The notes below the pieces were generated by a model. It ran no database searches. It was not told the DNA's origin and saw only the letters and a list, made by a program, of their open reading frames with translations. From an uncultured Mycoplasmatota bacterium (lineage in GTDB: Bacteria; Bacillota_I; Bacilli_A; RF39; UBA660): DNA of 44,868 nt. Shown here one piece after another: positions 1 through 44,868 of this stretch (the first letter of the stretch is position 1; each line of letters opens with the position of its first letter). A program made the position numbers and the translations under genes. Location: positions 1-44,868 of the forward strand of contig CAMOFW010000001.1 of NCBI GenBank assembly GCA_946613765.1. Reading direction: 5' to 3'.

Positions 1-67
1 TATCTCCCCTATAATAAATATAACACCATTTCAAGTATTAATCATCATTGTTGACAAAAATTTGACT

Positions 68-97
68 AAAAAAATATCAATAGTAATATTGATATTT
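68..97 (-). terminator. Rho-independent terminator after the 96..1130 gene
   Basis: On the minus strand, AAATATCAATA-TTAC-TATTGATATTT forms an 11-bp stem followed by a T-run. The stem overlaps the stop codon at 96-98. Confidence 0.7.
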
Positions 98-1130
98 ATT
101 TTTTGTTCATATATTTTGTTAATTGTCTTTCTAGTAATTTGGGATGAGTTAGTGCATCCATATCTATACCATAATGACTAAATAAATAGTCTCGTTCATA
201 TGTTTTAGAATCAATCATTAAGTTAAATATATTTTCTTTTGTTTTCTTTGGATCTTTTTTATATTGTTTATAGTAATAGTATGCTAGTAAATAACCATAA
301 GTATATCTTTCTTCAGAACAGCCAATATATTCTTGCTTTTTAAATTGATCTAGTGTACTTAAAAAGACTTTTGTTCTTAGGTTATGAGTTTTTATTACAT
401 CTTCAGTGTGAATATTATTTTGTAATAAATAATCTTCCATAACTAATTCAATAAAAATAGGATATACTTCATGCATATTATTTACAGCAAATAAATAATC
501 CTCATAGTCACTCATGTATCTCATCTTATCACCAAAGTATGTATGTATTAATTCATGAGCTAATGTTATAGAATCATCAATTAGTCGATATGGATTTAAA
601 AGTAAATAAGATTTTATAACATGATTACCAAGGAAACTTAAGCCATCATTACCTAAGTCTGCAATAATTGCTCTTGGTGAATTTGCTATGTCCTCAAAGT
701 GATCATACATATCCTGATCATAGTCTTTAAAGAACTCTCTAGTTAATTTAAAGGTTTCATCAATATTTACTATATCTTTATAAATATTATAACTTCCTAT
801 ATTATATTTTCTTCTAATGTAAGGTGCTATTTGAGTAATCTTCTTATTAAAATCTTTATATTCTTGTGCATAGTAAACATAATCTTTTGCCATTCTAATT
901 ATTAATTTATCATTTTCTTGTTCATACTTACTTTTTTCAAATAAATATTCTTTAGGATATTTAATATCAAAACCTGCTGTGTTGACTACTTTTTCAAGAT
1001 TTTCTAAAGCTAATAATAGTCTATGTACTCTTGTTGCACTTGTGGTTCTTTTTAGTTCTTCAATAATCTTATATATATCCCTTTGTATGTATTCTGCTAC
1101 ATCTATACTATGTTGATTATTTTTGTTCAT
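96..1130 (-). CDS. Putative zinc metallopeptidase, truncated M3/PepF-like (HExxH)
   Basis: The 344-aa ORF contains LAHELIHTYF (HExxH). About 30 aa downstream, MHEVYPIFIE resembles the M3B third-ligand segment (AEvaStfnE). No signal peptide is present. Confidence 0.5.
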   Translation of the reverse strand: MNKNNQHSIDVAEYIQRDIYKIIEELKRTTSATRVHRLLLALENLEKVVNTAGFDIKYPKEYLFEKSKYEQENDKLIIRMAKDYVYYAQEYKDFNKKITQIAPYIRRKYNIGSYNIYKDIVNIDETFKLTREFFKDYDQDMYDHFEDIANSPRAIIADLGNDGLSFLGNHVIKSYLLLNPYRLIDDSITLAHELIHTYFGDKMRYMSDYEDYLFAVNNMHEVYPIFIELVMEDYLLQNNIHTEDVIKTHNLRTKVFLSTLDQFKKQEYIGCSEERYTYGYLLAYYYYKQYKKDPKKTKENIFNLMIDSKTYERDYLFSHYGIDMDALTHPKLLERQLTKYMNKK

Positions 1131-1158
1131 AATTATCTCCTTGTTGGAGATAATTATA

Positions 1159-2259
1159 TTATACGTTGAATCTAAATAATACTATATCTCCATCTTGCAT
1201 TTCGTAATCTTTTCCTTCAAGTCTTAATTTTCCTGCTTCTTTTACTTTTAATTCTGATCCGTATTCCTTTAGATCGTCAAATGATTGTACTTCAGCTTTA
1301 ATAAATCCTCTTTGGAAATCTGTATGAATAATACCAGCACATTCTGGTGCTTTCATACCATTTTTAAATGTCCATGCACGACATTCATCTTTACCTACAG
1401 TAAAGAATGTTTTTAATCCAAGTAATTCATATGTTGCAAAAATTAATTTATCTAAACCAGAGTTTTCTACTCCGATATCTTGTAAGAATAGTTTCTTGTC
1501 ATCATCAGATAGTTCAGCAAGTTCTGATTCCATTTGACACGACATAACTACAACTTGTGAACCTTCTTGAGATGCAAATTCTTTAACTATTTGTGAATAG
1601 TTATTTCCACCTACTGCTACATCATCTTCACCAACATTTGCTACATAAATGATTGGTTTTAATGTAATAAGATTAAAGTTCTTTAGTAGTAATAATTCAT
1701 CATCAGTTAAATCTATTCTTCTTAAAGGTAGATTTTTGTTTAATGCTTCTGAGCATTTCTTTAAGGTATTATATTCAAATAATACTTCTTTTTCTTTTGA
1801 TGTTTGTGCTTTCTTTTCTATTTTAGATATTCTTTGATCTACTATTTCCATATCTGAAAATATTAATTCTAAATCAATTATTTCAATATCTCTTAGAGGA
1901 TTAGTATCTCCTTCAACATGAATAATATCTGAATTATCAAAGCATCTTACTACTTCAACAATAGCATCTGTTTCTCTAATATGAGATAAAAATTTATTTC
2001 CTAAACCTTCACCTTTAGATGCACCTTTAACTAATCCTGCTATATCAGTAAATTCATATGTAGTTGGAATAGTTCTTTCAGGCATATATAGTTTTTCTAA
2101 AAAATCTAATCTTGAATCAGGTACTGTTACTACACCTACATTTGGATCTATAGTAGCAAATGGATAGTTTGCTGCTAGAATATTTTTCTTTGTTATTGCG
2201 TTGAATAATGTTGATTTACCAACGTTAGGTAAACCTACGATTCCTGCCTTTAACGCCAT
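1159..2259 (-). CDS. ychF: Ribosome-binding ATPase YchF
   Basis: N-terminus is MALKAGIVGLPNVGKSTLFNAIT (P-loop). The C-terminal TGS-like end reads DGDIVLFRFNV. Length is the typical 366 aa. Confidence 0.97.
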   Translation of the reverse strand: MALKAGIVGLPNVGKSTLFNAITKKNILAANYPFATIDPNVGVVTVPDSRLDFLEKLYMPERTIPTTYEFTDIAGLVKGASKGEGLGNKFLSHIRETDAIVEVVRCFDNSDIIHVEGDTNPLRDIEIIDLELIFSDMEIVDQRISKIEKKAQTSKEKEVLFEYNTLKKCSEALNKNLPLRRIDLTDDELLLLKNFNLITLKPIIYVANVGEDDVAVGGNNYSQIVKEFASQEGSQVVVMSCQMESELAELSDDDKKLFLQDIGVENSGLDKLIFATYELLGLKTFFTVGKDECRAWTFKNGMKAPECAGIIHTDFQRGFIKAEVQSFDDLKEYGSELKVKEAGKLRLEGKDYEMQDGDIVLFRFNV

Positions 2260-2287
2260 GTTATCACTTCCTTAATTGTCATTTAAT

Positions 2288-2316
2288 ATTATAATGATTT
2301 TTGCCTTATTTATCAA
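2288..2316 (-). promoter_or_regulatory. Sigma-A type promoter for ychF
   Basis: The minus strand reads TTGATA, a 17-nt spacer, then TATAAT. An AAGGAAGTGA RBS precedes the ATG at 2259. Confidence 0.65.
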
Positions 2317-2317
2317 T

Positions 2318-2349
2318 AAAAAAATTAGAATTAAACTAATTCTAATTTT
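2318..2349 (-). terminator. Rho-independent terminator after rplQ (end of alpha operon)
   Basis: On the minus strand, AAAATTAGAATT-AGTTT-AATTCTAATTTT is a perfect 12-bp stem followed by TTTATTG. It overlaps the rplQ stop codon. Confidence 0.7.
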
Positions 2350-2675
2350 ACTTCTAAAGCGTCGTCTCCAACTCTTTCTTTTAATTTGATGATTCTTGTA
2401 TATCCACCATTTCTAGTAGCATACTTTTTAGCTAATTCATCAAATAATTTATTAACAAGGTCTTTATCATTGTGTAAGAAAGCAAGTGCTTTTCTTCTTG
2501 ATACTAAAGTACCTTTCTTACCATAAGAGATCATCTTTTCAACATATTTTCTAGCTTCTTTTGCTCTTGCATCAGTAGTTACAACATATCCGTGTTCAAT
2601 AACGCTCTTAGTAAGACTTGCTAATATACTTCTTCTGATTCTTGTTTCTCTATTAAGTTTTCTATAAATAGCCAT
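2331..2675 (-). CDS. rplQ: 50S ribosomal protein L17
   Basis: The 114-aa product carries the L17 signature (RKLNR...GGYTRIIKL) and lies after rpoA, its conserved position. Confidence 0.98.
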   Translation of the reverse strand: MAIYRKLNRETRIRRSILASLTKSVIEHGYVVTTDARAKEARKYVEKMISYGKKGTLVSRRKALAFLHNDKDLVNKLFDELAKKYATRNGGYTRIIKLKERVGDDALEVKLELV

Positions 2676-2692
2676 AGCAGTTTACCTCCTTA

Positions 2693-3643
2693 CTAATCTT
2701 GGAACTTAAGTCCCATTTCTTTAACTTTATCTATAACTTCTTTTAATGATTTTTTACCTAAGTTTCTAATCTTAGTAACTTCAACTTCTTTTTTGTTGAT
2801 TAAGTCTTGAACTGTATTAATTCCAGCTCTCTTTAAGCAATTATAAGCTCTTACTGAGAATTCAATTTCTTCAATAGGAGTTTCTAATGTCTTAGTAATT
2901 GTGTCTTCTTGTTTTTCAGACATCATTTCAGGAATGTTAGTAATATTATTTAAATCACAAACAATATTTAAATGTTCAATTAAAATCTTAGCAGCTAAAG
3001 CAATAGCTTCTTCTGGTTTTAATGATCCATTTGTATAAACATCCATAATTAATTTATCAAAATTTTCATTTTGACCAACTCTAGTTGGAACTGGTTCAAA
3101 TGCTATTCTTTCAACTGGAGAATAGTTTGAATCAATTGCAATAACTCCAACAGTTCCATCAACTAATTTTTGATTTTCTTTTGCATCAACATATCCACGA
3201 CCATTATTAACAGTCATTTCCATTTCAATTGATCCACCTTTAACAAGTGTACAAATTACTTGATCAGGGTTTATGATTTCTAAATCAGAATCTACTTCGA
3301 TGTCACCAGCTGTAACAACACCCTCTTTGTCAGCCTTTAATGTAACCTTTTTAGTAGTATTTCTGTCTGTTGAGTGATTTAATAAAACTACACTCTTTAA
3401 ATTTAGTACTATTGAAGTAACATCTTCAACAACACCTTCGATTTTTTGGAATTCATGCATAACTCCTGTAATTTTTACAGATGTGATTGCAGTTCCTGGC
3501 ATTGAAGATAACATAACTCTTCTTAGAGCTGTTCCTAATGTTTGAGCAAATCCTCTTTCTAATGGAGAGAATTCAAATCTTCCATAGTGTGCATCTTCAA
3601 TATATTCAGTTATTTTGTATTCTGGTTTTTCAAATTTTATCAT
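2693..3643 (-). CDS. rpoA: DNA-directed RNA polymerase alpha subunit
   Basis: The 316-aa product starts MIKFEKPEY..., contains GFAQTLGTALRRVMLSS, and has a C-terminal domain reading ELSVRAYNCLKRAGI. Confidence 0.98.
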   Translation of the reverse strand: MIKFEKPEYKITEYIEDAHYGRFEFSPLERGFAQTLGTALRRVMLSSMPGTAITSVKITGVMHEFQKIEGVVEDVTSIVLNLKSVVLLNHSTDRNTTKKVTLKADKEGVVTAGDIEVDSDLEIINPDQVICTLVKGGSIEMEMTVNNGRGYVDAKENQKLVDGTVGVIAIDSNYSPVERIAFEPVPTRVGQNENFDKLIMDVYTNGSLKPEEAIALAAKILIEHLNIVCDLNNITNIPEMMSEKQEDTITKTLETPIEEIEFSVRAYNCLKRAGINTVQDLINKKEVEVTKIRNLGKKSLKEVIDKVKEMGLKFQD

Positions 3644-3661
3644 ATCATTACCCCTCTTTCC

Positions 3662-4045
3662 TTAAATTCTTGGTCTTTTTGGTGGACGACATCCATTGTG
3701 TGGTACTGGTGTTACATCGCTAATTGATGTGATTTCTAGACCTGCAGCTTGAAGTCCTCTAATTGAACTTTCTCTACCTTGACCTAAACCTGTAACAATA
3801 ACTTCTACTTTTTTAACTCCTGAATCCATAGATGCTTTTCCAGCAGCTTCAGCAGCCATTTGAGCAGCATATGCAGTTTTCTTCTTAGAACCTTTATATC
3901 CAATAGTTCCAGATGATGCCCAAGCAATTACATTACCATCGTTGTCAGTAATAGAAATTACTGAGTTGTTATAAGATGTTTTAATATGAGCTTGTGCTTC
4001 AGGAATATTCTTTTTAACTTTTCTTTTTCTTCTATTATAAGCCAT
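3662..4045 (-). CDS. rpsK: 30S ribosomal protein S11
   Basis: The 127-aa product ends ...[16 protein letters not shown], as S11 does. Confidence 0.98.
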
Positions 4046-4056
4046 AATTTAACCTC

Positions 4057-4431
4057 CTACTTACCTGCTTTTTTCTTATTAGCAACAACTTTTCCTTTAC
4101 CTTTTCTAGTCTTAGCATTTCTAGATGTTCTTTGACCACGAACTGGTAAACCTTTTTTGTGTCTAATACCTTGGTATGAGTTAATTTCCATCTTATTCTT
4201 GATGCTTAATTGAACATCTCTTCTAAGATCTCCTTCAACTTCATATTTATCTATTTCTGCTCTTAAAGCAGCGATTTGAGCTTCAGTTAATTCAGCTACT
4301 TTAGTAGTTCTTTCAACTTTAGCGTCATCACAAATTTTTTCTGCTAATTTTCTACCAATACCATAAATTGCAGTTAAACCAATAACGATATGTTTTTGAT
4401 TTGGTAATTCAATATTCTTAATACGTGCCAT
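4057..4431 (-). CDS. rpsM: 30S ribosomal protein S13
   Basis: The 124-aa product starts MARI... and contains IYGIGRKLAEKI and YQGIRHKKGLPVRGQRT. Confidence 0.98.
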   Translation of the reverse strand: MARIKNIELPNQKHIVIGLTAIYGIGRKLAEKICDDAKVERTTKVAELTEAQIAALRAEIDKYEVEGDLRRDVQLSIKNKMEINSYQGIRHKKGLPVRGQRTSRNAKTRKGKGKVVANKKKAGK

Positions 4432-4446
4432 TTAATTTACCTCCTA

Positions 4447-4560
4447 TTAACCTTGTACTTGTTTGTGTTTAGGGTTTTCACAAATAACCATTACTTTTCC
4501 ATGTCTTTTAATAACTTTACATTTTTCGCACATCTTTTTAACTGATGGTCTTTTTTTCAT
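4447..4560 (-). CDS. rpmJ: 50S ribosomal protein L36 (not in supplied ORF track, below length cutoff)
   Basis: Manual translation gives [37 protein letters not shown], 37 aa with a CxxC...C...H zinc ribbon. It sits between infA and rpsM, the canonical position. Confidence 0.95.
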
Positions 4561-4577
4561 AAATAATTCCTCCTTGA

Positions 4578-4802
4578 TTATCTATTATTCCATATTATAC
4601 GCCCATGTTTAATATCGTAAGGCGATAGTTCTATAGTAACTGTATCACCTGGTAAAATACGAATCATGTTCATACGCATTTTACCAGAAACATAGGCTTC
4701 TACAGTATGCTTATTTGGAAGTTCTACGATGTAACTTCCGCCTTTTAGTACTTCTAGTACTTTTCCTTCAACTTCAATTTTTTCGCTATCTTTCTTAGCC
4801 AT
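4578..4802 (-). CDS. infA: Translation initiation factor IF-1
   Basis: The 74-aa S1-like OB-fold product contains [17 protein letters not shown]...RILPGDTV. Confidence 0.97.
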
Positions 4803-4805
4803 ATT

Positions 4806-5552
4806 TTATTCTCCTGTCAAAATTTCATATCCATCGTCCAATACTAATACAGTATGTTCGAAATGAGCTGAATTTTCACCGTCTGCAGTTATAACTGTCC
4901 AATCATCATCAAGCAAATATACATGCTTTGTACCTAAGTTTAACATAGGTTCAATAGCAAGTGTCATTCCTGCTTTTAGTGTTAATCCTGTTCCCTCTTT
5001 TCCAAAGTTTGGAACGTCTGGATCTTCATGTAATTCTGTTCCAATACCATGTCCACATAACTCTTCAACTACAGATAAACCGTGTTCATGAGCATATGTT
5101 TCTATAGCATGAGATACAGTACCTAATTTAGCTCCAGCTTTTACTTCAGCTAGACCTGCCATTAAAGCACCTTTTGTGTTATCAAGTAATTCTTGATCAC
5201 GCTTTGATATTGTTCCAACTGGATAGGTAGCAGCACTATCTGAGTGATATCCTTTATAAGACATACAAATGTCTAACGAAACGATATCTCCATCTTCTAA
5301 TACTCTATCACTACCTATTCCATGAACAACTTCATCATTTACTGAAATACAGATATTATTAGGATAACCTTCGTATCCTTTAGATGATGATATGCATCCA
5401 TGTTCTTCAATGAACTTTCCTGCTAAATCATCAATCTCTTTTGTAGTAATACCTGGTTTTAGTTTAGTCTCTAAGTACTTATGGCATAGATAGTTAATAT
5501 GTCCAGCAATTTTCATTAATTCGATTTCTCTATCACTTTTAATACTAACCAT
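4806..5552 (-). CDS. map: Methionine aminopeptidase type I
   Basis: The 248-aa product has the metal-ligand motifs VVHGIG, DIVSLD, GHGIG and EHTVLV. Confidence 0.97.
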   Translation of the reverse strand: MVSIKSDREIELMKIAGHINYLCHKYLETKLKPGITTKEIDDLAGKFIEEHGCISSSKGYEGYPNNICISVNDEVVHGIGSDRVLEDGDIVSLDICMSYKGYHSDSAATYPVGTISKRDQELLDNTKGALMAGLAEVKAGAKLGTVSHAIETYAHEHGLSVVEELCGHGIGTELHEDPDVPNFGKEGTGLTLKAGMTLAIEPMLNLGTKHVYLLDDDWTVITADGENSAHFEHTVLVLDDGYEILTGE

Positions 5553-5556
5553 TAAA

Positions 5557-6204
5557 CTAAATTACCCTTTCAATATTATTAGCTATACTATCAAAATCTT
5601 GAGTTGAATCGATAGTAACTAGCTTATTTTTATCTTTATAGTAGTCTAGTACTGATTCAGTTTCCTTCATATAATTATCGAATCTTATCTTGAATGTTTC
5701 TTCGTTGTCATCACTTCTAGTAATTAATGAAGTACCACAATCATCACATACACCGTCTACTTTAGGCTTAAATTCAGTTGAATTCTTATTATATCCTTTC
5801 TTACAGTTAGGACAAATAAGTCGACTTAAAGTACGATTTAACGCCTCTTCAAAATTAATTTGTAAATATATTACCACATAATCACTAATATTTAAATCAT
5901 TAAATAATTTATCAAGTGTTTTAGCTTGTAATATATTTCTAGGATAACCATCTAAGATAAACTTAGATGATGTTCCTAGTTCATTTAATTTATTTTGTAA
6001 TAATTCTAAGACAATATCATCGCCAACTAATCCACCAGAATCCATGATAGCGGCAATTCTATTACTTAGTTCATCACCTTTAATTCTTGCTTCTCGAAGT
6101 AAATCACCAGTTGAAACATGATTATAGTTAAATTTACTTTTTAAATACTCACTGCATGTACCTTTACCGGCAGCAGGAGGAGCAACAAAAATTACATTTT
6201 TCAT
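5557..6204 (-). CDS. adk: Adenylate kinase (zinc-lid type)
   Basis: P-loop GPPAAGKGT-like sequence APPAAGKGT is present. The lid carries CPNC...CDDC. Length is 215 aa. Confidence 0.97.
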   Translation of the reverse strand: MKNVIFVAPPAAGKGTCSEYLKSKFNYNHVSTGDLLREARIKGDELSNRIAAIMDSGGLVGDDIVLELLQNKLNELGTSSKFILDGYPRNILQAKTLDKLFNDLNISDYVVIYLQINFEEALNRTLSRLICPNCKKGYNKNSTEFKPKVDGVCDDCGTSLITRSDDNEETFKIRFDNYMKETESVLDYYKDKNKLVTIDSTQDFDSIANNIERVI

Positions 6205-7463
6205 CTTCTTCTATAGCCTTTCTTATAACTTCTACTTCTAATTGAGCTTTCGATTTGTTTGTTAGTTTCTATTGCAACACCAACAACGATTAAAAGTCCT
6301 GTTCCTCCGATAGTTACTGCACTAGATAGTCCAGAGAACTTAGAGAATAGTATTGGAAGTATAGCTATAATAACTAATAGAATTGATCCAACAAAAGTTA
6401 TTCTTCCTAATACTTTAGAAATATAATTTGTTGTTTCTGTTCCTGGTCTTACTCCAGGAATATATCCACCACTCTTATTTAAATTTTTAGACATTTCTTC
6501 AGGGTTCATTTGTAACATTGTGTAGAAATATCCAAAGAACATAATTAGTGCAATATATAATACTAAACCAGTCCATGAAGTGTAATTGATATAGTTATTA
6601 ACAAAATCAATAGCACCTTGATTATTAATTAAATTAACAATAGTTACTGGAATAGTGATTAATGTTGATGCAAAAATAACTGGAATTACATTAGCACTAT
6701 TTAGTTTTATTGGTAAGAATGATTGTTCAGAACTATACGCAGTGTTAGTTCTATTTGAATATTGGATTGGTATTCTTCTTTCAGCTAATTGAGTATAAAC
6801 AATACCAACAATAATTAATAAGTTAACTAATACAAATACACTAAATAATATAATACCAATTACATTTGTATATGTTCCGCTTAAAATTAATTCATTGAAA
6901 GCAGTAGCAAATATATTTGGCATTGATTGGATGATACCAGCCATGATTAATAATGACATACCATTACCAATACCTTTATTAGTTATTTGATCGCTCATCC
7001 AAATTAGGAAACATGTTCCTGCTGTCATAACTAAAGTAGTCTTTAATATTTCAGCAGAAGTCATACCCTTCATGTAAGCGATAGTTAATACATAAGCTTG
7101 AATAAATGCAAATATAATACCTAACCATCTAGTAATCTTATTAATCTTTTGTCTTCCTGTATATCCTTCTTCCTTTAATTCTTTAAAGTATGGAATAATA
7201 TCCATTTGAAGAAGTTGGGTAATAATTGATGCTGTAATGTAAGGTGATACACCAAGTGCAAAGATTGAGAATGACTTTAGTCCACCACCTGACATTAAGT
7301 TAAATATTTCTAAGAAACCAAGTTCTTGATATATTGTATTAGCCCAAGGAATTGTTATTGTTGTTCCGAAAGCAAATATACCAACACACAATAATGTGAA
7401 ATATATTCTTTTTCTTAAATCCTTATTAGATGAGTTAAATATTTGCTTGATGTTTGCAAACAT
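6201..7463 (-). CDS. secY: Preprotein translocase subunit SecY
   Basis: The 420-aa polytopic membrane protein contains GVSPYITASII and overlaps adk by 4 nt (ATGA). Confidence 0.97.
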   Translation of the reverse strand: MFANIKQIFNSSNKDLRKRIYFTLLCVGIFAFGTTITIPWANTIYQELGFLEIFNLMSGGGLKSFSIFALGVSPYITASIITQLLQMDIIPYFKELKEEGYTGRQKINKITRWLGIIFAFIQAYVLTIAYMKGMTSAEILKTTLVMTAGTCFLIWMSDQITNKGIGNGMSLLIMAGIIQSMPNIFATAFNELILSGTYTNVIGIILFSVFVLVNLLIIVGIVYTQLAERRIPIQYSNRTNTAYSSEQSFLPIKLNSANVIPVIFASTLITIPVTIVNLINNQGAIDFVNNYINYTSWTGLVLYIALIMFFGYFYTMLQMNPEEMSKNLNKSGGYIPGVRPGTETTNYISKVLGRITFVGSILLVIIAILPILFSKFSGLSSAVTIGGTGLLIVVGVAIETNKQIESSIRSRSYKKGYRRR

Positions 7464-7464
7464 G

Positions 7465-7908
7465 TTAAATCACCTCAGTTTTACCACCGGCATTTTCAAT
7501 TTTTGTAACTGCTGTACTAGAGAATCTATTAGCTTTAACAGTTAATTTCTTCTTAAGTTCACCATTTGCAAGAACTTTAACACCAGAAAGTTGTTTTTTA
7601 ATAATCCCCATTTCTTTTAAAATTTCAGGAGTAACAACATCACCGTCTTTGAAGAATTTATCTAAATCACTTAAATTGATTGTAGCAAATTTAACTTCAA
7701 ATCTCTTGTTATTAAATCCTCTTTTTGGAATTCTTCTATATAATGGTGTTTGACCACCTTGGAACCATGCAGAAATAGATACACCACTTCTTGCTTTTTG
7801 TCCTTTTTCACCGTGTCCAGCAGTTTTACCTGTACCAGATGCTGGTCCACGTCCTAATCTTTTATTTGCTTTTGCTTCAGGTAGAGCATTTAATTCATGT
7901 AACTTCAT
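7465..7908 (-). CDS. rplO: 50S ribosomal protein L15
   Basis: The 147-aa product starts MKLHEL... and contains GRGPASGTGKTAGHGEKGQKARSG. Confidence 0.98.
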   Translation of the reverse strand: MKLHELNALPEAKANKRLGRGPASGTGKTAGHGEKGQKARSGVSISAWFQGGQTPLYRRIPKRGFNNKRFEVKFATINLSDLDKFFKDGDVVTPEILKEMGIIKKQLSGVKVLANGELKKKLTVKANRFSSTAVTKIENAGGKTEVI

Positions 7909-7909
7909 A

Positions 7910-8413
7910 TTATAATTCCTCTACTTTCTTTCCACGTAATTCAGCAATATGTTCTGGAGTTCTTTGCATCTTTAATGCTTCTAAAGTAGCTTTAGCAACA
8001 TTGATCTTTGTATTTGATCCTAAAGATTTAGCAACGATATCTTTAACACCAGCAAGTTCTAATACAGCACGTGCAGAACCACCGGCTACTACTCCTGTAC
8101 CTTCTTTAGCAGGTTTAAGCATAACTTTAGCTCTACCTACTTTAGCGATTGCATCATGTGGAATTGTTCTATTATCAATGATTGAAACTCTAAATACGTT
8201 TTTATTTGCTGCTTGAAGAGCTTTTTTAATAGCTTCTGGAACTTCGTTAGCTTTACCATTACCAAGACCAACTAGACCTTTTCTATTACCTACAACAACT
8301 GTTGCAGAGAATCTAAAATGTCTACCACCCTTAGTAACTTTAGTAACTCTACCAATAGATATTACTTGATCTTCTAATAAATTTTTCTTATTTTCAAATT
8401 TTTCTCTTGCCAT
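7910..8413 (-). CDS. rpsE: 30S ribosomal protein S5
   Basis: The 167-aa product contains [21 protein letters not shown]. Its stop lies 1 nt from the rplO start. Confidence 0.98.
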
Positions 8414-8424
8414 AATATCTCTCC

Positions 8425-8781
8425 TTAAAATTCCAATCCGTTTTCTCTTGCAGCTTCAGCTAAAGCTTCAACACGTCCATGATATAGGTATCCACCTCTA
8501 TCAAAAACTACTTTTTTGATTTTAGCTTTTTTAGCTTTTTCAGCAATATCTTTTCCTACTAATTTAGCAGCTTCTACATTTCCACCATTTTTAATTTTTA
8601 GTTCTACAGAAGAAGAGCTAACTAAGGTATTACCTTTAGTATCATCGATAATTTGAGCAAATATATTTTCGTTTGATCTAAATACGTTTAATCTTGGCAT
8701 TTCAGCAGTACCAGAAACTTTATTTCTAACTCTTGAATGTCTTCTTAAACGTGCAACGTTATTTGATTCTTTCTTTATCAT
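8425..8781 (-). CDS. rplR: 50S ribosomal protein L18
   Basis: The 118-aa product contains [18 protein letters not shown] and [12 protein letters not shown]. Confidence 0.98.
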
Positions 8782-8799
8782 AATCTTTTACCTCCTACC

Positions 8800-9339
8800 T
8801 TATTTAGCTGCTTTCTTACCAACTTTACGTCTAACGTATTCGCCTTTGTATCTTATACCTTTACCTTTGTATGGTTCTGGTGGTCTAATACCACGAAGCT
8901 TAGCAGCAAAGTCTGCAACTGATTTTTTAGAAATACCTGAAATTGAAATTTCAGTATTTGATGTTTGACTTACTTTTAAGTCTGCTGGAATTTCGATTTC
9001 TACTGGATGAGAGAAACCTGCAGTAATTCCAACTTTGTTACCTGCAACATTAAATCTGTAACCAACACCGATAGCTTCAAGATCTTTTGTATATCCATCT
9101 TTAACACCAATCATCATATTGTTGATTAATGAATTTGTTGTTCCATGTAATTGTTTTGTTGTTTTTAATTCATTTGGTCTAGTAGTGTATACTTGACCTT
9201 CTTTAACTTCAACTTTAATTGGTTCTTTAACAGTTAATGTTAATTCACCTTTAGGACCTTTAACTGTAACTAAATTACCATCAACGTTAACTTCAACGCC
9301 TTCAGCAACTTTTAATATTCTATTACCTATTCTACTCAT
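8800..9339 (-). CDS. rplF: 50S ribosomal protein L6
   Basis: The 179-aa product starts MSRIGNR and contains PEPYKGKGIRYKGE. Confidence 0.98.
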   Translation of the reverse strand: MSRIGNRILKVAEGVEVNVDGNLVTVKGPKGELTLTVKEPIKVEVKEGQVYTTRPNELKTTKQLHGTTNSLINNMMIGVKDGYTKDLEAIGVGYRFNVAGNKVGITAGFSHPVEIEIPADLKVSQTSNTEISISGISKKSVADFAAKLRGIRPPEPYKGKGIRYKGEYVRRKVGKKAAK

Positions 9340-9356
9340 AACTTAGTTTCCTTAAC

Positions 9357-9752
9357 TTACCAAATGTAAGCAAGTACTTCACCTCCTAAATTATTTTCTC
9401 TAGCTTCTTTATCAGTCATTAATCCTTTTGAAGTTGATAATATAGCGATTCCAAGTCCGTTTAGAACACGAGGAACGTTATCAGCTTTAACATAAACTCT
9501 TAATCCAGATTTAGAAATTCTCTTTAAGCCAGTAATAACTCTTTCTTTCTTTTCTCCGTATTTTAAAGTAATGTTTAATTTATCACCATTAGTGTTTTTT
9601 TGATATTCGAAGTCTTCGATGAAACCTTCTCTCTTAAGAATTTCAGCAATTCCTAAATTGATTTTAGTTCCGATTACTTCAACATTATTATATTTCATAA
9701 CTAGAGCATTTCTCATTCTAGTTAGCATATCTGCAATACTATCATTTACCAT
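9357..9752 (-). CDS. rpsH: 30S ribosomal protein S8
   Basis: The 131-aa product contains [13 protein letters not shown] and ends GGEVLAYIW. Confidence 0.98.
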
Positions 9753-9770
9753 AACTTTGTTCCTCCTTTC

Positions 9771-9956
9771 CTACCAACTTGATTTTCTAACACCAGGAAT
9801 TTGTCCTTGATTTGCTAATTCTCTAAAGCAAATACGACATAATCCATATTTTCTAAGTACTCCGTGAGGTCTTCCACATCTGTTGCATCTTGTATATGCA
9901 CGAGTAGAGAACTTAGGAGTTCTTTGTTGTTTTACAACCATACTTTTCTTAGCCAT
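9771..9956 (-). CDS. rpsN: 30S ribosomal protein S14, short zinc-binding type Z
   Basis: The 61-aa product has CNRCGRPHG and CRICFRE (two CxxC pairs) and ends ...KSSW. Confidence 0.97.
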
Positions 9957-9970
9957 AATTTATATTCCTC

Positions 9971-10510
9971 CTACTTTCTAAATGGAAGTCCGAAAGCACT
10001 TAATAATGCTAGACCTTCTTCATTTGTTTTTGCAGTTGTAACAAATACGATATCCATACCGATTACTTGTAATACTGCATCATAATCTATTTCTGGGAAA
10101 ATTAATTGTTCTTTAACTCCTAGAGTATAGTTACCTTTTCCATCAAATGCAGTTTTAGAGATACCTCTAAAATCTCTTACACGTGGAAGAGCAATTCTAA
10201 CTAATTTTTCTAAGAAGTTGTACATATTTTCACCACGAAGTGTTACTTTACAACCAATTGATTGTCCTTCTCTAATTTTGAAACCAGCGATTGATTTCTT
10301 AGCTTTAGTAACTACAGCCTTTTGACCAGCGATAGCTTCTAAATCTTTAATAGCAGCTTCAATGTATTTTTCATCGTGTGCAGCTTCTCCTACACCCATG
10401 TTAATAACAATTTTTTCTAGTTTAGGAACTTCCATAACACTAGCATAATTAAATTGATCCATTAAAGATTTAGAGATTTCTTTATTATATTTTTCTTTTA
10501 ACATACTCAT
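9971..10510 (-). CDS. rplE: 50S ribosomal protein L5
   Basis: The 179-aa product shows the L5 motifs in order: [18 protein letters not shown]. Confidence 0.98.
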
Positions 10511-10527
10511 TTATAGTTCCTCCTAAC

Positions 10528-10830
10528 CTAGTTCTTTTTTGAAGCAGCTTTTTTAGCAGTAGCTTTCTTTTCTACTTTTGCTTCTTTAACTTCTTTTTTT
10601 GCTTCTTTAGCGTCAATTTTCTTAACGTTTGAAACATGAATTGGTGCTTCACTTTCGAAGATTCCACCAGCTTGATTCATTTGATTTGGCTTAGTGTTTC
10701 TCTTATGAATATTTACACCTTCAACGATAACTTTGTTTTCTTTCTTTAAAGTCTTTAAAACTTTACCTACACTATCTTTATATTGACCAGCGATTACTTT
10801 AACTTGATCTCCAACTTTAATCTTCATCAT
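10528..10830 (-). CDS. rplX: 50S ribosomal protein L24 (Lys/Ala-rich C-terminal tail)
   Basis: The KOW motif GDQVKVIAGQYKD is present. The 100-aa product has a basic KEAKKEVKEAKVEKKATAKKAASKK tail. Confidence 0.97.
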   Translation of the reverse strand: MMKIKVGDQVKVIAGQYKDSVGKVLKTLKKENKVIVEGVNIHKRNTKPNQMNQAGGIFESEAPIHVSNVKKIDAKEAKKEVKEAKVEKKATAKKAASKKN

Positions 10831-10837
10831 ATACCTC

Positions 10838-11206
10838 CTATAATACTTCAGGTGCTAATGAGATGATCTTAGTGAAGTCTTTATCTCTAAGTTCTCTAGC
10901 AACTGGTCCTAAAACTCTAGTTCCAAGTGGAGTTTTATCGTCCTTAATTAATACACATGCATTATCGTCAAATTTAATATAAGAGCCATCTTTTCTTCTA
11001 ACGCCTTGTTTAGTTCTAACAATAACTGCTTTGCAAACTTTTCCTTCAGCAACATTACCATTAGGAATAGCTTTTTTAACTGTAACAGTTACGATATCAC
11101 CAATATTTCCATATTTAACTTTTGAGCCACCCATAACTCTAATTACTAGAACTTCTCTAGCTCCAGAGTTATCTGCAACTTTAAGTCTACTTTCTTGCAT
11201 TACCAT
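10838..11206 (-). CDS. rplN: 50S ribosomal protein L14
   Basis: The product contains [14 protein letters not shown]. An AGGAGG RBS lies 7 nt upstream of the ATG at 11206. Confidence 0.98.
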
Positions 11207-11217
11207 AAGATTACCTC

Positions 11218-11487
11218 CTATAGAATTACAGCTTTTTCAACTACTTCAACTAAAACATATTTCTTAGTTTTAGAAATAGGTTTAGAAGCAGCGATTCTAA
11301 CTGTATCCCCTTCTTTAGCTACATTCTTTTCATCATGAGCTACATATTTTTTAGAGTATTTAACTCTTTTACCATAAAGTGGGTGATTTTTATATGTTTC
11401 TACTAAAACAGTAATAGTTTTGTCGTTTTTAGCAGATACAACTCTACCTACTAATTCTTGAGTTCTAACTTCTTTAGTATTAGCCAT
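11218..11487 (-). CDS. rpsQ: 30S ribosomal protein S17
   Basis: The 89-aa product contains [17 protein letters not shown] and HPLYGKRVK. Confidence 0.98.
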
Positions 11488-11696
11488 TATTTATTCTCCT
11501 CACTTTCATTGATTTCTCTTTCTTTAAGAATTGTTAATGCTCTAGCAATTCCTTTTCTTAATTCGTTAATTTTTGAAGGTTTTTCTAAAGTACCAGTAGA
11601 TTTTTTAATTCTTAAATCTAATAATTCTTTTTTAGCTTCAGTAATTTTAGTTGTTAATTCTTCGTTACTTAATTTTCTTAAATCAGCAATTTTCAT
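11487..11696 (-). CDS. rpmC: 50S ribosomal protein L29
   Basis: The 69-aa product contains LRKLSNEEL and ELLDLR. Confidence 0.97.
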
Positions 11697-12110
11697 CTAC
11701 TTTTCCTCCTTCTTAACAAATTTACATTTAATTGGTAATTTATGAGATGCTAATCTTAAAGCTTCTCTTGCTTGTTCTTCAGTTACATCTCCAAGTTCAA
11801 ACATAATCTTACCTTTTTTAACAACAGCTACCCATTGTTCTACAGCACCTTTACCTTTACCTTGACGAGTTTCAAGAGGTTTTTTAGTTAGTGCTAAGTG
11901 TGGGAAAATGTTAATCCATAATTTTCCACCACGTTTTAATTGTCTTGAAATAGCTACACGAGCTGCTTCAATTTGGCGAGCAGTAATCCATGCTCCTTCT
12001 TTAGCTTGAAGTCCATAAACTCCAAAGTGAAGTTCTGTATTACCTTTTGCATGACCATCATATGTTAATCTATGTGGTTTTCTATATTTAGTTCTTTTTG
12101 GCATTAACAT
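11697..12110 (-). CDS. rplP: 50S ribosomal protein L16
   Basis: The product starts [12 protein letters not shown] prefer the ATG at 12110, which lies 9 nt after a GGGAG RBS. The ORF-track ATG at 12119 abuts the RBS. The gene overlaps the rpsC 3' end. Confidence 0.95.
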
Positions 12111-12771
12111 TTTGGTCATCTCCCTTCTTTACTTGTTTATTAGAAAGAATTTCGCCTTTATAAATCCATACTTTAACTCCGATGATTCCGTATGTAGTTA
12201 ATGCTTCAGCAGTACCATAATCAATGTCTGCTCTAACTGTATGAAGTGGAACAGTACCTTCAGTGTAATGTTCACCTCTAGCCATTTCAGCACCACCAAC
12301 ACGTCCTGAAACTAATGTTTTAACACCTTTAGCTCCAGCTTTCATTGCATTTCTTATAGCTCTCTTTTGTACAGTTCTATAATTTCCTCTTGCTTCGATT
12401 TGTAAAGCAATTGAGTTTGCAACGATTTGTGCGTTAAGGTCTGGGTTCTTAACTTCAACGATTGATACATAAATATCTTCGTTTACTAATTTCTTTAATT
12501 CATTTCTTAATTTTTCGATATCTTCTCCACCTTTACCGATTACGATACCAGGTTTAGAAGTATTGATAGTAACATTACATTTACCATCTTTATTTCTTTC
12601 AATAATAATTGAGGCTAAAGAAGCTTCTCTTAACTTCTTATTTAAATATTTTCTAATTTTAATATCATGGTCTAAATATTTAGCAAAATCTTTGTTTCCT
12701 GCCATCCATCTAGAATCCCAATCTTTATTAACACCGATTCTAAAACCGATTGGATTAATCTTTTGTCCCAT
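12088..12771 (-). CDS. rpsC: 30S ribosomal protein S3
   Basis: The 227-aa product starts [13 protein letters not shown] and has a KH domain. Confidence 0.98.
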
Positions 12772-13118
12772 TATTTAGCCTCCTTTTTTCCATCGCTAAC
12801 TTTAACAACGATGTGACTTGTTCTATGATCTGATCTGTCAATTCTTGATCTACTTCCAAATCTAATTTTCTTTCTAACTGGACCTGGATTGATAAAGCAT
12901 TCAGAGATAACTAAATCAGATTCTTTAGCTTTATTATTATTAACAGCATTAGCAGCAGCTGAATTTAAAACTTTTAAAATCATTCTACTAGCTTTAGTAT
13001 TTGTATTAATTAAAATACCTCTAGCTGCTTCAACAGATTTTCCTCTAACTAAATCTAAAGTTAATCTAGCTTGACGAGGTTTTAAATCTGCATTTTTATG
13101 AATTGCATATGTTTCCAT
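12771..13118 (-). CDS. rplV: 50S ribosomal protein L22
   Basis: The 115-aa product contains RQARLTLDLVRGKSVEAA. Confidence 0.97.
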   Translation of the reverse strand: METYAIHKNADLKPRQARLTLDLVRGKSVEAARGILINTNTKASRMILKVLNSAAANAVNNNKAKESDLVISECFINPGPVRKKIRFGSRSRIDRSDHRTSHIVVKVSDGKKEAK

Positions 13119-13130
13119 TTAGTTTACCTC

Positions 13131-13409
13131 CTACTTCTTACCTTGTTTATCTGCTCCACCGTGTCCATTGAACTTACGAGTTAGAGCGAATTCTCCTAAT
13201 TTATGTCCAACCATATCTTCTGTAACATAAACTGGAATAAATTCTTTACCGTTATGAACAGCAATAGTATGTCCAACGAAATCAGGGAAAATTGTTGATC
13301 TACGAGACCAAGTTTTTACAACTTCTTTTTTATTATTCTTATTTAATTCTTGAACTTTCTTTAAAAGTCTATCGAATACATAAGGACCTTTTTTTAAACT
13401 TCTAGCCAT
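13131..13409 (-). CDS. rpsS: 30S ribosomal protein S19
   Basis: The 92-aa product starts [11 protein letters not shown] and contains [13 protein letters not shown]. Confidence 0.98.
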
Positions 13410-13422
13410 AATCTATTGCCTC

Positions 13423-14250
13423 CTACTTTCTTCTACTAACAATAAGCTTGTTAGATGCTTTCTTAGATTTTCTAGTCTTAAGACCAAGTGCTGGTTTACC
13501 CCAAGGTGTCATTGGTGCTTTTCTACCGATAGGTGCTCTACCTTCACCACCACCATGTGGGTGATCATTAGGGTTCATTACAGAACCACGGTTAGTTGGT
13601 TTAATACCCATATGTCTTGTTCTACCAGCTTTACCTAAGTTAACAAGTTCATAATCTTCATTTCCAACTTCACCAATAGTAGCCATACAAACTCCAAGAA
13701 TCTTTCTAGTTTCTCCAGATTGTAATCTTACCATTACGTATTTGTCTTCACGTCCTAAAATTTGAACGCTAGTTCCTGCAGATCTTGCAATTGCAGCACC
13801 TTTACCAGGAACAAGTTCAACACAGTGAACTACTGTACCAACAGGGATATTTTGTAAAGGTAATGCATTACCAACCTTAATATCAGCCTTTGGACCATTT
13901 TCAATTATAGCTCCAACTTCTAAATTTTTAGGAGCGATAATATATCTCTTTTCACCATCTTTATAAGAAATAAGAGCGATATTTGCATTTCTGTTTGGAT
14001 CGTATTCAATTGAAACAACCTTACCAGTTATACCAGTTTTATTTCTTCTAAAGTCGATAACTCTATATTTTTGTTTAGCGCCACCACCAATGTGTCTAAC
14101 TGTTAATTTACCAGAGTTATTTCTACCACCAGTTTTAGTTTTCTTAACTAATAGTGATTTTTCTGGAGCTTTTTTAGTTAGAGTTTCATTAGCTAGTGTA
14201 CTCATACCTCTACGTCCATTAGTAGTAGGTTTAAATTTCTTAACTGCCAT
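13423..14250 (-). CDS. rplB: 50S ribosomal protein L2
   Basis: The 275-aa product contains [14 protein letters not shown]. Confidence 0.98.
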
Positions 14251-14269
14251 AATTATTCACTCTTCCTTC

Positions 14270-14545
14270 CTATAGATTAATTTGTTGTCCGTCTTTTAAT
14301 GTAACAACGGCTTTCTTATAAGTTTTAGTTGTACCAGTATATCTTCCAACTCTTTTACTTTTTGCTTTAGTGTTTAATGTATTTACAGATGCAACTTTAA
14401 CACCAAAAGTCTTTTCAACTGCATCTTTAATTTGAATTTTGTTAGCACTTTTAGCTACTTTGAAAGTATAAATACCTTTTTCTGCATTAGCAGCACTTTT
14501 TTCAGTAACAACTACTTCTTCAATAACGTCTGTATAATTTTTCAT
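14270..14545 (-). CDS. rplW: 50S ribosomal protein L23
   Basis: The 91-aa product lies between rplD and rplB and contains TEKS...YTFKV. Confidence 0.96.
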
Positions 14546-15174
14546 TATTTAAGTGCCTCCTCTACTTCATTAATAGCAGCTTCTTCAAATACAACTGTAT
14601 TTGCATTGATTAAATCATAACAATTTAATTCATCTGACATAAGAACATAAGCATAACCTAAGTTTCTAGTAGCCATGTATAAATTTTCAACATCACTTGT
14701 AGTTGAAGCTACAAATAATATTTTTCCATTTAATTTCATGCTTTCTACCATTGCTTTAATGTCTTTAGTCTTAATTGATTTAATTGTTAATGAATCAACT
14801 ACTACTATTTCTTTATCATTTGCTTTATGAGTTAAAGCTGATTTAAGAGCTAAAACTCTTTCTTTCTTATTAATTTTGAAAGCGTAATTTCTTGGTTGTA
14901 CTCCACCAGCGATTCCGCCACCAACCCATTGAGTTGCTCTAGTAGAACCTTGACGAGCACGTCCTGTTCCTTTTTGTCTCCAAGGTTTTCTTCCACCACC
15001 AGATACTTCTGATCTAGTTTTAGTTTTAGCTGTACCTTGTCTAGATGCTTTTAATTGTAAATCGATAGCTTTCTTTAAAACTACGTCATTTACTTCTACA
15101 CCAAATACTTCTTTATTTAATGTAATATCTTTAGTTACTTCATTTTTTAAATTTTTAACTTCTACTTTTGCCAT
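14545..15174 (-). CDS. rplD: 50S ribosomal protein L4
   Basis: The 209-aa product contains [19 protein letters not shown]. Confidence 0.98.
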
Positions 15175-15197
15175 AATAAGTCACCTTTAATCAAGAA

Positions 15198-15968
15198 TTA
15201 TTCTTGAGTTCCTTCCTCAGCTTTAGTTTCAGTTTCAACTGTTTCTTCTACTGGAGCTTCAGTTGTTTCAACAACTTCATCAACTACAGTTTCTTCAACT
15301 GGAGTTTCTTCTTCGTAAGAAACTAATTCAATGTTTTCTTTCTTTCTTGAATTCTTAACAGCTGATTTAATTAAAACTAAAGATTGTTTAGCACCTGGAA
15401 CATTTCCACTTACTAAAATGTAATTGTCTGTTAGGTTAACGTCAACAATTTCTAAATTTTGGATAGTAACTGTTGCATCTCCCATATGTCCTGGTAATTT
15501 CTTACCTGGAATAACTCTCATTGGTCTCATTGTACCTAAAGAACCAACTCTTCTGTGGTATCTTGAACCGTGAGTATCTGGACCTGAATGTTGTCCATAT
15601 CTTTTAATAACACCTTGTGTTCCTTTACCTTTTGAAGTACCAGTAACATCTACTACTTCTCCAACTTCAAAGATATCTGCTTTGATAGTATCACCTAAGC
15701 TATATGTTCCTTCAAAGTTTCTAATTTCTTTTAAGAAGCGCTTAGGGTTTGTATTAGCTTTCTTAGCATGACCAATACTTGCTTTAGTGGCATTTTTTTC
15801 TTTTTTGTCACAAACGCCTAATTGAATAGCATTGTAACCATCAGTTTCAACAGTCTTAACTTGAGTAACTGTATTAGGTTCAACTTCAATTACTGTGACA
15901 GGAATAACTTTACCGTCTTTAGTGAAAACTTCAGTCATTCCAACTTTTCTTCCTAAGATTCCTTTCAT
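15198..15968 (-). CDS. rplC: 50S ribosomal protein L3 with acidic C-terminal extension
   Basis: The product starts [12 protein letters not shown] and contains the [17 protein letters not shown] motif. It is 256 aa, with about 44 extra acidic residues at the C-terminus. Confidence 0.97.
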
Positions 15969-15998
15969 AATAATTTTTCCTTTCCTTATTTAATATAA

Positions 15999-16304
15999 TT
16001 ACTTAATATTGATACTTACACCACTAGGAATATCAACATGTGATAAAGCCTCAATAGTTTCTTTACTAGGGTTTTTAATATCGATTAATCTCTTATGAGT
16101 TCTGCTTTCGAATTGTTCTCTGGCATCTTTGTATTTGTGTACAGCTCTAAGTACTGTAATCTTTTCGATTTCAGTAGGTAGAGGAATTGGACCAGAAATT
16201 TCTCCCCCAGTTCTTTTAACAGTTTCGCAAATCTTTGCTGCAGCTAAATCAACTAATCTGTGATCATAGCTCTTTAAGTTAATACGAACTTTGTTATTTG
16301 ACAT
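15999..16304 (-). CDS. rpsJ: 30S ribosomal protein S10
   Basis: The 101-aa product contains [14 protein letters not shown] and RTHKRLIDI. Confidence 0.98.
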
Positions 16305-16450
16305 AATAATGTCCTCCTTTCGCCTATATCTAGTATAGACTTGCTCCGTAATGAATTACCTGACATTTCAACAAGTTTGTTTAAATTTTATTTAACAACC
16401 TCGCCTAGTGTGTCAGCAACCTCACACATCCTCGCAGTCATACGTATATA
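16305..16450 (-). promoter_or_regulatory. Structured, GC-enriched 5' leader of the S10 operon (candidate r-protein autoregulatory leader)
   Basis: A leader of about 140 nt lies between the predicted -10 box and rpsJ. It contains hairpins GTGTG-AGGTTGCTGA-CACAC and GTCTATA-CTAGA-TATAGGC, the latter directly 5' of the GAAAGGAGG RBS. CTGACA and TGTCAG offer alternative pairing. The region is visibly GC-richer than its flanks. Confidence 0.5.
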
Positions 16451-16480
16451 AGTTTATCATAAATATGTGCTAAAAATCAA
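16451..16480 (-). promoter_or_regulatory. Sigma-A type promoter of the S10-spc-alpha cluster
   Basis: The minus strand reads TTGATT, an 18-nt spacer, then TGaTAAACT (extended -10). Confidence 0.6.
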
Positions 16481-16502
16481 GTATAATTTTTATTTTTTCG
16501 AC

Positions 16503-16527
16503 AAAAAAAGAAACAGTTATCTGTTTC
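16503..16527 (-). terminator. Rho-independent terminator after the 16517..17236 gene
   Basis: The minus strand reads GAAACAG-ATAA-CTGTTTC followed by TTTTTTT. The stop codon lies in the loop. Confidence 0.75.
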
Positions 16528-17236
16528 CGAATTGTTTTTTGATTAGATTTTTATTTTTGTTAAATTTGTTTTTGTTTTGATTATTAAAGTATGCGCTTAT
16601 TTCTCTTCTAAATTTGAATATAAAGTCTGCCTTTCTAATTGGTTCTAATTTAGAATATTGTTCGAAAACTTTATCTCCAAATAAATGTAGTATTAAATCA
16701 TCAAAGTCATTATTCATCATATTAACACCAGGTATATAATTTGTTGGAATAAATGCGCAATAATAATTACTTCTTACAAAGAGATTAATAAATCTTTTCT
16801 TTTCTTCATATCTTACTTGATTAAAGCTATTGATAAATTCAATCACATATTTGTCATCTAATTTTTTGGTTTCAAATATTTGATTAGTTAAATCTAATAA
16901 ATGCATAGTATAACCATCGCAATTGTAGAAAAATGATTCTTTATAATCTTCATTCTTATAATAACTAGAACTATTTAAATAATCATCTATATATTCCCTG
17001 TTATTTTTTAATAACTTTGCTGTGTAATATGATTTTAAACTTAGACCTTTATTATTTAAATCATATAATTCTTTAATTCTTTTTAAATCGTATTCTAGCA
17101 TATTAGTTAAAGCCCTAATTAGATCATAATCTTTGTCTTTATCTAATGCTAGTAACATATTATTGTAGATACTTAGTTTGTAATCAAAATCAATTCCATA
17201 AAAATTATCGATTACCTTTTGTTCATTCTTAATCAT
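16517..17236 (-). CDS. Hypothetical protein (Asn/Tyr/Lys-rich, no recognisable domain)
   Basis: The 239-aa ORF has a GAGGG RBS upstream and lies 23 nt downstream of gpmI, with its own terminator. No TM segment or motif was recognised. Confidence 0.55.
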   Translation of the reverse strand: MIKNEQKVIDNFYGIDFDYKLSIYNNMLLALDKDKDYDLIRALTNMLEYDLKRIKELYDLNNKGLSLKSYYTAKLLKNNREYIDDYLNSSSYYKNEDYKESFFYNCDGYTMHLLDLTNQIFETKKLDDKYVIEFINSFNQVRYEEKKRFINLFVRSNYYCAFIPTNYIPGVNMMNNDFDDLILHLFGDKVFEQYSKLEPIRKADFIFKFRREISAYFNNQNKNKFNKNKNLIKKQFGNR

Positions 17237-17259
17237 TTATAAAACCCTCACTTTGTGTA

Positions 17260-18765
17260 TTAATTCTCTATAAGTATTTCACTATTTTCCATTTCTTTAG
17301 GTATTTTAATATCCATATATTTTAATAGTGTTGGTGCAATATTAGTTATTGCTCCATCTTTAAGTTTCAACTTTTTATCAGTCATGATAAATGGTACTGG
17401 ATTTATTGTATGAGTTGTACAGATAGTTCCGTTTTCATCATACATAATATCACTATTACCATGATCTGCCGTTAAGCATAATGTATAAAAGTTTTCATTT
17501 GCATATTCCATGATTGTTCCAAGACAACTATCTATTGCTTCTAGAGCTTTAATCGTTGCTTCATAATTACCTGTGTGTCCAACCATGTCTGAATTAGCAA
17601 AGTTAACTAGTATAAAATCATAGTTTTCATTTAAGCATTTGATAACTTGTCTTGTTACATCATGTGAAGACATTTCTGGTTTTAAATCATATGTTGCTAC
17701 TTTAGGTGATGGAATTAAGAATCTATCACAATTATTTAATATTAGTTCTCTTCCACCATCGAAGAAGTAAGTTACATGTGCGTATTTTTCTGTTTCAGCA
17801 ATTCTTGCTTGTGACAAGCCTAAAGATGCTAAATATTCACCCATTGGGTTTACTACATCTATATGATCTAATAAATGTTTAGAATTAATTGCTTCATCTA
17901 TTTTATATATTGTATAAGTTTTTAAATTAGGGTATTTTTTAGTTGGATATTCTGAGAATGTTGTATCTGTTAATACTCTTAAGATTTGTTTTGCTCTGTC
18001 TGGTCTATAGTTAAACCAAAGTAGAGCATCACCATCTTGAATCAATTTAGTATCATCAAGAATTAGTGGTGGAATAAATTCGTCTGTTATATTCTTTTTA
18101 TAGCATAAATCTATACCCATTCTTGCACTTGGTACTTTAACTGCTTTACCCTCTGTAATCATATCTGAATAGTACTTAGTTCTTGCCCATTTTTTATCTC
18201 TATCCATGGCATAGTATCTACCGCATACAGATACTACTTTACCCATTTTGTATTTTTCTAATTTTTCTTCTACTTGTGCTATATAAGAATATGCACTATG
18301 AACATCTGTATCTCTACCATCTGTTATTGCATGTACATATACATTATTAACATTATCTTTATGAAGATTATCTAGCATAGATAAAATGAAATTTAAGTGA
18401 GAGTGAATACCACCAGGAGATATTAAAGCCATTAAATGAAGTGGTTTATTATTTTCATGTACATATTTAACCATATCTAAATATGCTTCATTATCTTCTA
18501 GTTCTTTATTTTTAAACATTTCTTCTATTTGCATGAAGTTTTGTTTTACTAATCTACCTGCTCCGATTGACAAATGTCCTACTTCAGAGTTACCCATTTG
18601 ATTATCTTCTAAACCAACATATTTACCTGATGCTTGTAAAAGACAATGAGGATAATTATTTAAAAGATAGTTAAAGTTTGGCATATCTGCATTTAGTACT
18701 GCATTACCTTCTTTTTCTTTTCTCATACCAAAACCATCAAATATTATTAAGATTACCTTTTTCAT
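17260..18765 (-). CDS. gpmI: 2,3-bisphosphoglycerate-independent phosphoglycerate mutase
   Basis: The product starts MKKVILIIFDGFGMR and contains GNSEVGHLSIGAGR and ADHGN. I trimmed the start to the ATG at 18765, which follows a GGGAGGG RBS. The track's 22-aa N-terminal extension is spurious. Confidence 0.95.
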   Translation of the reverse strand: MKKVILIIFDGFGMRKEKEGNAVLNADMPNFNYLLNNYPHCLLQASGKYVGLEDNQMGNSEVGHLSIGAGRLVKQNFMQIEEMFKNKELEDNEAYLDMVKYVHENNKPLHLMALISPGGIHSHLNFILSMLDNLHKDNVNNVYVHAITDGRDTDVHSAYSYIAQVEEKLEKYKMGKVVSVCGRYYAMDRDKKWARTKYYSDMITEGKAVKVPSARMGIDLCYKKNITDEFIPPLILDDTKLIQDGDALLWFNYRPDRAKQILRVLTDTTFSEYPTKKYPNLKTYTIYKIDEAINSKHLLDHIDVVNPMGEYLASLGLSQARIAETEKYAHVTYFFDGGRELILNNCDRFLIPSPKVATYDLKPEMSSHDVTRQVIKCLNENYDFILVNFANSDMVGHTGNYEATIKALEAIDSCLGTIMEYANENFYTLCLTADHGNSDIMYDENGTICTTHTINPVPFIMTDKKLKLKDGAITNIAPTLLKYMDIKIPKEMENSEILIEN

Positions 18766-18807
18766 TATTACCCTCCCTATATTCATTATTATATAACAAA
18801 ATAATAC

Positions 18808-18830
18808 AAAAAAATAGCATAAACATGCCA
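18808..18830 (-). terminator. Weak terminator/attenuator after spo0A
   Basis: The minus strand reads UGGCAU-GUUU-AUGCUA (6 bp including one G-U pair) followed by UUUUUUU. The stem is short. Confidence 0.4.
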
Positions 18831-18831
18831 T

Positions 18832-19590
18832 TTAAATGTAATTTCTATTATTAATTTTTTCATCTAAATTAAGTTTATCCGCTATAGTTGCTAAAAATTC
18901 TGAATTAGTTGGTTTAGCTCTATCAAAGTCTACAGAGTGACCAAATATTTCATCCATTAGATCATAATCTCCTCTTGTCCAAGATACTTCAATGGCATGT
19001 CTTATTGCTCTTTCAACACGTGATGGTGTTGTTTCATATTTTTTAGCTATATCTGGATATAACATTTTAGTTATACCACCTATATAAGATTTATCATTAT
19101 ACATCATAATAATTGCATCCCTTATGTATTGGTATCCTTTTATATGTGATGGCATACCTAAATCATGTAATAGTTTAGATGTTTTCTTACTAATTGAATT
19201 ATCTGTAAATTCTAATTCAATGTAATTTAGTTTAGTAGCATCAATTATTCTTTGTTCTAATATATCTTTATTAGTATCCTTTAATAAATAAAATGATATA
19301 TCAAATTTATAAATAGATGATACTATATTGTGATTAAAATAATCACTATAAATTATTACTTTAGTTTTAATATTATTATTAGACATTAGTTTTAATAACT
19401 CTATGCCGTCTATTTTTGATATTATTGGGTCTAATAATAAAACATCATACTTATTAGTTTTTAATTCATTAATGGCCTCTAAACCATCCTTACAAGTGTT
19501 TTTAATACATATACTGCTATGGTTACTAAAATACTGCTTAACTTCTTTAATAGTAGATTCATTACTATCCACCATAAATACATTAATCAT
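18832..19590 (-). CDS. spo0A: Sporulation master response regulator Spo0A
   Basis: The C-terminal domain matches the Spo0A signature almost exactly: HIKGYQYIRDAI, LYPDIAKKY, TPSRVERAIRHAIEVSWTRG, AKPTNSEFLATIADKL. The N-terminal receiver has the phospho-acceptor context LLLDPIISKIDG. Confidence 0.96.
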   Translation of the reverse strand: MINVFMVDSNESTIKEVKQYFSNHSSICIKNTCKDGLEAINELKTNKYDVLLLDPIISKIDGIELLKLMSNNNIKTKVIIYSDYFNHNIVSSIYKFDISFYLLKDTNKDILEQRIIDATKLNYIELEFTDNSISKKTSKLLHDLGMPSHIKGYQYIRDAIIMMYNDKSYIGGITKMLYPDIAKKYETTPSRVERAIRHAIEVSWTRGDYDLMDEIFGHSVDFDRAKPTNSEFLATIADKLNLDEKINNRNYI

Positions 19591-19685
19591 TTCTCTTCTT
19601 TCTCCTCGTATATTATATTTTTTAAAGCATGATTTAATTATATTATTAATTAAGACAAATTACTAGGAAATGTTTTGGAAGGTAC

Positions 19686-19692
19686 TGTCGAA
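19686..19692. promoter_or_regulatory. Perfect Spo0A-box (TGTCGAA) upstream of spo0A
   Basis: A 7/7 match to the B. subtilis 0A-box consensus TGTCGAA lies on the plus strand, about 96-102 nt upstream of the spo0A start. Confidence 0.45.
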
Positions 19693-19702
19693 TAATGTAA
19701 AT

Positions 19703-19740
19703 AAAAATAAAAAAATGAAGTAATTAAAATCTTACTTCAT
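19703..19740 (-). terminator. Rho-independent terminator after lgt
   Basis: ATGAAGTAA pairs with TTACTTCAT in a 9-bp stem (19715-19723 with 19732-19740). A T-run follows on the minus strand. The stop codon lies in the loop. Confidence 0.7.
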
Positions 19741-20539
19741 CAAATGTTGTTTCTTGATAATTATCGTCAAATGCACTCTTTCTTGAGTTTATCATTATAA
19801 TAACTAAACCAATTATAAATAATAGTACTGATGCGATTTGAGCTGCTTTAAGTCCAAATAGCATTAATGAATCTGTTCTAGATCCTTCGATGAAAAATCT
19901 ACCAAAACTATACCACATTAAGTAGAATGCTGTTAAAGTACCTAATTTAGTTTTCTTTCTATTTCTTATTATTAGCGCAATTACAAATCCTAACAAACAC
20001 CATATAGATTCATAGTAGAATGTTGGTACATAATATATACCATTTATATTCATACCATTAATAACAAATTCAGGTATTATTTTAGATTCTTTTAGTTCTG
20101 CTAGAGTAGTTGCTGCTCCATGAGCTTCAGAGTTAAAGAAGTTACCCCATCTACCTATTGCTTGAGCAATTAATAAACTTGGTACTGCTATATCAGTTAT
20201 TTTTAATAATCTAACTTTATATTTTTTACAATATAAATACATAGTTATTAAACCTGCAAATATACCACCATGAATTGCTAGTCCACCTTCCCAGAACTTA
20301 AATATAGAAGTTAAGTCATGTGAATATAATTGCCAGTTAAATACTACATAATATAATCTAGCACCAATAAGTCCAAATATAACTGTCCAAAAAGTTAAAT
20401 TAAACATAAAGTCTTTTGGAGCTTTATATTTTTTACCTTCAAACGCTGCTAATTCATAAGCTAGAAGAACTCCTATTAGTATAAGAACTGAATACCATCT
20501 AATTTCAAATTTACCAAATGTAAACATTACTGGATTCAT
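19724..20539 (-). CDS. lgt: Prolipoprotein diacylglyceryl transferase
   Basis: The product contains FEIRWYSVLILIGV, GGLAIHGG and GRWGNFFNSEAHG. I trimmed the start to the ATG at 20539, which follows a GAAGGTGA RBS. Confidence 0.95.
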   Translation of the reverse strand: MNPVMFTFGKFEIRWYSVLILIGVLLAYELAAFEGKKYKAPKDFMFNLTFWTVIFGLIGARLYYVVFNWQLYSHDLTSIFKFWEGGLAIHGGIFAGLITMYLYCKKYKVRLLKITDIAVPSLLIAQAIGRWGNFFNSEAHGAATTLAELKESKIIPEFVINGMNINGIYYVPTFYYESIWCLLGFVIALIIRNRKKTKLGTLTAFYLMWYSFGRFFIEGSRTDSLMLFGLKAAQIASVLLFIIGLVIIMINSRKSAFDDNYQETTFDEVRF

Positions 20540-20625
20540 ACAATCACCTTCTTTACTAGTATACCAAATTTTATAAAAATTAAAAAGAGTATTACCCCCT
20601 TTTATCTTTCTTTGCATTTATTGCG

Positions 20626-20652
20626 TAAAAAAAAGAGTGTCTATGCACTCTT
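20626..20652 (-). terminator. Rho-independent terminator after uvrA
   Basis: The minus strand reads AAGAGTG-CATAGA-CACTCTT followed by a T-run. Confidence 0.7.
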
Positions 20653-23466
20653 TTATAGGTATTTCTTTAAATACTCACCAGTATAAGATTTATCACATTT
20701 AGCGATTTCTTCAGGTGTTCCTGTTGCAATAATTTCTCCACCTAACGATCCACCTTCTGGTCCTAAGTCAATAATGTAATCTGCCACCTTAATAACATCT
20801 AAGTTATGTTCAATAACTACTACTGTATCACCATTATCTACTATTCTTTGAAGTATTTTAATTAGTTTTTTAATATCATCTAAATGTAGACCTGTTGTTG
20901 GTTCATCTAGTATAAACAATGATTTACCTGTTGGCTTCTTTTGAAGTTCTTTGGCAAGTTTAACTCTTCCTGCTTCACCACCAGATAATGTTGGTGCACC
21001 TTGTCCTAATTTAATATAAGATAAACCTACATCCATCATTATTTGTAATTGTTCTTTTATCTTAGGTACATTTTCAAAGAATTTAATTGCTTCTTCTACT
21101 CTCATATCTAATACTTCAGCAATATTCTTACCTTTAAATTTAATATTTAATGTATCTTTATTATAACGTGTTCCATGACATACATCACATGGTACATATA
21201 CATCTGGTAAGAAATGCATTTCTATTTTCTTTACGCCATCGCCCCAACAAGCTTCACAACGTCCACCTTTAACATTAAATGAGAATCTACCTTTATCAAA
21301 ACCTCTCATCTTTGATTCAGTCATATTAGCAAATACTTCTCTTATGTTATCAAATACACCTACATATGTTGCTGGGTTAGAACGTGGTGTTCTACCTATA
21401 GGTTCTTGAGTTATTTGAACTACCTTATCAATATTATCTAAACCTTTTATTTTAGAATATTTACCAGGCATAACTCTTGATTTTTTATATATATTTTTAA
21501 ATACTGCTTTATATAATATTTCATTAACTAGTGAACTCTTACCTGAACCTGATACACCAGTTACACATACAAATTCACCTAAAGGTATTTTAACATCTAC
21601 ATCTTTTAAGTTATGTTCTTTAGCACCAGTTATTTCAATGAATTTACCATTGCCTTTTCTTCTTGTTTTTGGTACTTCTATTTTTTCTTTTCCTGATAAG
21701 TATCTACCAGTTAAAGAATTAGGATCTTTCATAACTTCTTTAGGTGTACCTTTAGATACAATATATCCACCTTCGTTACCTGCTCCTGGACCAACATCAA
21801 CTAAATAGTCTGATGCCATCATTGTGTCTGTATCATGTTCTACTACTATTAATGTATTACCTAAGTCAACCATATCTTTTAAAGATTTTATTAATCTATC
21901 ATTATCTCTTTGATGTAAACCAATTGATGGTTCATCTAAAACATATAATACTCCAGATAATCTTGAACCTATTTGAGTTGCTAGTCTAATTCTTTGAAGT
22001 TCACCACCAGATAGGGTTCCTGCCATACGATTTAGAGTTAAGTATGTTAAACCTACATTGTCTAAGAATTCTAATCTGTTTTGAATTTCTTTAACTATTA
22101 ATTCACTTATTTTCTTTTGCTCTTCAGTTAATTTTAATTTCTTCATGAATTCTTTTAGTTCACCAATAGACATCTCTGTAAATTCATAAATATTCTTTTT
22201 ATTTATTAATACATTTAGTACTGATTCTTTTAAACGAGTACCATGACAAACTGGGCATTCTAATTCCATCATGTAGTTATCTAACCATTCTCTAATCCAA
22301 TCAGATTTAGTTTCCATGTATCTTCTTTCTAGGTTTGTTATAACACCTTCATAGAAAGAAGTTGCATATCTCTTGTTACCATTTTTAGCTGTGTATTCAA
22401 AGTTTAGTGGTTCAAGTGAACCATATAAAACTATATCGCGTTCTTTTTTTGTTAGTTTATTATATGGTTTATCCATATCTATTTTATAGTAATCACATGC
22501 TGTTTTAAGATCAGTCCAGAAGATATTTTGTGAATCTTGAATTGTTTGAATTGCACCTTGATTAATAGATAAAGTTTTATCAGGAATTAATAGTTCTTCA
22601 GAGATAGCGCTTTTAAATCCTAAACCTTTACACTCTGGACATGCTCCAAAAGGATTGTTAAACGAAAACATTCTTGGTTCTAGTTCAGGAAGTGAATAAT
22701 CGCATTTTACACACGCATAGTTTTCACTAAATAAATATTCTTTATCTCCTAAAACATTAATTATAACTAAACCATTAGCTAGTTTACATGAGTTTTCAAT
22801 TGACTCAAATACTCTTGATCTTTCATCTTTATGTAGTACTATTCTATCTACGACTACATCAATATTATCTTTAACATTCTTTTCTAAGGTTATATCTTCA
22901 TCTAATGATTTAACTTCACCATTAATTCTTATTCTTGTATAACCATCTTTTCTTAAGTTGTCAATCAAGTCTTGATGAGTACCTTTTTTTCCATGAACTA
23001 CTGGTGCCATAATCTCTAGTTTTGTTCCTTCATCAAAAGCCATAACTTTATCAGTCATTTCTTCAATTGATTGATGAATAATTGGTTCTTTATGATTTGG
23101 ACAATATGGTGTACCTACACGAGCAAATAACAAACGTAAATAATCATAAATTTCAGTTACTGTTGCAACTGTAGATCTTGGATTATTATTTGTTGTTTTT
23201 TGGTCAATAGAAATTGATGGTGATAGTCCTTCGATTGAATCAACGTCAGGTTTCTTTGATCCACCCATAAATTGACGTGCGTATGCTGATAGACTTTCAA
23301 CATATCTTCTTTGTCCTTCAGCATATATTGTATCAAAAGCAAGTGATGATTTACCTGATCCTGATACACCTGTCATAACTACAAGCGAATTCTTTGGTAT
23401 TTCTAAATCAACATTTTTAAGGTTGTTTTCTCTTGCTCCCTTAATAATAATTTTATCATTTGACAT
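20653..23466 (-). CDS. uvrA: Excinuclease ABC subunit A
   Basis: Two ABC ATPase modules are present ([14 protein letters not shown] and [13 protein letters not shown]), with zinc-finger CxxC pairs. The product is about 937 aa from the ATG at 23466, which follows a GGAAGTGA RBS. Confidence 0.97.
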
Positions 23467-24283
23467 TGTTATCACTTCCTTTTTTCTGCATTATTCTATC
23501 ATAGAAATTACAATGTTGGCATAATTTCTCTACTTTTTTATTATTTTGAAATCCTTTAATCATATCTTTAACTTTTTGTTGATTTAATATTTCATCTAAA
23601 TCTTGTTCATATATGTTACCTAATTTTAGATTGCCATTATAATCTAGACAACATGGTACTACTGAACCATCTACTAAGATACCAATATGAGTTCTAAGAC
23701 CTTGGCATGAACCAACTTCATTACAATAATGATTATTTATATTTGGCCAAATAAATTCTGTTTCAAATTCTAAATATAAATGATCTTTAATTTTAGTATT
23801 ACCATTTATTATTGTATTATATCTATTTTCTAAAGATTTAATTATATCATCTTTATATTTATTATTAACCCATAGTCTATAATTAATTATAGCGTTATTA
23901 ACTAACAAGTTATCAACAGCATTATATATATCATTTAAATATTCATCTAAAGTTTTATTCTTTTTATCATCAAATGAATGTAGTGATATATTAACTTGGT
24001 GTATATTTTTATTATCTTTAATTCTATTTATAAAATATCCATTAGTAGTTATATTTATTTTATAATCTTTACTTGCTATGTTTATTAACTTGTTAATTTC
24101 TGGATGGATAAGTGGTTCACCCATTAAATGAAAATATAAATATTTAGTATGTCCCTTAAGTTTATTTAATAACAAATTAAATTTATATTCACTTATAAAT
24201 TCTTTTTGTCTATTATTACCAATACAAAATGGACAATTGAGATTACAATTGTTTGTTATTTCTACATATATCTTTTTAAACAT
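23456..24283 (-). CDS. Radical SAM protein with C-terminal SPASM/twitch-like Cys cluster
   Basis: The CxxxCxxC motif appears as [10 protein letters not shown]. The C-terminus reads GSCQG...[19 protein letters not shown]...CQHCNFY. The start is set at the ATG at 24283, after an AGGTGA RBS. The 3' end overlaps the uvrA start. Confidence 0.8.
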
Positions 24284-24316
24284 AGATATCACCTGATAAG
24301 TATTTTAACATAAATT

Positions 24317-24342
24317 AAAAAAACTTCAAAATGAAGTTTTTT
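24317..24342 (-). terminator. Rho-independent terminator after the AbgT-like gene
   Basis: The sequence AAAAAACTTC-AAAAT-GAAGTTTTTT forms a hairpin with A/T runs on both sides. Confidence 0.7.
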
Positions 24343-24343
24343 A

Positions 24344-25876
24344 TTACATTGTTGGTAAAGTATGTAGACCAAGTGGTAAACCAACTACAAACCATAATAC
24401 AAGTAGTGATAATAATATAGCACCAGTTGCAATAGCGTATGGTCTTTGATATTTTAATACACTAAATAACCTAATTGGTTCATCACTTTGATTATACTTT
24501 TCTACAAATGCTAAATAGATTACAAAGTATGCCATTATTGGTGTTAAACCGTATGTTACACTTTCTGCAAATCTAAATACTACTTGTCCCATTTCTGGTG
24601 ATATTCCGGCATTCATTAGTATTGGTACAACACTACCTGCCATAACTGACCATTTTAATGTTGTGTTTGGTAGTAAAAGAGTTGCAAGTGACACTAGTAT
24701 AAATAGTAGGATTATTAAAGGAATACCTTTAAATGAACTTGCTACTATTAAATTAGTAAACATTGCTGTTAAAACTATACCAATATTAGTCTTTTTAAAT
24801 ATATTAATAAGTACTGATGCCATGAATATTAATACTATAGTTTCACCAATACCATCTAGTGAATGTCCTAATGTATCTGAAAAATCATGGTTATTTTTTA
24901 TTGTTTTTGCACCTATTCCATAGAATAGTCCAAGAATAATAAATAGTGTTGTAACTATAAATACAAATCCTTGAGAGAAGAATGAATTTGGTGAGAATAA
25001 CTTATTAATAAATAATTCTTGTGAATAATCTATTAAATTACCAGAAAATGGTAAACCAGGAATTACATTATATAAGATAATGAAACAATATATGGCTCCT
25101 GCTGTTAAAGCAAATGCCAATCCTCTAACTTCTTTTCTAGTTAGTTTAAACTCTTTTCTTTCTTCTTTAAATTCGTATTTTGGAACACTAAATACACTTA
25201 TTTTTTCTGTAATTGTTGTTATAGCTAAAGCAATTATTATAATTGCAGCTGCCATAATTAGCATAAATCCTAATACACTAATTGTGTAGTTTGGATCTAG
25301 TACAGTTGCTGCTGATAAAGTCGTAGATATTAAGCTTGAATCTGTTGCAGTCATTAGTAGACTTAGACCAGTACCACAAGTAAGTGATGCATAAGCAGTA
25401 ACTATACCAAGAATTGGATTTCTTCTTCCATAGAAGAATATAATTGCACTTATAGGTATCATAACTACGTAACCTAAATCTCCAACTAAACTAAATAATA
25501 TACAAATAAGTGATATAACAAATGTTACTGTTTGTTTTTTTGTATTTTGTGTTAGTAGAGTAATAGATGTTTTTAAAAAGTTACTCTTTTCCATTACACC
25601 TATGCCAATTAATATAATAATTAACATAGATAATGGAGTAAATTGAACAAAACTCAATACAGTAGAAGAAAATATATACTTTAATCCACTAAATGATAGA
25701 AGGGATTCAACTGTAACCATCTCTTGATTATATGATTTAGTAGCATTATCAACAATATTATATGTTGCACCTACTTCAAATAAATTAAGTATAGCACTAA
25801 GTAATATAGTTCCTATTATTAAAACCATAAATGTCATAATAGGATGCAACTTAATTTTTTTAAAAATTTTACTCAC
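24344..25876 (-). CDS. AbgT-family (p-aminobenzoyl-glutamate-type) transporter
   Basis: The polytopic membrane protein of about 510 aa has an AbgT-like N-terminus and size. The start is uncertain. I prefer the GTG at 25876, 5 nt after AGGTGA; the track uses the GTG at 25885. It overlaps the DUF951 stop codon. Confidence 0.6.
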   Translation of the reverse strand: MSKIFKKIKLHPIMTFMVLIIGTILLSAILNLFEVGATYNIVDNATKSYNQEMVTVESLLSFSGLKYIFSSTVLSFVQFTPLSMLIIILIGIGVMEKSNFLKTSITLLTQNTKKQTVTFVISLICILFSLVGDLGYVVMIPISAIIFFYGRRNPILGIVTAYASLTCGTGLSLLMTATDSSLISTTLSAATVLDPNYTISVLGFMLIMAAAIIIIALAITTITEKISVFSVPKYEFKEERKEFKLTRKEVRGLAFALTAGAIYCFIILYNVIPGLPFSGNLIDYSQELFINKLFSPNSFFSQGFVFIVTTLFIILGLFYGIGAKTIKNNHDFSDTLGHSLDGIGETIVLIFMASVLINIFKKTNIGIVLTAMFTNLIVASSFKGIPLIILLFILVSLATLLLPNTTLKWSVMAGSVVPILMNAGISPEMGQVVFRFAESVTYGLTPIMAYFVIYLAFVEKYNQSDEPIRLFSVLKYQRPYAIATGAILLSLLVLWFVVGLPLGLHTLPTM

Positions 25877-26063
25877 TCTTATCACCTATAACCTTTTTAA
25901 TCTTTTTGTTAAATTCTAATCTATCCATCATTATTTCATGCCCACAGTTTTCACATTTAATTTTAATGTCTGCTCCCACTCTAGTAATTTTCCAAAGGTT
26001 AGCTCCACAGGCGTGATCTTTTTTCATAATGACTTGATCGTTTAACTTATATGTTTTTTCCAT
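25869..26063 (-). CDS. DUF951 (YyzM-like) small protein
   Basis: The product reads MEKTYKLNDQVIMKKDHACGANLWKITRVGADIKIKCENCGH. The conserved C...CxxC motif and the parB-proximal synteny are typical of this family. I trimmed the start to the ATG at 26063. Confidence 0.8.
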   Translation of the reverse strand: MEKTYKLNDQVIMKKDHACGANLWKITRVGADIKIKCENCGHEIMMDRLEFNKKIKKVIGDKSE

Positions 26064-26871
26064 TGTGTACCTCAATTTGTTGATATGGTATTTTAACACC
26101 ATTATTATCTAATTCTTTTTTAATTATTTTTAAAGCTTCTCTTTTAGTAATCCATTGTTTGTCTCTTTCACAAATAAACTTGATAAGTAAATTAACAGAT
26201 GAATCACATAATTCATCTACTCCTAAGTATTGAACTGCCTTAGAATCAACATATTCAACCTTAGAGATATTAGCTAAAATCTTATCTATTACTTTTTCAA
26301 CTTTATCGATATCTTCTTCATAAGCTATAGGCACTTTTATTAATACCGCAGCTTTTTCTTTTGATAAGTTAATTATTTGAGTAATATTTCTATTTGCAAC
26401 TGTTAATACTTCATTATTTAAATTTTTAATTTTAGTAACTTTAAATCCAAATGATATTACTTCACCCATAAAATCATTATATTTTACTATATCCCCAACA
26501 ATAAAGTAATTATCCATAATAATATTAATACCACCAATTACATCTTTTAATGTATCTTGGAATGCTAAACCTATTACAGCAGATGCTACACCTAAAGATG
26601 CAATAATAGATGTAGTATTAATACCAAAGAGATTTAATATTACTAGTAATACAATTACAATAGTAAATATTTTAATAAAATTAGTTATTAAATCTACTAC
26701 TGTTTTTCTTCTTTTTAAATCATACCCACTATATTTTTTAGGGTCTTCAATTTTATATAATACAGATTTAACTATATTATAAATTAAATATGCAATTAAT
26801 ATTGTTAGAATAGGACCATATACCATCTTGTTTTGAAATGCAGTAGCAAGAGGTTTTAGTACGTTATCCAT
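26047..26871 (-). CDS. Small-conductance mechanosensitive channel (MscS family)
   Basis: Three N-terminal TM segments are followed by GLAFQDTLKDVIGGINIIMDNYFIVGDIV and NEVLTVANRNI. Confidence 0.85.
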   Translation of the reverse strand: MDNVLKPLATAFQNKMVYGPILTILIAYLIYNIVKSVLYKIEDPKKYSGYDLKRRKTVVDLITNFIKIFTIVIVLLVILNLFGINTTSIIASLGVASAVIGLAFQDTLKDVIGGINIIMDNYFIVGDIVKYNDFMGEVISFGFKVTKIKNLNNEVLTVANRNITQIINLSKEKAAVLIKVPIAYEEDIDKVEKVIDKILANISKVEYVDSKAVQYLGVDELCDSSVNLLIKFICERDKQWITKREALKIIKKELDNNGVKIPYQQIEVHNGKNI

Positions 26872-26873
26872 AA

Positions 26874-27740
26874 TTAATCACCCTCAATTTCAATATGTAA
26901 TATTTCTAATATTCTTTCTAAGTCTTTTTGTGAATCAAAAGGTATTTCAATCTTCTTGTTACTTACTTTAACTTTAGTTCCTACTTTGTCTCTTAATACA
27001 TCTTCATATATTTTATATGTATTAGGAACAATCTTTTTAGTAGGTGCTAAGTTTACTTGTTTAACTAGATCTTCTATTTCTCTAACATTGATCTTATCAT
27101 TAACTACTTTTTTAGCAATTTCATTAATTTTCTTTTCATCATCCATCTTAGATAATACTCTAGCATGGGATGCTGAAATTTCACCTTTTTCAACTAACTT
27201 TTTAGTTTCTTCAGGTAAGTTTAATAAGCCTAACATGTTAGTAACATAACTTCTTGATTTACCAAATTTTTGAGCTATTTTTTCTTGAGTCATGCCAGTT
27301 GACTTAATAATATTTTCATAAGCTAATGCTTCTTCGATAGGATTCAAATTTTCTCTTTGAATGTTTTCTATTAAAGCTATTTCCATCATTTCTTCATCAT
27401 TAAAATCTCTAATGATTGCTGGAATAGTAGTCTTACCTGCGATTTTAGATGCTTTAGTTCTTCTTTCACCTGCTACTAATTCATAGCCTTTAATAGATTT
27501 TTTTACTATAACTGGTTGAACTACACCATGTTCTTTAATTGACTCTGCTAATTCTTTTAATGATTCTTCATCAAATGTTTTTCTTGGTTGGTATGGGTTA
27601 CTTCTAATTTCATCTAATCTAATTTCAACAATATCACTCTTTTTTGCTTCATCGATAATTGTTTTTTCTAGATTATCAAAATCTATTCTTTCGTTTGAAA
27701 ATAATTGTTCTAATCCTTTTCCTAATCTCTTATTGTTCAT
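26874..27740 (-). CDS. parB: Chromosome partitioning protein ParB/Spo0J
   Basis: The product contains NPYQPRK, the ParB box GERRTKASKIAG, and the HTH segment TQEKIAQKFGKSRSYVTN. Confidence 0.95.
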   Translation of the reverse strand: MNNKRLGKGLEQLFSNERIDFDNLEKTIIDEAKKSDIVEIRLDEIRSNPYQPRKTFDEESLKELAESIKEHGVVQPVIVKKSIKGYELVAGERRTKASKIAGKTTIPAIIRDFNDEEMMEIALIENIQRENLNPIEEALAYENIIKSTGMTQEKIAQKFGKSRSYVTNMLGLLNLPEETKKLVEKGEISASHARVLSKMDDEKKINEIAKKVVNDKINVREIEDLVKQVNLAPTKKIVPNTYKIYEDVLRDKVGTKVKVSNKKIEIPFDSQKDLERILEILHIEIEGD

Positions 27741-28515
27741 TTCTTTCTATAACCTCCTTAGCTAAATTTTGGTAAGCCAAAGTTGCACGACATTCTGGAT
27801 CATAATCACTTATTGGTTTACCGTGGCTTGGTGCCTCTACTAATCTAACCAATCTAGGGATTATTGTATTAAATACTTTGTTTTTAAAGTATTTTCTAAC
27901 TTCTTCTATTACTTCTAAACCTATATTTGTTCTACCATCTAACATAGTTAATAGAACACCTTCAATTCTTAAGTTTGGATTCATATTATTTTGAACTAAA
28001 ATAATCGAATTTAATAACTGAGTTATACCTTCTAGTGCATAGAATTCACATTGAACTGGAATAATAACTGAATCAGAAGCACAAAGTGCATTAAGAGTAG
28101 TTATACCAAGAGATGGTTGACAATCGATAATAATGTAATCAAATCTATCTTTAATTTCATTAATATATTTTCTTAATTGTTCGTTTTGTCTAAATGTATT
28201 ATCTTCAAACATCTTTTTAGTAAATTCCATATCAATTCCTGCTAGGTTAATTGTTGATGGTACAATAGATAAATTTTTAAATTTAGTTTTAACTATTGCT
28301 TCGTCCATTGTCTTATTACCAGTGATAACATCATAGATGTCTATATCTATTTCACCAGCATTAAGGCCTAAACCTGTAGTAGCATTACCTTGTGAGTCTA
28401 AATCAATAAGTAGAGTTTTTTTACCTTCTTTACCTAAAGCTGCAGCTAAGTTTATACTTGATGTAGTTTTACCAACTCCACCTTTTTGATTTACTAAAGA
28501 TATAACCTTTGCCAT
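27730..28515 (-). CDS. parA: Chromosome partitioning ATPase ParA/Soj
   Basis: The deviant Walker A motif NQKGGVGKTT is present. The start is at the ATG at 28515, 5 nt after AGGTGG. Confidence 0.95.
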   Translation of the reverse strand: MAKVISLVNQKGGVGKTTSSINLAAALGKEGKKTLLIDLDSQGNATTGLGLNAGEIDIDIYDVITGNKTMDEAIVKTKFKNLSIVPSTINLAGIDMEFTKKMFEDNTFRQNEQLRKYINEIKDRFDYIIIDCQPSLGITTLNALCASDSVIIPVQCEFYALEGITQLLNSIILVQNNMNPNLRIEGVLLTMLDGRTNIGLEVIEEVRKYFKNKVFNTIIPRLVRLVEAPSHGKPISDYDPECRATLAYQNLAKEVIERNEQ

Positions 28516-28547
28516 TTTTACCACCTAGTCCTTTTATTACATAATCT

Positions 28548-28576
28548 ATTGTATCATATAAAGTATTTTTTGTCTT
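28548..28576 (-). promoter_or_regulatory. Sigma-A type promoter for the parA operon
   Basis: The minus strand reads AAGACA, a 17-nt spacer, then TGaTACAAT (extended -10). Confidence 0.55.
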
Positions 28577-28584
28577 ATAAAATA

Positions 28585-28618
28585 ATAAAAAAAATACTAT
28601 TTTTAAGATAGTATTTTT
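28585..28618 (-). terminator. Rho-independent terminator after the pilin/DUF285 cassette
   Basis: The sequence AAAATACTAT-TTTTAAG-ATAGTATTTT forms a hairpin, followed by a long T-run on the minus strand. Confidence 0.7.
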
Positions 28619-28622
28619 AATA

Positions 28623-29291
28623 TTAATTTTTAAGAGTTAAATAACCTGCATTATCTAAATCATCTACTTGTGCAAAAGACTTATCAACAATATATTCATT
28701 GTATTCAGTTCCGTTTGGCCCAACCAGATTTGTACATCCTTTAAACATATCTGTTGACTCTTCAACTTTATCCATATTCCAATTATCACCAACATATATA
28801 GTAGTTAAATTTTCACAGTTAGCAAACATATTGTCAGTTAGTGTTACTTTTCTTGTATCCAACATACTTAAGTCTAATTCTTTTAGAGATTTGCAATTAT
28901 AAAATGCTGCTGAAAGATTGGTTAATGATGATGTATCTAGTTTATTTAATCCTTTTATTTCTTCTAGATTTTCAAATCCATAAAACCATAATGCAAGCGA
29001 ATCTACTTTTATGTTGTCTTGAATATCTACTTTTGTTATTTTTTTAATTCTAGAATCTAATGCCCATGGAAGCATTTTAAAATTTCCATTTGTTCTTGTT
29101 AAATCTTCTACTTTCCACATTTCATTAAAACTAAAGTAATCTTTATTTCTTATGACTAGTGTATAGTTACCATTATGTTCTTCTAGATATGCTTTAAATA
29201 AATATTTATTATTATTAATTTTAAAGTAAATAAAGCATCCTGCTAAAGCAATAATTATTATTACAAATACTATTATTAATTTTTTCTTCAT
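28623..29291 (-). CDS. DUF285/BspA-like leucine-rich-repeat lipoprotein
   Basis: The signal peptide carries a lipobox: MKKKLIIVFVIIIIALAG|C. DUF285-type repeats follow (DTSSLTNLSAAFYNCKSLKELDLSMLDTRKVTLTDNMFANCENLTTI and MFKGCTNL). An AAGGAG RBS is present, and the gene starts 12 nt after the upstream stop. Confidence 0.8.
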   Translation of the reverse strand: MKKKLIIVFVIIIIALAGCFIYFKINNNKYLFKAYLEEHNGNYTLVIRNKDYFSFNEMWKVEDLTRTNGNFKMLPWALDSRIKKITKVDIQDNIKVDSLALWFYGFENLEEIKGLNKLDTSSLTNLSAAFYNCKSLKELDLSMLDTRKVTLTDNMFANCENLTTIYVGDNWNMDKVEESTDMFKGCTNLVGPNGTEYNEYIVDKSFAQVDDLDNAGYLTLKN

Positions 29292-29303
29292 ATTATTCTC
29301 CTT

Positions 29304-31259
29304 TTAGCAATCTGATGTTCCAGGTCCACTACATCCACCATGCCATGAACCATCTTTACATGTACATCCCCAGTGTCCAGGTCCAGAACCATGTCCGTCT
29401 GTTTCTGATGCTGAAGTACAACAATCTCCTCCACCACTTGATGGACAGTCGTGAGTATTACAACTGCTACTTTCTGATCCATTTGGACAAGTTTGATCTG
29501 GGAAGAACTTATCACTGTAGTAAACTGTTCTTGATTGTGTTCCTCCACCACAGCTTTCTGAACAATCTCCATATTCTGATTCACCAGTTCTATTCTTTGC
29601 ATCACAATATTTATATGTAGCATATGATTTAGATTTTACTTCACTTACGTGTCCTAGCATATCTTTTACATAAGCATATACTTGATATGATGCAGGAGTT
29701 TTTCTATTATATGTTCCTATAGTAGTAGAAACTTTAAATGTATATGATGTAGGTCCTTCATTATGAATTGTATCAATATTTGTTGCATCTACATCTACCC
29801 ATTTACAATGTTCTATTTTTTTATCATCTATTAATATACATACAGATTTTAATCCACTGTGATCATCTTTAGCTTTTACTACAACATTTGTATTAGCAGT
29901 ATTAAATCTACTATCTTGTGATTCAACAGTTATAGATTCAATATATGGATTATCTATGTCAACATATGCATCAACAATTCTTTCCGGACATACTGTTTCA
30001 TTACCAGTATTATCCACTAATGTTGTTTGTTCCATCAATTGCTTTTTAGTTGAGTAATTAACATCTTTAAAATAACCACTGTTATCTACTGAACATCCTG
30101 ATTCATTATCAACACATCCATAAATTATTTTTCTGGTTTCAGTTTTCCATACTGAATTATCATTTCTTATTTCACATGTTGGTGCTATAGCATCGGAATT
30201 AGATATTACTAATTCTGTTGAGTATGATGTCATATTTCCTACTTCATCTTCTGCCCATAAGTAATATGTTCCATTAGATAGTGGTGTATTAGCTCCTTCA
30301 TATAAATCATATCCATGATTAATAGTAGCGACTTCATCTGTTACTTCGAATCTGTTATAAATATTAGTCATACCAATATTATTTTCAGCTGTAAGATATA
30401 CATATTTAGCACCAGAACCATTACCATCACTTACATATGCTTTAGCATTCTTACCATCTTTTTTAGTCCATCCATCATATGCACTAGATTTAATTCTAGG
30501 TTCTTCTTTATCTATATTGATTTTAATGACAGCATTTTTAATTGAATCTTTAGTTTGAACTGCTACATGTATTTCATCTTTTAATACAGTTGATGCTGTA
30601 ACAATAACTACATTTGAATATGTTTGATTAATTCTTAATCCAACTGATGGTTCAGTTAAAACATTATTGTTATTAACTTCAATTGTTTTTCCTTGATGAG
30701 TTATTCTTGTACTTAAAATATTATCATATGTTGGATTAACAACAACAGCCACATCAGTATTAACCCAATTTTTATTATCTTCTTTTATATCAATTAATTC
30801 TGATAGAGTATTATTGTAATATTTATAAACTTTAACACCAATTTCATTTGCAAAAGTATCTTCATTTATTAAATCACAATTACTATCATCAGTTACTTTA
30901 GCTGTATAATCATAATCTTTAACACTTATATTGATAACTCTACAAGCAAGATTATCTTCATCATCTGCGGGATTGATAATGAAAGGAATCTCTTCACCTT
31001 GTTCTTTTACATATTTATCAGCTACTACATAACCATCATATACTAGTGTTCCAGCTGCTATAGTTTTAGATGCATCTATAGTATTATCTTCAGCATATTT
31101 AATTGCTTGGGATTTTAAATATTCTAGTTTATTATTAAGTTCTTTTTGTTTTGTATTGTTTGATATAGTAAAGTATACTGGAGTTCCTATTGCAAATAGT
31201 AAACCAAGTATAACTATTACCGCTATTATTTCAGTTAAAGTAAATCCTTTATTATTCAT
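29304..31259 (-). CDS. Large modular type IV pilin-like (prepilin N-terminus) surface protein with TSP1-like repeat and Cys-rich tail
   Basis: The N-terminus MNNKG|FTLTEIIAVIVILGLLFAIG has the class III signal (Gly-1, Phe+1, Glu+5). Three modules each carry DxxP...DxxSG...DxxG(N/H). Residues 566-606 read CSESCGGGTQSR...C...CNTHDCP. The tail is rich in Cys, Gly and His. Confidence 0.8.
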   Translation of the reverse strand: MNNKGFTLTEIIAVIVILGLLFAIGTPVYFTISNNTKQKELNNKLEYLKSQAIKYAEDNTIDASKTIAAGTLVYDGYVVADKYVKEQGEEIPFIINPADDEDNLACRVINISVKDYDYTAKVTDDSNCDLINEDTFANEIGVKVYKYYNNTLSELIDIKEDNKNWVNTDVAVVVNPTYDNILSTRITHQGKTIEVNNNNVLTEPSVGLRINQTYSNVVIVTASTVLKDEIHVAVQTKDSIKNAVIKINIDKEEPRIKSSAYDGWTKKDGKNAKAYVSDGNGSGAKYVYLTAENNIGMTNIYNRFEVTDEVATINHGYDLYEGANTPLSNGTYYLWAEDEVGNMTSYSTELVISNSDAIAPTCEIRNDNSVWKTETRKIIYGCVDNESGCSVDNSGYFKDVNYSTKKQLMEQTTLVDNTGNETVCPERIVDAYVDIDNPYIESITVESQDSRFNTANTNVVVKAKDDHSGLKSVCILIDDKKIEHCKWVDVDATNIDTIHNEGPTSYTFKVSTTIGTYNRKTPASYQVYAYVKDMLGHVSEVKSKSYATYKYCDAKNRTGESEYGDCSESCGGGTQSRTVYYSDKFFPDQTCPNGSESSSCNTHDCPSSGGGDCCTSASETDGHGSGPGHWGCTCKDGSWHGGCSGPGTSDC

Positions 31260-31284
31260 TTATATTCCCTCTATTCTAAAATAA

Positions 31285-31313
31285 ATTTTATCAAAAAAGT
31301 AGTTTTTAATCAA
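31285..31313 (-). promoter_or_regulatory. Near-consensus sigma-A promoter for the pilin-like cassette
   Basis: The minus strand reads TTGATT, a 17-nt spacer, then TGaTAAAAT. It lies directly after the ftsH terminator. An AGAGGGA RBS precedes the ATG at 31259. Confidence 0.65.
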
Positions 31314-31314
31314 T

Positions 31315-31344
31315 TAAAAAAGAACCAGATTATTTTTCTGATTC
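31315..31344 (-). terminator. Rho-independent terminator after ftsH
   Basis: The minus-strand RNA reads GAAUCAG-AAAAAUAAU-CUGGUUC (7 bp including one U-G pair) followed by UUUUUU. The mismatch is a wobble pair only on the minus strand. Confidence 0.65.
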
Positions 31345-33297
31345 TTCTATTTTTTGTTCTAATTCTTCTCTAGTCATTTTTGTATAACCTTTAATACCTT
31401 TTGCTTTAGCAACTTCTTTTAGTTTTAACATTGTTGTTTCATTTGATGTTGCTTCATCATTTGGATTAAAAGTTCCAGTTTCAACTAGTGATTCAATTTG
31501 TTCTTTAGTTAATGTTTCATATTCTACTAAAGCATCTGCAAGTAAATGAACTAATTTTTCATTTTCTTTTAAAATCTTTTTAGCTTTAGCATAACATTCA
31601 TCAATAATCTTTCTTTCTGCTTTATCTATTTCTAAAGCAACTTGATCAGAGAAGTTCTTAGATTTATTATAATCTCTACCTAAGAATACTCCTTCACTCT
31701 TTTGTTCAAATTGAATAGTTCCTAGTTCTGACATACCATATTCAGTTACCATTGCACGTGCAATTGATGTTGCTTTTTTAAAGTCATCAGATGCACCAGT
31801 AGTAATTTGACCTAAGAATAATTCTTCTGAAGCTCTACCACCAAGTAAACCTGTGATACGAGATTCTAATTCTTCTTTAGTAGATATACCAATATGTTCT
31901 TCTTTTGGAAGCATCATTGTATATCCACCAGCCATACCTCTTGGTATGATTGTTATCTTATGTACTTCTTCAGCATCAGGAAGTTTAAGTCCAATTACTG
32001 CATGTCCAGATTCATGGATAGCAACTAATCTCTTTTCTTTTTCAGTTATTTTTCTTGATGTCTTAGCAGGTCCTAAGATAACTCTATCTGTAGCTTCATC
32101 AATTTCATCCATTGTGATAGCATCTTTATTTCTTCTTACAGTAAGTAATGCAGCTTCATTTAATAAGTTTTCTAAATCAGCTCCACTAAATCCTGGTGTT
32201 CTTTTTGATATTGCAGCTAAGTTAACATCTTTAGCTAAGATTTTATCTTGTGCATGTACTTTTAAGATTTGTTCTCTTTCATTTGAATCAGGAAGAGATA
32301 CAGTGATTTGTCTATCAAAACGTCCTGGTCTTAAAAGTGCTGGGTCTAATACGTCAGGTCTGTTTGTTGCAGCCATGATTATGATTCCTTCATTAGCACC
32401 AAAACCATCCATTTCAGTTAATAATTGGTTTAGTGTTTGCTCTCTTTCATCATGTCCACCACCAAGGCCAGTTCCTCTTTCTCTACCAACAGCATCAATT
32501 TCATCGATGAATATTAAGCATGGAGCACTTTGTTTAGCTTGTTTAAACATATCTCTAACACGAGATGCACCAACACCTACGAATAATTCAACGAAGTCTG
32601 AACCTGAGATAAAGTAGAATGGACAATTAGCTTCACCAGCAACAGCTTTAGCAAGTAATGTTTTACCAGTTCCTGGAGGACCTACAAGTAATACACCTTT
32701 AGGTATTCTTGCACCCATTTTTTGGAATTTCTTTGGATTCTTTAAGAAATCTATGATTTCTTCTACTTCTTCTTTTTCTTCTTTTAATCCAGCTACATCT
32801 TTAAATTTAACTTTTCCGCCTTCTTCTAATCTTGCTCTACTCTTACCAAAATCCATTGATTTGTTATTAGACATAGCAAGTTTAGTAAATAGTAAATAAG
32901 CTGCAAAAGCTAAAATTACGATAGGTACTACATTTACAACAATATATAATATAGTAGATGATCCTGGATCTTTATTAGTATCATATGATTTTAAATTATT
33001 GTTATTTTTATATTCAATAATTGATGATACCTCTTCTTCAACTACTTTAGAAGTAAATGATTCACCTTCTTTATAGTCGCTTAATTTACCAGTTATATAA
33101 TATACTGATTCACTACTTTTAGGTGTAATTGTTATTTCAGATACTTTAGAATCTTTAATAGCACTCATTAATTCACCAGTAGTTAATTCATGTACTTCAA
33201 ATCTTGTATTATTATAAAATAGGAATGCAATGATAATTACTAATCCTAAAATAATATAAGGAAATGATGTCTTTACAAAATCTTCTTTTTTCTTCAT
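31330..33297 (-). CDS. ftsH: ATP-dependent zinc metalloprotease FtsH
   Basis: The product has two TM segments, the AAA motifs GPPGTGKTLLAKA and IIFIDEIDA, the second region of homology, and the protease site HESGHA. Length is 655 aa. Confidence 0.98.
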   Translation of the reverse strand: MKKKEDFVKTSFPYIILGLVIIIAFLFYNNTRFEVHELTTGELMSAIKDSKVSEITITPKSSESVYYITGKLSDYKEGESFTSKVVEEEVSSIIEYKNNNNLKSYDTNKDPGSSTILYIVVNVVPIVILAFAAYLLFTKLAMSNNKSMDFGKSRARLEEGGKVKFKDVAGLKEEKEEVEEIIDFLKNPKKFQKMGARIPKGVLLVGPPGTGKTLLAKAVAGEANCPFYFISGSDFVELFVGVGASRVRDMFKQAKQSAPCLIFIDEIDAVGRERGTGLGGGHDEREQTLNQLLTEMDGFGANEGIIIMAATNRPDVLDPALLRPGRFDRQITVSLPDSNEREQILKVHAQDKILAKDVNLAAISKRTPGFSGADLENLLNEAALLTVRRNKDAITMDEIDEATDRVILGPAKTSRKITEKEKRLVAIHESGHAVIGLKLPDAEEVHKITIIPRGMAGGYTMMLPKEEHIGISTKEELESRITGLLGGRASEELFLGQITTGASDDFKKATSIARAMVTEYGMSELGTIQFEQKSEGVFLGRDYNKSKNFSDQVALEIDKAERKIIDECYAKAKKILKENEKLVHLLADALVEYETLTKEQIESLVETGTFNPNDEATSNETTMLKLKEVAKAKGIKGYTKMTREELEQKIEESEK

Positions 33298-33345
33298 AAT
33301 AATCTCCTTTTCAATACTATCTATTATAGCATAGTTTTCTATTAA

Positions 33346-34629
33346 TTATTTATTTTTTTTACAAGTTAATATAATATCAAACTTGTCATTTACATCTTTA
33401 TCATACTTAGATTTTTTATACCCAGGTATCCATAAGATATTATCATCACTATCACAAACTAAAATTATTTCATCTCTTTTGTATAAAGGTATTTTTAAAT
33501 CTATAAAAATATCTTTAATTTTTTTAGCATGATCCATGTTTTTAATTGTCATCTTGTCTCCATCTTTTCTTGTTCTGTATACTAAAGGCATCTTTATTTC
33601 TTTAGAGTTAAGTCTAATAGTATAATTAGATGTATCTGATGATTCTTTAACTTCCATTATTTTTACATTGTTAATAATTATATCTTTATCAACATATAGT
33701 TCATCATATTCTTTAAAGATAATATGATTATTAGGAAGTTTAATTTTAACATATGTTTTATTACTATTAATTGCTTTTAGAATTTCATCAACATTATTAT
33801 CATTAACTTTATATAGGTCATCTATATATAGTGTAGATAAAATATATTCAATTATTCTTCTTTGAATAATCTTTTCTTGTTTTAAAAACTTGTTAATAAA
33901 TAATGTGTTATCAACATAGATTTCACTTAATACTTCTTTAGTATATTTATTAATGAAATCATCTGCTTCAGATATAGTATTAGAATATTTTAAGTATTTT
34001 TTATGAATAAGATCATATTCTTCATGTAGTTTAGGAAGAATATAATGTCTATATCTATTTCTTAAGTAATCATCTTCATTATTAGTATGATCAATATAAT
34101 ATTTATAGTTATTATTATCCATATAATCTACGATATCTTTTTTAGTGTAGAAGATAAGTGGTTTAACTTGTTTATATGATCCTTTATCAGTGATAATATC
34201 AAAACCAGAATATCCTTTTAAGTTAGATCCTCTTTGAATACGCATTAAAATAGTTTCGATTAAATCATCACCGTGATGAGCAGTCATAAGATATGATGCT
34301 TTATATTTATCAATTAATTCATTAAAAAATTTATATCTAATTATTCTTGCTTCACTATGGAAATTAGCTTTAGGGATTGTAGATAATTCAAAGTATTCAT
34401 ATATTAAATCGTTTTCTTTACTAAATTCTTCAACGTATTTAGCTTCTTCATCACTTTGTTTTCTTACTTTATGATTCATATGTGCAACAACTATTCTTAA
34501 ATTAAGTTGTTCTTTTAAGTCACACAAAAGATGTAGTAAGCACATTGAATCAGGTCCACCTGATACACCTACTACTACTGTAGAATCTAAACTTAAGATA
34601 CTTTTTAAATAGTTTAATGATTCAATCAT
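33346..34629 (-). CDS. tilS: tRNA(Ile)-lysidine synthase
   Basis: The PP-loop VGVSGGPDSMCLL is present. The 427-aa gene lies immediately upstream of ftsH, as is typical in Firmicutes, though hprT is not between them. Confidence 0.93.
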   Translation of the reverse strand: MIESLNYLKSILSLDSTVVVGVSGGPDSMCLLHLLCDLKEQLNLRIVVAHMNHKVRKQSDEEAKYVEEFSKENDLIYEYFELSTIPKANFHSEARIIRYKFFNELIDKYKASYLMTAHHGDDLIETILMRIQRGSNLKGYSGFDIITDKGSYKQVKPLIFYTKKDIVDYMDNNNYKYYIDHTNNEDDYLRNRYRHYILPKLHEEYDLIHKKYLKYSNTISEADDFINKYTKEVLSEIYVDNTLFINKFLKQEKIIQRRIIEYILSTLYIDDLYKVNDNNVDEILKAINSNKTYVKIKLPNNHIIFKEYDELYVDKDIIINNVKIMEVKESSDTSNYTIRLNSKEIKMPLVYRTRKDGDKMTIKNMDHAKKIKDIFIDLKIPLYKRDEIILVCDSDDNILWIPGYKKSKYDKDVNDKFDIILTCKKNK

Positions 34630-34663
34630 AAATAAGTCCCTTTCATTTATGCCCTATTTTACA

Positions 34664-34693
34664 CAAAAAAAGCAATAATATCAAGTTATTGCT
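34664..34693 (-). terminator. Rho-independent terminator after the YitT-family gene
   Basis: The minus strand reads AGCAATAA-CTTGATA-TTATTGCT followed by TTTTTTT. Confidence 0.75.
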
Positions 34694-35543
34694 TACGTCT
34701 TCTTTTTCTTTCTTCTTTATTTATATATTTAGTTTCATAAGAATTTAATACTACCATAAATGAATCTGGTTCTAGTTTTTTAATATCTGTTTTTATTTTA
34801 TAGTAATTTCTTGATGCTACTGAACACATAATGAAATCGCTTTCTTTTTTAGAGTATCTACCTATACCATCTAATATAGTTACTCCATAATGATAATTAT
34901 CAATTATATATTTAGTTACTAGTTTTTTCTTTTTAGTAGTAATAAGTATTAATTTATCTTCGTCTACTCCGATTAATTTTTTATTAGAGAATAGTGACAT
35001 CATAAATAGTGCTAACATGGCATAAATCATTTTTTCTATACCAAATACAAATCCACCTAGAACCACTACAAAGCCATCAACAATAAGTATTGATTTACCT
35101 AATGTCATTTTATAGTATTTGCAATATACTTCCTCGACTATATCTGTTCCACCCGAAGTATATCCTGCTTTAAAGACTAGTCCATTACCTATACCTGATA
35201 AGATACCACCCATTAAAGCAAGTATTAGTGTATCTACTCCTTCAAATTTTATTATAGAACTTATTCCTCCAGTTAAGAAAATAAAGAAAGGAAGCAAGAA
35301 AGAACCTAGTATTGTTTTAAGAGTTTTTTCTTTACCTAAACAAACATATGAAACAAATATTAATAATACATTACAAATAAGTACAAATATGGATATATTA
35401 ATATTAAATAGTTTATTAAATATTAAAGCTAGACCTGAAACGTCAGTGGCAGCTAAAGAATTAGGTTGTAAAAATAATGTGAAACCTAATGCTTCAATTA
35501 ATACACCTACTATTAAATGTAAATATTTATTAATATTACTCAT
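34686..35543 (-). CDS. YitT-family membrane protein (DUF161/DUF2179 architecture)
   Basis: The 285-aa product has 5-6 TM segments including GGTDIV. The soluble C-terminal domain reads YGVTILDGIGRYS...MCSV. Confidence 0.8.
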   Translation of the reverse strand: MSNINKYLHLIVGVLIEALGFTLFLQPNSLAATDVSGLALIFNKLFNINISIFVLICNVLLIFVSYVCLGKEKTLKTILGSFLLPFFIFLTGGISSIIKFEGVDTLILALMGGILSGIGNGLVFKAGYTSGGTDIVEEVYCKYYKMTLGKSILIVDGFVVVLGGFVFGIEKMIYAMLALFMMSLFSNKKLIGVDEDKLILITTKKKKLVTKYIIDNYHYGVTILDGIGRYSKKESDFIMCSVASRNYYKIKTDIKKLEPDSFMVVLNSYETKYINKEERKRRRKQ

Positions 35544-35554
35544 AGCACAACTCC

Positions 35555-36650
35555 TTATTTATTTTTTAATAGAGATTCTATTATAGGCATTATATCACCA
35601 TCTAATACCTTATCGGTATTAGAAGTTTCATAATTACTTCTTAAATCTTTAACTAATCTATATGGTTCTAAGACATAGTTTCTTATTTGGGAACCAAAAT
35701 TAATTTCCATAGTCTTTCCTTTAACATCACTTAGTTTTTCTTGTTGTTTAGCTAATTCTTGTTGAAATAACTTTGATTTAAGCATTTGCATTGCCATTTC
35801 TTTGTTTTTAAGTTGGGATCTTTCAACTTGGCATGTTACAACTGTTTTTGTTGGTAAGTGTGTAATACGTACTGCTGAATTTGATGTATTTACTGACTGT
35901 CCACCTGCGCCAGATGAATGATATACATCTATTTTTAAATCAGTTTCTTTAATATCTATTGTTATATTATTATCAAATTCTGGTGTTACCATAACTGAAG
36001 CAAATGATGTATGACGTCTAGCATTTGAATCAAATGGTGATATTCTAACAAGACGGTGTACACCAGTTTCATTTTTTAAATATCCATATGGATAAAAACC
36101 TTTAACAAGTAATGTAACTGATTTAACTCCAGCTTCTTCACCTTTTTCAAAATCTATTACATCATATTTATAATCATTCTTTTCAAAGAATCTTGTATAC
36201 ATACGATAAAGCATTGAGGCAAAGTCACATGACTCTGTTCCACCTGCTCCTGGATGTATTTCTAAGAAACAATTTAAACTATCATATTCACCATTTAGTA
36301 ATGTTTGTAATTCTAATTCATCTATTTCTGATTCAAGATTATTTAATTCATTTAATGTTTCATTATATAAATCATTATCATTTGTTTCTTTAATTAAAGG
36401 TATCATTTCTTTACTTGTTGATACCATATCATTTAATTTTTTATATGAAGAAATACTCTTTTTTAAATTAGTTAGCTTTTGGTTAATCTTATTAGCATTA
36501 TCTATATCATCCCAAAAGTTATCTTTAGACATCTCTTGTTCAAGTGAAGCTATTTCACTTTCTTTTTTATCTAAGTCAAAGAGACCTCCTGATTGTATTT
36601 AATTTATCTTCATAGTCATTTATTTTATTTTCTAGTAATTCAATTTCCAT
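35555..36650 (-). CDS. prfB: Peptide chain release factor 2 (requires programmed +1 frameshift)
   Basis: Frame 0 (36650..36579) encodes MEIELLENKINDYEDKLNTIRRSL and then meets TGA. The +1 frame (36577..35555) continues DLDKKESEIASLEQEMSKDNFWDD... and carries SPF and GGQ (SGAGGQSVN). The frame arithmetic was checked. Confidence 0.96.
36575..36590 (-). promoter_or_regulatory. RF2 programmed +1 frameshift site
   Basis: The minus strand reads AGGAGG TCT CTT TGA C. This is an internal SD-like element, a 3-nt spacer, and the canonical CUU UGA C slippery/stop context. Confidence 0.95.
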
Positions 36651-36682
36651 AATTAATCCTTTCTTTATATAGATTATATTTA

Positions 36683-37060
36683 TTATTTTTTATCAATATA
36701 TTCTATATACTTTTCATAATCTTTTGTAGTGTATTTATCACATTTAATATATGCTTTATACTCTACCACATTATTCATAGTTACTTTAACTAGTCCTGTA
36801 CAAGTATCATCATCTTTTTTTAGTTCATCAATCATTTCATTTTCTTTTAGTTCATTAAATGATATATATTTTGAATCACCTTTTGCAGGATATGAATATT
36901 TTTGTTCATAAAACTTTTTAGTAGCTGTTACTAATTTATCTTCTAATAAAGTATATGGATAAATATCTTTTTTCCATTTTAATGCAAATATTGTTAAACA
37001 TGTAAATACAACTAGGATAAGTAAACCCCATACTATTGATATTGTTTTAAGTTGTTTCAT
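36683..37060 (-). CDS. Hypothetical membrane-anchored small protein
   Basis: The product starts MKQLKTISIVWGLLILVVFTCLTIFAL (one N-terminal TM segment). Its ectodomain ends in a Cys...Cys loop. The start is at the ATG at 37060, after a GGTGA RBS. Confidence 0.6.
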   Translation of the reverse strand: MKQLKTISIVWGLLILVVFTCLTIFALKWKKDIYPYTLLEDKLVTATKKFYEQKYSYPAKGDSKYISFNELKENEMIDELKKDDDTCTGLVKVTMNNVVEYKAYIKCDKYTTKDYEKYIEYIDKK

Positions 37061-37092
37061 AATAATCACCATAATAATTATATAATAATTAA

Positions 37093-37120
37093 TAAAAAAA
37101 AGATAGCAAATTGCTATCTT
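37093..37120 (-). terminator. Rho-independent terminator after htrA
   Basis: AGATAGC pairs with GCTATCT in a hairpin, with a T-run on the minus strand (A-run 37093-37100 on the plus strand). Confidence 0.7.
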
Positions 37121-38215
37121 TTAGCTTTCAGTTTTAGTTAAAGTTACTTCAACTGTTTTTTCTTTACCATCTCTTAGTAAAGTTATTTTTATTTTATCAC
37201 CAATGTTATGTTGATATAGTTGATATTTTAGTTGTGCCATAGTTGTTACTTTTTCTTCTTCTACTTTAGTGATAATATCACCAGATTCAATTCCAGCTTT
37301 TTCAGCATCTGATTTTTCAACAACTTTTACAACAACTACTCCTTCTTCAACATCTTCTGGAATTGTAATGTTATATTTGTAGTATAAAGCACTTGCTGCA
37401 CTTAAATCTGCCATTTGAACTCCAAGTGTTGGTCTTGTTGTATCTTCACCCTTCATTAATTTCTTAGCATAAGTTAATGCTTGTTCAATAGGTATAGCAA
37501 ATGACATACCTTCGATTGATGAAGAAACTAATTTCATGTTTGTAATTCCAACAATTTGACCATTAGCATTACATAGTGGTCCACCTGAGTTACCTGAATT
37601 AATAGTAGCATCAGTTTGTAGAGATTTCATTATGTAATCTGCAACAATAGAATTAGAAGTTGAAACACTTACCATTCTATCTTTTCCTGATAATATACCT
37701 CTTGTTACAGTCCATGAATATGTATTAGCATCAACAGGAGCACCTACAGTAAATACTGTGTCTCCTACTCTCATTGATTCAGATGAACCAATTTCAGCAA
37801 CTTTAATATCTTTATCTGATTTAAATGATAGAACTGCTACATCTAAATATTGATCTGAACCAATTTTAGTTGTTTCATATGATGAACCATCTGTTAAAAT
37901 AATCTTTACTGAAGTAGCATCGGCTACAACATGGTTATTAGTCATTACATAATATACATCATTATCTTTTTCATAAATGAATCCTGAACCAGAACCATAT
38001 AATTTTTTATTTTTATATACTTCAACAATAACAGTTGAATCATATACTTTTTCTACAGCATCTGCAATACCAGAATCAGTTACTGTTACTTCTTTTTCAC
38101 TCTTGTTGATAATTGTAGTTGCCCCAAAAGTTACTGTAAAATAATACATTCCTGCAGCACCAATTGCTAAACTAATAATAATTGCTATAAATAATTTTAT
38201 ATTACTCTTTTTCAT
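37121..38215 (-). CDS. htrA: HtrA/DegP-family serine protease with PDZ domain
   Basis: An N-terminal TM anchor is followed by the catalytic triad contexts TNNHVV, D(V)AVL and GNSGGPL. The C-terminal PDZ region contains AEKAGIESGDIITKV. Confidence 0.93.
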   Translation of the reverse strand: MKKSNIKLFIAIIISLAIGAAGMYYFTVTFGATTIINKSEKEVTVTDSGIADAVEKVYDSTVIVEVYKNKKLYGSGSGFIYEKDNDVYYVMTNNHVVADATSVKIILTDGSSYETTKIGSDQYLDVAVLSFKSDKDIKVAEIGSSESMRVGDTVFTVGAPVDANTYSWTVTRGILSGKDRMVSVSTSNSIVADYIMKSLQTDATINSGNSGGPLCNANGQIVGITNMKLVSSSIEGMSFAIPIEQALTYAKKLMKGEDTTRPTLGVQMADLSAASALYYKYNITIPEDVEEGVVVVKVVEKSDAEKAGIESGDIITKVEEEKVTTMAQLKYQLYQHNIGDKIKITLLRDGKEKTVEVTLTKTES

Positions 38216-38216
38216 A

Positions 38217-39158
38217 TTATAAATCCGTCCTTAGTATATTTTTATAATTTGATGGGAATCCCATCATATCCATAACTTTATCTATAGTTATAGTTTTAAG
38301 TTTACCACTTAATATATCCATTTCATATGATATTTCTTGAATTAGTTGATGGAAGTTTTCATCTCTTAGAATTCTCTTTAATATTATTATTAAAGCAAAT
38401 AAATCATCTTTACCATAAATATATTCTCCATCCATTTTAGGAATGTTTAAATAATTATGATATTTAGTATCTTGAATTATTCTTTGAGATTTATGATCAA
38501 ATAAAATATCTTCATGAGCACATAGATTACGATAATTTGCTAATATTGGAAAATATTGCATTAAATCATCAATAGGTATTCCATATATTTGTGCTATAGA
38601 TTGTTGATCTTCTTGTTTTAGTATTGTATATAATTCTGATACAATACCAAAAGATAATACTTTAACAGCTATCCATAGTGGTAAGTAACCGTAATTACTT
38701 AGGTAGTGCATTGTTGCACTATGTTGTCCACCATTGATTCTTATTTGTCTTTGCATTTTCTTTAAAAGATCGTTTACTTGCCTTCTTTTACTAGCTTCTT
38801 TAGTAAAGTTTCTAGGATTAATATAATCTTTTTCTCTATATCCATAGTTTTTAGATAATTGATAAGAAAATATACTCTTAGCATTGTTTTCTACTATTAA
38901 GATGTTTTTAAATATGATATTTCTTATTTGTCTATCAAAATTAAATACTGAATATAGTTCATCAAAAGTAGTACCAGGAATAAATTCTCTATCCTTTTCA
39001 CTTTTGAAAAATAAGTGTCTGTAACCCATAAGAAAGAAGTAGTTCTCTCTTAAAAGAACATCTTTAGTATAGTTGATATCACTTATTATTAATCCTTTTT
39101 TTACTAATATGGATACTTGCTCATCGAGTGTTTTAAATGTCTTTTCCACATGCATCAC
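38217..39158 (-). CDS. Abi_2 family (AbiD/AbiF-like) abortive-infection protein, HEPN-type Rx4H motif
   Basis: The product contains FKTLDEQVSILVKKGLII, ENYFFLMGY, YSVFNFDRQIRN, LPLWIAVKVLSFG and ANYRNLCAHED (R210-x4-H215, nt 38514..38531). Length is 313 aa. Confidence 0.8.
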   Translation of the reverse strand: MMHVEKTFKTLDEQVSILVKKGLIISDINYTKDVLLRENYFFLMGYRHLFFKSEKDREFIPGTTFDELYSVFNFDRQIRNIIFKNILIVENNAKSIFSYQLSKNYGYREKDYINPRNFTKEASKRRQVNDLLKKMQRQIRINGGQHSATMHYLSNYGYLPLWIAVKVLSFGIVSELYTILKQEDQQSIAQIYGIPIDDLMQYFPILANYRNLCAHEDILFDHKSQRIIQDTKYHNYLNIPKMDGEYIYGKDDLFALIIILKRILRDENFHQLIQEISYEMDILSGKLKTITIDKVMDMMGFPSNYKNILRTDL

Positions 39159-39238
39159 CTATTCTGTTAGATTATACCACATGTGATAATTAAATGATAT
39201 ACCTTAATGGTGTTTTTTTTATATAAATAATGTGAAGA

Positions 39239-39871
39239 TTATGTGAAATAATCTATTAAAGCATCCGTTATAGTCTTGGCTAAAAGTTGTTGATAATCGT
39301 TTTTTATTAAGTTATTTCTATCTTTATTATTTGATATAAAACCACACTCTATTAAGACACCTTTTATATTTAATTTATTATACATATATACCCTTGGCAT
39401 AACTTTAATACTTCTAGGGGTATTAATTTTATTTAAATACATTTGAATAGTATTAGCTAATTCTTTATTATTATCACCATAGTAAAATACCTGTGAACCA
39501 CTATATTTATTGTTATCTAAGTAATTAATATGTATAGATAAATATATATCAGCATTAGACTTGTTAATAAAATCTATTCGATTATTAAAATCACTTCTTT
39601 TTCTTCGTTTGGAGTTAGGTGAAGATAAGTCATAATCATCTTCTCTTAATAATGATACACTAGCTCCTTTTTTTATTAATTCTTGTTCTAGTATTTTAGA
39701 TATTGATAAATTTAAATCTTTTTCTAAAATATCATTATAAGATGTACCATTATCTTTTGAACCATGTCCTGGATCTATAATTATGTATTTACCAGATAAG
39801 TAAAGAGAACTTTTAACATTAATATTTAATAAAAGTAAGCATAATAAAAAAACAAATATAATTCTTTTCAT
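39239..39871 (-). CDS. cwlD: N-acetylmuramoyl-L-alanine amidase, CwlD-like (Amidase_3)
   Basis: After a signal peptide come IIIDPGHGSKDNGT, LSIHIN, and VLIECGFISNNKDRN. The size (210 aa) and the LLREDD...S motif are typical of germination-specific CwlD. Confidence 0.8.
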   Translation of the reverse strand: MKRIIFVFLLCLLLLNINVKSSLYLSGKYIIIDPGHGSKDNGTSYNDILEKDLNLSISKILEQELIKKGASVSLLREDDYDLSSPNSKRRKRSDFNNRIDFINKSNADIYLSIHINYLDNNKYSGSQVFYYGDNNKELANTIQMYLNKINTPRSIKVMPRVYMYNKLNIKGVLIECGFISNNKDRNNLIKNDYQQLLAKTITDALIDYFT

Positions 39872-39888
39872 ATTAAATTATATTTGTT

Positions 39889-40602
39889 TTATTCATTTTT
39901 ATCTTTAAATTTAGCATTAACAAATGCTTTAGCAATTCTTTCGTTTGGATAGTATTTATCTAACGTTCTACCAACTGGTGTGTATGGTGGATAGCCAGCA
40001 TTTCTAAGTGTTTGTCTTGCTACTGCTGCATAAGTTATTACTAAATCCAAGCTTACTATAATTACTAGTACATGATATAATAATTGACCAAAATTATATG
40101 GTATTTTTTCTATAAAGTGTGAGACGAGTGGATAAAATACATAGACAAATATTACTGATAGTAACCCCCAGAATGCCATGAAAGGAATTGTTGTTCTACC
40201 ATTAATATTTAGCATTAGTGTTGAATAATCCCATGATACTGCACCTGTTAATTTTTCTTGTAAGAATGACATAAAGTATTCATATACTCCACCTATTAAT
40301 GCACCTATAGCAAAGTATTCAAAGAAGTTTCTTTTTTTATGCATTAGTATTACTAATAATAGCACACATCCAAATCCATATATTGGAGATAGTTCTCCAT
40401 ATAAAACTCCTCTTCTTGTTTCCCACATTGGGACTCCAAATCTTTTGAATGTATCTATAAGAGTTAGCAATTCTTCCCATACACAACCAAAGATACAACC
40501 AAATAGGAACATAAAGAAAAGTTTTTCTTTACAAATACCTTTTGCAAAGACTTTACCCTTAGCAAATAAATAATCATTTATTTTCTTTACATAAACTCTC
40601 AT
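39889..40602 (-). CDS. Polytopic membrane protein, putative ABC-transporter type IV (CmpB/DUF1113-like)
   Basis: The product contains FGCIFGCVWEEL and GELSPIYGFGCVLL, which resemble the family motif (W.E......GP.CPIYGFGA). It has about 6 TM segments. Confidence 0.55.
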   Translation of the reverse strand: MRVYVKKINDYLFAKGKVFAKGICKEKLFFMFLFGCIFGCVWEELLTLIDTFKRFGVPMWETRRGVLYGELSPIYGFGCVLLLVILMHKKRNFFEYFAIGALIGGVYEYFMSFLQEKLTGAVSWDYSTLMLNINGRTTIPFMAFWGLLSVIFVYVFYPLVSHFIEKIPYNFGQLLYHVLVIIVSLDLVITYAAVARQTLRNAGYPPYTPVGRTLDKYYPNERIAKAFVNAKFKDKNE

Positions 40603-40650
40603 AGCGCACCCCTTAAGTAATTAAATTATATCACTTATAATTAAATTAAT

Positions 40651-40678
40651 CAAAAAAGATATTCTATCTAGAATATCC
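40651..40678 (-). terminator. Rho-independent terminator after the 40664..40948 gene
   Basis: The minus strand reads GATATTC-TAGATA-GAATATC followed by TTTTTT. Confidence 0.7.
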
Positions 40679-40948
40679 TTGAAATTGTTGAGTTTCTTTT
40701 GCACTATCTAAATCTATACCATTTTTAGCATATTCTTGACGTGCTTCTTCTTCAGAATCAAACTTTTGTAAATCATAAACTAATGTAACTGAACCGTCAG
40801 ATCTTGTTATTCTTTCTGGTTCACTAACAAACCATCCTTTTTCAACTGAATGAACAGATCTAATTTGCTCTGTATGATACTTTTCATTTTCTTCAGTATA
40901 GTTTTCTAGTGTAATAGCATAGTCTGGTTCTCTATAAGTTAATGCCAT
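40664..40948 (-). CDS. Hypothetical small acidic protein (94 aa)
   Basis: I trimmed the start to the ATG at 40948, which follows a strong GGGAGG RBS. The track's 29-aa extension lacks an RBS. No domain was recognised. Confidence 0.6.
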   Translation of the reverse strand: MALTYREPDYAITLENYTEENEKYHTEQIRSVHSVEKGWFVSEPERITRSDGSVTLVYDLQKFDSEEEARQEYAKNGIDLDSAKETQQFQGYSR

Positions 40949-40974
40949 ATTTAATACCTCCCTATCTATTATTA

Positions 40975-41003
40975 AGTATAATTGTTTATATTTATAATGT
41001 AAA
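40975..41003 (-). promoter_or_regulatory. Sigma-A type promoter for the 40664..40948 gene
   Basis: The minus strand reads TTTACA, a 17-nt spacer, then TATACT. Confidence 0.55.
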
Positions 41004-41073
41004 GTGATTATACACTTATAGTGTAAAATAGACAATTATACTGTATAATGTATTTAGAATAGGAAGTGTATAT

Positions 41074-41277
41074 ATGAATCCTTTTGAAATAAAAATTAAT
41101 GGTAAGACCTATGAATATATAGATTCAAAAAAGATTGATGGTAAGTTTTATGTGTTATATGCTGATGAAAATAATATGTTTATTAGTGAATATGAAATAA
41201 TCGATAATAATATTATCTTAAAAGAAATTGATAATAGTTTATTAGATAAATTAAAGGAGGCGTTTAACATTGCATAA
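41074..41277 (+). CDS. Small DUF1292-like protein
   Basis: The 67-aa product contains KINGKTYEYIDSKKIDGKFYVLYADENN...EYEII and ends LKEAF. This pattern resembles DUF1292. An AGGAAGTG RBS is present. Confidence 0.45.
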   Translation: MNPFEIKINGKTYEYIDSKKIDGKFYVLYADENNMFISEYEIIDNNIILKEIDNSLLDKLKEAFNIA

Positions 41278-42517
41278 TATATATTATTCAATACTTGATG
41301 ATTCCTTATTGTGTATAGATGGAAATAATAATAAACGAATTAAACAAGATCTTGCTATTGAATTTTTAAAAGAAGTTGATAAAACTAAAAATAATAAGAT
41401 ATATAATAAGGGAAATAATCTTATTATTAGGAATAGTAAACATGGATATAATGTAGTAATTCAAGGTTGTACTCAATTCTTTTTATCTAAATATAGAGAT
41501 CTTTTAGATAATACCGTTAAAACTGCAAAAGAAAATGAGAGAAAAATACAAGAAAAGAAACATAAAGGTAAAAAAGTTAGTAATAACTTAGTTGGTAAAG
41601 TTGGTGTTGTTGTTGCACCTATTGTTATGGCTAGTATGTTAGCTACTACTTATTTAAAAGAAGAGGATTTAAGTAATAAATATAGTGAAGGTATCGAATT
41701 TGAACAAATAGATAATCAAATAGCTATTAAAGAAGAAAATAATGTTGGTGAAGAAACTATTCAAGAAGAACCTAAGATTGAAGAAGAAGTAGCTGAAGAA
41801 GTTGTTGAAGAAGTAATACCTACAATATCATTAGATGTAGAGGATCATTCTATGGATGAAGAAGTTATTCAAATTCAAAGTGAATATAAAGATGCCTTTA
41901 TTAAATATGGTAATAAATATGGTATATCACCATCCGTTTTAAGTGGATTATATACTCAAGAATCTCATGGTAAAGGTGATAATAAAACTCAAATTGATTT
42001 TTCTTCTTGGAAAGGTCAAATAGTAAAAGTTTATGATTTTGAAAATAATAAACGTATTAGTGTGGTTTTAAGTAATGATACTAATGCTTATAGTAACGTA
42101 GATAGAGTTATTACTGAAAATGATTTAAAAGATCCTAATAAGAATATAGAAGTTGCAGCTATATTATTAAGTTTTGCTGCTGATGTATTAGATACAGAGA
42201 ATGTACCGGCAATTTTAGAATACTATAATAAAGGTCATGGTAATTTCTATAAAGTAATGGCTGCTATGGAAGCAGGTACAGGTAAAACTACTAGAGAAGT
42301 GTTAGATAATCCTACTGATACAAGTTTCTTACCTTATTCATCTGCATGTAAAAGAGGAGATTCTAATTACGTATGCAATGTAATGCGATATGTACCAAAT
42401 AAAGATGATGGTGGTGTATATATTTATAGGGTTATTGATGATGAAGTGAAATTAATTAGTGTAAATGTTGAAACTAATAAATTATTAGATGATAGTTATG
42501 TAAAAAACACTCGTTAG
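41270..42517 (+). CDS. Membrane-anchored protein with C-terminal lytic transglycosylase (SLT)-like domain
   Basis: The TTG start lies 9 nt after AAAGGAGG. A single TM segment (VGVVVAPIVMASMLATTYL) and an acidic linker follow. The SLT-like motifs are YTQESHG (candidate catalytic Glu), NIEVAAILLS and YYNKGHGN. Confidence 0.6.
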   Translation: MHNIYYSILDDSLLCIDGNNNKRIKQDLAIEFLKEVDKTKNNKIYNKGNNLIIRNSKHGYNVVIQGCTQFFLSKYRDLLDNTVKTAKENERKIQEKKHKGKKVSNNLVGKVGVVVAPIVMASMLATTYLKEEDLSNKYSEGIEFEQIDNQIAIKEENNVGEETIQEEPKIEEEVAEEVVEEVIPTISLDVEDHSMDEEVIQIQSEYKDAFIKYGNKYGISPSVLSGLYTQESHGKGDNKTQIDFSSWKGQIVKVYDFENNKRISVVLSNDTNAYSNVDRVITENDLKDPNKNIEVAAILLSFAADVLDTENVPAILEYYNKGHGNFYKVMAAMEAGTGKTTREVLDNPTDTSFLPYSSACKRGDSNYVCNVMRYVPNKDDGGVYIYRVIDDEVKLISVNVETNKLLDDSYVKNTR

Positions 42518-42527
42518 AGTGTTTTTA
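42502..42527. terminator. Bidirectional terminator between convergent genes
   Basis: AAAAACACTC-GTTA-GAGTGTTTTT is a 10-bp perfect hairpin with A and T runs on both sides. Both stop codons lie within it. Confidence 0.75.
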
Positions 42528-43040
42528 TCTTGGTCTGTTATTTGATTCTTGAAACAAGTCACCAAATACACTAAAGAATGTATGTAATTGATTATCACTT
42601 ATTTGTGAATCTTCTTCTTCTTCAAATTTCTTTTCATTTTGTACTATGCGATCATGTTCTTTTCGTAATAATTCATCCACTTCATTTCTAGATAGACCAC
42701 ATTCGATAATTTTTTTTGTTTGTTCCGCTACATTTATTCCTTCTTTTAAATAACCATCAATTGCTATTCTTAATTGTAATAATGTTAGTTCTGTAATTTT
42801 TTTATTTACAGTAACTAAATCTCCATCTATTTCTTGTAAATCACCAAATCTAACATACTTTTTACCATTATCAAACATTAGATAATTAAAGTATTCTTCA
42901 CATGGCATTTGAGTAAATATTTCAACCATTTTTTTAGGAAATTCTATGCCATTAACTACTTCAAATTCTCTTCTTGTAAATATTGGTCCTTTATCTGTTA
43001 TTATAATATAGTTTCTAAATTTTGGTTCACTTGTAATCAT
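42525..43040 (-). CDS. Hypothetical protein (171 aa)
   Basis: A GAAGGGGA RBS and a TTGATT-16-TATAAT promoter-like sequence lie upstream. No domain was recognised. The C-terminal region is acidic. Confidence 0.55.
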   Translation of the reverse strand: MITSEPKFRNYIIITDKGPIFTRREFEVVNGIEFPKKMVEIFTQMPCEEYFNYLMFDNGKKYVRFGDLQEIDGDLVTVNKKITELTLLQLRIAIDGYLKEGINVAEQTKKIIECGLSRNEVDELLRKEHDRIVQNEKKFEEEEDSQISDNQLHTFFSVFGDLFQESNNRPR

Positions 43041-43097
43041 AATATCCCCTTCTTTATTGAATAGATATTATACTCCAATTTTAAAAAAAATCAAATC

Positions 43098-43121
43098 AAA
43101 AACAAGGATTAGTCCTTGTTT
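43098..43121 (-). terminator. Rho-independent terminator after the CotF-like gene
   Basis: The minus strand reads AAACAAGGA-CTAA-TCCTTGTTT followed by a T-rich tract. Confidence 0.7.
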
Positions 43122-43354
43122 AATTTATTTATTACTTTATTTATAGCACTAGAATTAATGTTATCAACTATATAATAGTTGTTATTAACTAATTCGTTAT
43201 ACGCATTTTCTTGATGTTTTAACATTTCATTTAATCCTTCATGTAACAACTCTTTTACATCTTTATTTGATGATTCTATTGTTCCATGCACGTATACTTC
43301 TATTGTGCTTTTGATTAAAAGAAGATAGTTTTCTAATAGTAATTCTTTAGTCAT
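43109..43354 (-). CDS. Spore coat protein F-like (Coat_F domain) protein
   Basis: The 81-aa product contains LLENYLLLIKSTIEVYVHGTIESSNKDVKELLHEGLNEMLKHQENAYNELVNNNYY. This follows the CotF helical pattern, with NYY in place of GWY. Confidence 0.6.
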   Translation of the reverse strand: MTKELLLENYLLLIKSTIEVYVHGTIESSNKDVKELLHEGLNEMLKHQENAYNELVNNNYYIVDNINSSAINKVINKLNKD

Positions 43355-43526
43355 TAGCTTTCATCTCCAATAGTTTTTTGATTTTATTTTTCATTGATTC
43401 GTGATGTTTTAATTCTTTTGTCATAAAATCTTCTACAACTTCCATTTCTATATTATTATAAATGTCAATTATATTTTTTTCATGTTTATATGCATCCTCT
43501 AAATAAAGTAATTCCTTTTGTGTCAT
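43347..43526 (-). CDS. Small helical protein (59 aa), partner of the CotF-like gene; not in ORF track
   Basis: Manual translation gives MTQKELLYLEDAYKHEKNIIDIYNNIEMEVVEDFMTKELKHHESMKNKIKKLLEMKAND. A strong AGGAGG RBS precedes it. Its 3' end overlaps the next start by 8 nt (ATGACTAA). Confidence 0.6.
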   Translation of the reverse strand: MTQKELLYLEDAYKHEKNIIDIYNNIEMEVVEDFMTKELKHHESMKNKIKKLLEMKAND

Positions 43527-43588
43527 AATATACCTCCTAATTATATTATGAACTGATTAATATTAATAATAATGGTATTTATAGGAAA

Positions 43589-43613
43589 TAAAAAAAGACA
43601 ATTTCTTGTCCTT
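43589..43613 (-). terminator. Rho-independent terminator after ssrA
   Basis: The minus-strand RNA reads AGGACAA-GAAA-UUGUCUU (GNRA tetraloop) followed by UUUUU. Confidence 0.7.
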
Positions 43614-43623
43614 ATTTTTAATT

Positions 43624-43995
43624 TGGTGGAGTAGAGGAGAATCGAACTCCTGTCCAAACTATATGATTAGACATCATCTACAAGTTTAGTGATAATTGTT
43701 ATTTCATTAAAGCGCCGGCTATCACGCACCTACTCTTTAACTAAGATTAGTAAGATTCGTATTATAACCTAATCAATTATAATATATAACCTATAAATAT
43801 GATCCCTATTCTTAAGCTATAGGTGAACCTAAGATAGAGAACTCCCAACCTTTAATTAGGCAAATACAGGAGTGAATGCTCCAAATGAGCTTTCATTTTT
43901 GTCATTTAATTTTAATTTGATAGTTTTAAGTCATATCGGACTACTTGCAAACATCTATCATAAGACTAGCTTGTCGAAACCAATAAGCTACCCCA
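43624..43995 (-). ncRNA. ssrA: Transfer-messenger RNA (tmRNA)
   Basis: The 5' end reads GGGGTAGCTTATTGGTTTCGACAAGC. The 3' end reads GGACAGGAGTTCGATTCTCCTCTACTCCACCA. The acceptor stem has a G3-U pair, the T-arm is AGGAG-TTCGATT-CTCCT, and CCA is encoded. The internal tag ORF spans 43903..43856. Confidence 0.95.
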
Positions 43996-44007
43996 TTTAT
44001 GCCCTAA

Positions 44008-44037
44008 TTTTAGCATAAAATTGGCAGAAATGTCAAT
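44008..44037 (-). promoter_or_regulatory. Strong sigma-A promoter of ssrA
   Basis: The minus strand reads TTGACA, an 18-nt spacer, then TGcTAAAAT. The -10 box ends 12 nt before mature G1. Confidence 0.7.
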
Positions 44038-44049
44038 CCAAGTTATACT

Positions 44050-44078
44050 TGACATTTTTATAGACAAGTGATAGTATA
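44050..44078 (+). promoter_or_regulatory. Sigma-A type promoter for the J-like gene, divergent from ssrA
   Basis: The plus strand reads TTGACA, a 17-nt spacer, then TGaTAGTAT. Confidence 0.55.
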
Positions 44079-44132
44079 TAGAACCAATAAAAACGGATGA
44101 AAACATTCATTCGGTATAGGGGGTAAAGGAAT

Positions 44133-44868
44133 ATGGAAAAATATTATGATGATAAAGGTATTTTTATCAATTATTATGAAATGATAGGTGTAAATAAAGA
44201 TGCATCTACTGAAGAAATTATTAGAAAAGGTAATAGTGCAATTATGTTTGCTGGTGATATTTCAAGAAGCAATGCTAATATGGAGAAAGTAAGTGAAAAA
44301 GAGAAATATCAATACTTCTTAGCTATTATGGAAGCTGTAAAAGTTTTATCTAATAGTGAAACTAGAGCAGAATATGATGCTGTATATGATAAAGAAATGG
44401 CTAAATCAAGTCAAAGCCATGAAAGTATTCTACAATCTAATGAACAATTAGAGAATTTACTTAAAGAAAATGAAAATTTAAGAAAATTAAATGACGAAAG
44501 AGAAGAATACATTAAAGAATTAGAACGTAAGTTATCTACTAAATCTAATCAAGAAACTATTGATGATTATAAAGAAGATGAAGATATCACCGATGAAGAT
44601 ATTCATGCAATTATTGATGATATGATGGCTAAAGATAAAGATTTAGATAATTCTAATACTAATATTAAAAACGTTACTATTGGTTTAGATAGTGAAGAAG
44701 ATAAAGAAATAGAACAACCTACTGATGATGATAAGGTTGAAAGTGATAAAGAAGAAGATAAAAAGGATATCGTTGGTAATAAACCTATATTTAGGGATAC
44801 TGAAGAAGAACCTCAAAAGGTTGTTGAAACAGAAGAAATTGATAAGAATAGTAAGATAGCTTTAAAAG
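44133..44868 (+). CDS. J-domain-like protein lacking HPD, with coiled-coil and highly acidic region (3' partial, runs off window)
   Basis: Manual translation starts MEKYYDDKGIFINYYEMIGVNKDASTEEIIRK and includes AVKVLSNSETRAEYD (J-domain helices I/II and IV). AGD (44250..44258) stands where HPD is expected. The frame stays open to the window end. Confidence 0.65.
   Translation, partial: MEKYYDDKGIFINYYEMIGVNKDASTEEIIRKGNSAIMFAGDISRSNANMEKVSEKEKYQYFLAIMEAVKVLSNSETRAEYDAVYDKEMAKSSQSHESILQSNEQLENLLKENENLRKLNDEREEYIKELERKLSTKSNQETIDDYKEDEDITDEDIHAIIDDMMAKDKDLDNSNTNIKNVTIGLDSEEDKEIEQPTDDDKVESDKEEDKKDIVGNKPIFRDTEEEPQKVVETEEIDKNSKIALK

Follow-up and report, generated by a model that had tools for sequence, protein, structure and literature searches.

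Organization of the locus

The window analyzed here, a 44,868-nucleotide stretch of contig CAMOFW010000001.1, comes from a gut Bacillota species that is uncultured and has a small genome of low GC content; MAG SIG198 is of this species too. Between ftsH and parA it contains a 651-aa open reading frame at exactly 29304..31259 on the minus strand, with MNNKGFTLTEIIAVIVILGLLFAIG as its first residues, followed by a gene for a short LRR protein. The features of this cassette are listed below, from the ftsH end to the parA end.

31313..31347, minus strand: terminator-like hairpin and U-run at the ftsH end, separating ftsH from the cassette
31285..31313, minus strand: promoter-like site, TTGATT-17 nt-TAAAAT with a TG-extended -10 element, 9/12 matches, in the 70-nt intergenic gap
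31266..31272, minus strand: Shine-Dalgarno sequence AGAGGGA, 6 nt 5' of the pilin ATG, read from the sequence
31245..31259, minus strand: leader peptide MNNKG, residues 1-5, with Gly-1 last; predicted prepilin-peptidase site (PF07963 and TIGR02532 above cut-off)
31086..31244, minus strand: alpha1 helix, residues 6-58, with Phe+1 and Glu+5 (AlphaFold helix 8-58; profile match to solved pilins)
30840..31085, minus strand: globular beta head, residues 59-140, with invariant Cys106 and Cys128 (AlphaFold strands; pLDDT 85)
30516..30839, minus strand: D2, all-beta Ig-like module kept across the family, residues 141-248 (AlphaFold strands 142-250, pLDDT 82-90)
30198..30515, minus strand: M1, beta-sandwich, residues 249-354 (IDKEEP ... 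SDGNGSG ... YYLWAxDxxGN), related to DUF7743 (invariant residues and profile)
29955..30197, minus strand: M2, Cys-containing beta-sandwich, residues 355-435 (hhalign to M3; most conserved module between alleles)
29610..29954, minus strand: M3, second M2-type copy with an insertion, residues 436-550 (AlphaFold and hhalign)
29442..29609, minus strand: TSP1-like module, residues 551-606, CSESCGGGTQSR, six Cys (Pfam TSP1 models at 561-605, just under cut-off)
29304..29441, minus strand: Gly/Cys-rich C-terminal tail, residues 607-651, six Cys, and stop codon (pLDDT 29-51, predicted disordered)
29298..29303, minus strand: Shine-Dalgarno sequence AAGGAG of the downstream gene, within the 12-nt intergenic gap (fold 0 kcal/mol)
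28623..29291, minus strand: 222-aa DUF285/PARCEL/BspA-type LRR protein, predicted to be co-transcribed (PF03382, LRR_5, TIGR02167)
28575..28625, minus strand: AT-rich terminator-like hairpin and U-run closing the operon, 5' of the parA promoter region (-10.8 kcal/mol)

The pilin gene and the DUF285/BspA-LRR gene form a predicted two-gene operon. At its upstream end, the segment 31306-31348 (minus strand) folds into an 11-bp stem (-11.6 kcal/mol, z = -3.0) followed by UUUUUU; a G+C-based terminator scan did not flag the hairpin at 31313..31347. The 12-nt gap between the two genes contains no hairpin, the RNA there being predicted as unstructured (0 kcal/mol), and the closing hairpin at 28575..28625 has a z of -3.5, with 0 of 200 shuffles folding as well. 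The 222-aa partner begins with a signal anchor or lipoprotein-like signal (IIIALAGC), and scores 48.6 on PF03382 (cut-off 25), 35.4 on PF13306 (LRR_5; 27.7) and 47.3 on TIGR02167 (30). A preliminary description of this DNA had left the two genes unlinked, and its account of the pilin gene as standing alone has to be abandoned, but it was right to place the gene in housekeeping surroundings, which make up the rest of the window. That description also gave the gene its own near-consensus promoter. A site does exist at 31313..31285, with 9 of 12 matches; however, promoter-like sites number 25 here against 24 ± 6 in shuffled sequence, which is not above chance in AT-rich DNA, and all that speaks for a promoter at 31285..31313 is that the site lies within the 70-nt intergenic gap.

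The pilin module

A class III signal consists of a short hydrophilic leader ending in Gly, followed by a hydrophobic stretch of about 20 residues in which +1 is Phe (or Met) and +5 is Glu. The 651-aa protein carries such a signal, MNNKG/FTLTEIIAVIVILGLLFAIG (cleavage-site start MNNKG/FTLTE, the slash marking the predicted cut), and passes both curated prepilin models, with 23.0 bits on Pfam N_methyl (PF07963; cut-off 21.2) and 26.0 bits on TIGR02532 (cut-off 16.3). In an alignment of 27 family members, G5, F6, T7 and E10, which include G-1, F+1 and E+5, were invariant, and Phe occupied +1 in 131 of 132 wider family members. A sequence profile of the head matched about 20 solved type IV pilins along alpha1 (positions 2-60, with F6 as mature residue 1), with E values down to 3.7e-9 over about 58 residues. 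The textbook prepilin N-terminus reported previously, with Gly-1, Phe+1 and Glu+5, is upheld by both models. The coordinates of the frame and its length of 651 aa, far beyond that of ordinary pilins, were also confirmed. In type IV pilins, Glu+5 has a role in subunit-subunit contacts within the filament, and not in membrane anchoring.

Type IV pilins have a 'lollipop' fold, in which an extended alpha1 helix of about 50 residues packs on an antiparallel beta sheet, and their pilin module commonly, but not always, has a disulfide-bonded region at its C-terminal end. The AlphaFold model of the 651-aa protein (mean pLDDT 78.6) has a 51-residue helix at 8-58, a beta sheet, and then a series of beta modules; in the model of the head (pLDDT 85), strands occupy residues 65-68, 82-86, 89-93, 107-114 and 117-126. 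C106 and C128 lie on either side of the last beta hairpin and are invariant in 27/27 aligned members, so that the earlier picture of a head closed by Cys106 and Cys128 holds, with the disulfide itself a prediction. A Foldseek search of the PDB with the isolated head model gave no significant match (best E ~1), so that structure comparison does not demonstrate a pilin fold for the globular part. With the whole chain, Foldseek returned only generic matches, to tandem Ig-like adhesin arrays.

The C-terminal modules

No Pfam model matches D2 (residues 141-248). M1 has ten invariant residues (D250, E252, D278, G281, S282, G283, Y332, Y333, D338 and N342) and is linked to DUF7743 only transitively: the protein itself has no direct Pfam match to DUF7743 (PF24893) at E <= 1, and the link runs through the M1 part of the family profile, which matches Pfam-called DUF7743 repeats in P0153 and P0194. 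In giant proteins, the same profile segment matches as many as 38 tandem repeats, which Pfam assigns to DUF7743; at the M1 position of P0243, the DUF7743 score is 19.4 bits. The preliminary description had recognized three tandem modules by nine short motifs, all of which were located: DKEEPRI at 250, SDGNGSG at 277, EDEVGN at 337, DAIAPTC at 356, VDNESG at 383, VDNTGN at 415, DIDNPYI at 434, KDDHSG at 464 and KDMLGH at 532. M2 and M3 are homologous (hhalign probability 98.4%, E 6.6e-15), but M1 has only the short motifs in common with them, and was rejected as a third copy of the repeat (probability 2.5%).

The distal module has the core CSESCGGGTQSRTV and six cysteines, at 552, 566, 570, 591, 600 and 605, with YGD in place of WxxW. 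We call it TSP1-like, rather than a TSP1 member, because it scores under the Pfam gathering thresholds: 20.2 against 21.6 for TSP_1, 22.2 against 23.8 for TSP1_ADAMTS and 23.5 against 41 for TSP1_spondin (models PF00090, PF19028 and PF19030). Homologous modules lie above the Pfam cut-off in P0029 (22.9) and P0243 (27.1 and 25.6), and a TSP1-like module occurs in about 20 of 169 family proteins. The protein is thus built from a pilin module (1-140), Ig-like modules, a TSP1-like repeat and a Cys-rich tail. The modular build proposed earlier is confirmed, and the TSP1-like module (sub-threshold at 561-605) and the tail with its six cysteines are both present.

Strain variation of the cassette

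Four independent allele types all keep the order ftsH-pilin-DUF285-parA, while the two cassette proteins differ markedly between them. Identity between alleles was 91/80/67% for the pilin and 97/70/53% for the DUF285 partner, compared to 98-100% for FtsH and ParA; strains with flanking genes that are 98-100% identical thus differ by up to 33% in the pilin and up to 47% in the partner, and the partner diverges together with the pilin. Variation is unevenly distributed along the pilin. M2 is the most conserved module (85-97% identity, omega 0.03-0.12), M3 is 64-90% identical, and the TSP1-like module, at 36-80%, is the most variable part. Values of dN/dS were 0.10-0.33 overall and 0.09-0.26 for the leader and alpha1, and omega reached 0.3-0.8 in the C-terminal tail.

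Purifying selection acts along the whole length of the pilin. Positive selection was not demonstrated, as omega was below 1 in every domain, the distal modules included. Synonymous divergence was higher in the cassette than in the backbone (dS 0.44-0.89 and 0.11-0.23, respectively), which points to allelic exchange or old polymorphism rather than positive selection. A recent insertion was also rejected, since the GC content of the two genes (0.30 and 0.25) is like that of their neighbors (0.29-0.31) and gene order is kept in all four allele types. The cassette is a hypervariable island, a strain-variable surface locus, in which the distal modules change fastest, the pattern expected for an exposed tip under selection by ligands or by immunity and phage.

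The pilin family and type IV genes in the lineage

Searches recovered 868, 358 and 90 family representatives at E <= 1e-3, 1e-10 and 1e-30, respectively, counted after clustering at 50%, with matches mostly over residues ~59-350. Members have a median length of 747 aa and come from MAGs of uncultured gut Bacilli/'Tenericutes' with 24-30% GC. The first ~350 aa are conserved and the C-terminal modules vary; the N-terminal half is fused to DUF285 repeats in P0023 and P0025, and P0030 contains a vWA module. This conserved half of ~350 aa defines a large unnamed family with swappable C-terminal modules.

The same species has a second large paralog (731 aa) and a canonical pilin (145-147 aa), about 15-20 kb beyond the window start; walking past that start revealed only housekeeping genes and the link to the second-paralog locus. 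At the window end, a 171-aa protein was not on record and gave no extension past that end. The window also contains, at 36683-37072, a small pilin-shaped protein that lacks a cleavage motif. We rejected the small ORFs beside the paralogs as minor pilins: they have plain MKKK-plus-hydrophobic anchors, no G/FxxxE motif and no family matches, and are only weakly related to each other.

The pilin had been described as an orphan, and the 44.8-kb window indeed contains no T2SSE ATPase and no second prepilin-motif ORF, but solitary type IV genes are usual in this lineage. Type IV pilins depend on a prepilin peptidase (Peptidase_A24) for leader cleavage and N-methylation, and on an extension ATPase and a platform protein for assembly; the ~95 kb inspected around the gene in this species contained no prepilin peptidase, no PilB/T2SSE and no PilC. 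In one relative (L006), three paralogs adjoin a PilB-like ATPase; the PilB/GspE-type ATPases of the relatives are 424-430 aa long, are solitary outside L006, and score comparably on the GspE, PilB and ComGA models, all below equivalog cut-offs. When 90-odd loci were scanned by tblastn and by motif, PilC and PilD turned up only in non-target genomes (L023, L039, L065, L072, L074, L076 and L084); in L023, a PilC and genuine PilD pair adjoins a related prepilin gene. The PilB-like ATPase and the small pilins also stand alone among housekeeping genes in this lineage, and several large paralogs occur per genome.

Interpretation

We consider it probable, at roughly 0.6, that the protein is a genuine modular type IV pilin, serving as the tip or as a sparse adhesin of a type IV filament and coupled to its DUF285-LRR partner. 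A prepilin peptidase would remove the five-residue leader, and alpha1 would then allow entry into a filament made of the small pilin (145-147 aa) of the species, built by the dispersed machinery of the lineage, i.e. a solitary PilB-like ATPase, PilC and PilD. Given its bulk, the giant pilin would be expected at the tip or at a few scattered positions in the filament, as has been proposed for PilB and PilC of Streptococcus sanguinis and for CofB of ETEC. A rigid Ig-like stalk could project the TSP1-like and Cys-rich modules past the wall, where they may act as an adhesin for host or microbial ligands, and the DUF285-LRR protein would be functionally coupled as a co-adhesin or docking partner. 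We infer all four of tip location, polymerization, adhesion and interaction with the DUF285 protein. That the protein enters the filament, and that its extra modules have a direct part in pilus function, is supported only indirectly, by the conserved Glu+5 and by the variation of the distal modules between strains.

It is conceivable, though rather unlikely, that the protein is a surface adhesin that never polymerizes, and that the prepilin N-terminus, cleaved or not, is a membrane anchor only. The Ig-like stalk would then span the envelope, and the solitary copies would represent sortase-independent surface display in reduced-genome monoderms. The gene and its relatives are solitary and far from the machinery, none of which was found in the ~95 kb inspected in this species; a bulk of 650-1500 aa is hard to fit into the body of a filament; the neighboring partner genes encode plain signal-anchored proteins; and the pilin-shaped protein at 36683-37072 is without a cleavage motif. 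However, the strict conservation of Gly-1, Phe+1 and Glu+5 over hundreds of divergent members (invariant, n = 27; F+1 in 131/132) would be difficult to account for in a mere anchor, since selection normally acts against a charged Glu in a transmembrane helix. Further points against a simple anchor are the ordinary small pilin kept by the species, the PilB-like ATPases kept by its relatives, one of them adjoining three paralogs, and the incorporation of the modular pilins PilB and PilC of S. sanguinis into pili (PMC8179133).

Below threshold, the N-terminus also matches the GspG, ComGC, ComGD and ComGF models, the small pilin of the same species has weak ComGE-like similarity, and the ATPase of the lineage scores as well on ComGA and GspE as on PilB, below equivalog cut-offs in each case, which would suit a minor pseudopilin of a Com pilus or a type II secretion-like pseudopilus that caps a short fiber, spanning the periplasm or the wall, for DNA uptake or protein export, rather than functioning in adhesion. 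Among gut Bacilli with reduced genomes, competence genes are often reported to have been retained. We nevertheless find a pseudopilin improbable: the Com/Gsp matches lie far below cut-off and cover a generic alpha1 segment only, there are several large paralogs per genome, and the Ig-like and TSP1-like modules, the LRR partner and fusions, the vWA module of P0030 and the hypervariability between strains fit an exposed adhesin better. The likeness to pilins might be fortuitous or vestigial, in an ordinary Sec-dependent, signal-anchored surface protein of a genome that has lost prepilin processing, but we give this very little credence. The lack of a peptidase in the ~95 kb inspected in this species, the Pfam N_methyl score just 1.8 bits over threshold and the head without a Foldseek pilin match would fit such a protein; yet two independent curated models were passed, the profile matches solved pilins with E down to 3.7e-9 over ~58 residues, the cleavage and assembly residues are invariant (n = 27), the leader and alpha1 are constrained (dN/dS 0.09-0.26), and a second canonical prepilin, of ordinary size, occurs in the same species.

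Extending the modular pilin reading to the lineage, we tentatively speculate, with considerable doubt, that dispersed type IV filaments could be a general means of surface display in reduced-genome gut Bacilli, with many giant modular pilins, each encoded in a small cassette that is hypervariable between strains, lies among housekeeping genes and includes a membrane-anchored partner (here the DUF285-LRR protein), and with a minimal, solitary, N-terminally truncated PilB-like ATPase. Each partner would serve its cognate pilin as a docking protein, chaperone or cooperating factor, and the co-divergence of pilin and partner would thereby be explained. In a more radical variant, no filament is formed and the pilin N-terminus may serve as an anchor independent of sortase.

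The acquisition of new functions by simple filaments is explained by modular pilins, and to our knowledge the few that have been studied all come from cultured bacteria. The family described here lives in abundant yet uncultured gut Bacilli and is almost invisible to Pfam. It comprises hundreds of clusters at 50% identity, in which a 350-aa 'carrier' is conserved and the tips are interchangeable. In these genomes the genes for type IV filaments are dispersed, and operon-based searches therefore miss both the pilins and their machinery. With allele differences of up to 33-47% among strains that are nearly identical elsewhere, the locus is a candidate strain marker. The two-gene cassette is likely a determinant of host or partner specificity, and the eukaryote-like TSP1-like repeat at its variable tip suggests a testable class of host ligands.

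Comparison with known systems

BspA-type LRR/DUF285 (PARCEL) surface proteins occur in Mycoplasma, Listeria, Tannerella and others. The partner resembles them in passing PF03382, PF13306 and TIGR02167, but it is short (222 aa), membrane-anchored, and encoded by a separate gene that co-varies with the pilin. The TSP1-like module likewise shares with eukaryotic TSP1 repeats the core CSxxCGxGxxxR and six cysteines within about 50 residues, but it is bacterial, distal on a pilin and under cut-off, and has YGD instead of the WxxW tryptophan ladder.

The type IVb minor pilins CofB (ETEC) and TcpB (Vibrio cholerae) have been proposed to lie at the pilus tip (PMC8179133) and to bind ligands or partners there. 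Like the protein described here, they are large minor pilins in which the pilin domain is followed by beta-repeat and beta-sandwich domains, but they have no detectable sequence similarity to it. They belong to diderm type IVb systems, with other leader types and with genes inside the pilus operon. The TANB77 pilus of uncultured gut Clostridia is of the Tad/Flp type (CpaF, TadZ, TadB/C and TadE-like pilins) and is encoded in one cluster (PMC11680825). Like our protein, its 'pilin 938' is a pilus component known from metagenomes only, in a gut Bacillota lineage that is uncultured (PMC11680825); identity with the conserved TANB77 pilin was rejected, as that system is Tad-type, while here the signal is of the GFTLxE type and the ATPase of the lineage of the PilB/GspE type.

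The parallel with S. sanguinis drawn in the preliminary description is apt. The modular minor pilins of that bacterium consist of a pilin module with a grafted C-terminal module, vWA in PilB and lectin in PilC (Raynaud et al. 2021, PMC8179133; Shahin et al. 2023, PMC9934059). The common features are a monoderm host, a class III signal with Gly-1 and Glu+5, a small pilin module with C-terminal adhesion-type modules, and a size several times that of the major pilin. PilB and PilC have one extra module, whereas the 651-aa protein has five or six (Ig-like D2, DUF7743-like, two Cys-containing repeats, TSP1-like and the Cys/Gly tail); its gene lies outside a pil locus, in its own two-gene operon between ftsH and parA; and there is no sequence similarity past alpha1, piliation and adhesion here being predictions.

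More than 1,200 modular pilins with 264 architectures are found in InterPro (Dataset S1, Raynaud 2021, PMC8179133). This dataset includes 18 proteins with IPR012902-IPR026906 (BspA LRR), 9 with IPR012902-IPR005046 (DUF285) in addition to multi-copy forms, and one IPR012902-IPR000884-IPR000884 (TSP1 x2; PMC8179133). The module combination, which the preliminary description did not recognize, is not unprecedented: combinations of pilin with DUF285, BspA-LRR and TSP1 were already listed, and the family itself has hundreds of members. The 651-aa protein resembles the surveyed modular pilins (PMC8179133) in joining N_methyl to non-T4P domains, but most of it is invisible to InterPro/Pfam, and because of this it would score as a plain pilin, or be missed, in an InterPro survey. 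It is a new example of the already recognized class of modular pilins.

Sequence and domain structure of the pilin

The pilin gene and its downstream partner, together referred to here as the cassette, are located as follows:

29304..31259, minus strand: pilin gene, 651 aa
28623..29291, minus strand: DUF285/BspA-LRR partner gene, 222 aa

The pilin ORF, with the N-terminus MNNKGFTLTEIIAVIVILGLLFAIG, was recovered exactly where the preliminary description had placed it, and every module motif listed there, as well as Cys106 and Cys128, was found in the protein. The claim of a prepilin N-terminus held in both curated models, with scores above cut-off for PF07963 (23.0 bits versus 21.2) and TIGR02532 (26.0 bits versus 16.3). 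A profile of residues 1-140 matched about 20 solved type IV pilins along the entire N-terminal helix (alpha1), including Geobacter PilA-N (3.7e-9), S. sanguinis PilE1 (8e-7), MshA, Myxococcus and Thermus PilA, GspG and PpdD, and aligned mature residue 1 of the solved pilins with F6. Foldseek comparison of a head-only model (pLDDT 85) with the PDB gave no significant match; what identifies the protein as a pilin is therefore its signal peptide, the profile match along alpha1 and a topology of helix followed by sheet, while the globular part contributes no fold match. The window pilin is 99.85% identical to the database representative P0001 and to loci L001-L003, all of which have Ile124 where the window (codon 124, 30888-30890) has Thr124, indicating that the window represents a slightly different strain from the L001-L003 assemblies.

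An AlphaFold model with a family alignment of 27 sequences as input (mean pLDDT 78.6 for the full pilin) divides the chain as shown below.

Domains of the pilin in the AlphaFold model
Residues 8-58: alpha1 helix
Residues 65-126: five-stranded beta head
Residues ~141-248 (D2), 249-354 (M1), 355-435 (M2) and 436-550 (M3): four all-beta modules
Residues 551-606: small two-strand unit (TSP1-like)
C-terminal to residue 606: disordered Gly/Cys-rich tail

Whole-chain Foldseek matches were to tandem Ig-like arrays, such as a bacterial large adhesin (6xi3), GhpA, DSCAM and complement proteins, confirming that the modules are beta-sandwiches. The three tandem modules proposed earlier are repeats only in part: M2 and M3 are truly homologous (hhalign 98.4%, E 6.6e-15), whereas M1 has only the short D..P / D..SG / D..GN motifs in common with them (hhalign probability 2.5%). 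In the family profile, the M1 segment matched up to 38 tandem repeats, labeled DUF7743 in Pfam, in giant Sec-signal proteins, so that the pilin family borrows a repeat that giant adhesins use; M1-type modules occur as 28-38 tandem copies in the giant surface proteins P0152 (6619 aa), P0153 (3507 aa) and P0155 (5871 aa). The proposed TSP1-like module has the CSxxCGxGxxxR core and six Cys without the WxxW ladder, and three Pfam TSP1 models matched it at residues 561-605, but all scored slightly below their cut-offs. Homologous units in the family members P0029 and P0243 exceed the cut-offs, and TSP1-like units are present in about 20 of 169 family proteins.

A large family with a variable C-terminal part

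A word-indexed search with the pilin returned 31 clusters, derived solely from metagenomes or MAGs. In a full-sensitivity profile search, limited to residues 59-354 so that the generic alpha1 helix was left out, the number of representatives (50% clustering) was 868 at E <= 1e-3, falling to 358 at <= 1e-10 and to 90 at <= 1e-30; the majority aligned at their own residues ~59-350, indicating the same architecture across most of the family. The strict G|F-[TSA]-x-x-E pattern was present in 132 of the 167 family sequences compared, with Phe at +1 in all but one of these (131/132); the exceptions were giant repeat proteins with M1 alone in common, incomplete ORFs and four sequences in which the motif is slightly altered. 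Leaders are 4-9 residues long, and median protein length is ~747 aa. Conservation extends from residue 1 to ~350, with G5, F6, T7, E10, C106 and C128 and the motifs IDKExP, SDGNGSG and YYxWxxDxxGN invariant in the family alignment. The C-terminal part is a kit of alternative modules, including extra M2-type repeats, TSP1-like units, Cys-rich knots, an ALK/LTK glycine-rich domain (P0017), DUF285/LRR repeats (P0023 and P0025) and, in the distant P0030, vWA.

The two-gene cassette and its alleles

A hairpin with a U-run lies 3' of ftsH (-11.6 kcal/mol, z -3.0) and another 3' of the DUF285 gene (-10.8 kcal/mol, z -3.5). AGAGGGA is found 6 nt 5' of the pilin ATG, and the gap between the pilin stop codon and the DUF285 gene is only 12 nt long, includes AAGGAG and lacks a hairpin. 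The flanking hairpins and the hairpin-free gap indicate that the cassette is a predicted two-gene operon. The promoter-like site reported previously is present, but such sites are not above chance (25 versus 24 +/- 6). The partner scores above cut-off in the DUF285, LRR_5 and PARCEL models, and its N-terminal anchor includes LAGC, which resembles a lipobox. In P0023 and P0025 the N-terminal half of the pilin is naturally fused to DUF285 repeats, with the same cap at the C-terminal end, and by the Rosetta-stone argument these fusions suggest a functional link between pilin and partner. Downstream of a 1155-aa family member in a 'Tenericutes' MAG (L009:13476-15404) is a membrane-anchored arylsulfotransferase-like protein (PF05935 / PF17425), so the downstream partners of family pilins are heterogeneous and not always LRR proteins.

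The order tilS-ftsH-[pilin-DUF285]-parA-parB is kept in three ENA assemblies and in L007, a 1.26-Mb contig of the MAG 'Bacillota bacterium SIG198', whose assignment to the same species follows from the 96-99.6% identity of the flanking proteins. This conserved order, and a base composition showing no sign of recent foreign origin, argue against the cassette being a recent insertion. Four allele types of the cassette were found within an almost invariant backbone.

Amino acid identity of three of the four allele types to the window allele
L007: pilin 91.4%, DUF285 97.3%, FtsH 99.4%, ParA 100%
L093: pilin 80.2%, DUF285 69.8%, ParA 100%
L092: pilin 67.7%, DUF285 53.5%, FtsH 98.0%, ParA 99.6%

The pilin and DUF285 genes diverge in step, and the distal tip changes fastest. 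Values of dS were 0.44-0.89 for the cassette compared to 0.11-0.23 for the backbone. Overall omega (dN/dS) was 0.10-0.33 for the pilin and 0.08-0.40 for the partner, values that do not demonstrate positive selection on the cassette alleles. Within the pilin, constraint was strongest in M2 and the alpha1/head region, and weakest in the TSP1-like unit and tail (36-37% identity and omega 0.7-0.8 in the most distant allele). Omega and this pattern of constraint indicate that the pilin gene is functional. The cassette behaves as a polymorphic surface locus that is either open to exchange or has been maintained for a long time.

Dispersed filament genes

The pilin gene had been described as an orphan among housekeeping genes. 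The remaining window genes are indeed of this kind (ribosomal protein operons, secY, adk, ychF, lgt, a Spo0A-like regulator, uvrA, parAB, ftsH, tilS, prfB, an HtrA-like protease and tmRNA), and the window contains neither a T2SSE-type ATPase nor another prepilin-motif ORF. However, solitary placement is common in the lineage. On the SIG198 contig, ~47 kb from the first gene, is a second large paralogue (732 aa; 731-732 aa across the species, 43% identical). After it come three small signal-anchored ORFs, secG, a pilin of 147 aa (145-147 aa across the species), rnr and smpB; the 147-aa pilin is canonical (MRMKKNG|YTLVELIV; TIGR02532 21.1 bits versus 16.3). This locus (L008:9995-14551, L089:10001-14561), also present in L090, lies ~14.5-20 kb beyond the window start (L089 and L090 are assemblies of the study series from which the window's contigs came), to which L091 connects it (~14.5 kb), placing three prepilin genes within ~50 kb of origin-proximal chromosome. 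No prepilin peptidase or extension ATPase of this species was found in ~95 kb around the pilin gene. Ten further MAG loci (GC 24-30%) have solitary prepilin genes (640-1186 aa) among housekeeping genes, with a signal- or anchor-bearing protein gene next on the same strand in about 7 of the 10. In relatives, type IV filament genes are dispersed: a PilC and genuine PilD pair adjoins a related prepilin gene in L023, and extension ATPases (PilB/GspE-type) occur as follows:

L087:10001-11275: 424 aa, between ruvB and a 155-aa N_methyl pilin, then ruvA
L088:10001-11275: adjoining hrcA-grpE-dnaK
L006:18399-19691: beside three tandem paralogues of the pilin family
L040:232-1455: adjoining the ornithine carbamoyltransferase gene; a 171-aa pilin lies between an ABC transporter gene and proS

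Taken together with the solitary prepilin genes, this dispersal makes solitary placement a property of the lineage, not a peculiarity of the window pilin. The ATPases are short (424-430 aa), and are usually solitary among housekeeping genes. Their alignment to PilB/GspE is confined to its last ~385 residues, and they thus lack its N-terminal domains. In L006 (5158-19691) the tandem paralogues (716, 715 and 722 aa), each followed by small anchored ORFs, have two GH10 xylanases upstream, and the ATPase and a cellulase-DUF285 fusion downstream, a neighbourhood that hints at a link of family pilins to plant-fibre attachment.

Other features of the window

18832-19590, minus strand: Spo0A-type response regulator (Response_reg + Spo0A_C)
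36683-37072, minus strand: 129-aa ORF, N-terminal hydrophobic anchor, C-terminal ...KCDKYTTKDY
38217-39158, minus strand: Abi_2 (abortive-infection-type) protein
39239-39871, minus strand: Amidase_3 gene
41270-42517, plus strand: SLT lytic transglycosylase domain, 415 aa, TTG start
42525-43040: 171-aa ORF
43624-43994, minus strand: tmRNA gene

The host has 28% GC and seems to have a small genome (its largest contig is 1.26 Mb); should the lineage be reduced in other respects, the Spo0A-type regulator is worth noting. The 129-aa ORF has a pilin-like layout without the G|FxxxE cleavage motif and resembles a 146-aa ORF adjoining smpB in SIG198 (L008:17117-17557, ...KCDSYTTPDY; blastp E 0.002). 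Neither had a Pfam or NCBIfam match, and the 129-aa ORF may be a degenerate pilin-like membrane protein. The Abi_2 and Amidase_3 genes (annotations taken from L001), between genes for the HtrA-like protease and a CmpB-type membrane protein, possibly form a small defence or lysis islet amid housekeeping genes. The transglycosylase gene, the sole long plus-strand gene in the window, coincides with a place where GC skew locally reverses (+0.37 at 41-42 kb) and lies shortly before the tmRNA gene. The 171-aa ORF next to it had no exact match in the protein collection, and this segment near ssrA may be strain-variable or mobile.

Interpretation and comparison with known systems

The reading with the best support, at a confidence of about 0.6, is that the protein acts as a modular type IV pilin in a small-pilin filament. 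A prepilin peptidase would remove the leader, and alpha1 would then offer a route of entry into a filament made of the species' small pilin and assembled by the dispersed machinery. The large pilin would be at the tip, or sparse along the fibre, and its strain-variable adhesive end would be displayed together with the cognate LRR partner. Of this picture, the signal, the outline of the fold, the family, the operon, selection and the existence of machinery in the lineage come from the analysis, whereas processing, polymerisation, location, adhesion and interaction with the partner are inferred. The main rival, that the protein is a pilin-anchored adhesin that does not polymerise, is appreciably less probable, since Glu+5 and Phe+1 are strictly conserved in hundreds of divergent members. 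It is improbable that the protein caps a Com/T2SS-type pseudopilus, and we give least credence to a fortuitous signal.

Modular pilins are an established class of >1,200 proteins and 264 architectures, with S. sanguinis PilB and PilC as characterised examples, and Dataset S1 of that study already includes pilin-BspA-LRR, pilin-DUF285 and one pilin-TSP1-TSP1 architecture (PMC8179133). In the literature searched, no paper was found that makes a functional connection between pilins and either TSP1 repeats or DUF285 partners. The 'conserved pilin' described for TANB77, in uncultured gut Clostridia, is unrelated and is part of a Tad-type system. The class itself is thus already known; new here are a carrier family that is large and has no name, the dispersal of the genes, and a two-gene cassette that is hypervariable.
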